Shown in pieces: positions 1 to 64,000 of a stretch of DNA of 64,000 nt. A model generated the notes under the pieces. It worked only from the letters and a program-made list of their open reading frames with translations, made no database searches and was not told the origin of the DNA. The stretch is taken from contig VJWM01000317.1 of the NCBI GenBank assembly GCA_010909165.1, positions 1-64,000 of the forward strand, given 5' to 3'. Position 1 is the first letter of the stretch, and every line of letters starts with the position of its first letter. Position numbers and translations under genes: made by a program. Source of the stretch: Anthoceros angustus. Taxonomy: Eukaryota; Plantae; Anthocerotophyta.

Positions 1-547
1 AGGAAGAACTCGTTAATTTCCGGACGGACCCAGGCGATTGTGCCGTAAGGGCGAGTTGGAATTAATGAGCCCAATTGGTGTTAGAGTAGGAGATTGTGGA
101 GGAAGGAAGGTAGATGAGTAGAGAAGAAGAGGCGTTGTTGATTGAGAGAGTTGTGAGGAGGATTAGAGTGTAGGAAAAACGGAAGGCCACAGGCGAGCCT
201 AAGGGCCGAATCCCAAATCTGCAAGTAAGAGGCTCCGTGGGAGAGTGGTCTTAGGAGTAGGGACGAAGTTGCGGTGTGGGTCGGGGGTCCACAGGCGCCG
301 TGATAGACACCTTCTTTGAGGCGTGACACCAATTGTGGTGTCGTTGTAGGTTGAGGCCGGTGAGTTACAGGCGGTCAGTGAGGTGGCCTGTAGAGGGGCG
401 TGAGAGGGCCTTGTTTAGAAGGGGAGTGTGTGGGTGTAGTGGCGATTTCTCGATCATTTCACAAGTCTCATGGGAATGACCAACGTCTGGCTCGTGGGAT
501 AAGTGTGGCCTAGAGGTGCATCTCGGGAGCCCGGATCTGCCTCCACA
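1..547 (+). repeat. 3' portion of a Gypsy family-A/B LTR (variant end ...gcatctcgggagcccggatctgcctccaca), not followed by a PBS, so probably a 3' LTR
   Basis: Matches the distal half of the LTR at 3397-4418. Its terminal variant matches the LTR at 53579-54657. Ends in CA with no TGGCGCC after it. Confidence 0.8.
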
Positions 548-1965
548 AATATCCTATTGTGGAGATGGGCTCCCAAGGCTGAGGTGATCGGTCATCAAGC
601 TGTGAGATTCTCCATCTTCACTCCTAGCCAAGGATCTCTTGCGTGGCAGCCCACCTTCAGAGGGGTAACATTCTCCTCCTTGGCTTCCTTGAGTTGTGGT
701 TTGGAGGGCATAATCGAAACGTACTTCATGAATTCTATGAACATGGTGCTCTTCCTCGCGCCTTTCCTCTTCTTCCTCAATTTCCTCTGCTCTTTCTCTT
801 GGGCGCTGGCGGACTTCCACCTCCTCGGCGAGCTCACGCCCTTCTTCTTCACCTTGCCACAAGCCACCTGGCCTTGCACCCTAGCCTTCCCAAGCACCAA
901 CTCTGCCTGTTATGATTCGAAACGAAATTCTCCTCCAAAGTTCCTCACGAATCCTTACACTTGTGTCGCCGATTTGGGAGCCTTTCCTTCACAATTTCCT
1001 TGCAATCCTGCCATGCCCCACCCTTCCTATCGCTCCTGCAAAGTTAGGGAGGTGTGGTTTGCCTGCACCTCGTTTCCCTCTTTCTCTTTTCTTCCACACC
1101 TCCTCTTGGCGTCCTGCTGCCTTTTCTCCTCCGTTGCCCAACTTGCGCCCTTCCTCTTCAGCTAACATGGGCGTGTGCAGCGTTGCTGTATGGGGCCTTG
1201 GGAAGCTTGAGGTGTGGGCGCCTTCTGCGTGGGAGTCTCCTCCGAGTTGTACCTTGCACACCACTTTTATAAGTCACCCAAGGGTTAGAAAAGTAACTAC
1301 CATTCTATCCTGCCCTTGGATGTGTGCCACCCTTTCTCACCGTTGATGTTAGTTTCCTAATTCCTTATACTAAAATACCATTTCCCTATTTTCTAATTTC
1401 TAATTTGAAAATTAGCCTCTAATTTCTTAATTACCTATTTTGGCCTATTTATCTAGTCCACTAAAAGACTCTATATATAGCAAGCCTATCATAAAACATA
1501 AGCTACTTTCCTTAGCAACCTATCTCCTACAGGTAGGACATCCTCTACCATGGTAGGCGTTTTCCCTTTTCTCCTACCACGGTAGGAGTTACTCTGTGGT
1601 AGGATGCCTTCCTACCCTCTCCTACCATGGTAGGAGCTATTCTACGGTGATCAAAACACTAGCGGGTCATTCTCCTACGGTGGTAGGATCTCTCCTACCC
1701 TCGTCTACCATGGTAGGAGTTTCTCCTCTGGTGGTAGGACCTCCTACCACTCATGTAGGTTACCTTTTTCACCGGAAGGTCGTTTGACCCGTTTCTTTTC
1801 CTGCATATCCTCTTTGCCTTCCGACATGGTCCTACAACTCCGCTCAAAAGGAGCAAAAATTTCCTTGCATGTCTTCACCAAACCATTTCTAGCAAAGAGT
1901 GTGGGCCCGTTTCAAAGCGAACTCATTTAAGCTAGTTGCCCAAACTTTGTTCCACATCGTAGGAG
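548..1965 (-). mobile_element. Inverted fragment of family A (post-integrase region, AT-rich island, CCTACC repeats) plus a short diverged coiled-coil ORF remnant at ~550-760
   Basis: Reverse complement of the ~8700-9700 and 18000-19150 regions. The minus-strand RFDYALQ string resembles ORF3 RFRADYALQ. Confidence 0.7.
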
Positions 1966-3396
1966 CAGCCAAGAGGAGGTTGAATTCTTGAAGGCGGAGG
2001 AGAAGACAGGACCTACCAAGCAAGGGAAATTGCGGGTGGCGGCGGAGGCGGCGGGAGGATGTTATGAGGATGGAAGCTCAAGTGGAGCACTTGGAAAGAG
2101 TCTTGAAACAAGGCTACAGGAAAACAACCATATATTAGAACAAGGCTCTTACCAAGCAATTGGCAGCTCGAGAGGAGAAGGTGGAGCAACTTGCTCACAT
2201 GGTGCATGGGAAAAGAAGGCGGAAGACAAGCAAGTGCTGCTAATGGAGGAAAGGTCAAGAGGAGAGCAATCTCTGCAGAAATGAGGGCAGACAAAGGCAA
2301 GTAGGCGCACATGAGCGGGTCATAGCCACACAGTGAAGATTAGTGACATGGAAAAGGAGCTGGAGAAATCCGAGGCTGGAATTGAAGGAAGAAGAGCTGG
2401 AAGAACGGACACATTTTGTCCAAAGATTGGAAATGGAACGAGAAGTCCAGAACGAGAATGCACAACTCCCTAGGAGGATAGGGAGTTGGAGGAAGAAATG
2501 GCAAAGGAGAAAGGCCGTCATGAGGCGGTGGCAGCATATGTTGGCGGTGAGGGAGCGAGATTTCCTGATTATGCCCTACAAGAGATTGATCCGCCAACTG
2601 CAGAATGAGAGGACGGAGAATGTGGCTCTCCATGTCAAGACCGGTGAGCTGGCCTTGGGCGAGATGCTTACAAAAGCAAGTGTGAGCATGGAGTATGGCT
2701 TGAGGATTACGAAGAATTGGAGATGGCACAACAACGATTTGCAGCCCATCTTCACAACAAGGTGCTCAAGGCCACTAACGAGTTGTTGCGACTTCTGAAA
2801 GGAGAATGTTGGGACCTCATGACGATGATAGGGAGGCCCTCATGCAAGTCCAACCGAAGCCTTAGACTTGAGAGTGTCCCAAGCAACAGGGTGAGAAACT
2901 TGCAGTGGAGAAGCAAGTGAAGCGGGAGAAGCAGTGAGAGAATCAGGGAAGGGGTAAGGAAGAAGAAACGACCCGGTAGGAACTCCTACCGTGGTAGGAG
3001 GAGTTCCTACCGTGGTGGGAGGGACTCCGTGGTAGGAGAAGGTCATGGGAGGAGGAAGAAGCGGATTCAAAGGCCTAGCATGGATTTGGCAAGGGAGGCG
3101 AGTACCTTGGCCCTTGCAGAAAGAAGGAAGAGGGGTTGATCTTGCGGAATGGAGCAAGAATCACAAGGAGAAGACCAACCTCCTAACATGGGTGCAGGAG
3201 CAAGCTCACTTGCTCCACAAGTGAGAGGAAGAGGAGAAGGAGGATGAGCCGGTGGCTAAGAGAGCCCGGCTATTTTATTGGAGGAAGGAACTCAAGATAG
3301 GCATCAAGATAAGGAAGGGATTCATAAGAAGTCCTTAAATTAGCTTGAAGACATGGGGCAAGATGCCACTTGGGAAGACTTTTCTTTAGAGGAGGA
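1966..3396 (+). mobile_element. Family A 3' internal region (coiled-coil accessory ORF3, 3' UTR, PPT)
   Basis: LELKEEELEERTHFVQRLEMEREVQ and AQQRFAAHLHNKVLKATNELLRL strings are shared with 11400-12200. Ends in TTTCTTTAGAGGAGGA directly before an LTR. Confidence 0.85.
3381..3396 (+). other. Polypurine tract of family A
   Basis: TTTCTTTAGAGGAGGA immediately 5' of the LTR start. The same motif occurs at ~12745, ~37781, ~53562 and in reverse at ~21038 and ~31320. Confidence 0.8.
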
Positions 3397-4418
3397 TGAG
3401 CATTAATGCTTGTTGAGAGAGTGTGTTGACTAGCTAGATAGGAATGTTGACAGAGCCATTAAGGCTCACATAGGTGAATTTTAGAATAGAATTTTACCCA
3501 AGATGCTTGGATGTCGAACTTAAAGTCGACAATAGGATACACTAAAATAAGGAGTAAGGCGGTGCGGAGGGCGCCGGGAGGCTGTGAGGACCTCCCTATA
3601 AAAGGAGGGAGCTTGTGAAGTAAAATTATCGTGTCTTGCGCTCCCATCCTCCCGAGTCCTTCACTTTGTCAGAATTTCGTGCTGCAAGCCAACGGTCTCG
3701 GTAGAGGAGAACGCGGTCGGAGTCGGGCGGAGGCTCTTGCAGCGCCCCGCTCCCCTTGTGAATGGTTCTTGTGAATTGTTTTGCTTTGAGTGTGGCGATG
3801 CTCAAGGAACTCTCGGCTTGAGGGTAGCAGGAAAGACTCCGGAGGTTCTCATTTGCAAACCACATAGCCCAAGGAAGAACTCGTTAATTTCGGACGGACC
3901 CCTTGTGCCGTAAGGGAGTTGGAATTAATGAGCCAGCAATTGGTGTTAGAGTAGGAGATTGTGGAGGAAGGAAGGGTAGATGAGTAGAGAAGAAGAGGGC
4001 GTTGTTGATTGAGAGAGTTGTGAGGAGGATTAGAGTGTAGGAAAACTAAGGCCACAGTGCGAGCCTAAGGGACGAATCCCAAGTAAGAGGGCGCTCCCTG
4101 TGGAGAAGAGTGTCTTAGGAGTAGGGACGGTTGCGGTGTGGGTCGGGGGTCCTGGCGCCCGTGATAGACACCTTCTTTGACGTAACATTGTGTGGTGTCG
4201 TTGTAGGTTGAGGTTTGGTGAGTTCTGAAGCGGCGGGCGTAGCTGCTGTAGAGGGAGTGAGAGGGCGCCTTGCTTGTTTAGAAGGCTGAGGTAGTGTGTA
4301 GCTGCGGTGTGTGATTTCTCAAGATTCGTTCCCAAGTCTCATGGGACGAAACCCAACGTCGGCGATGGGATAAGTGTGGCTAGAGGGGAATCTCAGTGCC
4401 CCGGGTTTTCCTCCCACA
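3397..4418 (+). repeat. Family A LTR (~1.02 kb)
   Basis: Starts TG after the PPT, ends ...TTTTCCTCCCACA and is followed by a PBS. Direct repeat of 12761-13831 and 37797-38832. Confidence 0.92.
3597..3603 (+). promoter_or_regulatory. TATA box in family A LTR U3
   Basis: CTCCCTATAAAAGGAGG is conserved about 200 bp into every LTR copy. Confidence 0.6.
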
Positions 4419-4422
4419 TTTT

Positions 4423-4438
4423 TGGCGCTGCGGGACTT
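4423..4438 (+). other. Primer binding site, tRNA-Asp type (Athila-like)
   Basis: TGGCGCTGCGGGAC 4 nt after the LTR end. The cleaner copy at 30241-30258 reads TGGCGCCGTTGCGGGACT, matching the 3' end of plant tRNA-Asp(GTC). Confidence 0.75.
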
Positions 4439-5949
4439 GTGGTGATTGAAATTTTGAGATTTTCGTTGCTTGCAGATGAGAGAAGATCTTGTAAGGAGGT
4501 GGAGCGGGGTCTAGGAAGAGCCTACACGTCCTGGAACCTGTGTTGTGAAGGAGGAGCTCCACGCCTCCCGAATGGTGTGATTTTGTGTTCCCGCAAGAAT
4601 GGCGCATGGCGGTTGGCTGATTTTTCTTTAACAACCGTGTTTTGGAGGCTATGAGGATGCTTGCGATGTAGCAGAGGGAGGGAGAGGAGAAAACCATAGG
4701 AGGTCACCCCCACATCGCAAGAGATCTAAGAGTGCAAGAAGAAATCAATGGAGGGAGGAAAACGCGGTGGTTGCACGGCTCCAGGAGGAGGAAGAGCTAA
4801 GGGCGCTTGAGGAGGAGGCCGTTTTGCCCTTGCCTACAAGGGGAGCCAAGTGATCCAGCGACGCTCGAGAAGGGGACGCCGAAATCACCGACAAAAGTAA
4901 AGGAGGTGGTTGAAGAGAGTTGGTGTGTGAAGAGGAAAGCGGAGGAAGCACCATTTCGAGCACGATTCAAGTTCAGCTACCACCTGGGCCTCCTCGCTGG
5001 ACCTTCGGAGTGGTGGATCTAGCTCAACTCAGCAACAGAAGTGAAGAAGGAAGGGTGAGCGGTGGAGAATTTCAGTGGTCTCAAGATCTTGGAGCCTTGA
5101 TAGAATCACGCCAGCTCACCATCTTGGGACACCTAGGGAGACACCATCCCACAAGTCCCAATCTTTTGCAGACACCCTTCTGCAGAGAACTTTGGTTGGA
5201 GAATTTACTGCAGGAGAGGAAGGTGAGTTCGAGCTCATCCTGGACCAAGCAACATGAGTGGAGTAGGAGGGGAGGTTGATATGTGTTTGAGGGGAGGAGC
5301 GGAGTTGAGGCGGCGAGGAAGTTTCTAGTAATGGGGAGGAGGATCGTATCTTTAGGGTTGTGAGGGATAGAGGGTGAGATTAGCTGCGAGTGGAGGAGAA
5401 GGCTGAAGAGAGAGGTCTGAACAAGGCAAAAGAGTTCCGTGAGGAAGAAGAGAGTTGTTTGAGGGAGGTTGTCTGCTACGACAGCAAGGGGTGATGCTGA
5501 AATCCAAGGTACTAAGAGCAAGCGTTGAGGTTTGTGGTACATCTCAAGAGGAGGTTTTGCGTAGGACTAAGATTTGAGCTCCTTAGAGGGAGAGTGGCTA
5601 GGAAGAAGGAGGAAGGAGGAGTCATAAGAGAGGAAAGGTCCGAGGTCTGGCCTTCTTCTTCTTCTTCCTCTTCTGCCATCTTCTTGCAAGGAGGAGGTAC
5701 CAGGAGCTCACGTGTGTAGAAAGATCGACGATGAGGAAGGACTTGGAGAAGGTTGAAGAGGCGAGGAGTGCGTGGAGAAGGAGAGGAAAGGGAAGACGGT
5801 TCAGGATGGAGAAGGAGAGACGCCCACCGCAGGAGGAGGGATTGCAGGAAGGAGGCTTTGACAAAAAGAGTGATGGAGGTCAAGGCTGTGAAAATCAAGC
5901 ACGGAGGTCACCAGCAAGTCTTGGTATTGCTCAATTTGTCATCAAAAAA

Positions 5950-6440
5950 TAAGAATGTATCGCTGAGGAGGGAGGACCAGACAAGACTACGCTCACAACC
6001 GATTGCACTTACATTCCAAGCTACCTTCGCTTGTGCAACGCCCCGCCACTTGTGGTGAATGCTATCTTCCGAGATTTCTGGAAGTTCATGGAGGTATTTG
6101 GATGATTTTGGTTTAAGGGAGGAAGGTACCTAGGACACCTAAGACAATGTTTTCGAAGTGCAGGAGTCCAACATGAAGCTTCATCCAGAAGTGTTATTTT
6201 GGCATGACGAAGGTATTTTGTTGGCACATCGAGTTTGTGAAGAGGATTGCGTAGATAAGGAAGGTGGCGATAGATGGACGATCAAACGGTGAGGCAAAGG
6301 TGCTTTGTAGGAGTAGGATATTGGTGAGGTTCATCAAGGATTTTGCTAAGAAGGCAGCCTTGTGACCAATTGACCAAGAAGGATACACCTTTCGAATGGA
6401 GCGAAGATGGAGGCTTTTCAGAATTGAAGGACAGCTGGAG
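5950..6440 (+). pseudogene. pol: Gypsy reverse transcriptase, C-terminal half, frameshifted
   Basis: Strings across frames: IAEE.DQ.KTTLTTD, LCNAP, KFMEVF.DDF, NMKLHP, QLTKKDTPFEWSE. Confidence 0.85.
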
Positions 6441-6449
6441 CGCAATTAC

Positions 6450-6810
6450 AGCCGCCGCGATTGGGAGAAACCGTTTCATGTATACGGGATGTCCGCTATG
6501 CCATTGGGACCATCTTAAGCCGAAGGACGAAGAAACGGACCATCCGATTTTCTATGCTAGACACCACGGATGCGAGAAGAACTACTCAACCACGAGAGGG
6601 TCTTGGTATCATTTACTCGAAGTTTAGGCACTATCCGCTTGCTTGCAAAGTGACGCTTCATGTTGACCATTTTATGCTGAAGTACCTTGTGAACAAGCCG
6701 ATTTGTGAAGGATTGCCGTGGGTACTACTGCAAGAGTTTGATTATGACGAGAAACTAGGTTGAAGGTGAGAATGTGATTTCATTTCTCGCGAAACCGGAG
6801 AGCGACTCTG
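6450..6810 (+). pseudogene. pol: Gypsy RNase H, frameshifted
   Basis: YAIGTIL, HPIFYA, EKNYS, SKFRHY, HVDH..LKYLVNKP, VLLQEFDY. Confidence 0.88.
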
Positions 6811-7559
6811 GGATGACCGATTTCGACGAGGAGTTGGTTGCCACGGCCCGGGTCAAGGGGAGGACGTGAGCATGTTGTGGGCGGCCTAAGCATTGATCAG
6901 CAAGCCTTTTGCCAGCAAAGGTCAAATGAGCAAGAAGGAGCGTGCGGCAGAAAGGCGCAGCAGGACAACTGGAACCGAGGGGATAAAAGGGCGGAAGGGG
7001 CGCGAGGAGGAGGCTGGCCTCAAGGGTGAGCAGTCAGGAGGGCTGCAAGTGGAGGCCAGCCGTTGGCAAAGAAAGAAGCGAAACGACATGGGAGCGCCAA
7101 AAAGAAAAGGCGCCCCCACTTGGCGAGGTCGCCAGTGCGCCATGGGGCCGCAAGGAGGAGAAGGCCCTAGGGAGGTAGGTGCGCCAGAGGCGAGGAAGGA
7201 GATGCATCCCATGAGAAGCTTGAGCAAAACGGGGAGAAGAAAATGGCGATTCATGGGAAATCACCATGAGGTGGCCATGGGTGCAAACAAAGCAGGAGGT
7301 CGCCATGGGAGCACGAGCTGGACCCACACGAGGCTAGACCAGCAGGAAGGGAAGAACCGAACGTTGTTGGAGGAGGAGGCAAACGGGTCACAGCTCAAAA
7401 CTGCAAGATGGACAAAGCGGGAGAAACCGGATTTGGGATGGAACAACGCCGCCCTGGGCTGCTGGTGGGCGAGCTGGCAGGAGGCGACGTGGTATGCGTG
7501 GAAGGAGGAGATTGAACGTGAGGGGCGTTCATGCCCAAGGTATTAATGGTGAGGTACAA

Positions 7560-8680
7560 ATTTCTAGAGCATGGAATCATGCCCGATGGTTTGTCTAGGA
7601 GGCAGCTTTTTTCCACAAGACAGCCCCTTATTGCCTACGGATGGGGTCTGCTTGGTCCAGAGAAGATTCGGTGATGTGAAATTAGAGAAGCTGTGGTCAC
7701 ATGCTTTACATGCGTAAGAGAGGGTGGTCATTATTCGACGAAAATCACAGTGAAGAAGGTCTTGGATGCAGCTCGTGGGCTACAATGCAGGGATGTGGAA
7801 TTTATTAGAGGTGTGATGCGTGTCGAGGGTTGGAAGGCCCACTTTGTCAACACAGGGCCTCTCACCCACATACTACCTTTGGCACCATTTGAGAAGTGGG
7901 TATAGATTTTGTAGGTCCAATCAAGCCACCCACACAATGGACAAGGAAGCAATATATCTGGTGGCTGACTATTGCACAAAGATGGTGGAGGTCAAGCAAC
8001 AAGAAGGACGACCAGAGAAGTTTCTTTGAGAACATTATAACGAGGTATGGATGTCCTTTGGAGTTGGATAGGGGAACTCATTTCTCAACTCGTGATCGAG
8101 ACTCTCACCACCTACTTCAACATTCGATCGAAGACAACTCCTTACAATCCCAAAGAATGGTTTGAGAGAAACGAATGGGCTGTGTACAATCTTGACCAAG
8201 GTAATCGTGACTCACATGTATGATTGGGACACTAAGCTACATTCAGTGGGCTTACAGGACAGTGAGAAGGTGACAACCAAGAAGACCCCTTATTATTTAA
8301 CATATGGCATGTCTCCTGATGCTGAGAATTTGAAGTACCTACCTATAGAATCATGGAGGATGAGCGATGACAGAAGGATAGTGTAGCTAGACTAGAATCT
8401 TTCATAGAGCATGAGGAACGAGGAAGATGCTTTAGAAGAAACTCATAATTCAGGAGCTTAGAAAGGATAGGCATGATGGGAAGTTGAGGAAGCAAGAAGC
8501 TATCATGGCCGGGACGGTTCTTCTATGATAGCCTATATGGACTTCCTGTGAAGCTTAGATTGAGATGGATGGGACCATGAGGTGGTGGCATGAGAATGGA
8601 TCCGCAACCACGCAGGCCGGATGGGGATTTGCCAACTAGAGTGAATGGGTGGAAGGTTAAGCACCTTCACTGAGATTCGT
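7560..8680 (+). pseudogene. pol: Gypsy integrase with C-terminal GPY/F region, frameshifted
   Basis: GGHY..ITVKKVLDA, PLAPFEKWGIDFVGPIKP, FENIITRYGCP, THMYDWDTKLH, KKTPYYLTYGM, KLRLRWMGP, RVNGWKVK. Confidence 0.9.
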
Positions 8681-9169
8681 TGCGAGGACGCAAACAGTGA
8701 GGAGGGGAGTATGTGGAACGCAAAAGTTTGGGCAACAAGCTTAAATGAGTTTGCTTTGAACAGCCCACACTCTTTTGCTAGAAATGGTTTGGTGAAGACA
8801 TGCAAGGAAATTTTTGCCTTTTGAGCGGAGTTGTAGGACCATGTCGGAAGGCAGAGGATATGGTGGAAAAGAAACGGGTCAAAACGACCTCGTGAGGAGA
8901 AAAGGTAACCTACATGAGTGGTAGGAGGTGTCCTACCACCGTAGGAGAAACTCCTACCATGGTAGACGAGGGTAGAGAGAGATCCTACCACCGTAGGAGG
9001 ATGACCGCTAGTGTTTTGATCACCTACCAGAATAGCCTACCATGGTAGGAGAGGGTAAGGTATCCTACCCCAGAGAACTCCCACCGTGGTAGGAGAAAGG
9101 GACGCCACCATGGAGGATGTCCTACCAGAGGAGAGTGGAAAGTAGCTATGTTTTAAGGATAGGCTTGCT

Positions 9170-9395
9170 ATATATAGGGTCTTTTAGTGACTAGATAAAT
9201 AGGCCAAAATAGGTAATTAAGAAATTAGAGGCTAATTTTCAGTAATTAGAAATTAGAAAAATAGGGAAATGGTATTTTAGTATAAGGAATTAGGAAACTA
9301 ACATCACGGTGAGAAAGGGCCACGTGGCACACATCCAAGGGCAGGATAGAATGGTAGTTACTTTTCTAACCTTGGGTGACTTATAAAAGTGGTCG
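9170..9395 (+). promoter_or_regulatory. AT-rich island ending in TATAAAA upstream of the accessory ORFs (candidate internal promoter)
   Basis: Sharp AT-rich block in otherwise GC-rich DNA, conserved in five copies (1270-1500 -, 9170-9395 +, 18440-18675 +, 25895-26130 -, 34700-34950 -). Confidence 0.45.
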
Positions 9396-9869
9396 GTGCA
9401 GGAGGCCACAACTCGAAACTTGAGGAGGCGGCCTCACAGGAAGGCGCCGCCACACCTCAAGCCCAAGGCCCCATACAGCACGCCCGTACACGCCCGTGTT
9501 GAGGAGAAGGAGGGCGCAAGCTCAGCAAGGAGGCGGAAATCCGCGGGCGCCCAAGAGAGGAAGAAGGAGGAAAAAGAGGAAGAGAAGGAGAAGAAGGTTG
9601 GGCAACCCAACACTTGCCAAGCTCGTGAGGGTGCCTAGGAGGGTGGAGCGTGGCAAGATTGCTAGGAAACCGTGTGAAGGGCTCCTAAATTGTTGTGGCA
9701 AGTGTAAGAGTCCGGGGAATTTTGGTGAGCTTTCTGGAGAAATCGGGTTTTGAGACGCCAAGGTGTAAGGAAGGAGGAGAGCAAGGGGCAAGGACCTTTG
9801 AGCTGTGAGCAAGAGCAAATCAGAGGAGGAATTGCAAGGATAAGAAGTCGCGGGTGCAGGAATTGCGGT

Positions 9870-10990
9870 GAGAGGCATCACTTTTCTTCAATTTGCGGCA
9901 AGTACTAACCAAGGAGGCCATGACCAAGCCTACCATGACCAAGGGGCAAGGAGGTAGTAGCTAAGGAAGGAGCGTCCACCAAGGAGGTGGCGCAGGAGCT
10001 GCAAGAGGTCTAAGGTGAGGATCGGACTGAGGGTGGAAATTTGACATGCCCTTATTTACGCATGTGCCAGCTATCCTCTAGAGACCTTTCAGACTTTCGA
10101 CCTTGGGCAGCAGAGGAGAATATTCACCTAGAGTGGGTGTATGGGCGACATTGGTCTACACCAACCTTGAATTGATAGAAGAGTGTTTTGCTAATTTGCA
10201 GCAGACGGAAGAGGAATTGGCCGCCTACCGGATAGAAACGACGGACGGATCCACGGTGTTGGACAAGGAGCATACGCCAGTATATGGCGGAGGATAGCGA
10301 GGATAGCGGAATCACGCTGATGGAAGGAACGAGGCAAGCGCGCATCAACGGCGGATCTTCCCAAGGGAGCCCTTACACTTATGCAAGGGGCATGAAGGCT
10401 AAGTCCAAGAACGGGACGGACCAAATCTTGGAGCCCAAGTGGAGATTGTTCACAAGAATTGTTTTGGGCTTGGTGAGCAATCCAAGGGTGTCATATTTCA
10501 GCACTACCTTCCTCCATTTTCTATGGAAGATCACTCAAGGAGCGAAGCCGGATTGGGGCTCATCATGTATGAAGCATACACCTACCACCGAAAAGTTGTC
10601 AAACCCAACGCTTGGATGAAGAGTCCATGCTATCTTAGCACTTATCTAGTGCATTTGTGGGAAGTAGAGGGCTACTCACAAGTAAGGAGTTGGATGATTC
10701 CAAGCATCCCTTTAACATTGTGTACTTACATGTGAGAGGGACAGGAGTGCTTGGTGCTTTGCGCTAAAGGAGGTGCCAAGCACCACCGACATTATTGCCG
10801 GAAGGAATCCTCCGAAAGATAGGCCGAGGATGCGTGGAGGACTTGCAAGGAGAAGTTGTAGGGGATTTGAAGTTTGGACCGCAAGATGCGGAGATGGAAG
10901 GTAGGATAGATCCTACCATGGTGAATCCCGCAAGGGTGGGAGGTGTTCCCATTGGTTTGGGACCCCTTCCCTCTCATGACAAGGCCTACA
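9870..10990 (+). CDS. Family A accessory ORF2 (Athila env-like / putative plant transposon protein type), frameshifted as assembled
   Basis: Same strings recur in all copies: MTKPTMTKGKEVVAKEG, GGWKFDMP, FLHFLWKITQGAKPDWG, YLSTYLVHLWEVEGY. Lies between pol and the 3' LTR. Family assignment is by position and resemblance only. Confidence 0.55.
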
Positions 10991-11099
10991 AGGGGCAGGA
11001 ATTAGTCCTACCACGGTAGGAAGTAGTCCTACAGGAGCACCTCCTACCACGGGAGGAAAGGAAGTCACGGTTTGGAAGCTCCCAAGCGGGAGATAAGAA

Positions 11100-12690
11100 G
11101 GCAACCGCCCCTGCTAGGTGGGCGAGCGGATGGAGTCACGGTGGGAGTTGCCCCACCAAGTGATGAGCGGGAGCTCATCATAGGGAAGCAAGGGATGTAA
11201 GATCCCATGAGCAAGGCAAAGGCCTTGAGTCTCCTGAGGTAAGAAAGGAGACTTAGACATGTTGGAGGAGATGCTCATAGGGAGATGTTCAGCAAGGTAG
11301 AAGCCGCCAAGAGGAGAGTTGAATTCTTGAAGACGAGGAGAAGACAAGGACCTACCAAGCAAGGGAAATTGTAGGCGAGCGGAAACCCCAGGAGGATGTT
11401 ATGAGGATGGAAGCTCAAGTGGAGCACTTGGAAAAGAGTCTTGAAACAAGGAGGCAAACATCATATTCGAGAACAAGGCTCTTACCAAGCAATTGGCAGC
11501 GAGAGGAGAAGGTGGAGCAACTTGCTCACATGGTGCATACATGGAAAAGAAGGCGACAAGCAAGTGCTTAATGGAAAAGGTCAAGAGAGCAATCTGCAGC
11601 AAATGAGGGCACAAAGGCAAGTAGGCGCACATGAGCGGGTCAGCCCGCCGTGGAAGATTAGTGACATGGAAAAGGAGCTGGGAGAAATCCGCCGGAGGCT
11701 GGAATTGAAGGAAGAAGAGCTGGAAGAACGGACACATTTTGTCCAAAGATTGGAAATGGAACGAGAAGTCCAAAGAACGGAGAATGCACAACTCCCTAGG
11801 AGGATAGGGGAGTTGGAGGAAGAAATGGCAAAGGAGAAAGGCCGTCATGAGGCGGTGGTGCAAAGATATGTTGGCGGTGAGGGAGGAGATTTCCGATTAT
11901 GCCCTACAGAGAGATTGATCCGCCAACCGCAATGAGAGGACGGAGAATGTGGCTCTCCATGTCAAGACCGGTGAGCTGGCCTTGAGCGAGATGCTTACAA
12001 AAGCAAGTGTGAGCATGGAGTATGGCTTGAGGATTACGAAGAATTGAGATGGCACAACAACGATTTGCAGCCCATCTTCACAACAAGGTGCTCAAGGCCA
12101 CTAACGAGTTGTTGCGACTTGCGAGGAGGATGTTGGGACCTCATGACGATGATAGGGGAGGCCCTCATGCAAGTCCAACCGGAAGCCTTAGACTTGGAGA
12201 GTGTCCCAAGCAACAGGAGAAACTGCACTGTGGAGAAGCAAGTGAAGCGGAAGCTGCAGTGGAGAGAATCACCCGTGAAGGGGTAAGGAAGAAGAAAACG
12301 AACTCCAGTGAGGACTCCTACCGTGGTAGGAGGAGTTCCTACCGTGGTAGGAGGGACTCCTACCGTGGTAGGAGAAGGTCCTACCATGGTAGGAGGGCCG
12401 GAAGAAGCAGCGGATTCAAAGGCTGCTAGCATGGATTTGACGGCAAGGGAGGCGAGTACCTTGGCCCTTGCAGGAAAGAAGGAAGAGGGGGTTGATCTTG
12501 CAGAAATGGAGCAAGAATCACAAGGAGAAGACCAACCTCCTAACATGGGTGCAGGGGCAAGGAGCTCACTTGCTCCACAAGTGAGAGGAAGAGGAGAAGC
12601 TGAGGATGAGCCAGTGGCTAAGAGAGCCCGGGCTGTTTTATTGGAGGAAGGAACTCAAGATAGGCATCAAGATAAGGAAGGGGATTCATA
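11100..12690 (+). CDS. Family A accessory ORF3, Glu/Arg/Lys-rich coiled-coil (possibly the C-terminal part of ORF2)
   Basis: MRMEAQVEHLEKSLETRLQE, LELKEEELEERTHFVQRLEME and KVLKATNELLRL are conserved in at least six copies. Confidence 0.6.
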
Positions 12691-12760
12691 AGAAGTCCTT
12701 AAATTAGCTTGAAGACATGGGGCAAGATGCCACTTGGGAAGACTTTTCTTTAGAGGAGGA

Positions 12761-13831
12761 CATGCATTAATGCTTGTCAAAGAGAGTGTGTTGACTAGCT
12801 AGATAGGAATGTTGACAGAGCCATTAAGGCTCACATAGGTGAATTTGCTAGAATAGAATTTTACCCAAGATGCTTGGATGTCGAACTTAAATTCGACAAT
12901 AGGATACACTAAAATAAGGAGTAAGGCGGTGAGGGCGCTGTGGGAGGTTGTGAGGACCTCCCTATAAAAGGAGGAGCTTGTGAAGTAAAATTATCGTGTC
13001 TTGCGCTCCCATCCTCCCGAGTCCTTCACTTTGTGTGAATTTCGCCGGGCCGCAAGCCAACGCAGGTCTCGTAGAGAGGAGAACGCGGTCGGAGTGCCGG
13101 GTGGAGGGCTTGCTCTTTGCAGCGCCGGCCCCTTGTGAATGGTTCGGGGTGAATTGTTTTGCTTTGAGTGTGTGGCGATGCTCAAGGAACTCTCGGCTTG
13201 AGGGTAGACTGCAGGAAAGACTCCTGGAGGTTCTCTCGTGCAAACCACATAGCAACCGCCCAAGGAAGAACTCGTTAATTCCTGACGACCCGTGGCCGTA
13301 AGGGCGAGTTGGAATTAATGAGCCAGAATTGGTGTTAGAGTAGGAGATTGTGGAGGAAGGAAGGGTAGATGAGTAGAGAAGAAGAGGGCGTTGTTGATTG
13401 AGAGAGTTGTGAGGAGGATTAGAGTGTAGGAAAACTAAGGCCACAGTGCGAGCCTAAGGGACGAATCCCAAACTGCAAGTAAGAGGGCGCTCCTGTGTGG
13501 AGAAGAGTGTCTTAGGAGTAGGGACGGTTGCGGTGTGGGTCGGGGTCCCCTGGCGCCCGTGATAGACACACCTTGTTAAGACGAATAATTGTGTGGTGTC
13601 GTTGTAGGTTGAGGTTTGGTGAGTTTACGGCAAAGACGGGCGGCGAGGCCAGAGAGGGAGCGTGAGAGGGCGCCTTGCTTGTTTAGAAGGCTGAGGTAGT
13701 GTGTAGTGGTGTAGTGACGGATTTCAAGATCGACCCCCAAGTCTCATGGGACGAAACCCAACGCATTTAAAACGGGATAAGTGTGGCCGCTAGAGGGGAA
13801 TCTCGGAGTGCCCCGGGGTTTTCCTCCCACA
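12761..13831 (+). repeat. Family A LTR shared by copy 1 (as 3' LTR) and copy 2 (as 5' LTR)
   Basis: PPT at ~12745-12760 before it and PBS TGGCGCCGCTGTCGGGAC at 13836-13853 after it. Confidence 0.92.
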
Positions 13832-15419
13832 TTTTTGGCGCCGCTGTCGGGACTTGTGGTCAATTTGAAATTTTGAGATTTTCGTTGCTAGCTTGCGATG
13901 AGCAGAGGATCTTGTAAGGAGGTGGAGCGGGGTCTAGGAAGAGGCCTACACGTCCTGGAACCTGCGTTGTGAAGGAGGAGCTCCACGCCTCGAATGGTGT
14001 GATTTTTGTGTTCCCCGCAGCAAGAATGGCGATGGGCGGAGTTGGCTGATTTTTCTTTAACAACCGTGTTTTGGAGGCTATGAGGATGCTTGCAGATGTC
14101 TAGCAGAGGAGGGGAGAGGAGAAAACCATAGGAGGTCACCCCACTTATCGCAAGAGATCTAAGAGCTGCAAGAAGAAATCAATGGAGGGAGGAAAACGCA
14201 ATGGTTGCACGCGGCTCCAGGGAGGAGGAAGAGCTAAGGGCGCTTGAGGAGGAGGCCGTTTTGCCCTTGCCTACAAGGGGAGCCAAGTGATCCAGCAGAA
14301 AACGCCGGAGAAGGGACGTCAAATCACCGACATGAAACAAAGGAGGTGGTTGAAGAAGAGGTAGTTGTCTAAGAGCAAGAGGAGGAGGAAGCACCGCTTC
14401 GAGCACGATTCAAGTTCAGCTACCAGCACCGGGCCTTCTCAACGCTGGACCTTCGTGGAGTGGTATCTAGCTCAACTCCAAGCGAAATGTAAAAGTGAAG
14501 AAGGTGGGGTGAGCAAAGGGGAATTTCAGGTCTCAAGATCTTGCGGAGCGCCTTGATAGAATCACCGCCAGCTCACCTTGGGACGCACACCTAGGGGAGA
14601 CACCATCCCACAACCGCCCCAATCTTTGTGCAGACACCCTTTCTCAGAGAACTTTGGTTGGAGAATTTACTGCAGGAGAGGAAGGGAGGTGTGAGTTCGC
14701 CTAGCTCATCCGGACCAAGCAACATGAGTGGAACAGAGTAGGAGGGGATTTGCTGTTTGGATAGTTGTGTGTTGAGGGGTGTGAGCGTGCTTGCGTCTAG
14801 CCTGGGAGGGAGGAAGTACTGTAGGAGTTGAGAGGAGATCACCCCGTCTTTGTGCAAGGGATTTGTGAACTGAATGGAGAAATCATGTGCGTGAAGAAAG
14901 CTTAGTTGCTGCTGATGTGCAAAGGAAGAAGCGGAGGAGAGATTTTAAGAGGAAGCTACATGTGCTAACATCTTCAAGGGTTCCGTTGAGGAAGAAGAGG
15001 TAGTTGTCTAAGAGCAAGAGGAGGTTGTGCTCACGGACAGCGAGAGGAAGGAGGTTGTTGCCGAGGAGTTGATCAAGGGTGAGGGTCAAGAACTGAGCCA
15101 ATAATTTCAAGGTACATCTTCCGTTCCAAGAGGAGGACTTTTTCGGTGGATTGTTGAGCTCTTCTAGCTCGAGTTGGTCGTCAAGAGGAGGAAGGCAAGA
15201 GGGTGAGATTTGGCGGAGAAGTTGGGGTAGATCTAATGGCCGAGCTACAAGGTCTTGATCGAATTATTGCCCATCTTGCTGCCTTTCAACCTTGCTTGTT
15301 AAGAGGATCGAGGCGCTTGTGTGCCCAAGTCTGTGTATAGTACATCCCGCTGGCAGATTTGCTTATTGCCAGACAGGTGGAGTTTCTTGGGAGGTGTGCA
15401 CGCTTTGTGGACGCCTCAA

Positions 15420-15850
15420 CCATGAGTGGAGGAAGTGGAGGTGGTGGAAACACCCACAGCTACCAGCAATATGGGAGATTTGGGAGAAGCAACAGGTGAA
15501 GATGTTGAGGCTTTTGTGCAAACTTTTGAACATGTGACTCATACGAATTTGGAAGCCTCAATCGTGGATTGTCTCCGAAATTTTCCTAGAGTACTTCGAG
15601 GTCATGGCCAGCAGCGGTATAGTCACACGTATGGAGCTGCATCACCGTTGGGTTGGGATTATATGAGAGCTGTATCTTTGAACCGGTTTTGTGGCTTAAG
15701 CTATGCACATCACACGTTGGTCCGGTTGAGGACTCTGCGAAGGAAGAGGAGGGAGTCTTTGTATGATTACATAGAGGAGAGAGTACCACCACGGCCACCT
15801 GAAGGATGTAGCCTTCTGCAAAAGCAAGGCCTATGGTATGACCTTTCTTG
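15420..15850 (+). pseudogene. gag: Retrotransposon gag core
   Basis: GEDVEAFVQTFEHV ... LGWD..RAVSLNRFCGLSYAHHTLVRLRTLRRKRRESLYDYIE, typical of the retrotransposon gag capsid region. Second copy at ~28250-28690 (-). Confidence 0.75.
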
Positions 15851-16799
15851 ATAAAAGTTGGGGAAACAGTGTAGGAAGGAGTTAGAGGGAACACATGTAG
15901 ATCCATGTGCCATAGAAAAATTAGAGCTAGAATGTGGTAAGGTGGTGAAGATTTCTAAGTGTAGAGGAGATGGTAGAGTTTAAGAAGGTGCAGGGAAGAG
16001 CATGAGAATGCAGGTTTCATTTTTCGATCGAAACCGGAGAGCGACTTGAGGCTGCGATGACCGATTTCGACGAGGAGTTGGTTGCCACGGCCTGGGTTGA
16101 AGGGGAGGACGTGAGCATGTTGTAGACGGCCTAAGATTGATCAGCAAGCCTTGTTGCCAGCAGAGGTCAAATGAGCAAGAAGGGGAGGCCAGTGAAAGGC
16201 CGCAGCAGACAACTGGAACCGAGAGGGATAAAAGGGCGCCAGTATGGGCGCGAGGAGGAGGCTGGAATGCTCCTCAAGGGTGAGCAGTCAGGAGGGCTGC
16301 AAGTGGAGGCCAGCGTTAAAAGAAAGAAGCGAAACGACATGGGAGCCGCCCAAGTAAAGAAAAGGCGCCCCACTTGGCGAGGTGCCAGGCGCCATGGAGA
16401 GGAGAAGGCCCTAGGGAGGTAGGTGCGCAGAGGAGGAAGGAGATGCATCCCATGAGAAGCTTGAGCAAACGGCAGGAGAAGAAAATGGCGATTCATGGAA
16501 ATCACTCATGAGGTGGCCATGGGGTAAACAGCAAGGAGGTCGCCATGGGAGCACGAGCTGGACCTGGACACGAGGCTAGACCAGCAGGAATGGAAGAAAT
16601 CCGAACGTTGTTGGAGGAGGAGCATGCAAACGGGCTGCTCAAAACTTGCGATGGACAAAGCGAAACTGGATTTGTGGATGGAACAACGCCGTCTGGGCTG
16701 CTGGTGGGCGAGCTAGCAGGAGGCGACGTGGTATGCGTGGAAGGAGGAGATTAGAACGTGAGGGGCGTTCATGCCCAAGTGTTGAATGGTGAGGTACGA

Positions 16800-17940
16800 A
16801 ATTTTCTAGAGCATGGAATCATGCCCGATGGTTTGTCTAGGAGGGCAGCTGTTTTTCTCCACAAGACAGCCCCTTATTGCCTACGGATGGGGTCTTGTAC
16901 AAGCTTGGTCCGACGAGAAGATTGATGTTTGGAAATTAGAGAAGCTGGTCACGCTTTATATAAGAGGTGGTCATTATTCACGAAATCACGTGAAGAAGGT
17001 CTTGGATGCGCTCGTGGGCTACAATGCGAGGGATGTGTGGGAATTTATTAGGAGGTGTGATGTCGAGGGTTGGAAGGCCCACTTTGTCAACACAAAGGGC
17101 CTCTCACCTACATACTACCTTTGGCACCATTTGAGAAGTGGGGTATAGATTTTGTAGGTCCAATCAAGCCACCCACACAATGGACAAGGAAGCAATATAT
17201 CTGGTGGCTACGGACTATTGTACAAAGATGGTGGAGGTCAAGCAACAAGGAAGGACGACGACCAGAGCGTTTCTCTTTGAGAACATTATAACGAGGTATG
17301 GATGTCCTTTTGAGTTGATGGGAACTCATTTCCTCAACTCTGATTGAGACTCTCACCACCTACTTCAACATTCGATCGAAAGACAACTCCTTACAATCCC
17401 AAAGCGAATGGTTTGACGGAGAAAACGAATGGGTCAAGTCTGACCAAGGTAACTGTGGACTCACATGTATGATTGGGACACTAAGCTACATTCAAGCTAT
17501 GGGCTGAGCAGAGAAGGTGACAACCAAGAAGACCCCTTATTATTTAACATATGGCATGTCTCCTGTGATGCAGTGAATTTGAAGTACCTACCTATAGAAT
17601 CATGGAGGATGAGCGATGACTCAGAGAGATAGTGTAGCTAGATTAGAATCTTTCATAGAGCATGAGGAACGAGGAAGATGCTTTAGAAGAAACTCAGGGA
17701 GCTTAGAAAGGATAGGCATGATGGGAAGTTGAGGAAGCAAGAAGCTATCCCGGGATTTGGTTCTTCTATGATAGCCGCTATATGGACTTCCTGGAAGCTT
17801 AGATTGAGATGGATGGGACCTTACGAGGTGGTGGCAGTGTATGAGAATGGATCCGTGCAACCACGCAGCCGGATGGGGATTTGCGCCAACTAGAGTGAAT
17901 GGGTGGAAGGTTAAGAAGTACCTTCACCCGAGATCTGCTG
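16800..17940 (+). pseudogene. pol: Gypsy integrase, copy 2
   Basis: PLAPFEKWGIDFVGPIKPP, VATDYCTKMVEVK, FLFENIITRYGCPFEL.GTHF. Confidence 0.88.
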
Positions 17941-19970
17941 TTTGCGAGGACGCAAACAGTGAGGAGGGAGTATGTGGAACGCAAAAGTTTGGGCAACAAG
18001 CTTAAATGAGTTTGCTTTGGAACAGGCCCACACTCTTTTGCTAGAAATGGTTTGGTGAAGACATGCAAGGAAATTTTTGCTCCTTTTGAGCGGAGTTGTA
18101 GGACCATGTCGGGAAGGCAAAGAGGATATGCAGGAAAAGAAACGGGTCAAAACGACCTCGGTGAGGAGAAAGGTAACCTACATGAGTGGTAGGAGGTGTC
18201 CTACCACCGAGGAGAAACTCCTACCATGGTAGACGAGGGTAGGAGAGATCCTACCACCGTAGGAGAATGACCCTAGTGTTTTGATCACCGTAGGAATAGC
18301 TACCATGGTAGGAGAGGGTAGGAAGGTATCCTACCGCCAGAGTAACTCCTACCGTGGTAGGAGAAGGAGGAAAACGCCTACCATGGTAGGAGGATGTCCT
18401 ACCACGAGGAGATGCTAAGGAAAGTAGCTTATGTTTTAGGAAGGATAGGCTTGCTATATATAGGGTCTTTTAGTGGACTAGATAAATAGGCCAAAATAGG
18501 TAATTAAGAAATTAGAGGCTAATTTTCAGAATTAGAAATTAGAAAAATAGGGAAAATGGTATTTTAGTATAAGGAATTAGGAAACTAACATCAACGGTGA
18601 GAAACGTGGCACACATCCAAGGGCAGGATAGAATGGTAGTTACTTTTTCTAACCCTTGGGTGACTTATAAAAGTGGATTAGAGGCCACAACTCGAAACTT
18701 GAGGAGACAGAGGAAGGCGCCGCCACACCTCAAGCTAAGGCCCCATACAGCAACGCACATGATTAAGGAGAAGAAGGGCGTGAGCTCAAGAAGGAGGCAA
18801 GCCAGCGCCCAAGAGAGGAAGAAGGAGGAAAAAGAGGAAGAAGAGAAGGGAGAAGAAGGTTGGGCGCAACCCAACACTTGCCAAGCTCGTGAGGGTGCCT
18901 AGGAGGGTGGAGCGTGGCAGGCACAGGAAATTGTGAAGGAAAAGCTCCCAAATCGGAGACACAAGTGTAAGGACTCGTGAGGAACTTTGGAGGAGAATTG
19001 CCAAATCATAACAGCGAGTTGGTGCTTGGGAAGGCTAGCAAGGCCAGGTGGCTTGTGGCAAGGTGAAGAAGAAGGGCGTGAGCTCGAGGAGGTGAAGTCC
19101 GTGCGCCCAAGAGAGAAGGAGGAAATTGAGGAAGAAGAGAAGGGAGAAGGTTGGGCGCAACCCAACACTTGCCAAGCTCGTGAGGGTGCCTAGGAGGGTG
19201 GAGCGTGGCAAGATTGCTAGGAAACCGTGCAGGAAGGGCTCCTAAATTGTTGTGCGGTGTAGAGTCAGGTGGGGAATTTTGTTGAGCTTTCTGCAGGAGA
19301 AATCGGGGTTTGAGACGCCAAGGTGTAAGGACTGCAGGAGGAGAGCAAGGGCAAGGACCTTTGAGCTGTGAGCAAAAGCAAATCACCGAGGAGGAGAAAC
19401 GTAAGGATAAGAAGTCGGTGAGCCGCAGGAATTGCAGAGGCATCACTTTTCTTCAATTTCGTGCAAGTACTAACCAAGGAGGCCATGACCAAGCCCACCA
19501 TGACCAAGGGCAAGGAGGTAGTAGCCAAGGAAGGAGCGTCCACCAAGGAGGTGGCGCAGGAGCGGGCAAGAGGTCTAAGGCAGGAGGATCAGACCCCGGA
19601 GGGTGGAAATTTGACATGCCACTATTTACGTGCTATGCAGCCAGCTGTCCTCTAGAGACCTTTCAGACTTTTGACCTTGGGCAGCGAGGAGGAGAATATT
19701 CATAGAGTGGGTGTATGGGCGACATTGGTCTCCACCAACCTTGAATTGATAGAAGAGTGTTTTGCTAATTTGCAGCAGACGGAAGAGGAATTGGCTGCCT
19801 ACCGATAGAAACGCACGGACGGATCCACTGTTGGAGTAAGGAGCATACGCCAGTCTATGGCAGCGGATAGCGAGGATAGCGGAATCACGTTGATGGAAGG
19901 AACGAGTGAGGCAAGCGTGCATCAACGGCGGATCTTCCCAAGGGAACCCTTACCCTTATGCAAGGGGGCA

Positions 19971-21037
19971 TGTGGGAGGAAAACCCCAGGGCACTCCCGA
20001 GATTCCCCTCTAGCGGCCACACTTATCCCACTGCTTCGTGACGTTGGGTTTCGTCCCATGAGACTTGGGGAACTGATCTTGAGAACCACACCACCGCAGC
20101 TACACACTACCTCCTTCTAAACAAGCAAGGCGCCCTCTCACGCTCCTCTACAGCAGCTACGCCCGCATCGCTCAGAACTCACCAAACCTCAACCTACAAC
20201 GACACCACACAATTGCAGTGTTACGACAAAGAAGGTGTCTATCACGGCGCCAGGACCCCGACCCACACCGCAACTCGTCCCTACTCCTAAGACACTCTTC
20301 TCCTGTGAGCGCCTCTTACTTGCAGTTGGGATTCGTCCCTTAGGCTCTGCGTGGCCTCCGTTTTTCCTACACTCTAATCCTCCTCACAACTCTCTCAATC
20401 AACAACGCCCTCTTCTTCTCTACTCATCTACCCTTCCTTCCTCCACAATCTCCTACTCTAACACCAATTCTGGCTCATTAATTCCAACTCGCCTTACGGC
20501 ACAACCGCCTGGGGTCCGTCCAGGAAATTAACGAGTTCTTCCTTGGGCGTTATGTGGTTTGCACGCAATGAGAACCTGGAGTCTTTCCTGCAGTCTACCC
20601 TCAAGCCGAGAGTTCCTTGAGCATCGCCACACACTCAAAGCAAAACAATTCACACAAAGAACCATTCACAAGGGAGCAGTGGGCGCTGCAAAGAGCAAGC
20701 CCTCCACCCAAAGACCTCCGCCGCTTCTCTCTCTACGGACCTGCGTTGGCTTGCTGCACGAAATTCACAAAGTGAAGGACTCGGGAGGATGGGAGCGCAA
20801 GACACGATAATTTTACTTCACAAGCTCCCTCCTTTTATAGGGAGGTCCTCACATACAGCCTCCCGGCGCCCTCCGCACGCCACTCCTTATTTTAGTGTAT
20901 CCTATTGTCGACTTTAAGTTCGACATCCAAGCATCTTGGGTAAAATTCTATTCTAGCAAAATTCACCTATGTGAGCCTTAATGGCTCACAACATTCCTAT
21001 CTAGCTAGTCAACACACTCTCCGACAAGCATTAATGC
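19971..21037 (-). repeat. Family A 3' LTR, inverted
   Basis: Begins TGTGGGAGGAAAA (reverse complement of the LTR end). The reverse-complement PPT follows at ~21038. Confidence 0.9.
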
Positions 21038-23778
21038 TCCTCCTCTAAAGAAAAGTCTTCCCAAGTGGCATCTTGCCCCATGTCTTCAAGCTAATTTAAG
21101 GACTTCTTATGAATCCCTTCCTTATCTTGATGCCTATCTTGAGTTCCTTCCTCCAATAAAATAGCCGGGCTCTCTTAGCCTGGCTCATCCTCGACTTCTC
21201 CTCTTCCTCTCACTTGTGGAGCAAGTGAGCTCCTTGCCCTGCACCCATGTTAGGAGGTTGGTCTTCTCCTTGTGATTCTTGCTCCATTCTGCAAGATCAA
21301 CCCCTCTTCCTTCTTTCTCCGCAAGGGCCAAGGTCGCCTCCCTTGCCGTCAAATCCATGCTAGCCTTGAATCGCTTCTTCCCCTCCTACCATGGCCTTCT
21401 CCATACCTCCTACCACGGTAGGAGTCCCTCCTACCACGGTAGGAGTCCCTCCACGGTAGGAACTCCTCCTACCACGGTAGGAGTTCCTACCGGGTCGTTT
21501 CTTCTTCCTTACCCCTTCACAGGGTGATTCTCTCCACTGCAGCTTCCCGCTTCACTGCTTCTCCACAGTGCGAAGTTTCTTCACCCCGTTGCTTGGGACA
21601 CTCCAAGTCTAAGGCTTCCGGTTGGACTTGCATGAGGGCCTCCCTATCATCGTCATGAGGTCCCAACATCCTCCTCTCAGAAGTCGCAACAACTCGTTAG
21701 TGGCCTTGAGCACCTTGTTGTGAAGATGGGCTGCAAATCGTTGTTGTGCCATCTCCAATTCGTAATCCTCAAGCCATACTCCATGCTCACACTTGCTTTT
21801 GTAAGCATCTCGCTCCAAGGCCAGCTCACCAGTCTTGACATGGAGAGCCACATTCTCCGTCCTCTCATTCTGCAGTTGGCGGATCAATCTCTCTTGTAGG
21901 GCATAATCAGCCCGAAATCTCTGCTCCCTCACCGCCAACATATGCTGCACAACCGCCTCATGACGGCCTTTCTCCTTTGCCATTTCTTCCTCCAACTCCC
22001 CTATCCTCCTAGGGAGTTGTGCATTCTCCGTTCTTTGGACTTCTCGTTCCATTTCCAATCTTTGGACAAAATGTGTCCGTTCTTCCAGCTCTTCTTCCTT
22101 CAATTCCAGCCTCATTTCTCCCAGCTCCTTTTCCATGTCACTAATCTTCACACTGTGGCTATGACCCGCTCATGTGCGCCTACTTGCCTTTGTCCGCCCC
22201 TCATTTGCCGCAGATTGCTCTCGTCTTGACCTTTCCTCCATTAGCAGCACTTGCTTGTCTTCCGCCTTCTTTTCCCATGCGCACCATGTGAGCAAGTTGC
22301 TCCACCTTCTCCTCTCGAGCTGCCAATTGCTTGGTAAGAGCCTTGTTCTCCGAATATGATTGTTTGCCTCGTAGCCTTGTTTCAAGACTCTTTCCAAGTG
22401 CTCCACTTGAGCTTCCATCCTCATAACATCCTCCGCACTGGGTTTCCGCCTACCCGCAATTTCCCTTGCTTGGTAGGTCCTTGTCTTCCGCCTCCTTCAA
22501 GAATTCAACTCTCCTCTTGGCGGCTCCTACATCTACCTTGAACATCTCCCTATGCGCAGCATCTCCTCCAACATGTCCAAGTCTCCTTTCTTACCTCCTC
22601 CGGGAGACTCAAGGCCTTTGCCTTGCTCATGGGATCTTACATCCCTTGCTTCCCTATGATGAGCTCCCGCTCATCACTTGGTGGGCAACTCCTCCCACCG
22701 TGACTCCATCCGCTCGCCCACCTACGGGCCGGTTGCCTTCTTATCTCCCGCTTGGGAGCTTCCAAACCGTGACTTCCTTTCCCTCCTACCGTGGTAGGAG
22801 GTGCTACCACCGTAGGACTACTTCACCGTGGTAGGACTAATTCCGCCACCGTAGGCCTTGTCATGAGGACGAAGGGGTCCCAAACCATGGGAACACCTCC
22901 CACCTCGCAGTGGATTCCGCCATGGTAGGATCTATCCTACCTTCCATCTCCGCATCCTCCGCGGTCCAAACTTCAAATCCCCTACAACTTCTCCTTGCAA
23001 GTCCTCCTGCACATCCTCGGCCTATCTTTCGGAGGATTCCTTCCGGCAATAATGTCCTGTGTGGTGCTGCGGCACCTCCTTTAGCGCAAAGCACCAAGCA
23101 CTCCCTCTCTGTGTTACACAATGTTAAAGGGATGCTTGGAATCATCCAACTCCTTACTTGTGAGTAGCCCTCTACTTCCCACAAATGCACTAGATAAGTG
23201 CTAAGATAGCATGGCCTGCCTTCTTCATCCGACGCGTTGGGTTTCGAACTTTTCCCTTGGTAGGTGTATGCTTCATACATGATGAGCCCCAATCCGCTTC
23301 GCCCTTGAGTGATCTTCCATAGAAAATGGAGGAAGGTAGTGCTGAAATATGACACCTTGGATTGCTCACCAAGCCCAAAACAATTCTTGTGAACAATCTC
23401 CACTTGGGCTCCAAGATTTGGTCCGTCGCCAACCATTCTTGGACTTAGCCTTCATGCCCCTTGCATAAGTGTAAGGGCTCCTTGGGAAGATCCGCCGTTG
23501 ATGCACGCTTGCCTCCGCTCGTTCCTTCCATCAAGCGTGATTCCGCTATCTCGCCATCCGCCCGCTCCTGCGTATGCTCCTTACATCCAACACCGTGGAT
23601 CCGTCTGCTTTCTATCCGGTAAGGCGGCCAATTCCTCTTCCGTCTGCTGCAAATTAGCAAAACACTCTTCTATCAATTCAAGGTTGGTGTAAGACCAATG
23701 TCGCCCATACACCCACTCTAGCTGAATATTCTCCTCTGCTGCCCAAGGTCGAAAGTCGAAAGGTCTCTAGAGGATAGC
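21038..23778 (-). mobile_element. Family A 3' UTR, ORF3 and ORF2, inverted
   Basis: Minus-strand ORFs 21609-22151 and 22861-23436 carry the same strings as ORF3 and ORF2. Confidence 0.85.
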
Positions 23779-24538
23779 GGAATCACGCTTGATGGAAGGA
23801 ACGAGCGGAGGCAAGCGTGCATCAACGGCGGATCTTCCCAAGGGAGCCCTTACCCTTATGCAAGGGCATGAAGGCTAAGTCTAAGAACGGTTGGACGGAC
23901 CAAATCTTGGAGCCCCAAGTGGAGATTGTTCACAAGAATTGTTTTGGGCTTGGTGAGCAATCCAAGGGTGTCATATTTCAGACTACCTTCCTCCATTTTC
24001 TATGGAAGATCACTCAAGGAGCGAAGCCGGATTGGGGCTCATCATGTATGAAGCATACACCTACCACCGGAAAAGTTGTCAAACCCAACGCGGATGAAGA
24101 GTCCAAGCTATATCTTAGCACTTATCTAGTGCATTTGTGGGAAGTAGAGGGCTACTCACAAGTAAGGAGTTGGATGATTCCAAGCATCCCTTTAACATTG
24201 TGTACTTACGTGAGAGGGACAGGAGTGCTTGGTGCTTTGCCTAAAGGAGGTGCCGAAGCACCACCGGACATTATTGCCGGAAGGAATCCTCCAAAGATAG
24301 GCCGAGGATGCAGGAGGACTTGCAAGGAGAAGTTGTAGGGGATTTGAAGTTTGGACCGGAGGATGCGGAGATGGAAGGTAGGATAGATCCTACCATGGTA
24401 GGACATCCTCCTCGGTGGTAGGAGTTTCTCCTACGGTGGTAGGATCTCTCCTACCCTCTCCTACCATGGTAGGACACCTCCTACCATGGTAGGAGTTTCT
24501 CCTACCACGGTAGGAAGTAGTCCTACGGAGCACCTCCT
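23770..24538 (+). mobile_element. Plus-strand ORF2 segment flipped back inside the inverted copy
   Basis: ORF 23817-24338 matches 10330-10880. Bounded by 9-nt microhomologies GAGGATAGC and GCACCTCCT. Confidence 0.8.
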
Positions 24539-27500
24539 TTAGCGCAAAGCACCAAGCACCCCCTGTCCCTCTCCCGGCGTAAGTACACAATGTTAAAGGG
24601 ATGCTTGGAATCATCCAACTCCTTACTTGTGAGTAGCCTCTACTTCCCACAAATGCACTAGATAAGTGCTAAGATATACCTTGACCTTCTTCATCCGACG
24701 TTGGGTTTCGCAACTTTTCCTGGTAGGTGTATGCTTCATACATGATGAGCCCCAATCCGCTCCTTGAGTGATCTTCCATAGAAAATGGAGGAAGGTAGTG
24801 CTGAAATATGACACCTTGGATTGCTCACCAAGCCCAAAACAATTCTTGTGAACAATCTCCACTTGGGCTCCAAGATTTGGTCCGTCCAACCATTCTTGGA
24901 CTTAGCCTTCATGCCCCTTGCATAAGTGTAAGGGCTCCTTGGGAAGATCCGCCGTTGATGCACGCTTGCCTCCTCGTTCCTTCCATCAAGCGTGATTCCG
25001 CTATCCTCGCTATCCACCGCCATATGGCGTATGCTCCTTACATCCAACACCGTGGATCCGTCTGTGCTTTATCCTGCGGCCAATTCCTCTTCCTGCTGCA
25101 AATTAGCAAAACACTCTATCAATTCAAGGTTGGTGGACCGTCGCCATACACCCACTCTAGCTGAATATTCTCCTCTGCTGCCCAAGGTCGAAAGTCGAAA
25201 GGTCTCTAGAGGATGGCCCGCATAGCACGTAAAAGGGCATGTCAAATTTCCACCCTCCGGTCTGATCCTCCTTAGACCTCTTGCCCGCCCTCGCCTCCTT
25301 GGACGCTCCTTCGGCTACTACCTCCTTGCCCTTGGTCATGGTAGGCTTGGTCATGGCCTCCTTGGTTAGTACTTGCAGAAATTGAAGAAAAAGTGATGCC
25401 TCCTGCACCCCTGCAGCCCTGCCATTTTCTTATCCTTGCAAACGTTTCTCCTCCTCCTCGGTGATTTGCTCTTGCTCACAGCTCAAAGGTCCTTGCCTTG
25501 CTCTCCTCCTCAGTCCTTACACCTTGGCGTCCCTAAACCCCGATTTCTCCTGCAGAGAAAGCTCAATAAAATTCTCGACTCTTACACCGCCAGCAATTTA
25601 GGAGCCCTTCCTTCACGGTTTCCTAGCAATCTTGCCACGCTCCACCCTCCTAGGCACCCTCACGAGCTTGGTGTTGGGTTGCGCCCCAACCTTCTTCTCC
25701 CTTCTCTTCTTTTCCTCCTTCTTCCTCTCTTGGGCGCCGGATTTCGCCTCCTTGCTGAGCTTGCGCCCTCCTTCTCCTCCTCAACACAGGGGCGGTGGGC
25801 GTGCTGTATGGGGCCTTGGGCAGCTTGAGGTGTGGCGGCGCCTTCCCGCCGTGAGGCCGCCTCTCTTCTCGAGTGGCCTCGCAGCACCGCACCACTTTTA
25901 TAAGTCACCCAAGGGTTAGAAAAAGTAACTACCATTCTATCCTGCCCTTGGATGTGTGCCACGTGGCCCTCTCCCACCATTGATGTTAGTTTCCTAATTT
26001 CCTTATACTAAAATACCATTTCCCTATTTTCTAATTTCTAATCTGAAAATTAGCCTCTAATTTCTTAATTACCTATTTTGGCCTATTTATCTAGTCCACT
26101 AAAAGACTCTATATATAGCAAGCCTATCCTGCCTAAAACATAAGCTACTTCCTGAAACTCTCCCACCGTAGGACATCCTCCTACCATGGTAGGCGTTTTC
26201 CCTTTCTCCTACCACGGTAGGAGTTTCTCCTACCACTCATGTAGGTTACCTTTCTCCTCCTCCTCCTCGGTGGTAGGAGCTATTCCTAGGGTGATCAAAA
26301 CACTAGCGGTCATCCTCCTACCACGGTAGGATCTCCTACCCTCGTCTACCATGGTAGGAGTTTCTCCTACGGTGGTAGGACACCTCCTACCACTCATGTA
26401 GGTTACCTTTCTCCTCACCAGGTCGTTTTGACCCGTTTCTTTTCCTGCATATCCTCTGCCTTCCGACATGGTCCTACAACTCCCGCTCAAAAGGAGCAAA
26501 AATTTCCTTGCATGTCTTCACCAAACCATTTCTAGCAAAGAGTGTGGGCTGTTTCAAACGAACTCATTTAAGCTTGTTGCCCAAACTTTTGCGTTCCACA
26601 TACTCCCTCCTCACTGTTTGCGTCCTCGCAAAACAGATACTGGCTGGTACTTAACCTTCCACCCATTCACTCTAGTTGGCGGCAAATCCCCATCCGGCCT
26701 GCGTGGTTGCGGATCCATTCTCATACCGCCACCACCTCATAAGGTCCCATCCATCTCAACCTAAGCTTCAGGAAGTCCATATACGGCTATCATATAGAAG
26801 AACCAAATCCCGGCCATGATAGCTTCTTGCTTCCTCAACTTCCCATCATGCCTATCCTTTCTAAGCTCATTCAGTTTCTTCTAAAGCATCTTCCCTACGT
26901 TCCTCATGCTCTATGAAAGACTCTAGTCTAACTTCCCACTATCTCCATGCGCTCATCCTCCATGATTCTATAGGTAGGTACTTCAAATTCAATGGAGACA
27001 TGCCATATGTTAAATAATAAGGAGTCACTTTCTCCGCTGTCCTCAAGCCCATAATGCTCTGATCTAAGATCTTCTTCACCGTGATTTACAATAATGGCCT
27101 CCAACCTCTTACGCATGCAAAGCTTCTTTAAGAAGAGAAGCTTCCTTCCCTTCAAACAACGTCGGATCTTCTCATCCAAACCAAGCTTGTATAAGACCCC
27201 ATCTCTTAGACAATAAGGCACAGCTCTAGGGAGAAAGACAGCACGCCCTTCCCTAGACAAACTATCCAACATGATTCCGTGCTCCAAGAAATTTCATACC
27301 TCACCATTCAATAACGTGGACATGGGAGTCCTTCACGTTCTAATCTCCTCCTTCCACGCATACCACGTCGCCTCCTGCTAGCTCGCCCACCAGCAGCCCA
27401 GGCGTTGTTCCATCCACAAATCCAGTTTCTCCCGCTTTGTCCATCGCAAGTTTTGAGCTGCGGTTTGCATGCTCCTCCTCCAACAATGTTCGGATTTCTT

Positions 27501-30240
27501 CCATTCCTGCTAGTCTAGCCTCGTGTCCAGGTCCAGCTCTTGCTCCCATGGCGACCTCCTTGCCTGTTTGCACCTCCATGGCCACCTCATGAGTGATTTC
27601 CCATGAATCTGCCATTTTCTTCTCCTGCCGTTTTGCTCAAGCTTCTCATGGGATGCATCTCCTTCCTCGCCCTCTGGCGCACCTACCTCCCTAGGGCCTC
27701 TCCTCCTCGCCCCATGGCGCCTGGCGACCTGCCAAGTGGGCGCCTTTTCTTTGCTTGCGACGCTCCCATATCCGCTTCTTTCTTTTGCCAACGTCTGGCC
27801 TCCACTTGCAGCCCTCCTGACTGCTCACCCTTGAGGAGCATTCCAGCCTCCTCCTCGCGCCCATACTGGCGCCCTTTTATCCCCTCTCGGATTTCCAGAT
27901 TGTCCTGCTGCAGCCTTTCCTGCACAACGCTCCCTTCTTGCTCATTTGACCTCTCTGCTGGCAGCAAGGCTTGCTGATCAATCCTTAGGCCGTCTACAAC
28001 ATGCTCACGTCCTCCCCCTTCAACCCAGGCCGTGGCAACCAACTCCTCGTCAGAAAATCGGTCATCTGTGGCCTCAAGTCGCTCTCCGCCAAAAAATGAA
28101 ACCCGCATTCTCATGCTCTTCCCGCACCTTCTTAAACTCTACCATCTCCTCTACACTTAGAAATCTTCACCACCTTACCACATTCTAGCTCTAATTTTTC
28201 TATAGGACATGGATCTACATGTGTTCCCTCTAACTCCTTCCTACAGTGTTTCCCGAACATTTATCAAGAAAGTTCATATCATAGGCCTTGCTTTTGCAGA
28301 AGGCTACATCCTTCTGGCGGCCGTGGTGGTACTCTCTCCTCTATGTAATCATACAAAGACTCCCTCCTCTTCCTTTGCAGAGTCCTCAACCGGACCAACG
28401 TGTGATGTGCATAGCTTAAGCCACAAAACCGGTCCAAAGATACAGCTCTCAAATCATCCCAATCCAATGGTGATGCAGCTCCATACGTGTGACTATACCA
28501 CTGCTGGCCATGACCTCAAGTACTCTAGGAAAATTTGGAGACAATCCACGAGGCTTCCAAATTCGCATGAGTCACATGTTCAAAAGTTTGCACAAAAGCC
28601 TCAACATCTTCACCTCGTTGCTTCTCCCCAAATCTCACATATGCTGGTAGCTGGGGTGACTTCCACCACCTCCACTTCCTCCACTCATGGTTGAGGCGTC
28701 CACAAAAGCGTGGGCACACCTCCCAAGAAACTCCGCACATCGGTAATAAACAATGCCGCTGCAAGCGGGATGTACTATACACAGACTTGGGCACACAAGC
28801 GCCTCGATCCTCTTAACAAGCAAGGTTGAAAGGCAGCAAGATGGGCAATAATTGATCAAGACCTTGCAAAAGCTCACCATTAGATCTCGTACCCCAACTT
28901 CTCCGCCAAATCTCACCCTCTTGCCTTCCTCCTCTTACGACGACCAACTCGAGCTAGAAGAGCTCAACAATCCACGAAAAATCCTCCTCTTGCAAGAACG
29001 GAAGATGTACCTTGAAATTATTAACTGGCTCGGTTCTTGACCCTCACCCTTGATCGGCAACTCCTCGGCAACAACCTCCTTCCTCTCGCTGTCCGTGAGC
29101 ACAACCTCCTCTTGCTCTTAGACAACTACCTCTTCTTCCTCAACGGAACCCTTGAAGATGTTAGCACATGTAGCTTCCTCCAAGAGCTCTCTCCTCCACT
29201 TCTTCCTTTGCACAGCAGCAACTAAGCTTTCTTCACACATGATTTCTCCATTCAGTTCACAAATCCCTTGCAGACAAAGGCGGGGTGATCTCCTCTCAAC
29301 TCCTACACGAAATTACTTCCTCCCTCCCCGACTAGACTTACGCACGCTCACACCCCTCAACACACAACTATCCAAAACAGCAAATCCCTCCTACTCTGTT
29401 CCACTCATGTTGCTTGGTCCGGATGAGCTAGGCGAACTCACACTCCCTTCCTCTCCTGCAGTAAATTCTCCAACCAAAGTTCTCTGGAGAAAGGGTGTCC
29501 TGCAAAAAGATTGGGGACTTGTGGGATGGTGTCTCCCTAGGTGTGCGTCCCAAGGCGTGAGCTGAGCGGTGATTCTATCAAGCGCTCCGCAAGATCTTGA
29601 CCACAGAAATTCTCGCACCCACCTTCTTCACTGCTTGGAAGTTGAGCTAGATCCACCACTCGAAGGTCCAGCGTTGAGAAGGCCCAGCTGGTAGCTGAAC
29701 TTGAATCGTGCTCGAAGCGGTGCTTCCTCCTCGCTTTCCTCTTCACATACCAACTCTTCTTCAACCACCTCCTTTGTTTGTCGGTGATTTTGGCGTCCCT
29801 TCTCCGGCGCCTGATCACTTGGCTCCCCTTGTAGGCAAGGGCAAAACGGCCTCCTCAAGCGCCCTTAGCTCTTCCTCCTCCTGGAGCCGCGTGCAACCAC
29901 CGCGTTTTCCTCCCTCCATTGATTTCTTCTTGCAGCTCTTAGATCTCTTGCGATGTGGTGGGGTGACCTCCTATGGTTTTCTCCTCTCCCTCCCTCTGCT
30001 AGACATGCAAGCATCCTCATAGCCTCCAAAACACGGTTGTTAAAGAAAAATCAGCCAACCGCCATGCGCCATTCTTGCTGCGAACACAAAATCACACCAT
30101 TCGGAGGCGTGGAGCTCCTCCTTCACAACGCACAGGTTCCAGGACGTGTAGGCCTCTTCCTAGACCCCGCTCCACCTCCTTACAAGATCTCTCAGCTCAT
30201 CCAAGCTAGCAACGAAAATCTCAAAATTTCATTTACCACA

Positions 30241-30258
30241 AGTCCCGCAACGGCGCCA
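30241..30258 (-). other. Primer binding site (tRNA-Asp type)
   Basis: Reads TGGCGCCGTTGCGGGACT on the minus strand, 4 nt after the LTR end. Confidence 0.8.
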
Positions 30259-30262
30259 AAAA

Positions 30263-31319
30263 TGTGGGAGGAAAACCCGGGGCACTCCCAGATTCCCCTC
30301 TAGCGGCCACACTTATCCCACTGTCGTGACGTTGGGTTTCGTCCCATGAGACTTGGGGAACTGATCTTGAGAAATCCGTCACTACTACCTACACACTACC
30401 TCAGCCTTCTAAACAAGCAAGGCGCCCTCTCACGCTCCCTCTACAGCAGCTCGCCGCCTGCATCGCTGTAAACTCACCAAACCTCAACCTACAACGACAC
30501 CACACAATTGCAGTTCGTCTTAACGGGTGTCTATCACGGGCGCCGGGGACCCCGACCCACACCGCAACCGTCCCTACTCCTAAGACACTCTTCTCCACAC
30601 AGGGAGCGCCCTCTTACTTGCAGTTGGGATTCGTCCCTTAGGCTCACATGGCCTTAGTTTTCCTACACTCTAATCCTCCTCACAACTCTCTCAATCAACA
30701 ACGCCCTCTTCTTCTCTACTCATCTACCCTTCCTTCCTCCACAATCTCCTACTCTAACACCAATTGCTGGCTCATTAATTCCAACTCGCCCTTACGCTGG
30801 CACAGGGTCCGTCCGAATTAACGAGTTCTTCCTTGGGCGGTTGCTATGTGGTTTGCAGATAATGAGAACCTCCAGGAGTCTTTCCCTGCGTCTACCCTCA
30901 AGCCGAGAGTTCCTTGAGCATCGCCACACACTCAAAGCAAAACAATTCACACAACCATTCACAAGGGGAGCGCTAGTGGGCGCTGCAAAGAGCAAGCCCT
31001 CCACCCGGCCTCACCGCGTTCTCCTCTCTACCGACGTTGGCTTGCGGGCACGAAATTCTGCACAAAGTGAAGGACTCGGGAGGATGGGAGCGCAAGACAC
31101 GATAATTTTACTTCACAAGCTCCTCCTTTTATAGGGAGGTCCTCACCTCTCCCGCCCTCCGCACCGCCTTACTCCTTATTTTAGTGTATCTCATTTTTAA
31201 GTTCGACATCCAAGCATCTTGGGTAAAATTCTATTCTAGCAAATTCACCTATGTGAGCCTTAATGGCTCTGTCAACATTCCTATCTAGCTAGTCAACACA
31301 CTCTCCACAAGCACAATGC
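30263..31319 (-). repeat. Family A LTR, inverted, shared between two minus-strand copies
   Basis: PBS on one side and PPT (reverse complement at ~31320) on the other. Confidence 0.9.
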
Positions 31320-34300
31320 CCTCCTCTAAAGAAAAGTCTTCCCAAGTGGCATCTTGCCCCATGTCTTCAAGCTAATTTAAGGACTTCTTATGAATCCCTT
31401 CCTTATCTTGATGCCTATCTTGAGTTCCTTCCTCCAATAAAATAGCCGGGCTCTCTTAGCCACCGGCTCATCCTCGACTTCTCCTCTTCCTCTCACTTGT
31501 GGAGCAAGTGAGCTCCTTCTGCACCCATGTTAGGAGGTTGGTCTTCTCCTTGTGATTCTTGCTCCATTCTGCAAGATCAACCCCTCTTCCTTCTTTCTGC
31601 AAGGGCCAAGGTACTCGCCTCCCTTGCCGTCAAATCCATGCTAGCGACCTTTGAATCCGCTTCTTCCGGCCCTCCTACCATGGTAGGACCTTCTCCTACA
31701 GGAGTCCCTCCTACCACGGTAGGAGTTCCTACGGGGTCTTCTTCCTTACCCCTTCACAGGGTGATTCTCTCCACTGTGAAGCCCCGCTTCACTTGCTTCT
31801 CCTGGTGCGTTTCTTCACCTGTTGCTTGGGACACTCTCCAAGTCTAAGGCTTCGGTTGGACTTGCATGAGGGCCTCCCTATCATCGTCATGAGGTCCCAA
31901 CATCCTCCTCTCGAAGTCGCAACAACTCGTTAGTGGCCTTGAGCACCTTGTTGTGAAGATGGGCTGCAAATCGTTGTTGTGCCATCTCCAATTCTTCATA
32001 ATCCTCAAGCCATACTCCATGCTCACACTTGCTTTTGTAAGCATCTCGCTCCAAGGCCAGCTCACCAGTCTCGACATGGAGAGCCACATTCTCCGTCCTC
32101 TCACTCTGCACTTGGCGGATCAATCTCTCTTGTAGGGCATAATCAGCCCGAAATCTCTGCTCCCTCACCGCCAACATATGCTGCACCACCGCCTCATGAC
32201 GGCCTTTCTCCTTTGCCATTTCTTCCTCCAACTCCCCTATCCTCCTAGGGAGTTGTGCATTCCCGTGCTGGACTTCTCGTTCCATTTCCAATCTTTGGAC
32301 AAAATGTGTCCGTTCTTCCAGCTCTTCTTCCTTCAATTCCAGCCGCGGATTTCTCCAGCTCCTTTTCCATGTCACTAATCTTCACACTGTGGCTATGACC
32401 CGCTCATGTGCGCCTACTTGCCTTGTCTGCCCTCATTTGCGCAGATTGCTCTCGTCTTGACCTTTCCTCCATTAGCAGCACTTGCTTGTCTTCCGCCTTC
32501 TTTTCCATGTGCGCACCATGTGAGCAAGTTGCTCCACCTTCTCCTCTCGAGCTGCCAATTGCTTGGTAAGAGCCTTGTTCTCCGAATATGATTGTTTGCC
32601 TCCTGTAGCCTTGTTTCAAGACTCTTTTCCAAGTGCTCCACTTGAGCTTCCATCCTCATAACATCCTCCGCACTGGGTTTCCGCCACCGCAATTTCCCTT
32701 GCTTGGTAGGTCCTTGTCTTCTCGCCTCCGTCTTCAAGAATTCAACTCTCCTCTTGGCGGCTCCATCTACCTTGCTGAACATCTCCCCTATGCGCAGCAT
32801 CTCCTCCAACATGTCTAAGTCTCCTTTCTTACCTCCGGAGACTCAAGGCCTTTGCCTTGCTCATGGGATCTTACATCCCTTGCTTCCCTATGATGAGCTC
32901 CCGCTCATCACTTGGTGGGGCAACTCCCACCGTGACTCCATCCGCTCGCCCACCTAGCAGGGCCGGTTGCCTTCTTATCTCCCGCTTGGGAGCTTCCAAA
33001 CCGTGACTTCCTTTCCCTCCTACCGTGGTAGGAGGTGCTCCAAGGACTACTTCCTACCGTGGTAGGACTAATTCCCCCACTGTAGGCCTTGTCATGAGAG
33101 GACGAAGGGGTCCCAAACCACTGGGGAACACCTCCCACCGCAGGCGGGATTCACGCCATGGTAGGATCTATCCTACCTTCCATCTCCGCATCCTCCGCGG
33201 TCCAAACTTCAAATCCCCTACAACTTCTCCTTGCAAGTCCTCCGCACATCCTCGGCCTATCTTTGGAGGATTCCTTCCGCAATAATGTCCTGTGGTGCCG
33301 CGGCACCTCCTTTAGCAAAGCACCAAGCACTCCTGTCCCTCTCCGGCCGTAAGTACACAATGTTAAAGGGATGCTTGGAATCATCCAACTCCTTACTTGT
33401 GAGTAGCCCTCTACTTCCCACAAATGCACTAGATAAGTGCTAAGATAGCTGACTGTTCTTCATCCGACGCGTTGGGTTTCACAACTTCTCCGTGGTAGGT
33501 GTATGCTTCATACATGATGAGCCCCAATCCGGCTTCGCTCCTTGAGTGATCTTCCATAGAAAATGGAGGAAGGTAGTGCTGAAATATGACACCTTGGATT
33601 GCTCACCAAGCCCAAAACAATTCTTGTGAACAATCTCCACTTGGGCTCCAAGATTTGGTCCGTCTGCCAACCATTCTTGACTTAGCCTTCATGCCCCTTG
33701 CATAAGTGTAAGGGCTCCTTGGGAAGATCCGCCGTTGATGCACGCTTGCCTCCGCTCGTTCCTTCCATCAACGTGATTCCGCTATCCTCGCTATCCGGCC
33801 GCCATATACAGCGTATGCTCCTTCTCCAACACCGTGGATCCGTCCGTGCGTTTCTATCCGGTAAGGCGCCACCTCTTCCTCTGCTGCATTAGCAAAACAC
33901 TCTCTATCAATTCAAGGTTGGTGTAAGACCAATGTCGCCCATACACCCACTCTAGCTGAATATTCTCCTCTGCTGCCCAAGGTCGAAAGTCGAAAGGTCT
34001 CTAGAGGATAGCTGGCCTGCATAGCACGTAAATAAGGGCATGTCAAATTTCCACCCTCCGGTCCGATCCTCCGCCTTAGACCTCTTGCCGCTCTGCGCCA
34101 CCTCCTTGGTGGACGCTCCTTCCTTAGCTACTACCTCCTTGCCCTTGGTCATGGTAGGCTTGGTCATGGCCTCCTTGGTTAGTACTTGCACGAAATTGAA
34201 GAAAAGTGATGCCTCCGCAATTCGCACTGCCTTCTTATCCTTGCAAACGTTTCTCCTCCTCGTGATTTGCTCTTGCTCACAGCTCAAAGGTCCTTGCCCT

Positions 34301-35395
34301 TGCTCTCCTCCTCAGTCCTTACACCTTGGCGTCCCAAAACCCCGATTTCTCCTGCAAGAGAAAGCTCAACAAAATTCCCCACGGACTCTTACACCGTGCA
34401 ATTTAGGAGCCCTTCTGCACGGTTTCCTAGCAATCTTGCCACGCTCCACCCTCCTAGGCACCCTCACGAGCTTGGCAAGTGTTGGGTTGCGCCCAACCTT
34501 CTTCTCCCTTCTCTTCTTCTCTTTTCCTCCTTCTTCCTCTCTTGGGCGCTGGGATTTCCTCCTTGCTGAGCTTGCGCCCTCCTTCTCCTCAACTGGCGGC
34601 GGTGGGTGCTGGGGCCTTGGGCAGCTTGAGGTGTGGCGGCGCCTTCTGCTGTGAGGCCGCCTCAAGTTCGAGTTGTGGCCTCCTGCGGGCACTGCGCACT
34701 TTTATAAGTCACCCAAGGGTTAGAAAAGTACCACATTCTATCCTGCCCTTGGATGTGTGCCACGTGGCCCCTCTCCCACCATTGATGTTAGTTTCCTAAT
34801 TTCCTTATACTAAAATACTATTTCCCTATTTTTCTAATTTCTAATTACTGAAAATTAGCCTCTAATTTCTTAATTACCTATTTTGGCCTATTTATCTAGT
34901 CCACTAAAAGACTCTATATATAGCAAGCCTATCCTGCCTAAAACATAAGCTACTTTCCTTAGAAACCTATCTCCTGGTAGGACATCCTCCTACCATGGTA
35001 GGCGTTTTCCCTTTCTCCTACCACGGTAGGAGTTTCTCCTACGGTAGGATACCTTCCTACCCTCTCCTACCATGGTAGGAGCTATTCACACCGGTAGGTG
35101 ATCAAAACACTAGCGGGTCATCCTCTACGGTGGTAGGATCTCTCCTACCCTCGTCACCATGGTAGGAGTTTCTCCTACGGTGGTAGGACACCTCCTACCA
35201 CTCATGTAGGTTACCTTTCTCCTCACCAGAGGTCGTTTTGACCCGCTTTTTCCTGCATATCCTCTGCCTTCCGACATGGTCCTACAACTCCGCTCAAAAG
35301 GAGCAAAAATTTCCTTGCATGTCTTCACCAAACCATTTCTAGCAAAGAGTGGGCTGTTTCAAAGCGAACTCATTTAAGCTAGTTGCCCAAACTTT
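31320..35395 (-). mobile_element. Family A 3' half (ORF3, ORF2, post-integrase region), inverted and truncated
   Basis: Reverse complement of ~8720-12760. Ends abruptly at GTTGCCCAAACTTT. Confidence 0.85.
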
Positions 35396-38300
35396 TATGC
35401 TCGGGGCATGAAGGCTAAATCCAAGAACGTGGCGTGACGGACCAAATCTTGGAGCCCAAGTGGAGATTGTTCACAAGAATTGTTTTGGGCACGTGAGCAA
35501 TCCAAGGGTGTCATATTTCAGCACTACCTTCCTCCATTTTCTATGGAAGATCACTCAAGGAGCGGCCGGATTGGGGCTCATCATGTATGAAGCATACACC
35601 TACCACCAAAAAGTTGTCAAACCCAACGTCGGATGAAGGTAGTCCACGGCCGTGCTATCTTAGCACCTATCTAGTGCATTTGTGGGAAGTAGAGGGCTAC
35701 TCACAAGTAAGGAGTTGGATGATTCCAAGCATCCCTTTAACATTGTGTACTTAGGAGAGGGACAGGAGTGCTTGGTGCTTTGCGCTAAAGGAGGTGCCGC
35801 AGACCACCGACATTATTGCCGGAAGGAATCCTCCAAAGATAGGCCGAGGATGTGCAGGAGGACTTGCAAGGAGAAGTTGTAGGGGATTTGAAGTTTGGAC
35901 CAAGGAGATGGAGATGGAAGGTAGGATAGATCCTACCATGGTGAATCCCGCAGGGTGGGAGGTGTTCCCACGGTGGTTTGGGACCCCTTCGCCTCCTCAT
36001 GACAAGGCCTACAGAATTAGTCCTACCACGGTAGGAAGTAGTCCACTAGAGCACCTCCTACCACGGTAGGAGGAAAGGAAGTCACGGTTTGGAAGCTCCC
36101 AAGCGAGATAAGAAGGCAACCGCCCTGCTAGGTGGGCGAGCGGATGGAGTCACGGTGGGAGGAGTTACCAAGTGATGAGCGGGGAGCTCATCATAGGGAA
36201 GCAAGGGATGTAAGATCCCATGAGCAAGGCAAAGGCCTTGAGTCTCCCGGAGGTAAGAAAGGAGACTTAGACATGTTGGAGGAGATGCTGCGCATAGGGG
36301 AGATGTTCAGCAAGGTAGACATAGGAGCCGCCAAGAGGAGAGTTGAATTCTTGAAGACGGAGGCGGAGAAGACAAGGACCTACCAAGCAAGGGAAATTGC
36401 GGGTAGGCGAGCGGAAACCCAACAGGAGGATGTTATGAGGATGGAAGCTCAAGTGGAGCACTTGGAAAAGAGTCTTGAAACAAGGCCAGGAGGCAAACAA
36501 TCATATTCGGAGAACAAGGCTCTTACCAAGCAATTGGCAGCTCGAGAGGAGAAGGTGGAGCAACTTGCTCACATGGTGCGCATGGGAAAAGAAGGAAGAC
36601 AAGCAAGTGCTGCTAATGGAGGAAAGGTCAAGACGAGAGCAATCTGCAAAGAAATGAGGGCAAAGACAAAGGCAAGTAGGCGCACATGAGCGGGTCATAG
36701 CCACAGTGGTGAAGATTAGTGACATGGAAAAGGAGCTGGGAGAATCACGAGGTCGGAATTGAAGGAAGAAGAGCTGGAAGAACGGACACATTTTGTCCAA
36801 AGATTGGAAATGGAACGAGAAGTCCAAAGAACAGAGTGCACAACTCCCTAGGAGGATAGGGGAGTTGGAGGAAGAAATGGCAAAGGAGAAAGGCCGTCAT
36901 GAGGCGGTGGTGCGACATATGTTGGCGTGAGGGAGCGTAGATTTCTGATTATGCCCTACAAGAGAGATTGATCCGCCAACCGTGTAATGAGAGGAGAGAA
37001 TGTGGCTCCATGTCAAGACCGTGAGCTGGCCTTGGAGCGAGATGCTTACAAAAGCAAGTGTGAGCATGGAGTATGGCTTGAGGATTACGAAGAATTGGAG
37101 ATGGCACAACAACGATTTGCAGCCCATCTTCACAACAAGGTGCTCAAGGCCACTAACGAGTTGTTGCGACTTGTCGAGAGGAGGATGTTGGGACCTCATG
37201 ACGATGATAGGGAGGCCCTCATGCAAGTCCAACGGAAGCCTTAGACTTGGAGAGTGTCCCAAGCAACAGTGGGTGGAGAAACTTCGCAGTGAGAAGGAAA
37301 GCGGGGAAGCTGCAGTGGAGAGAATCACCTGTGAAGGGGTAAGGAAGAAGAAACAAACCACTGTAGGAGGAGTTCCCACTGTGGTAGGAGGGACTCCTAC
37401 TGCAGGAGGGACTCCTACCGTGGTAGGAGAAGGTCCTACCATGGTAGGAGGGCCGAAGAAGCTGATTCAAAGGTCGCCATGGATTTGACGGCAAGGGAGG
37501 CGAGTACCTTGGCCCTTGCAGGAAGAAGGAAGAGGGGTTGATCTTGCGAATGGAGCAAGAATCACAAGGAGAAGACCAACCTCCTAACATGGGTGAGTAA
37601 GGAGCTCACTTGCTCCACAAGTGAGAGGAAGAGGAGAAGTCGAGGATGAGCCAGGCTAAGAGAGCCCGGCTATTTTATTGGAGGAAGGAACTCAAGATAG
37701 GCATCAAGATAAGGAAGGGATTCATAAGAAGTCCTTAAATTAGCTTGAAGACATGGGGCAAGATGCCACTTGGGAAGACTTTTCTTTAGAGGAGGATGTA
37801 TTAATGCTTGTCACCAAAGAGAGTGTGTTGACTAGCTAGATAGGAATGTTGACAGAGCCATTAAGGCTCACATAGGTGAATTTGCTAGAATAGAATTTTA
37901 CCCAAGATGCTTGGATGTCGAACTTAAAGTCACAATAGGATACACTAAAATAAGGAGTGAGGCCGGAGGGCGCGCCAGGGGGAGGTCAGATGTGAGGACC
38001 TCCCTATAAAAGGAGGGAGCTTGTGAAGTAAAATTATCGTGTCTTGCGCCCCATCCTCCCGAGTCCTTCACTTTGTGCAGTGAATTTCTCGCAAGCCAAC
38101 GCAGGTTCGGTAGAGAGGAGAACGCGCGGTCGGAGTGCGGAGGGCTTGCTTTTGCAGCGCGCCCTTGTGAATGGTCAGGTGAATTGTTTTGCTTTGAGTG
38201 TGTGGCGATGCTCAAGGAACTCTCGGCTTGAGGGTAGACTGCAGGAAAGACTCGGAGGTTCTCGTCTGCAAACCACATAGCAACCGCCCAAGGAAGAACT

Positions 38301-38832
38301 CGCACTTCCTGACCCTGTGCAGAAGGCGAGTTGGAATTAATGAGCCAGAATTGGTGTTAGAGTAGGAGATTGTGGAGGAAGGAAGGGGTAGATGAGTAGA
38401 GAAGAAGAGGGCGTTGTTGATTGAGAGAGTGAGGAGGATTAGAGTGTAGGAAAAACTAAGGCCACAGTGCAGAGCCTAAGGGACGAATCCCAACTGCAAG
38501 TAAGAGGGCGCCCTGTGTGGAGAAGAGTGTCTTAGGAGTAGGGACGGTTATGTGTGGGTCGGGGTCCTGGCGCCCGTGATAGACACCTGTCATAAGACGA
38601 ACTGCAATTGTGTGGTGTCACAGGTTGAGGTTTGGTGAGTTTACGGGCAAGACGGCGCAGTAGAGGGAGCGTGAGAGGCGCCTTGCTTGTTTAGAAGGCG
38701 AGGTAGTGTAGTCACAGGTGACGGATTTCAAGATTCGACTGCCCCCAAGTCTCATGGGACGAAACCCAACGACGAAACGATGGGATAAGTGTACGCTAGA
38801 GGGGGGGAATCTTGAGTGGCTTTTCCTCCACA
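35396..38832 (+). mobile_element. Remainder of family A copy 2 (ORF2 C-terminal part, ORF3, PPT, 3' LTR 37797-38832)
   Basis: Resumes at TTATGC..GGGGCATGAAGGCT, within ~15 bp of where copy 2 stopped at 19970. The LTR ends TTTTCCTCCACA. Confidence 0.8.
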
Positions 38833-39725
38833 GGAGTTGGAGGAAGAAATGGCAAAGGAGAAAGGCCATGAGGCGGTGGTGCATATGTTGGCGGAGGGGA
38901 GGGGAGATTTCGGCTGATTATGCCCTACAAGAGAGATTGATCCGCCAACCGCAATGAGAGGATGAGAATGTGGTTCTCCATGTCAAGACCGGTGAGCTGG
39001 CCTTGGAGCGAGATGCTTACAAAAGCAAGTGTGAGCATGGAGTATGGCTTGAGGATTATGAAGAATTGGAGATGGCACAACAACGATTTGCAGCCCATCT
39101 TCACAACAAAGTGCTCAAGGCCACTAACGAGTTGTTGCGACTTGCTGAAAGGAGAATGTTGGGACCTCATGACGATGATAGGGAGGCCCTCATGCAAGTC
39201 CAACCGGAAGCCTTAGACTTGGAGAGTGTCCCAAGCAGGTGGAGAAACTTCGCACTGGAGAAGCAAGAAGGGAGAAGCTGCATTGTGGAGAGAATCACCC
39301 TGTGAAGGGGTAAGGAAGAAGAAACGACTGGAGGAACTCCTACCGTGGTAGGAGGAGTTCCTACCGTGGTAGGAGGGACTCACCGTGGTAGGAGAAGGTC
39401 CCACCATGGTAGGAGGGCCGGAAGAAGCATGATTCAAAGGTCGCTAGCATGGATTTGACGGGGAGGCGAGTACCTTGGCCCTTGTGAAGAAGGAAGAGGG
39501 GTTGATCTTGCGTGAATGGAGCAAGAATCACAAGGAGAAGACCAACCTCCCAACATGGGTGCAGAGTAAGGAGCTCACTTGCTCCACAAGTGAGAGGAAG
39601 AGGAGAAGTCGAGGATGAGCCACACTAAGAGAGCCCGGCTATTTTATTGGAGGAAGGAACTCAAGATAGGCATCAAGATAAGGAAGGGGATTCATAAGAA
39701 GTCCTTAAATTAGCTTGAAGACATG
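38833..39725 (+). mobile_element. Family A/B ORF3 end and 3' UTR: left flank of the DNA transposon
   Basis: Same sequence as 2480-3355. Stops at GAAGACATG and continues as CATGGGGCAAGATGCC at 53534. Confidence 0.88.
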
Positions 39726-39744
39726 AACACGATAATATTCATAC
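39726..39744 (+). repeat. Left terminal inverted repeat AACACGATAATATTCATAC
   Basis: Exact reverse complement of 53515-53533. An imperfect GAATAA match extends a few bases further inward. Confidence 0.95.
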
Positions 39745-40274
39745 CGGCGGAATAAACAGGAAGCGGCTTTTGCAATGAATAAACTGGAAACCGGCGGGAA
39801 CATGGGAACGAAACGCCTGATCCTGCCATTTTCCAAAAAAAATGCTTCAAAATTACGGTTGCTTTGTGCGAAGCCGGATAATGTCATGACATAGGCTGGA
39901 AAGGGATATACAACCTCGATGGGCACACATTTGCCTTGAAATAATGCCCATACATGACTTTTACATTGGTGGCGTGAAGAGGGCACGAGAGGCCTCTTGC
40001 TATTCATTCAAGACGTAAAGGGTATATGATTTTGGAAAAACCGCTTTTAATGAGGGAGTAATAACTATTGGAGATGACAATGAAAATTCAACATGCGCAA
40101 GTCCTGTTTCCATCTTCCAGAATCAAGACATGCAATTGCTTTCCATGCCTTTGGTGTGTGTTTTGTACCGCCGAGTCTCACCGCTTCATGGATGGGTGCT
40201 ATCAAAGAAAAACAATCGCAAGGGGAACAAAAGTCTCCGAAGAGTGAGGAGATTGACTTACCTTAGAGAGAACT

Positions 40275-41025
40275 TTTGGACGCATGGACTCGAAATTCCG
40301 CCTTGACAAACATCGAAACATATGGATATTGAACTGCGGGGAGGTATTGTCAATGGGCGCCGGCATGCCGCGCCTCCACTATCTATATTTTCTACAAACG
40401 GTAGAAACAAGTGACTTACCTTGGAGAACTCGTGGGCGCATGGCCCCGAAATGCCGTCCCGCCGACAAAGCGTTGTAACATATGCGGAGTGGCTGTAGGC
40501 GGTGTAAGCAGAGGCCGGCATGCAGCGCCTCCACCTTATGACAGAAACAAGTGACTTACCTTGGAAAGAACTAGGGACACATGGACCCGAAATGCCGTCC
40601 CATCCGACAAACGTTGAAACATATGAGGAGCGAATGCGGGCTAGGGTATTGTCGGAGGCGCATGCTGCCTCCACTATCTATATTTTCTACAAGCGAGAAA
40701 CAAGTGACTTACCTTGCAGAACTCGTGGACGCATGGCCCCGCCAAATGCCATCCCTTCAAAACGTTTAAACACATGAGGAGTGAATCAAGGGAGGCGGTG
40801 CATGCCGGCGCCCACCGCTTATACCGCTAAACGGTAGAAACAAGTGACTAACCTTGATGAACTAGGGAACACATGGACCATGAAATGCCATCCCATGTGA
40901 CAAATGTTCAAACATATTAGGAGTGAACTGCAAGCTAGGGTATTGTCAATGATGGCGCCATGCGGCGCCCACGGAATTTTGGAAGACAAGCGGTAGACCA
41001 CGTAAAAGCATGGACCCGAACGCCT
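40275..41025. repeat. Subterminal tandem array, ~140-150-bp unit, about 5-6 diverged copies
   Basis: AGAAACAAGTGACT recurs at ~40403, 40543, 40696, 40836. CATGG(A/C)CC.GAAATGCC recurs at ~40285, 40440, 40581, 40732, 40872. Confidence 0.85.
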
Positions 41026-41249
41026 TCATTACATAGCGACGTAAAAGCGTGCGACCGGTGTTCAGCCAACCTATCTAGTAATCGCCTCCGAGTATGAAAC
41101 TGGAAGCCAACATACGCTAACTCTATCGTGAAAACAAAACCCTAAAATCTCTAGTCTTGGGACATCGAATTCCTTCGTCAACCAAAGGACATCCATCATC
41201 CACTTCATGGTCATCCTCCTCTCCAGCGCAGATAAGGTCGCTTTGATTC

Positions 41250-44200
41250 ATTCTATCTCGAATAGCCTTCTTGTCGGAGCGTAAAGGTGCTTTCTTGCAT
41301 TGAGGTTGAACCCATAATAGAGAATAATAGTCTTATTCACAAATAGTTTCGAATGTTTTGGGTAAATTTCTCTTTCCCACTCTCTTCCCATTTCGCGATT
41401 GTCGATTGTCTGGTCCTCTAACAAAGAACTCCTCAACATATTTCCCTTCAAAAGCATCACTGTGCTCAGTCCTGTACCAGTGGACCATAAGAAATGGGTT
41501 CGCACAATCGAAGTCTACGCTTTCCACCTTCCCAATCCAGAAAGCCCTGTTATGTGTATCTCCTGAGCATGGAGTTGCAATGAACATGCCCTTCCTTATC
41601 TCTTTGACATCTCCATTCATCCTTTCTATTTCTTGATGTTGTCGACTTGCATTCTGGTGAGCTCCCAAATACATATCCCGTTGAGGAACTTCTCTTAGTA
41701 ATGCTTCATCAAGCACAACCTCCTCCGGCACTTGAAGTGGCGGCATGTGCCTCCACCTCTTCTCTGTACCACCTCCACGGTTGTTTAAGCACTAGAGCAA
41801 TATTGTTCTCCACAATAGTGGCAATTCCTTCCTGGTCGACCCAAAACAACCTCCACCACACCCTCTCCGATGGCGTGATATACGTCGCCAAGTTCAGTAA
41901 GCCATGCTTCAAGTGCGCCACACCTGCCGTTGGTGAAAGACCTCCATCTTGACCCTTTTTGTCTCTCGCCTTCAGCGGCATGAGGGGAGTGGGGCGTACG
42001 GTGGTTGATGGAACAAATTTCAAAAATTCCAAACCATCTTCTGATTCCCATTGAGGGGATGTTGAGTACTGCTTACTTCGAATGACCGTAACTTGACCTC
42101 GGTCCTGTCGTTCCTCTCTCGTGATTTTAAATTGATGTTGGAAGGAAAGATTATTCAAGCGTTCAGCCGCCTTGTATGCATATCCTCTCGTCCCTTCTTA
42201 ATGGGCCATACATAAGACCAATCACCACCTCTGTTATTACTTTAACTTCCGTTGGGGTGAAAGCCTGTCAAAATCTCCGAAAGTGTATCAATAGTAAACG
42301 CTTCTTTGTGCCTAAGAAGCTTGAGAAACAAGAAAACATTTGATCAACGATCATGGGTATGACCAACCAATAGGAACCCAACCTTTATTTTAACACACGA
42401 AGGTCGATGAGCATATTTAGATGCGAATAGTAGCTGGTTCTTGTTCTCGCAAGTATTATCAAGTGAGGTAAAGAACTTTAGGAAGCACCCTTCGTAAGAA
42501 AATATGACATCCTGAATTATATGGATAGTGAGATTGGCGTCGTTGTGCAGATTAGCGTAGTGTAAATATGCCCTGGCCTTGAAAGTGTAATTATGTATCA
42601 TACATCCCACCACATGAACATTAATAAGTGATGCCTCTGCCAACTCTTTGGGATAACGGAGGAAATGAGGGAGCTCTGTCTTCTTCTGGTCCATGCCATC
42701 GATAGCAAGCTGCATATACTTGTGGGGCTGACTATAACTTTTGGACCGATGTTTTGCTGCTTTGTCTCTCTCATTGCTTAGTCGCACCCTGTGTGATGCC
42801 AAAGCTCCTTCGTAAACCTCTGCAAAAATGGAGCGACAGTATTATATCAGACAGTATTGTTGCACAACGTCTACACTAACATGAACATGGGTGCGTTAAT
42901 CTCTCGGGGCGGCATGCACCCCCCGGACCGACATGCGGAAAAGCTTTGGGGGCACACCGCCTCGGCGCCCAGGCGCAGGCCGGCGGCCGCCCTGCATGTC
43001 TTGAAGGGTCTGGGCCCCGGTACAATGGAAGCACTCTTCCGCCTACAGCAACCTATGTGAGTCTTGCACATTGGTATCTACATTGCCACACCTCTGCGAC
43101 AAGCGAGGCGCAAGCCAGGTGGCCCACCTTTTAAGAAGCCACATATGCATATACACTACAGGACATGTAAGCAGGCGTCATGCATCCTTCCAAAATGGTT
43201 CTTAGAAACTATGCACATCCCGGCAGGATATGAAGAACAAACCTTGGTACGCTTTCTGGAAGTGTTCCGGATGGTGCGCTTGATCCTTCACATAAAGAGC
43301 AAGTGGAAAACCTATTAGACTTTGGAATCCTAACCTTGGGAAGTTGGTCCTCCAGGGTCGGAAAATAGGGATAGACACGAGCGCATACTAGACCGTGTCA
43401 TATCCGGCGATCTGGCCCGGATCTCCAACTTTGAGAGGTGGAACACATCAACGTTTGGCAGCCTTTCCGCCTTGAAAGTGTAATTATGTATCATACATCC
43501 CACCACATGAACATTAATAAGTGATGCCTCCCAACTCTTTGGGATAACGGAGGAAATGAGGGAGCTCTGTCTTCTTGGTCCATGCCATCGATAGCAAGTC
43601 GCATATACTTGTGGGGCTGACTATAACTTTTGGACCGATGTTTTGCTTTGTCTCTCATTGCTTAGTCGCACTGTGATGCCAAAGCTCCTTCGTAAACCTC
43701 TGCAAAAATGGAGACGACACAGTATTATATCGAGACAGTATTGTTGCACAACGTCTACACTAACATGAACATGGGTGCGTTAATCTCGGGGGGCGCGGCA
43801 TGCGGCCTCCCGGACCGACATGCGGAAAAGCTTTGGGGGCACGGCCTCCGCCCGAGGCGCTTTGAGGGGGTCGCGGCTGCCGTGGCCGTGCATGTCTTGA
43901 AGGGTCTGGGACAATGGAAGCACTCTTCCGCCTACACCAACCTATGTGAGTCTTGCACATTGGTATCTACACACCTCTGCGACAAGCGGGGCGCAGCCGG
44001 TGGCCCACCTTTTTGAAGCCACATATGCATATACACTCACTTGCAGACATGTAAGCAGGCGATCATGCATCCTTCCATAAAATGGTTCTTAGAAACTATG
44101 CACATCCCAGCGGATATGAAGAACAAACCTTGGTGCCTGCGGAAGTGTTCGGATGGTGCGCTTGATCCTTCACATAAAGAGCAAGTGGAAAACCTATTAG

Positions 44201-47200
44201 ACTTTGGAATCCTAACCTTGAAGTTGGTCCTCCGAGGGTCGAAAGGATAGGGACAGGCGCATACTAGACCGTGTCATATCCGGATCTGGAGATCTCCAAC
44301 TTTGAGAACGTGTCCGGTGGAACACTGGAACACATCAACGTTTGGCAGCCTTTCCGCCATCTTGGCGTATCCATCCGCAGCGGCTCCCGGTGTGTAGATG
44401 GTTGTCGCGGATTCACTCTTGACCCATCCACGGTGCATTGCATAACACCACCTCTTCAACTCCTCGTACCTCTCGAGCCGATGCGGTATACTCTTGAAAA
44501 GCTTGCAAACAACACCGAATCGCGTCGCCCCATTATATGCGTGATGACCTTGTCCTTTTACGGTGGCACTAAGTCCACGACCGGAGGGATCAAGAAATGT
44601 CTCTCTCGCCCTCCCCATTCGCGATAACGTTGCTCATGGAAATTGGCCTTAGACATTGGTGGGCGCATTGCTTGTTGCGGCATGGCTTCGGAAGTCCGGT
44701 GACAACGTCGGAGTCGCTCTTGACAAAGGAACTCCACTTGCCCGCCTTCTACGAACCACGGATTGCATGTCCGTGGCGCCACAAATGTTTCGCTCGGTGG
44801 TTTGGGGTGGAATGACCGTGCGTCGGGGCGGTCGCCTTCCTCTCTCACTAAAGGTGCATCGGCGAGGGTTTCGAGAACACCCTCCTTTCCTCAATTGGAA
44901 ACAAACCCCGGCCTTGGCAGTGCGTGGGAACTATTCGGTTCTTCATGGCGGCCGTACTAGGACTCCGCTCCACGGTGAATACAAATTGATGTTCCTTGGT
45001 GTTGAGGAACACCGAGAATCCTTGGTGAGGTCTGGACCCGCTTCCTCCAACCTTCATGCAAGCGCGGCATTTGGTGACGATCGGGGGGAACTGGCCTCTT
45101 ACAGTGTTGTTGGCATGCGTGAGGGAGAACTACCGCGAAATTAACATGACCATCTACTACCCACAAGCCATTTGGAGGCTGCGGTGTGTTGTGCGGCATC
45201 ATCGGACAGGAGGATCGGACGCATTCAATCTTGCATTGCGTTTCCTTTTTCTTGCGGCGTCCGACTCTCGGTTGAAGCTGCGATGACAAGTCCTCCCTTC
45301 ACCGCAACATGAAAGCGAAGTTTAGGCGGGAAGAACATCAAGGAACATTATTGCATGGAGTGCATTGGATACAACAAATATCGCTCACTTCACCGTCCAT
45401 GCGGTGAGTCTCTGTAACATTCGCAGGCGATGCCACTTCACCCACGACACAAAGCAAGTGTGTTCTCCTGCAGAAAAGGGAAATATAACGTCAAGCCACC
45501 AACTTCAACGTCACCGCACGAGAAAGGCTGCGCTCAATGCACAAGTTCTAGACCTATAACGGCAAACAATCGGTGCCATCGTAATGGCGCCGCCTCCGCC
45601 AAAGCGACACCACCATTAAGAGGTGTAGTTAGGACATTGTCCTAAAATGGAATTTATGCATTATATGCGTTCGCGAATCCATGGAGGTTACGGTGAGAAG
45701 CAAATGAAGGGAACCCTAACTTCTTGTCGCGTATAAGGTCTTTAAAACCATTTCCCCACACTTGTCCACACGAAGCGGGCTTTCGTCCCCTTCAACTTTG
45801 TGGCTGCAGCGGACTCCTGCGGCGGGCGAGAGGGAGTGATTCAACGCTTGCGGTGGCATGCGTGAGGACGAACTACACGAAATTAACACGCGACCATCTA
45901 CTACCCACAAGCCATTTGGAGGCTGCGGTGTGTTGTGCGGCATCATCGGGGCGGAGGATCGGACGCATTCAATCTTGCATTGCGTTTCCTTTTTCTTGCG
46001 TCCTCTCGGTTGAAGCTGCGATGACAAGTCCTCCCTTCGCAACATGAAAGCGAAGTTTAGGGAGAAGAACATCAAGGAACATTATTGCATGGAGTGCATT
46101 GGATACAACAAATATCGCTCACTTCATCCATGTGAGTCTCTGTAACATTCCGCGGCGATGCCACTTCACCCGACACAAGCGAAAGTGTGTTCTCCTGCGG
46201 AAAAGGGAAATATAACGTCAAGCCACCAACTTCAACGTCACCCGCGCACACGAGAAAGTGGCGCTCAATGCACAAGTTCTAGACCTATAACGGCAAACAA
46301 TCGGTGCGCCATCGTAATGGCGCCGCCTCCGCCAAAGCGACACCACCATTAAGAGGTGTAGTTAGGACATTGTCCTAAAATGGAATTTATGCATTATATG
46401 CGTTCGCGAATCCATGGAGGTTACGGTGAGAAGCGGGCAAATGAAGGGGAACCCTAACTTCTTGTCGGGCGTATAAGGTCTTTTAAAACCATTTCCCCAC
46501 ACTTGTCCACACGAAGCGGGCTTTCGTCCCCTTCAACTTTGTGGCTGCAGCGGACTCCTGCGGCGGGCGAGAGGGAGTGATTCAACGCTTGCGGTGGCAT
46601 GCGTGAGGGCGAACTACACGCATGCTGCGACCATCTACTACAAGCCATTTGGAGGCTGCGGTGTGTTGTGCGGCATCATCGGACAGGAGGATCGGACGCA
46701 TTCAATCTTGCAGCGTTCCTTTTTCTTGCAGCGTCCGACTCTCGGTTGAAGCTGCGATGACAAGTCCTCCCTTCACCGCAACATGAAAGCGAAGTTTAGT
46801 GGGAGAAGAACATCAAGGAACATTATTGCATGGGTGCATTGGATACAACAAAGATCGCTCACTTCAGCATCCATGCGGTGAGTCTCTGTAACATTCGCGG
46901 ACGATGCCACTTCACCCGACACAAGCGAAAGTGTGTTCTCCTGCGAAAAGGGAAATATAACGTCCAAGCCACCAACTTCAACGCCACCCAACGCAGAAAA
47001 GGCGCCGCCGCTCAATGCACAAGTTCTAGACCTATAACGGCAAACAATCGATTGCACGCCATCGTAATGGCGCCGCCTCCAAAGCGACACCACCATTAAG
47101 AGGTGTAGTTAGGACATTGTCCTAAAATGGAATTTATGCATTATGTACGTTCGCGAATCCATGGAGGTTACGGCTGAGAAGCAAATGAAGGGGAACCCTA

Positions 47201-47385
47201 ACTTCTTGTCCGGGCGTATAAGGTCTTTTAAAACCATTTCCCCACACTGTCCACAGGCACGAAACGGGCTTTACGTCCCCTTCAACTTTGTGACTGCAGC
47301 TGCGGACTCCTGCGAGCGGGCGAGAAGAGGGAGTGATTCAACGCTTGCCAGTGGATGCGCGTAGGGCCTTTGAGGATCATCCCCA
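41250..47385 (-). CDS. Sola-superfamily-like DDE transposase, multi-exon, frameshifted and partly duplicated as assembled
   Basis: LAIDGMDQKKTELPHF (42686-42703), LDNTCENKN (~42437-42460), FLLVGHTH.DVDQMFSCFS (~42320-42380, one frameshift), YAKMAERLPN upstream. C-terminal SFQHQFKI and FWIGKV..VHWY segments. Intron acceptor TTTTGCAG near 42820. The start position and Sola subgroup are uncertain. Confidence 0.78.
42576..44358. repeat. Tandem duplication (~0.89 kb x2) inside the transposase gene
   Basis: 42579-43471 is repeated at 43472-44358. Junction microhomology GCC. Confidence 0.88.
45112..47353. repeat. Tandem triplication (~0.74 kb x3) in the transposase 5' region
   Basis: Units start at GGCATGCGTGAG at 45112, 45855 and 46596. 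Confidence 0.9.
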
Positions 47386-47504
47386 CGCAAGGAAGGAGGT
47401 GTTCTTCTCCCCAATTCGTTGCTTTCCACCTCGCAAAGTGAGAACTCTAATACGTATGCTTTCAGTTGGTTGATGCGCGTCCGCGTTCCTTGTGGCAGGA
47501 AATC

Positions 47505-50500
47505 ATGGCATCGGGGAGGGCTCTCCGGAGCAAGAAGGACCTAGCGGCGCCTACGCTTGAACCACCTTCCGAGATTGCGGCGGAAGAAACCAAGAAGAAG
47601 GCGACTCGGAGGCGGGCGGAGGAAGTCGCGGATATGGCGGCGGCCGACAAGGGTGGTGGCGGCCAGGCGCCGCGGCAACAGCATCGCTGAGGCGGTAAGG
47701 ATGTGGGTGGGCGGCGAAATCGAGCTCGGGAATTCAGCAAAAGCCAGCAACACAGGAGGCGAGGCGGGCCACGAAAGACAAGGAGGCTTGAAGGGGAAGA
47801 AAGCAACCCGATCCTGTGCCTTCGCCATACAACTTGGAAGAAACTATGCTCATCGGGCGCGACTAACTCAATCGATGCGATAATTGTCTAGGGAAGGAGT
47901 GGTTTTTTACCAGGCGGGCGGATGATCTTGACCATATGGACACATACAGTGGTTCTGAGGTTTGGACCAGCTAAGCCAAATCGGTGAGCAAGAGTTGGCT
48001 GGGTTGTATGGGCAAGCTGGATTGTCGCAGGGCGAATTCGAGGTCCTCCTTACAACAAAGCCACACCAAGCTGGATGAAATTCGCCCGTGCGGAGGAGTT
48101 CAAGGTTATCACCGTGGGCCTTGGGATGTTCAAGCTTAAGAAGTGTTCCCGGATGTCGACAAGCGCCTTAGAGGCTAAGCAGAATCAACACGTATGGACG
48201 GTTGGCTAACATTGTTTTGTGCTTGAGCTGTGCTTTTCATTTCGCTTGTTGCTGCATGTAGCTGTGGGTTGGCTTATGAGTTTTGTGTGTCAACAGGCTG
48301 GGAGGGCTTTCTATAAGCAACTGTTTGCTTTTCTCACACAGTCTATCGTGGACCACCGGAGAGAAATGAGCATCGGCGAACCAGGCAGCCCTCCCAAAAT
48401 CACGACGAGGACCTCTCGGGCTCGGAGGAAGAGGCTGGGCCCGAAGATGAGCATGATGGACCATTGCCCGACATCCTTGGACAATCCGGCGAAGATGATG
48501 GAAGAAGCGGGGATGACTTGGAAACCGAGGTTAGAGATGCGATTAATAATGGATTATGACATGCCTCGACTCTATGCTTGTGCCCCAGTCCCTTATAACC
48601 CGCCACAGTGAGCGCGGCATCTTGCGCCCGACTCCATTCAGGTGTGGGTCCGCCAACCCCTCGGCCGGGCATGGGTATGGATGTGGCGGGGAGCAAGGAA
48701 GAGGAGGGCGGCATGCGGCGCCTACGTGCGGTGTGGAGTCCTCCCAACCCCCATGCAGGCATGTTTATGGATGTGGCAGGAGCAAGGGAAGGGGTGGGCG
48801 CCGGCATGCCGGCGGCCCGACTCCTCATCCCACAGCAGGCGCCACCCTTCTACTATACCAGGTGCTATGAGAGCTATCGACCCAGCCGTTGGATTGTCGG
48901 GAGGGGCTGGAGGAAAGGCAAACGAAAGCGCACCAGGAACAGCAACCCGAACACGACACCCAAGTCCAGATGCAGCTGGTAATTTGTTGGCAGGCAACGA
49001 GCTAGTCATTTCCGATACAAGGCCGGGATCTGGAAAGAGGAAACAGAGTGCTGATGCAAGAGGATCTGAGCGCGAACGAGAGAGTTTGGAGCCCGAACAT
49101 GGTAAAATACGGAAGAAAGCAAAGACTACGAACTATGTCACCAGAGAGACATTCCCAGTGCACCTTTCAGATGAAGAGAGGTTGGAATCTTCCTTCCACG
49201 AGGAGGACTACCTCACCCGAATTCGAGATCAGCTATGTCACGAAGAAGGTGGTCCGGAGGCTGTCTGGTGAAGCTGGAGAATCTGCGGCTGCCTCTTATC
49301 TAACCCGGATCATGATTCGGCGTGTGGATGAAGCGTGGACTAATTATCCGCTCGCGTGATTGGAAAGGGCCGAGTTGAGGAGGGCGTATTGCCTTTGTGC
49401 ATGATTGATCCCAAGGAGTGTGATGATCTAGAGGACTGGTGGAAAAATTCGGGCAAAGAAATACATCATGGGTGTGTTAGGCGGGAACCACACATTTGCG
49501 GCAATGCAACATTTGGCGGACATATCACCGATGAAAGAGCGTTTCAAATGGATAGAGGCACATGTGTATTGTGGGCGACCCACCAGAAATGAGGGTTTTG
49601 GCGGTGATCACAATACAATGTCGACAAGCGGAAGATGTCGTTCATAGAGCAAGTAAGATATCTCGAGATGAGCGCTTATAGCCAAGCGGGATGGCGTGCA
49701 TATGTCCATGAATTGGAAGTTCAACTGTATAAGGTATTGGGTCTTATCGAAGATGATGAAGGACGGAAGATGATGCCTACAAAGCAGAACAAGGTTGACA
49801 ACGGGGCGCACATCTTGTGCATAGCGAAGTTGGAAGGAAGGGTATGGGAGAATGTGGACAAAATTTTTGCAAAGTGGGAGGCTTGTGACTTGCGGACGGA
49901 AGAAACATGTGGCGGATTGAGCAAAAGAGCAAAGGCAAGCGGAAGCGTGAAGAAAGCGAAACAAGTTGAGGGTATATTGGTGAAGCCCAAGGAGATGCAG
50001 ACAAAGCCATGGCGTTGCTTTCAAGGTATTCTGCGGGGAGGCGGGCAGCAAATGCTTATTAGTGCCAGAAAGTTCTCACGGCCTTATGGATTTGAAGGAA
50101 TGTCGGATGAAATTATATTGCGAAATTGCATATCATCCAAGTGGCCATGGCGAAGCACTTAGGATGTTCATCTTTTGAGATGGTGAGGCAAGAGTACCCA
50201 CAACATTCCACGAAGTAGTCGCGGGTTCAGGCTTTCGAGGGAAAGGTATGTTATCATACTCTCTTGTTTCTTAGAATCTTTATATGGTATGGGAGGAGGA
50301 GGAGGAGGGAGGCGCGGCATGCCGCCTCATGGGATGGCGCCGGCCTCGCCCGTCGAGGTTGGGTGGGGCGGCATGCCGCTCCTTCATCCCACAGCGCCAC
50401 CCTTCTACTATACCGGTGCTATGAGCTATCGGCCGTTGGATTGTCGGGAGGGCTGGAGGAAAGGCAAGCAGCGCACCGAGGCAGCACCCGAACACGACAC

Positions 50501-52830
50501 CCAAGTCCGGATCATTTGGTAATTTGTTGGCAGCAGCTAGTCATTTTTACAAGGCCGGGATGCGGAAAGAGGAAGCAGTCTGATGCAAGAGGATCGGCGA
50601 GAGAGTTTGGAGCCGAACATGGTAAAATACGGAAGAAAGCAAAAGACTACGGGAACTATGTCACCGTAGAGACATTCCCAGTGCACCTTTCAGCGGATGA
50701 AGAGAGGTTGGAATCTTCCTTCCACGAGGAGGACTACCTCACCCGAATTCGAGAGCGACATATGCGAAGAAGGTGGTCCGGAGGCTGTGGTGAAATGGAG
50801 AATCTGGCCCTCTTATCTAACCGGATGCGCGATTCGCGTGTGGATGAAGCGTGGACTAATTATCGGCTCGCGTGATTGGAAAGGGCCGAGTTGAGGAGGG
50901 CGTATTGCCCCTTTGTGCATGATTGATCCCAAGGTGTGATGATCTAGAGGACTGGTGGAAAAATTCGAGCAAAAGAAATACATCATGGGTGTGTTAGGCG
51001 GGAACCACACATTTGCGGCAATGCAACATTTGGCGGACATATCACCGATGAAAGAGCGTTTCAAATGGATAGAGGCACATGTATTGTGGGCGACCACACG
51101 AAATGAGGGTTTTGGCGGATCACAATACAATGTCGACAAGCGGCGGAAGATGTCGTTCATAGAGCAAGTAAGATATCTCGAGATGAGCTTATAGCCAAGC
51201 GGGATGGCGTGCATATGTCCATGAATTGGAAGTTCAACTGTATAAGGTATTGGGTCTTATCGAAGATGATGAAGGACGGAAGATGATGCCTACAAAGCAG
51301 AACAAGGTTGACAACGGGCTCTTGTGCATAGCGAAGTTGGAAGGAAGGGTATGGGAGAATGTGGACAAAATTTTTGCAAAGTGGGAGGCTTGTGACTTGC
51401 AGAGAAGAAACATGTGGCGGATTGAGCAAAAGAGCAAAGGCAAGCGGAAGCGGAAGAAAGCGAAACAAGTTGAGGGTATATTGGTGAAGCCCAAGGAGAT
51501 GCGAGACAAAGCCATGGCGTTGCTTTCAAGGTATTCTGCGGGGAGGCGGGCAGCAAATGCTTATTAGTGCCACCGAGAAAGTTCTCCGGCCTTATGGATT
51601 TGAAGGAATGTCGGATGAAATTATATTGCGAAATTGCATATCATCCAAGTGGCCATGGCGAAGCACTTAGGATGTTCATCTTTTGAGATGGTGAGGCAAG
51701 AGTACCCACAACATTCCACCAGTAGTCGCGGGTTCAGGCTTTCGAGGGAAAGGTATGTTATCATACTCTCTTGTTTCTTAGAATCTTTATATGGTATGGG
51801 AGGAGGAGGAGGAGGGAGGCGCGGCATGCCGCCTCATGGGATGGCGCCGGCCTCGCCCGTCGAGGTTGGGTGGGGGCGGCATCGCCCCTCATATAGTAGG
51901 GGTTGCCACGGGGAGGACGGCGCATGCGCGCCCACCGGTCTAGATGCTCGGGCCCTAAGTGCGGGGAGGCGCCCGCATCTCGCCTCCGCTAATATTGAGC
52001 ATCCTTTTTTGTGCAGCAACAAAAGACATTGAAGTCCTTACCAAGTGCCGAAAACTTTCAGCAGTTCATTTATGAGGTCAACACTTGGAAGGGCTTGGAG
52101 GATGAGCAGAGCTCGCATGAGATAGAGACATAGAAGAGGATTGTTGCAATTCACATCCGATCGGAGAAAAAATCGATGTCAGTTCATGCTCGAGATGTGC
52201 GGGATATGCGAGGTTTTGTGAGGAAGAGGAGTTACTCTTTGCTTGTGATGGATGTCCCACGTGGATTCGAGAAGGGCCCAAAGGATGGAAGGTTTGATAT
52301 TTGGCAAGTTGGTAATGTTTTGCATTCCTTCCATGACTTGTTGAATCTGGCGATTCGGGATGATCATAATGCATGGTGTGGAAGATTCACATATTGTGCG
52401 GGGAGCCTATCACGGAAGTGGTGCGGAGGGTGGTCTTGTTTCATTTGTGTGGACAAGACAAATGTCAACAACGACAAGGGTGGGTTTGATACGGTGGAGT
52501 ATGTCAGCGGGTGAAATGAAGAAAAGCTCGAGTTGCGGTCATCATGTTACCTAATGTTTTGCGGGCACTTTCAATAATGGTCGGTCGGTGATTGCCCACC
52601 ATACGATTGTGAAAAATGGTTTATCATTCACTTGACAAACTTGTTATCTGTCCCTACCAGTGACCTTTAGGTTTGATGATGAAGCTTATCAAGACATTCT
52701 CAAGGAAGGGTGGATATTGGATGCATGTGCGGTAGTGGGTCATCTTTAATGGCTGCCTTGTTGTCGGCGAAATTGTATTTCTATCGAGGACAAGAGGTGT
52801 GCATTCATTCCAGCGTGTACATGGATATGA
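47505..52830 (+). CDS. ParB/Srx-like domain plus beta-class N4C/N6A DNA methyltransferase, multi-exon fusion gene (frameshifted; 1.56-kb segment duplicated)
   Basis: Putative exon 1 MASGRALRSKK (47505) with donor GTAAGG at ~47695. YIMGVLGGNHTFAA at 49474 and 50991. Intron 51753-52016. LLVMDVPRGF at 52242-52268. VICPYQ*PLGLMMKLIKTFS at ~52643-52702. WILDACAGSGSSLMAALL.GRNCISIE at ~52711-52790 with two 1-nt frameshifts. Motif IV precedes motif I, the beta-class order. Confidence 0.72.
48803..51880. repeat. Tandem duplication (~1.56 kb x2) of the ParB-like exon block
   Basis: Units start at GGCATGCCG at 48803 and 50370. Both contain VLGGNHTFAA and MSFIEQVRYLEMS. Confidence 0.9.
51753..52016 (+). 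other. Spliceosomal intron linking the ParB-side exon to the methyltransferase exon
   Basis: AAG|GTATGT donor and TTTTTTGTGCAG| acceptor. The downstream exon is in frame with MSVHARDVRDM at 52176 (53 codons, one TAG). Confidence 0.65.
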
Positions 52831-53514
52831 AATCTTAGGATGCGGAGGAGGCGACACATGAGCCGCATCGTCGTGGTCCATCTCAATTACAGGCCAAGGA
52901 GGTTTGCGTCGTGAGAAGGATATTGGGAAGGCTCAAATTGTGCCTCTAGGGTCGGCGAATGAAAGAAAGGACTGGAGACCACAGCCGATGAGGGCAACAG
53001 ACACTAGAGGTGTATGGCACACTGACCTCGAAGTTGACGGAAGGAAGGCAGCGCCCGGCGATGATGGTCATGGACTCTTTCGGAGAGCGGATGAAGCCGA
53101 AGCGTCACCGTAGTTCACGATAGTGAAGCCGGTTTGTGTGCGGTTGAATCTTGAGACCGTGAACTTCCTTAGGTGGCTAGAACGTTTTCTGTTTCGTGCT
53201 GTATGTCGTATGGGCCGTTGTCTTTGGAGTGGATGACACGCGGATCTTCTAGTAGCAAGTTGTTACGTATAAGCCATGAGGCCATTTTGAATACATCGGC
53301 GGGCACTCTACTTATAAGCGAGCATTGCCGCTTGTCCGCAAGCATCCACACGCACCTAGCACCTTCATTGCGGACCCCTTTGAACCGAAATTGAATGTCT
53401 CAATCACAATGATTGCTTGTGCGCGTGTGCTTTCGAGGCGTGTTTGGAGCGAATTAATGGCCTATGAAAAGTACCAATGACAATTTTTCCATAACCGCGT
53501 ACATTATTCATGGT

Positions 53515-53533
53515 GTATGAATATTATCGTGTT
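53515..53533 (-). repeat. Right terminal inverted repeat GTATGAATATTATCGTGTT
   Basis: Exact reverse complement of 39726-39744. Followed by CATG at 53534-53537. Confidence 0.95.
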
Positions 53534-53578
53534 CATGGGGCAAGATGCCACTTGGGAAGACTTTTCTTTAGAGGAGGA

Positions 53579-54657
53579 CAGGCATTAAAACTTGTCGGCC
53601 CGATGAAGTGTGTTGACTAGCTAGATAGGAATGTTGGCGAGAGCCATTAAGGCTCACATAGGTGAATTTTGCTAGAATAGAATTTTACCCAAGATGCTTG
53701 GATGTCGAACTTAAATTCGACAATAGGATACACTAAAATAAGGAGTAAAGGTGCGAGGCGCGCCGAGGCTGTATGTGAGGACCTCCCTATAAAAGGAGGA
53801 GCTTGTGAAGTAAAATTATCGTGTCTTGCGCTCCCATCCTCCGAGTCCTTCACTTTGTGTGCGGGAATTTCGTCTTGCATACCAAGCCAAGTCTGGTAGA
53901 GAGGAGCAGTCGGTCTTTGGGCGGAGGGCTTGCTCTTCTGAGCGCCCACTAGCTGCTCCCCTTGTGAATGGTTCTTTGTGTGAATTGTTTTGCTTTGAGT
54001 GTGTGGCGATGCTCAAGGAACTCTCGGCTTGAGGGTAGGCTGGAAAGACTCCTGGAGGTTCTCATTTATGGTACAAACCACATAGCCGGAAGAACTCGTT
54101 AATTTCGAGACGGACCCAGGCGGTTGTGCCGTAAGGCGAGTTGGAATTAATGAGCCGACAATTAGTGTTAGAGTAGGAGATTGTGGAGGAAGGAAGGGTA
54201 GATGAGTAGAGAAGAAGAGGCGTTGTTGATTGAGAGAGTTGTGAGGAGGATTAGAGTGTAGGAAAAGCGGAGGCCACAGGCGAGCCTAAGGGACGATCCC
54301 AAATCTGCAAGTAAGAGGGCTCCACATGTGGAGAAGAGTGTCTTAGGAGTAGGGACGAAGTTGCGGTGTGGGTCGGGGGTCACAGGCGCCGTGATGACAC
54401 CTTCTTTGTTAAGGCGTACACTGGTGTGTGGTGTCGTTGTAGGTTGAGGTTTGGTGAGTTCTGACGGCTGGTGCGTGGCTGCTGTAGAGGCGTGAGGCGC
54501 CTTGCTTGTTTAGAAGGCTGAGGTAGTGTGGAGCTGCGGTGGTGATTTCTCAAGATCGGATTTTGTCTCATGGGGCGAAACCCAGCGTCTGAAGCAGCGG
54601 TGGGATAAGTGTGGCGCTAGAGGGTGCATCTCGGGAGCCAGGATCACGCCTCCCACC
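53579..54657 (+). repeat. Gypsy 3' LTR (variant B end), preceded by PPT
   Basis: PPT at ~53562-53578. Similar to the family A LTRs. Ends ...GGATCACGCCTCCCAC(C)A with no PBS after it. Confidence 0.85.
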
Positions 54658-57600
54658 AGGGAGGTGCAAAGGGTGATCTTCCAAGAAGATGGACATGATC
54701 ATCATGGGCGGGTTGATAGCCGTGGTAATGTGGAGAGGCACATTCCTCCACGGTGATGATGAACGAGGTCGAACAAGCTCCTATAGAGGTGCACATGCTC
54801 GTGGGTCGAGGCGGATTACACGACCTCGGCGGTGTAATCCATCTCCTGGATTATGTCGTCTTTGACAGTTACAGGAACCCTCTTCTTACAAAAGAGCCAT
54901 GTCAATGAATAACAAGCGAGTGGGAGAAGGCCATGCGATTGATGAATTATTGCATAAAACCAAACTTGGGAGTTGGTTCGTTGCCTAGGGATAAGAAGGC
55001 ACTCACGTGCAAATGGGTGTACAAGATGAAGGTCATACCCTTGATGGCAAACCAAAGTACAAGGCACGATTGGTTGCTAAGGGTTTCAAGCAACAACCGA
55101 GCATTGACTTTGATGAGATTTTCTCACGGTAGCCAAAATGACAACTTTGCGATGTGTTCTTGCTTTGGTTGCGAGAATGATATGGAACTTATGCGGATGG
55201 ATGTCAACACGACATTCTTGCATGGTGACCTTCAAGAGGACGTCTAGCAATATGTGATAGCCAGAATGGGTTTCTTGCATCCAAGAAGATGGACATGATC
55301 ATCATGGGCGGGTTGATAGCAATGTGGTAGTAGAGCACATTCCTCCACCGATAGATGAACGAGGTCGACAAGCTCCTATAGAGGTGCACGTAGCCGTGGG
55401 TCGAGCGAGGATTACACGACCTCGGCGGTATATAATCCATCTCCTGGATTATGTCGTCTTTGACAGTTGTGGGGAACCCTCTTCTTACAAAAGAGCCATG
55501 TCAATGAATAACAAGCGAGTGGGAGAAGGCCATGCGATCGGAAATGAATTGACATAAAACCAAACTTGGGAGTTGGTTGGTTGCCTAGGATAAGAAGGCA
55601 CTCACAGTGCAAATGGGTGTACAAGATGAAGGTCATACCCTTGATGGCAAACCAGCACGATTGGTTGCTAAGGGTTTCAAGCAACAACCGAGCATTGACT
55701 TTGATGAGATTTTCTCACCAGTAGCCAAAATGACAACTTTGCGATGTGTTCTTGCTTTGGTTGCCAGGAATGATATGGAACTTGTACAGATGGATGTCAA
55801 CACGACATTCTTGCATGGTGACCTTCAAGAGGACGTCTACATGTAGCAATGTGGAATGGGTTTCTTGCATCCGAAGACGCAAAGAGGCCACATTTACCCT
55901 CTATGTCGTTATAGTCTTAGGATTCGATCCCAAGGGAATGGTTTTGTGTCAAGGTGTTCTGAATCTATGGATTCTAGACCTACCCCGCCGCTCACTACCC
56001 ACCTTATCCAGCTACCCTACCCAAACCCACCACGTGGTAGACTGCCACCGCAGCGGTTCACCACCGTGGCGGGTCCCACCACGCTGCACCGCGGGGTCTA
56101 TTTGTCACCGCTCCTCGCAGACCTTGGGGCTATGGACATACAAACACCTATATACACCTCACTTACCTCTAGGAATTTCTGCGATTCCACCGCACTTCCA
56201 CTCCCCCACGCATTTCGATTTTCCCCACACGCACTCACAATCCCTCACAGTAGCACTCATCTACCCTTTGAGGACCTTTCCCTTCCTAATGAACTCTCCC
56301 TCGCCTCCCACCAGGGAGGTGCAAGGGTGATCTTCCAAGAAGATGGACATGATCATCATGGGGGCGAGTGGTAATGTGTGGTGGAGCACATTCCTCCACC
56401 GATAGATGAACGAAGAGTCGAACAAGCTCCTATAGAGGAGTGCCGTGGGTCAGAGGCAGATTACACGACCTCGGCGGTGTATAATCCATCTACGGATTAT
56501 GTCGACAGGTGACAGTTGGGGAACCCTCTTCTTACAAAGAGGCCATGTCAATGAATAACAAATGAGGGAGAAGGCCATGCGGTCAAAATGAATTTGCATA
56601 AAACCAAACTTGGGAGTTGGTTGGTTGCCTAGGGATAAGAAGGCACTCACAGGTAAAATGGGTGTACAAGATGAAGGTCATACCCTACGATGGCAAACCA
56701 AGTACAAGGCACGATTGGTTGCTAAGGGTTTCAAGCAACAACCGAGCATTGACTTTGATGAGATTTTCTCACGGTAGCAAAATGACAACTTTGCGATGTG
56801 TTCTTGCTTTGGTTGCGAGAATGATATGGAACTTATGCAGGATGGATGTCAACACGACATTCTTGCATGGTGACCTTCAAGAGGCGTCTACATGTAGCAA
56901 TGTGGAATGGGTTTTGCATCCGAAGACGCAAAGAGGCCACATTTACCCTCTATGTCGTTATAGTCCTAGGATTCGATCCCAAGGGAATGGTTTTGTGTCA
57001 AGGTGTTCTGAATCTATGGATTCTAGACCTACCCCGCCGCTCACTACCCCACCTTATCCAGCTACCCTACCCCAAACCCACCACCGTAGATCGCCACCGC
57101 AGTTGGTGTTCACCATCGTGGCGGGTCCCACCACAGCGCGCCGCCTGTCGCGGGGGTCTATTTGTCACCGGCTTCCCTGGCGCAGACCTTGGGGCTACAT
57201 ACAAACACCTATATACACCTCACTACTAGGAATTTCTGCGATTCCACCGCACACCCCCACGCATTTCGATTTTCCCTCACACACTCTCACAATCCCTCAC
57301 AGTAGCACTCATCTACCCTTTGAGGACCTTTCCCTTCCTAATGAACTCTCCCTCGCCTCACGGGCCACACAGACCCCTCCTTGGGCCGCACAGACCCCTC
57401 CTTGGGCCACACACAGACCCCTCCTTGGGCCACAGACCTCCTTGGGCCACCACAGACCCCTCTCATGGAATAAAACACGCCTGGTGTGGGGAACCCTCTT
57501 CTTACAAAAGAGCCATGTCAATGAATAACAAGCGAGTGGGAGAAGGCCATGCGATCGGAAATGAATTGACATAAAACCAAACTTGGGAGTTGGTTGGTTG

Positions 57601-58299
57601 CCTAGGATAAGAAGGCACTCACAGTGCAAATGGGTGTACAAGATGAAGGTCATACCCTTGATGGCAAACCAGCACGATTGGTTGCTAAGGGTTTCAAGCA
57701 ACAACCGAGCATTGACTTTGATGAGATTTTCTCACGGTAGCCAAAATGACAACTTTGCGATGTGTTCTTGCTTTGGTTGCAGAATGATATGGAACTTGCG
57801 GATGGATGTCAACACGACATTCTTGCATGGTGACCTTCAAGAGGACGTCTACATGTAGCAATGTGGAATGGGTTTTGCATCCGAAGAAGCGCAAAGAGGC
57901 CACATTTACCCTCTATGTCGTTATAGTCCTAGGATTCGATCCCAAGGGAATGGTTTTGTGTCAGGTGTTACGAATCTATGGATTCTAGACCTACCCGTCG
58001 CTCACTACCCACCTTCTCCGGCTACCCTACCCAAACCCACCGTGGTAGACTCGGCCACCGATGGTGGTTCAACCAGTGGTCCCACGTGCGCATCGCGAGT
58101 CTATTGTCACCGGCTTCTCGCGCGACCTTGGGGCTATGGGCACAAACACCTATATACACCTCACTTACTTAGGAATTTCTGCGATTCCACCACTTCCACT
58201 CCCCCTCGCATTTCGATTTTCCCTCACGCACTCACAATCCCTCACGGTAGCACTCATCTACCCTTTGAGGACCTTTCCCTTCTAATGAACTCTCCCTCG

Positions 58300-58402
58300 C
58301 CTCACGGGCCACAGACCCCTCCTTGGGCCACACAGACCCCTCCTTGGGCCACCACGGACCCCTCCTTGGGCCCAGACCCCTCCTTGGGCCACAGACCCCT
58401 CT
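58300..58402. repeat. Short tandem repeat, ~20-bp unit CACAGACCCCTCCTTGGGC x~5 (second array at 57360-57462)
   Basis: Read directly from the sequence. Followed by AATAAAACACGC in both arrays. Confidence 0.9.
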
Positions 58403-59329
58403 CCTTGGAATAAAACACGCTGGTGGCGGTTGGGAAGAGGATCGAAAGAAACCCCGCTGCTTGGGCGATTCGCCTTCCCGGCAGCTCCGCCTCGGCCTTC
58501 GCGGCAATTCCTACCTCTTTTTCCAAGGCCACCCTCCTCACACCCCGTGGAGCTTGGCCACCCGCCTCGACCATCCAGGATCTTCCGGCCTTCTTGTGAC
58601 GAGAAGGCGGTGCATCGAACGAGTTTGATGCTGATCAGACGTCTCCAACCAACCTCGCGCATAGCTTCAACACACGGAAGTTCACACCTAAAATTGTCTG
58701 TTAAGAGAGACTCTCAAGGGTCTCTTATACATTCAGCTGTGGATTTCCACAGCTCACTCCTACCAGTGTCTAGAAAATATGGCCCACTACCACGAGCGCT
58801 CCTACCAATTCAGGTAACTACAGCTCCACGGGTCCTCAAAACATCCTATCCCCTACCCCAAAAAGAAGCCTCTGGCCTATGATGTCGCGCTCCCCTAAAA
58901 TCAGTAGCGTGATTCTTTGCCTAGCCTACGGTAGGTGGGGTTCCGTCGCTCTCGCTCTCTGCCGCCTCATCCGGCGATTCTCCCCAAAACCTCCACCTCG
59001 GCATCGCACTGCGGTTTCTTGGCGTCTTCCATGGGCGTCGTCGTCTATAGGCCCTATGCATTATTCCGCTCCTCATCGTTTGGACGCCACAGTGTGCTCC
59101 TCCCTCACGCCACAGCCTCCGCTCATTTCCTCGATCACCACTTGGGGGTAGGCCCCGCTCCGTTCGGAAGAACCAGTGGCGTGGCGGTCAAGATGTCGAC
59201 CAATAGTTTACGCCCCTCTGTCCCAACAACCACATACACATTTAGAGTGAGCACCGCTCACCATGCGGCGAAGCAGGACATGAGCATCCTCATCCAGGGC
59301 CGTAACTGTCGCTCTTGACTACGAGGTTC

Positions 59330-61240
59330 TTACCCTCTCCTCCGTGGACAATCACAGGCGGTGCCTTGGATCGGGGGATCGTATCCCCACTGCGGCGCTC
59401 TGGGTGACTTCCCCACCTCGGTTCCTCCTTCGCGGCGGTGGCGGTTTAGCCACCGTGGTGGTAGTTTCCCCGGTGGTGGCTTGACTCTGCTGTTCTTGTG
59501 GCTCGCCCTTCTTGGTTTGGCCACCTCTCTCTTGACTCGGCCCTAGCTTCATCTCTCTCTCGCTTATATCTCTCATGACTTCTTGAATTTCTCAGGCGCC
59601 ATTGTTTCCATTTGTTCACAGGCTCATGAGACCTCATCTTGAAGCTCCTCGATTGTGGCATGCGCCCCTTGACTGATTCACTAAGGCCTCTGTTGGGTGG
59701 ACATGGCCTTCGCTCACATGCCTTGCATAGGGCCGCCTCGCATTCCGTCTGCGCTCCTCGCCACCTTGTTCTCGCCTTCGGGCTCTCCAACTTCTCCTTG
59801 AGCAACTTTTCCTGTTGGCACACTCGGCCGGTGAGAGCCATGGTGCACAGTCGAGGAGATCACTGCGTCGAGCCATGGTCGGGGCACAGTTCGAATTGGG
59901 CCCCGTGCCCATTCCCTTCCACAACAATTCTACGCGCGGTGTCACTGTCTCCACTTGATGGGACGTCGGTGAAATGTCGCCAAAAATGTTCCGGAGCTCC
60001 GTCGCGGACTTGGCTATCGAAACTAACCCCTCTTCTTCTAGGGGTTGGTTTGCCACAACTTCCTCATCCGCTCCAATCTCTCCTAGCGGCAGCGACTCCT
60101 CCCCTGCACCTGAGAGGGGCACAACTTGTCGTTTCCCTTTTATTTTCTCCTCCTTCACTCGCGTTCCTGCTGCCGATTTCGACCTGGTGACCCTAGGTGT
60201 GGCTGTGGGTTCCTCTTCTGCTGCGGCTGTCCTTCCCTTCTTCAGACCCGTTCGGCCGTCGCCCTCCGCTTCTTGCCCTTGGAAACCTCCACCTTCATCC
60301 AAGATCTTCTAGGAGGCGCATTCCCTTCTGGAATCCTTCCGGAATCTTCCTTACACTCCTCCTCCTCTACCTTGAGTTCCACGGTTTCCGGCTATGAAGG
60401 CGGAACCGACTTCAACTCCGTTAGACACCGGGCGCGAACACATGAATTAGAAAAGGTGAAATCAAGGAGGGAGGGAAGGGAGAGCAAATTCGCCCTCTCC
60501 TCACAGGCTCTTTCAAAGATCATCCGCCCCAATCGATTTGTGTACCTTTAACCACCTCATGAAGAAAGACCGAGTGAGTGCGCCATATGATCCAACTTGA
60601 TTCTGCGAACACAAAATCCACTTGGCTAATCCCACAGTTGGAACACGAGTTGGCGAGTCACCCATCCATTGTTCACTCTCACTTCTCCGGGCTTCATGGC
60701 CTTGACTCTCGGGGTCTTCTTTCTCTGGGGTCAATTACCAAGCTTCCATCCTCGATGCTTCTCGCCCATACTTTCGAAAGAGTCCCAAATCCCAGTTTTG
60801 CGGCCTCTTCCTCGCGTCTCCCTCTTGCAACTTGGTTCTCAATTGCCGGGCGCACTCTTGCACCAATGCTGAGCTGTCGTAACACCATTTCTTCTCCATA
60901 AATTCCAGACCCAGCTCCTGCACCAGGCTGCCCGCTCTCACCTTCCAGTGGTCCATGTTGGGCCACTGCATGGTGGGAATTTCGGCCGCAGCTCGGGGCG
61001 CCATCTCCCTTTCTCCTTGTTTCTTCAGGAAAAGAACCCGACCCTCCTGCAAACGCTGGTCAGAAAAAGGGGACACCACCCTCGCGCGTCTCCTCCACTC
61101 GCCTTTGCGCTGGCGCTCTTGCCTCAGCGTCTCTTTTCCTCCTTCGCTACTTCGCCAGCGCCTGGTTTCCTTCCTCCGCCACCCGTGCGTGCGCGTCGTC
61201 CACACCTGCAAGCGAGAGCCCGGTAGCGGTTGCATCGCGC
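59330..61240 (-). pseudogene. Accessory-type ORF remnants in family C (low-complexity and coiled-coil segments), function unknown
   Basis: Several overlapping minus-strand ORFs (59634-60302, 60513-60734, 60694-60966) that read as one frameshifted protein. No RT, INT or gag motifs. Confidence 0.4.
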
Positions 61241-62654
61241 TTCTGCTGCTGCTCGGCCCGGCGGAATCGACCTCGCGGTCTTTGGGTGTGTCGTCTCTCG
61301 ATTGCGCTCATTGCGGCAGCCGCTCACTAGGGTTGTAAACTCCCCCAGTGCATCGTCCCGTTCTTGGCCACCGTGGTGGGCGGCTACCTCCGCAGCTGCG
61401 CTGTGGCGGTGTAGGCACCTAACATATATAGACACTTTCTTATTTCTAAAATCACCAAAACCCAAGGACTCTATCTCAGAGCCTACCTATCAGGGTCGAA
61501 AAACCTAAGGTTCAAAAGAAAATTATTATCCCAAGGGCCAAGGACCATTCTCGTATAAAAGACCTTACCCAGGCGATTCTCAAAGCACTTTGCTATACAA
61601 ACACTCCCAAAACAAAAAAAATCGTTCATCCCGACACTTCAGAGAGGGGTTAGTGTATATGTGGTCTTCCACAAGCAACCAGAAGGTTTTGTTGAGAAGG
61701 GCAAAGAGAATCGGTGTGCGAGGTTGAGGAAGAGCCTTTATGGTTTGAAGCAGGCACCAGTGGTATCACAAGTTCCACTCATTTATGCTTTCTCAAGGCT
61801 ACAAGCGTGGCGATGAGGATCATTGCCTCTATCTGAAGCAAGCTAAGGATCAAAGCTTGCTCATTTGATCCTCTATGTGGATGATATGCTAATTCTTTGA
61901 GCAGTCTTGATGAGATTTCGTTGAAGTCAAAGTTGAATGCTCAGCTTGAAATGACAGACTTGGGAGAGGCGAGCCATATACTTGGCATGCGTATTCGTCG
62001 GAACAGACATAATTATCTGCTTTATTTGTCTCAGACGGAATACGTTAACAGAGTGCTTCAATGTTTCAACACGGAGAAGGGGAAACCATTGGGTACTCCA
62101 TTGCCTCCATATGTGAAACTTTCAAGCGCGGATTGCCCAAGCTACGAGGAGGACAAAGGCTGAAATGGAGAAGGTCCCATACTCATCATGTAGGGAGTTT
62201 GATGTATGCAATGATTGCTACCGTCGACATTGCCTTTGCGGTGGGAGTGGTTAGCGGTTTATGTCAAACCACGGCAAGAAGCATTGGGAGGCGATAAAAG
62301 GAGTTATGAGGTCACAGATGGTACAAAAGCTTTGTGCATATGTTTTGGTAGTGAAGATGCATGTGTGGTTGGGTACAGATCGCGATTATCACGAGGATAT
62401 GGACAAAGGAGGTCCACATCGAGTTATGTCTTCATACCTTTGGAGGCGATCTCATGGCGATCTCGTTTGCGATCGTGCATTCGCTATCTACCACAGGGAG
62501 TATGTTGCGACAGAGGCTTGCAAGGAAGCCATATGGCTTGCTCGTTTAGTGGGAGACTTGGGGATCAAGGTTGAGCTGCCAGTGTTGCATTGTAATAGCC
62601 AGAGTGCTATCCAATTGGCAAAGAATCCAGTGTTTCATGCGAAGACTAAACATG

Positions 62655-63138
62655 TGTGAGTGTGGCGCCCTTGTGTGTGCGTGAGAGCGGTTGTGAGGGC
62701 TCCGAGGGACGTTGGCCCTAGGAGTCAATGTGTGCGTCAAGAGTGGAGAGCAAAATAAAGTCGGATCTGTGCGCAGGGGTAGCCGTCCGTGGCAGGGAAT
62801 CACGGCGCCGCGCACCAGATTAAATTGCTAGGGTTTGGTGTGGGACCCACCCCGGTAGTCGTAGCAACTACTCGGTAGTGGTGAGAGCCACCGCGGTAGT
62901 AGGCCGGAAACGGGGGTTGTGGAATAAGACTTATGGTAGTTAGACCAGTCGGAAGGTAGTGGTAATTGAGTAGATATGTGATAGTAGGTAAGTCCTGACT
63001 TAGGTGAAGGTTAGTAGCGATAGAAGTTAGCGTTCCTTGGCACAAACCATTCCCTTGGGAGCGAATCCTGGGCCTACAACGACATTGAGGGTGAATGTGG
63101 ACCTCAGGGTGTCCCTAGACACAAGTTTAGACCCCACA
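62655..63138 (+). repeat. 5' LTR (~484 bp) of another Athila-like element (family D) inserted in the Copia RNase H
   Basis: Copia stops at KTKH(V). The insert starts TGTGAG and ends GACCCCACA, followed by a PBS. Confidence 0.8.
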
Positions 63139-63141
63139 TTT

Positions 63142-63159
63142 TGGCGCCGTTGCCGGGGA
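63142..63159 (+). other. Primer binding site, 18-nt match to tRNA-Asp(GTC) 3' end
   Basis: TGGCGCCGTTGCCGGGGA, the canonical Athila PBS. Confidence 0.9.
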
Positions 63160-63544
63160 ATGAAACTGCTGTCAAGGACGTAGGTAGAATTAACAAAAGC
63201 CTAAGTAGAGAGTCTAAGTATTGATAGGTTGATAGATGGATGCCTCGGGTGAAGACAAGCGACTGTGGGTCTGACTATGGGGAAACGCCCTTGGCAAAGC
63301 GACAACGCCAAGCAGCGGAAAGGTTGCAGAGTGTCACAAGGAGGGCGCAGTGGGAGGCCATACCTGCTGGACGAGGAAAAGGAATAAGGAGTCAGCCGGG
63401 AATCGAGGGTCGGATCCTATTCTAGCCAGATTCCCAACTCTTGGCTATGGAAGAGGTACAAGGGCCCAGGTACCCCAACCCGACCCCGCTTTTCGATCTT
63501 CGTTCCAGATTGCCCGGCCAGCTTCAGTCCAGTCAAACTTTGTG

Positions 63545-63730
63545 GGCGTGGAAGTCAGTCCAGACGTGCTTTGGTATACCATAAGGAAGCACTGGCATCC
63601 TCAAAAGCGCAAGTAGCTGCAGTTTAGTGGTATTTGCCTAGTGGATATATATGCCAAATGTGGCTAATTGGGAGATGTGTGCCGGGTTTCAAAAAGCCAG
63701 GGCGGATTTGTGGACAATGGATGCCAATTT
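63545..63730 (+). pseudogene. Degenerate PPR-repeat gene fragment inside the 5' region of family D
   Basis: EVSPDV ... GSTGIL ... GICLVDIYAKCG*LGDVCRV, resembling the PLS-class PPR consensus (ALVDMYAKCG.L.DA..VF). Confidence 0.5.
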
Positions 63731-64000
63731 GCTCTAGTCACCGGGGAACCTTGCAACCATCGCTGCTCAGTCGCCTTTCCAGCTTCACGGGGCGACATCC
63801 AGTTGACATGAGAACTCACACGCTTGCATGCCAACCAAAATATGGAGTCCCCACGCTTGAGACAGATCAAAACAGGCTCTTTAATTTTGGCAGCAAGAGT
63901 AGGAGGCCCGTTCATTTCAGCAGTAGCCGAGGCAAGAGTCCCTGACTATTCTGCGGTGTAGAAAGAAATCTGAGAATTTTTCTTCCATATAATAAAAGCT

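Follow-up and report, generated by a model that had tools for sequence, protein, structure and literature searches.

An accessory gene with ParB-like and methyltransferase-like domains is, most probably, the second gene of a 13.8-kb Sola1-like transposon in Anthoceros angustus, and a gene of the transposon lineage that persists here as a pseudogene. The sequence analysed (hereafter the window) comprises 64,000 nucleotides of contig VJWM01000317.1.

Boundaries and gene content of the element

The transposon occupies 39726-53533 (13.8 kb) of the window and is bounded by 19-bp terminal inverted repeats (TIRs) that match each other perfectly in inverted orientation, the left (AACACGATAATATTCATAC) at 39726..39744 on the plus strand and the right at 53515..53533 on the minus strand. 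A 4-bp pair of target-site duplications (TSDs), both CATG, lies immediately outside them at 39722..39725 and 53534..53537. The host repeat has five further, paralogous copies in the same window that are uninterrupted at this site, reading GCTTGAAGACATGGGGCAAGATG, and show the transposon-free state; because of these five sites, insertion at 39726-53533 is proven. The element is most probably a Sola1-like cut-and-paste transposon that inserted into CATG within an older repeat. A preliminary description of the sequence had proposed a multi-exon, plus-strand gene inside a TIR transposon, which the TIRs, the CATG pair and the five empty sites bear out. The gene does lie between the TIRs; these are not at the coordinates given there for the transposon (47505-52830).

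Two divergent genes appear to make up the transposon, a DUF7869-type transposase on the minus strand and an intron-containing accessory gene on the plus strand, separated by a tandem array of three ~740-bp units (45111..47367). The transposase is a remnant (41513..43655, minus strand) in which an open reading frame (ORF) at 42344-42802 carries Pfam DUF7869 (E 1.2e-14), and its region contains an internal duplication of ~0.9 kb spanning 42576-44358. We found 29 transposase homologues at about 50% identity, and tblastx matched the transposase to three metagenome contigs (L014-L016). Sola elements reportedly generate 4-bp TSDs. The length of the TSD and a gene pairing like that of Sola1-1_Ec32 suggest the Sola1-like label.

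Structure of the accessory gene

The accessory gene was compared with relatives on metagenome contigs of a distant, AT-rich eukaryote (L014-L017). It is also present in L015, L016 and L017, and is apparently intact in L017. Frameshift-tolerant profile alignment identified the window gene as homologous to this family in three regions (63.4, 57.0 and 47.3 bits); scores did not exceed 25 bits elsewhere or 22.5 bits in shuffled sequence. The first two, both on the plus strand, are tandem copies of the ParB-like domain and the helical region that follows it: copy 1 at 49395..50114 (63.4 bits against the relatives' profile, 7 frame changes), which includes a GGNHTFAA box, and copy 2 at 50964..51622 (57.0 bits, 8 frame changes). 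Copy 2 received an Atlas recognition score of 3084, with matches to ParB_N, DUF6551 and DUF3723. The underlying 1.5-kb internal duplication is present in the assembly, its copies sharing 1045 matches with 29 substitutions and 21 indel events over 1.1 kb, and may be an assembly artefact. The presumed 5' part of the gene (47508..48700, plus strand) consists of ORFs only, an ATG followed by charged, low-complexity frames, and passed no homology test.

Downstream of copy 2, an exon end matching exon 2 of the relatives (IQVAMAKHLG..EYPQHST; 51643..51752, plus strand) aligned at 27.9 bits with no frame change, up to a splice donor. The predicted GT-AG intron that follows (51753..52016, plus strand) contains one copy of a GC-rich palindrome and has canonical ends (GGGAAAG|GTATGT and TTTTTTGTGCAG|). 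Its position in the protein, after the ..AFKK / ..AFEGK exon end, is that of an intron in L017. The intron put forward in the preliminary description is consistent with these ends and this shared position; no RNA run was listed as containing this stretch.

The assignment of the ParB-like region draws on its motif and on language-model features, with the fold itself short of statistical significance. The GGNH(T/S/F)xxA box is kept in the window and 13 relatives, and the arginine of the ParB_N G-x-(H/R)-R box is not. ParB-like PHROGs were the top or only informative matches, at E 0.1-0.3, and an hhalign comparison with eight phage ParB-like proteins reached E 0.09, its 101 aligned columns keeping the register expected, with YYViGGNH on vvdGhHR. 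Searches of the region against Pfam and NCBIfam, and a profile search of the PDB, found nothing; an AF2 model had a low pLDDT (44.3), and Foldseek returned nothing meaningful from the PDB. As leads only, Atlas language-model features pointed to DUF3723 (0.96) and to ParB_N and DUF6551 clusters, and a DUF3723-like model resembles ParB_N + HTH_ParB proteins (TM 0.45-0.5). Of the ParB core motif claimed previously, a ParB-like region preceding the methyltransferase (MTase) domain was recovered, and statistical confirmation of a ParB fold was not.

The methyltransferase-like domain and its catalytic loop

A broken beta-class amino-MTase-like domain lies at 52042..52809 (plus strand; 47.3 bits against the family profile). 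In beta-class enzymes motif IV is followed by a variable region, an HPxQKP-type motif, and then motif I (FxGSG) with the GR..IGiE strand. After the ParB-like region, the window reads DVPRGF, FVW.DK, CPYQ*P, ILDACAGSG and RNCISIE, in agreement with the motif order first proposed; motif I and the next strand (WILDACA / GSGSSLMAALL / RNCISIE) extend across three frames at 52711..52790 (plus strand). The match to the C-terminal part of MTases (PxQKP, then FxGSG) is statistically solid and far beyond chance: it scored 34.6 bits with a profile built from 12 MTases of phages and E. coli, compared with at most 22.3 bits elsewhere in the window and 22.8 bits in 200 shuffles, and PHROG MTase families matched the window's C-terminal peptide at E 8.8e-7 to 4e-3. 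The Pfam check suggested earlier succeeded in part, since the MTase exon of L016 matched PF01555 above the 26.7-bit cutoff (33.6 bits, E 5e-8) and the window peptide, read through with X, fell below it (15.7 bits, E 0.015). Alignment of the family with MTases by hhalign gave a probability of 97.9% (E 5e-13, 241 columns), with the GDC..DPPY region in register. The N-terminal, catalytic half went unrecognised by Pfam and PHROG, even in the clean relatives, and was not found in the window by the profile of phage and E. coli MTases.

The motif-IV position (52251..52268, plus strand) reads DVPRGF in place of DPPY. It aligns to DIPHGY, DIPPGY and NIPHDF of the relatives and, via them, to DPPY of YhdJ-type MTases; with high posterior confidence, hhalign matched the DIPH segment of the family to DPPY, so that LLVMDVPRGF had been correctly taken for motif IV. 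An Illumina contig of word depth 60 has no listed difference at these bases. The four sequences (DVPR in the window, DIPH in L017, DIPP in L015 and NIPH in L016) all fall outside the canonical (D/N/S)-P-P-(Y/F/W/H), departing from the second-proline pattern and from the aromatic residue at its canonical place. Judged from these residues, the family-wide non-canonical loop calls the predicted methyltransferase activity into question.

We consider it possible, if on balance unlikely, that the domain is a pseudo-enzyme or has changed chemistry, having kept the S-adenosylmethionine (SAM)-binding half (PxQKP, FxGSG) and lost the DPPY loop; it would then serve as a DNA- or SAM-binding module that makes no 4mC or 6mA. 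Besides the four aberrant loops, the unrecognised N-terminal half is consistent with such a loss, as is the retention of TSPPY in the active eukaryotic DN4MT1. However, a [D/N]-x-P core with an aromatic residue two positions on ([G/D]-[Y/F]) is conserved in the four divergent sequences, and this conservation suggests that the loop is under constraint. Active MTases can also be aligned, at high posterior confidence, to the GDC box upstream and to the strand preceding the motif, and the authors of the Ectocarpus study predict an active N4C/N6A enzyme (PMC12477816).

State of the window copy

All peptide strings quoted in the preliminary description are present on the plus strand; they do not make up a single open frame, being distributed over three frames with two in-frame TGA codons and many frame changes. 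The accessory gene contains more than 20 frame breaks, about 14 of the frame changes falling in the MTase-like part (52042-52809). One TGA (52342..52344, plus strand) gives C*IWRF where the family has SPLWRF, and the other (52661..52663, plus strand) takes the place of the lysine in PxQKP (CPYQ*PLGL). Illumina contigs from the same sample (word depth 47-60) cover one stop and one frame break of the gene and share both, namely the first TGA (52342) and the frame break that separates DHNTMS from KMSFIEQ; the second TGA lies outside their coverage. The window copy is a pseudogene that cannot make the protein, and the copies represented by the Illumina contigs are likewise dead.

That the gene is intact and active, with every stop and frame break an error of a noisy long-read assembly, is very improbable. 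The assembly is indeed error-rich, as the 21 indel events between the tandem copies and the small indels separating it from the Illumina contigs indicate. Yet the first TGA and the DHNTMS/KMSFIEQ break recur in those contigs, the two tandem copies are broken in frame at five corresponding positions, and no RNA run was listed as containing the window gene. The same stops, breaks and missing RNA run weaken earlier suggestions that the enzyme was still mobile within the transposon and able to put a mark on DNA.

Relatives and comparison with known systems

The accessory gene is part of the transposon lineage, not a gene captured from the host. In both L015 and L016 its neighbour is a DUF7869 transposase of opposite orientation (L017 starts inside the accessory gene), and because a distant eukaryote has kept this pairing, the ParB/MTase gene is not a one-off capture. 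Pack-type capture from the host or from a bacterium, or contamination, is close to refuted: prokaryotes and phages are the typical carriers of both domains and large protein libraries yielded no direct homologue of the window pieces, but this divergent pair of genes is found in the distant AT-rich eukaryote (transposase cores about 50% identical, intron position conserved) and in Ectocarpus Sola1 (PMC12477816). In addition, the introns of the gene are of spliceosomal type, and the TIRs that enclose it mark an insertion whose empty site is proven.

A ParB + MTase accessory gene in a Sola1 element is already published for Ectocarpus, and the basic discovery is not new: the giant Sola1-1_Ec32 (21.5 kb) encodes a predicted accessory protein of 1104 aa with ParB-like and N4C/N6A MTase domains (Genome Biol 2025, PMC12477816). 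Both are large TIR elements in which such an accessory gene and the transposase occupy opposite strands, and the Ectocarpus protein is proposed to bind and modify the DNA of its own element (PMC12477816). They differ in that Sola1-1_Ec32 comes from a brown alga, whereas the window element comes from a land plant, is 13.8 kb long and carries a broken copy. The shared architecture is what suggests homology between the two accessory genes.

Fusions of ParB_N and N6_N4_Mtase (PF02195 + PF01555) in prokaryotes, phages and plasmids share the domain order, the beta-class motif order and the C-terminal MTase motifs, which in the window gene match phage MTase families at E 1e-6 to 1e-4, and an Atlas cluster with this architecture was among the structural neighbours of the DUF3723-like match. 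Unlike the window gene, they keep DPPY; the window gene has introns, a long helical linker and a ParB-like part too divergent for Pfam, and tblastn against phages found no direct match to it. In eukaryotes, the bdelloid N4CMT is a domesticated N4C methyltransferase, and MpDN4MT1a/b of Marchantia has a prokaryotic-type beta-class amino-MTase fold like that predicted here. DN4MT1 is, in contrast, a sperm-expressed host gene with canonical TSPPY and no reported ParB domain; a gene of the DN4MT1/N4CMT type would have a TSPPY-type motif and be a host gene outside transposons, whereas the window gene reads DVPR (DIPH in a relative) and lies between TIRs. The Plavaka elements of the red alga Bostrychia encode an N6A MTase + SET protein (PAG2) and a ParB + 2OG oxygenase protein (PAG3) (bioRxiv 10.1101/2025.02.11.637652). 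They likewise combine a transposon-borne ParB-like domain with a DNA-modifying domain and have inverted-repeat arrays beside the ParB-domain gene, comparable to the GC-rich palindromes confined to the element here; however, they belong to another superfamily (Plavaka/KDZ), with ParB and MTase in separate proteins and other partner domains.

Palindromes and a possible self-marking role

Two copies of the GC-rich palindrome (core CGGCATGCCG) lie at 50311..50382, and more start at 40357, 40516, 43792, 48705, 48802 and 51818. All eight window matches to the palindrome 10-mer are inside the element (1.35 expected), as are all six to the 18-mer (0 expected). An inverted-repeat island is present in the relative L016.

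In intact copies, the ParB-like domain may recognise these repeated palindromes, and the MTase-like domain may bind SAM and modify, or merely bind, the element's DNA; such binding or modification could mark or regulate the transposon. A more far-reaching version, which we regard as improbable, would make intact members a self-marking module in which the ParB-like domain docks on the element's palindromes (whose CATG core equals the insertion target), the divergent MTase writes 6mA or 4mC at or near them, and the mark controls transposition or shields the element from host silencing, with elements from brown algae to a land plant forming a reservoir for repeated domestication of amino-MTases in eukaryotes.

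To the published system the window adds an insertion proven by TSDs and empty sites, and it shows that the transposase and accessory gene have stayed paired in another, distant eukaryote. It also reveals a catalytic loop that is non-canonical throughout the lineage and palindromes, found only within the element, that are candidate binding sites; both this copy and those represented by Illumina contigs are dead. Should intact copies be active, transposons equipped with their own DNA-binding, DNA-methylating protein would parallel in eukaryotes the self-modification of phages and plasmids, and they could plausibly give rise to non-canonical 6mA or 4mC marks.

Element structure and assembly context

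The ends of the Sola1-like transposon could be placed directly. The element (39726-53533) ends on either side in a perfect 19-bp terminal inverted repeat (TIR; AACACGATAATATTCATAC, matched by its complement). CATG flanks it on both sides, and it splits one copy of the repeat that occupies most of the window. The uninterrupted sequence (..GCTTGAAGACATGGGGCAAGATG..) is present in five other copies of this host repeat in the same window, and therefore insertion with a 4-bp CATG target duplication is demonstrated directly. The preliminary description had placed the accessory gene inside TIRs at 47505-52830; the gene does lie within the element, although those coordinates hold no TIRs and the real ends are 39726 and 53533. 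On the minus strand, a broken transposase (41.5-43.7 kb) includes an ORF at 42344-42802 matching Pfam DUF7869 (E = 1.2e-14), for which 29 homologues of ~50% identity were found. Transposase and accessory gene diverge from a central tandem array (3 x 740 bp). The window TIR had no convincing match in the contigs of the relatives.

Positions 1-39700 and 53538-58400 consist mostly of direct and inverted copies (83-93% alike) of a single ~9-10 kb repeat with a copia-like RT motif at about 55.2 kb and a strong GC skew (+/-0.3) whose sign flips with orientation. Shorter local duplications of 0.6-1.5 kb, ~88-93% alike, occur across 40-58 kb; those in tandem (42576-44358, 45111-47367, 48817-51890 and 54647-58425) differ between copies mostly by indels of 1-4 nt. 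A 1.5-kb tandem duplication affects the accessory gene itself: its first copy lies at ~48.8-50.2 kb and its second at 50.2-51.7 kb, and the start of a third overlaps the proposed intron. Aligned over 1120 columns, the first two copies agree at 1045 and differ by 29 substitutions and 21 indel events. The tandem duplications are either very young or artefacts of noisy long-read assembly. Small indels also separate the assembly from Illumina-derived contigs of the same sample; given these and the indel-rich tandem copies, we regard the assembly as noisy, so that a frame break alone is no proof of a dead gene.

Relatives of the accessory gene

Two contigs bearing transposase homologues (L015 and L016), and a third (L017) reached via P0032, a homologue of the ParB-like exon, belong to two metagenome assemblies and derive from an AT-rich eukaryote (GC content of L014-L016, 33-38%). 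All three carry a multi-exon ParB-like/methyltransferase (MTase)-like gene, which in L015 and L016 is opposite in strand to the transposase; the L017 contig starts inside its accessory gene. The gene encodes ..YYVIGGNHSAEA.. followed by a helical linker, then ..ILGDCEKIANLVPKKEYSLVIADIPHGYN.., ..IYQKPQ..WVLDLFSGSG.. and ..KNCIAIE... One L016 exon exceeds the Pfam PF01555 cutoff (E = 5e-8, 33.6 bits), and the five-exon gene at L017:147-3158 (JGI metagenome sample 3300072920) is apparently intact, with DIPHGY at motif IV.

In a frameshift-tolerant alignment, family profiles built from the relatives only reached 63.4 and 57.0 bits on the two tandem copies of the ParB region in the window, and 47.3 bits at 52042-52809, against at most ~25 bits in the remaining window and 22.5 bits in shuffled sequences. 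As far as sequence comparison goes, the relatives settle how the window gene is read. They also share the position of its predicted intron (51753-52016, after ..AFKK), which has GT/AG ends and a pyrimidine tract; the GT-AG intron proposed earlier is upheld by these canonical ends and the matching position. In a search for RNA support, the listed runs included none that contains this sequence.

The methyltransferase-like domain

The peptide strings first read from the sequence all fall on the plus strand but are scattered over three reading frames, and ten unjoined ORF pieces of the window gene gave no Pfam match. When the C-terminal 68 residues were read through with X at every break, PF01555 was the sole Pfam match (E = 0.015, below cutoff), and the same peptide matched five DNA-methyltransferase families in PHROG (E = 8.8e-7 to 6e-2); a tblastn search of phages with it returned no match. 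For the window gene as a whole, nothing relevant turned up in the PDB by sequence or by profile. Joining the N-terminal pieces of the preliminary description to this peptide brought no gain in score against a profile of phage and E. coli MTases.

Piecewise hmmsearch of six-frame ORFs with the MTase profile was too insensitive and was superseded by a frameshift-tolerant dynamic programme on DNA, chosen to remove our own frame choices, with a profile of YhdJ and 11 phage N6_N4 MTases. Over the whole window and both strands, the best score was 34.6 bits at 52664-52900, compared with 22.3 bits for the next best and 15.3 +/- 1.9 bits (maximum 22.8) for 200 shuffles. This alignment spans only P..L..I .. 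LD..GSG .. R..I.IE; the catalytic half of the window gene was undetected by this profile, and homology of the N-terminal MTase half is shown only by the profile of the relatives. The C-terminal profile score lies beyond those of the shuffles, and on sequence grounds the predicted domain is securely methyltransferase-like.

Whether it would be catalytic is a separate matter. In hhalign, the relatives aligned to the MTase set with a probability of 97.9% (E = 5e-13; 241 columns by greedy extension), placing the GDC box and the strand preceding motif IV on ..DLIFADPPY.. of YhdJ with top posterior confidence. Motif IV would then be DVPR in the window (52251-52262, plus strand), DIPH in L017, DIPP in L015 and NIPH in L016, followed in all four by (G/D)-(Y/F). 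None of these lineage members fits (D/N/S)PP(Y/F/W/H), whereas Marchantia DN4MT1 retains TSPPY. Two other readings of this region were discarded. A PHD-finger-like pattern in another frame at 52190-52290 (C..C ... CDGC) was dropped since DVPRGF is the frame set by the family alignment. A second 'DCPPY' near 52596 was rejected as motif IV because it lies only ~18 codons upstream of PxQKP and because the alignment of the family uses a different frame at this DCPPY. Pfam and PHROG did not recognise the catalytic half even in the clean sequences of the relatives. Because of this and the non-fitting motif IV, assignment as an active N4C/N6A methyltransferase is not secure.

The ParB-like part

The window and 13 relatives have in common a conserved GGNH(T/S/F)xxA box with conserved flanks. 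By language-model features, the window piece and one relative fall close to DUF3723, ParB_N and DUF6551 clusters, and a DUF3723-like model compared with ParB_N + HTH_ParB proteins gave TM scores of 0.45-0.5. Profile comparisons were below significance, both for PHROG ParB-like families (E = 0.1-0.3) and for hhalign against eight phage ParB-like proteins (E = 0.09, in the expected register). No match was found in Pfam, NCBIfam or a PDB profile search. An 83-aa ParB piece, which is too short and is broken, gave no phmmer matches among 1.84 billion representatives, and a protein homologue search with a 126-aa piece also found none. An AF2 model of the exon (pLDDT 44) gave meaningless Foldseek matches against PDB. 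We retain 'ParB-like' as a probable label for the N-terminal region, supported by what has been published on the Ectocarpus protein. By language-model features, the nearest neighbours of the region are fungal DUF3723 proteins and unnamed Porifera and Cnidaria clusters, a hint that related ParB-like modules may be widespread in eukaryotic mobile elements.

Palindromes within the element

A GC-rich palindrome of 18-24 nt (core CGGCATGCCG, full form ~GGAGGCGCGGCATGCCGCGCCTCC) is restricted to the element, at 40357, 40516, 43792, 48705, 48802, 50311, 50365 and 51818. All eight matches to its 10-mer lie inside (1.35 expected), as do all six matches to its 18-mer (0 expected), and the palindrome centre reads CATG, as does the target-site duplication. 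In a red alga, inverted-repeat arrays adjoin ParB-domain accessory genes (bioRxiv 10.1101/2025.02.11.637652). We infer that the palindromes are candidate ParB-like binding sites or methylation targets. In the otherwise AT-rich L016 contig, a GC-rich island dense in short-spaced inverted repeats (L016:5500-6450) separates the transposase from the ParB/MTase-like gene.

State of the window copy and comparison with known elements

In the family alignment, the MTase-like part of the window gene has 14 frame changes and two in-frame TGA codons on the plus strand, one at the SPLWRF position of the family (52342-52344) and one at the K of YQKP (52661-52663). Each tandem copy of the ParB part requires 7-8 frame changes, and five of these coincide in position between the copies. 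The first TGA and the DHNTMS/KMSFIEQ break are present in the Illumina contigs (word depth 47-60) and are therefore real; the copies represented by these contigs share both. The accessory gene copy in this one window is a pseudogene, with stops and frame breaks partly Illumina-confirmed, which weakens the suggestion that it may be a still mobile modification enzyme able to mark DNA. The preliminary anatomy was largely right, but its functional and evolutionary claims exceed the evidence.

A 21.5-kb Sola1 family of Ectocarpus carries, on the strand opposite the transposase, an accessory gene for a protein of 1104 aa with ParB-like and N4C/N6A methyltransferase domains (PMC12477816). The putative ParB-like/MTase-like gene of the window element is likewise opposite in strand to its transposase. 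A ParB-like/methyltransferase transposon gene is thus already known from Ectocarpus, and the Anthoceros angustus copy adds a member.
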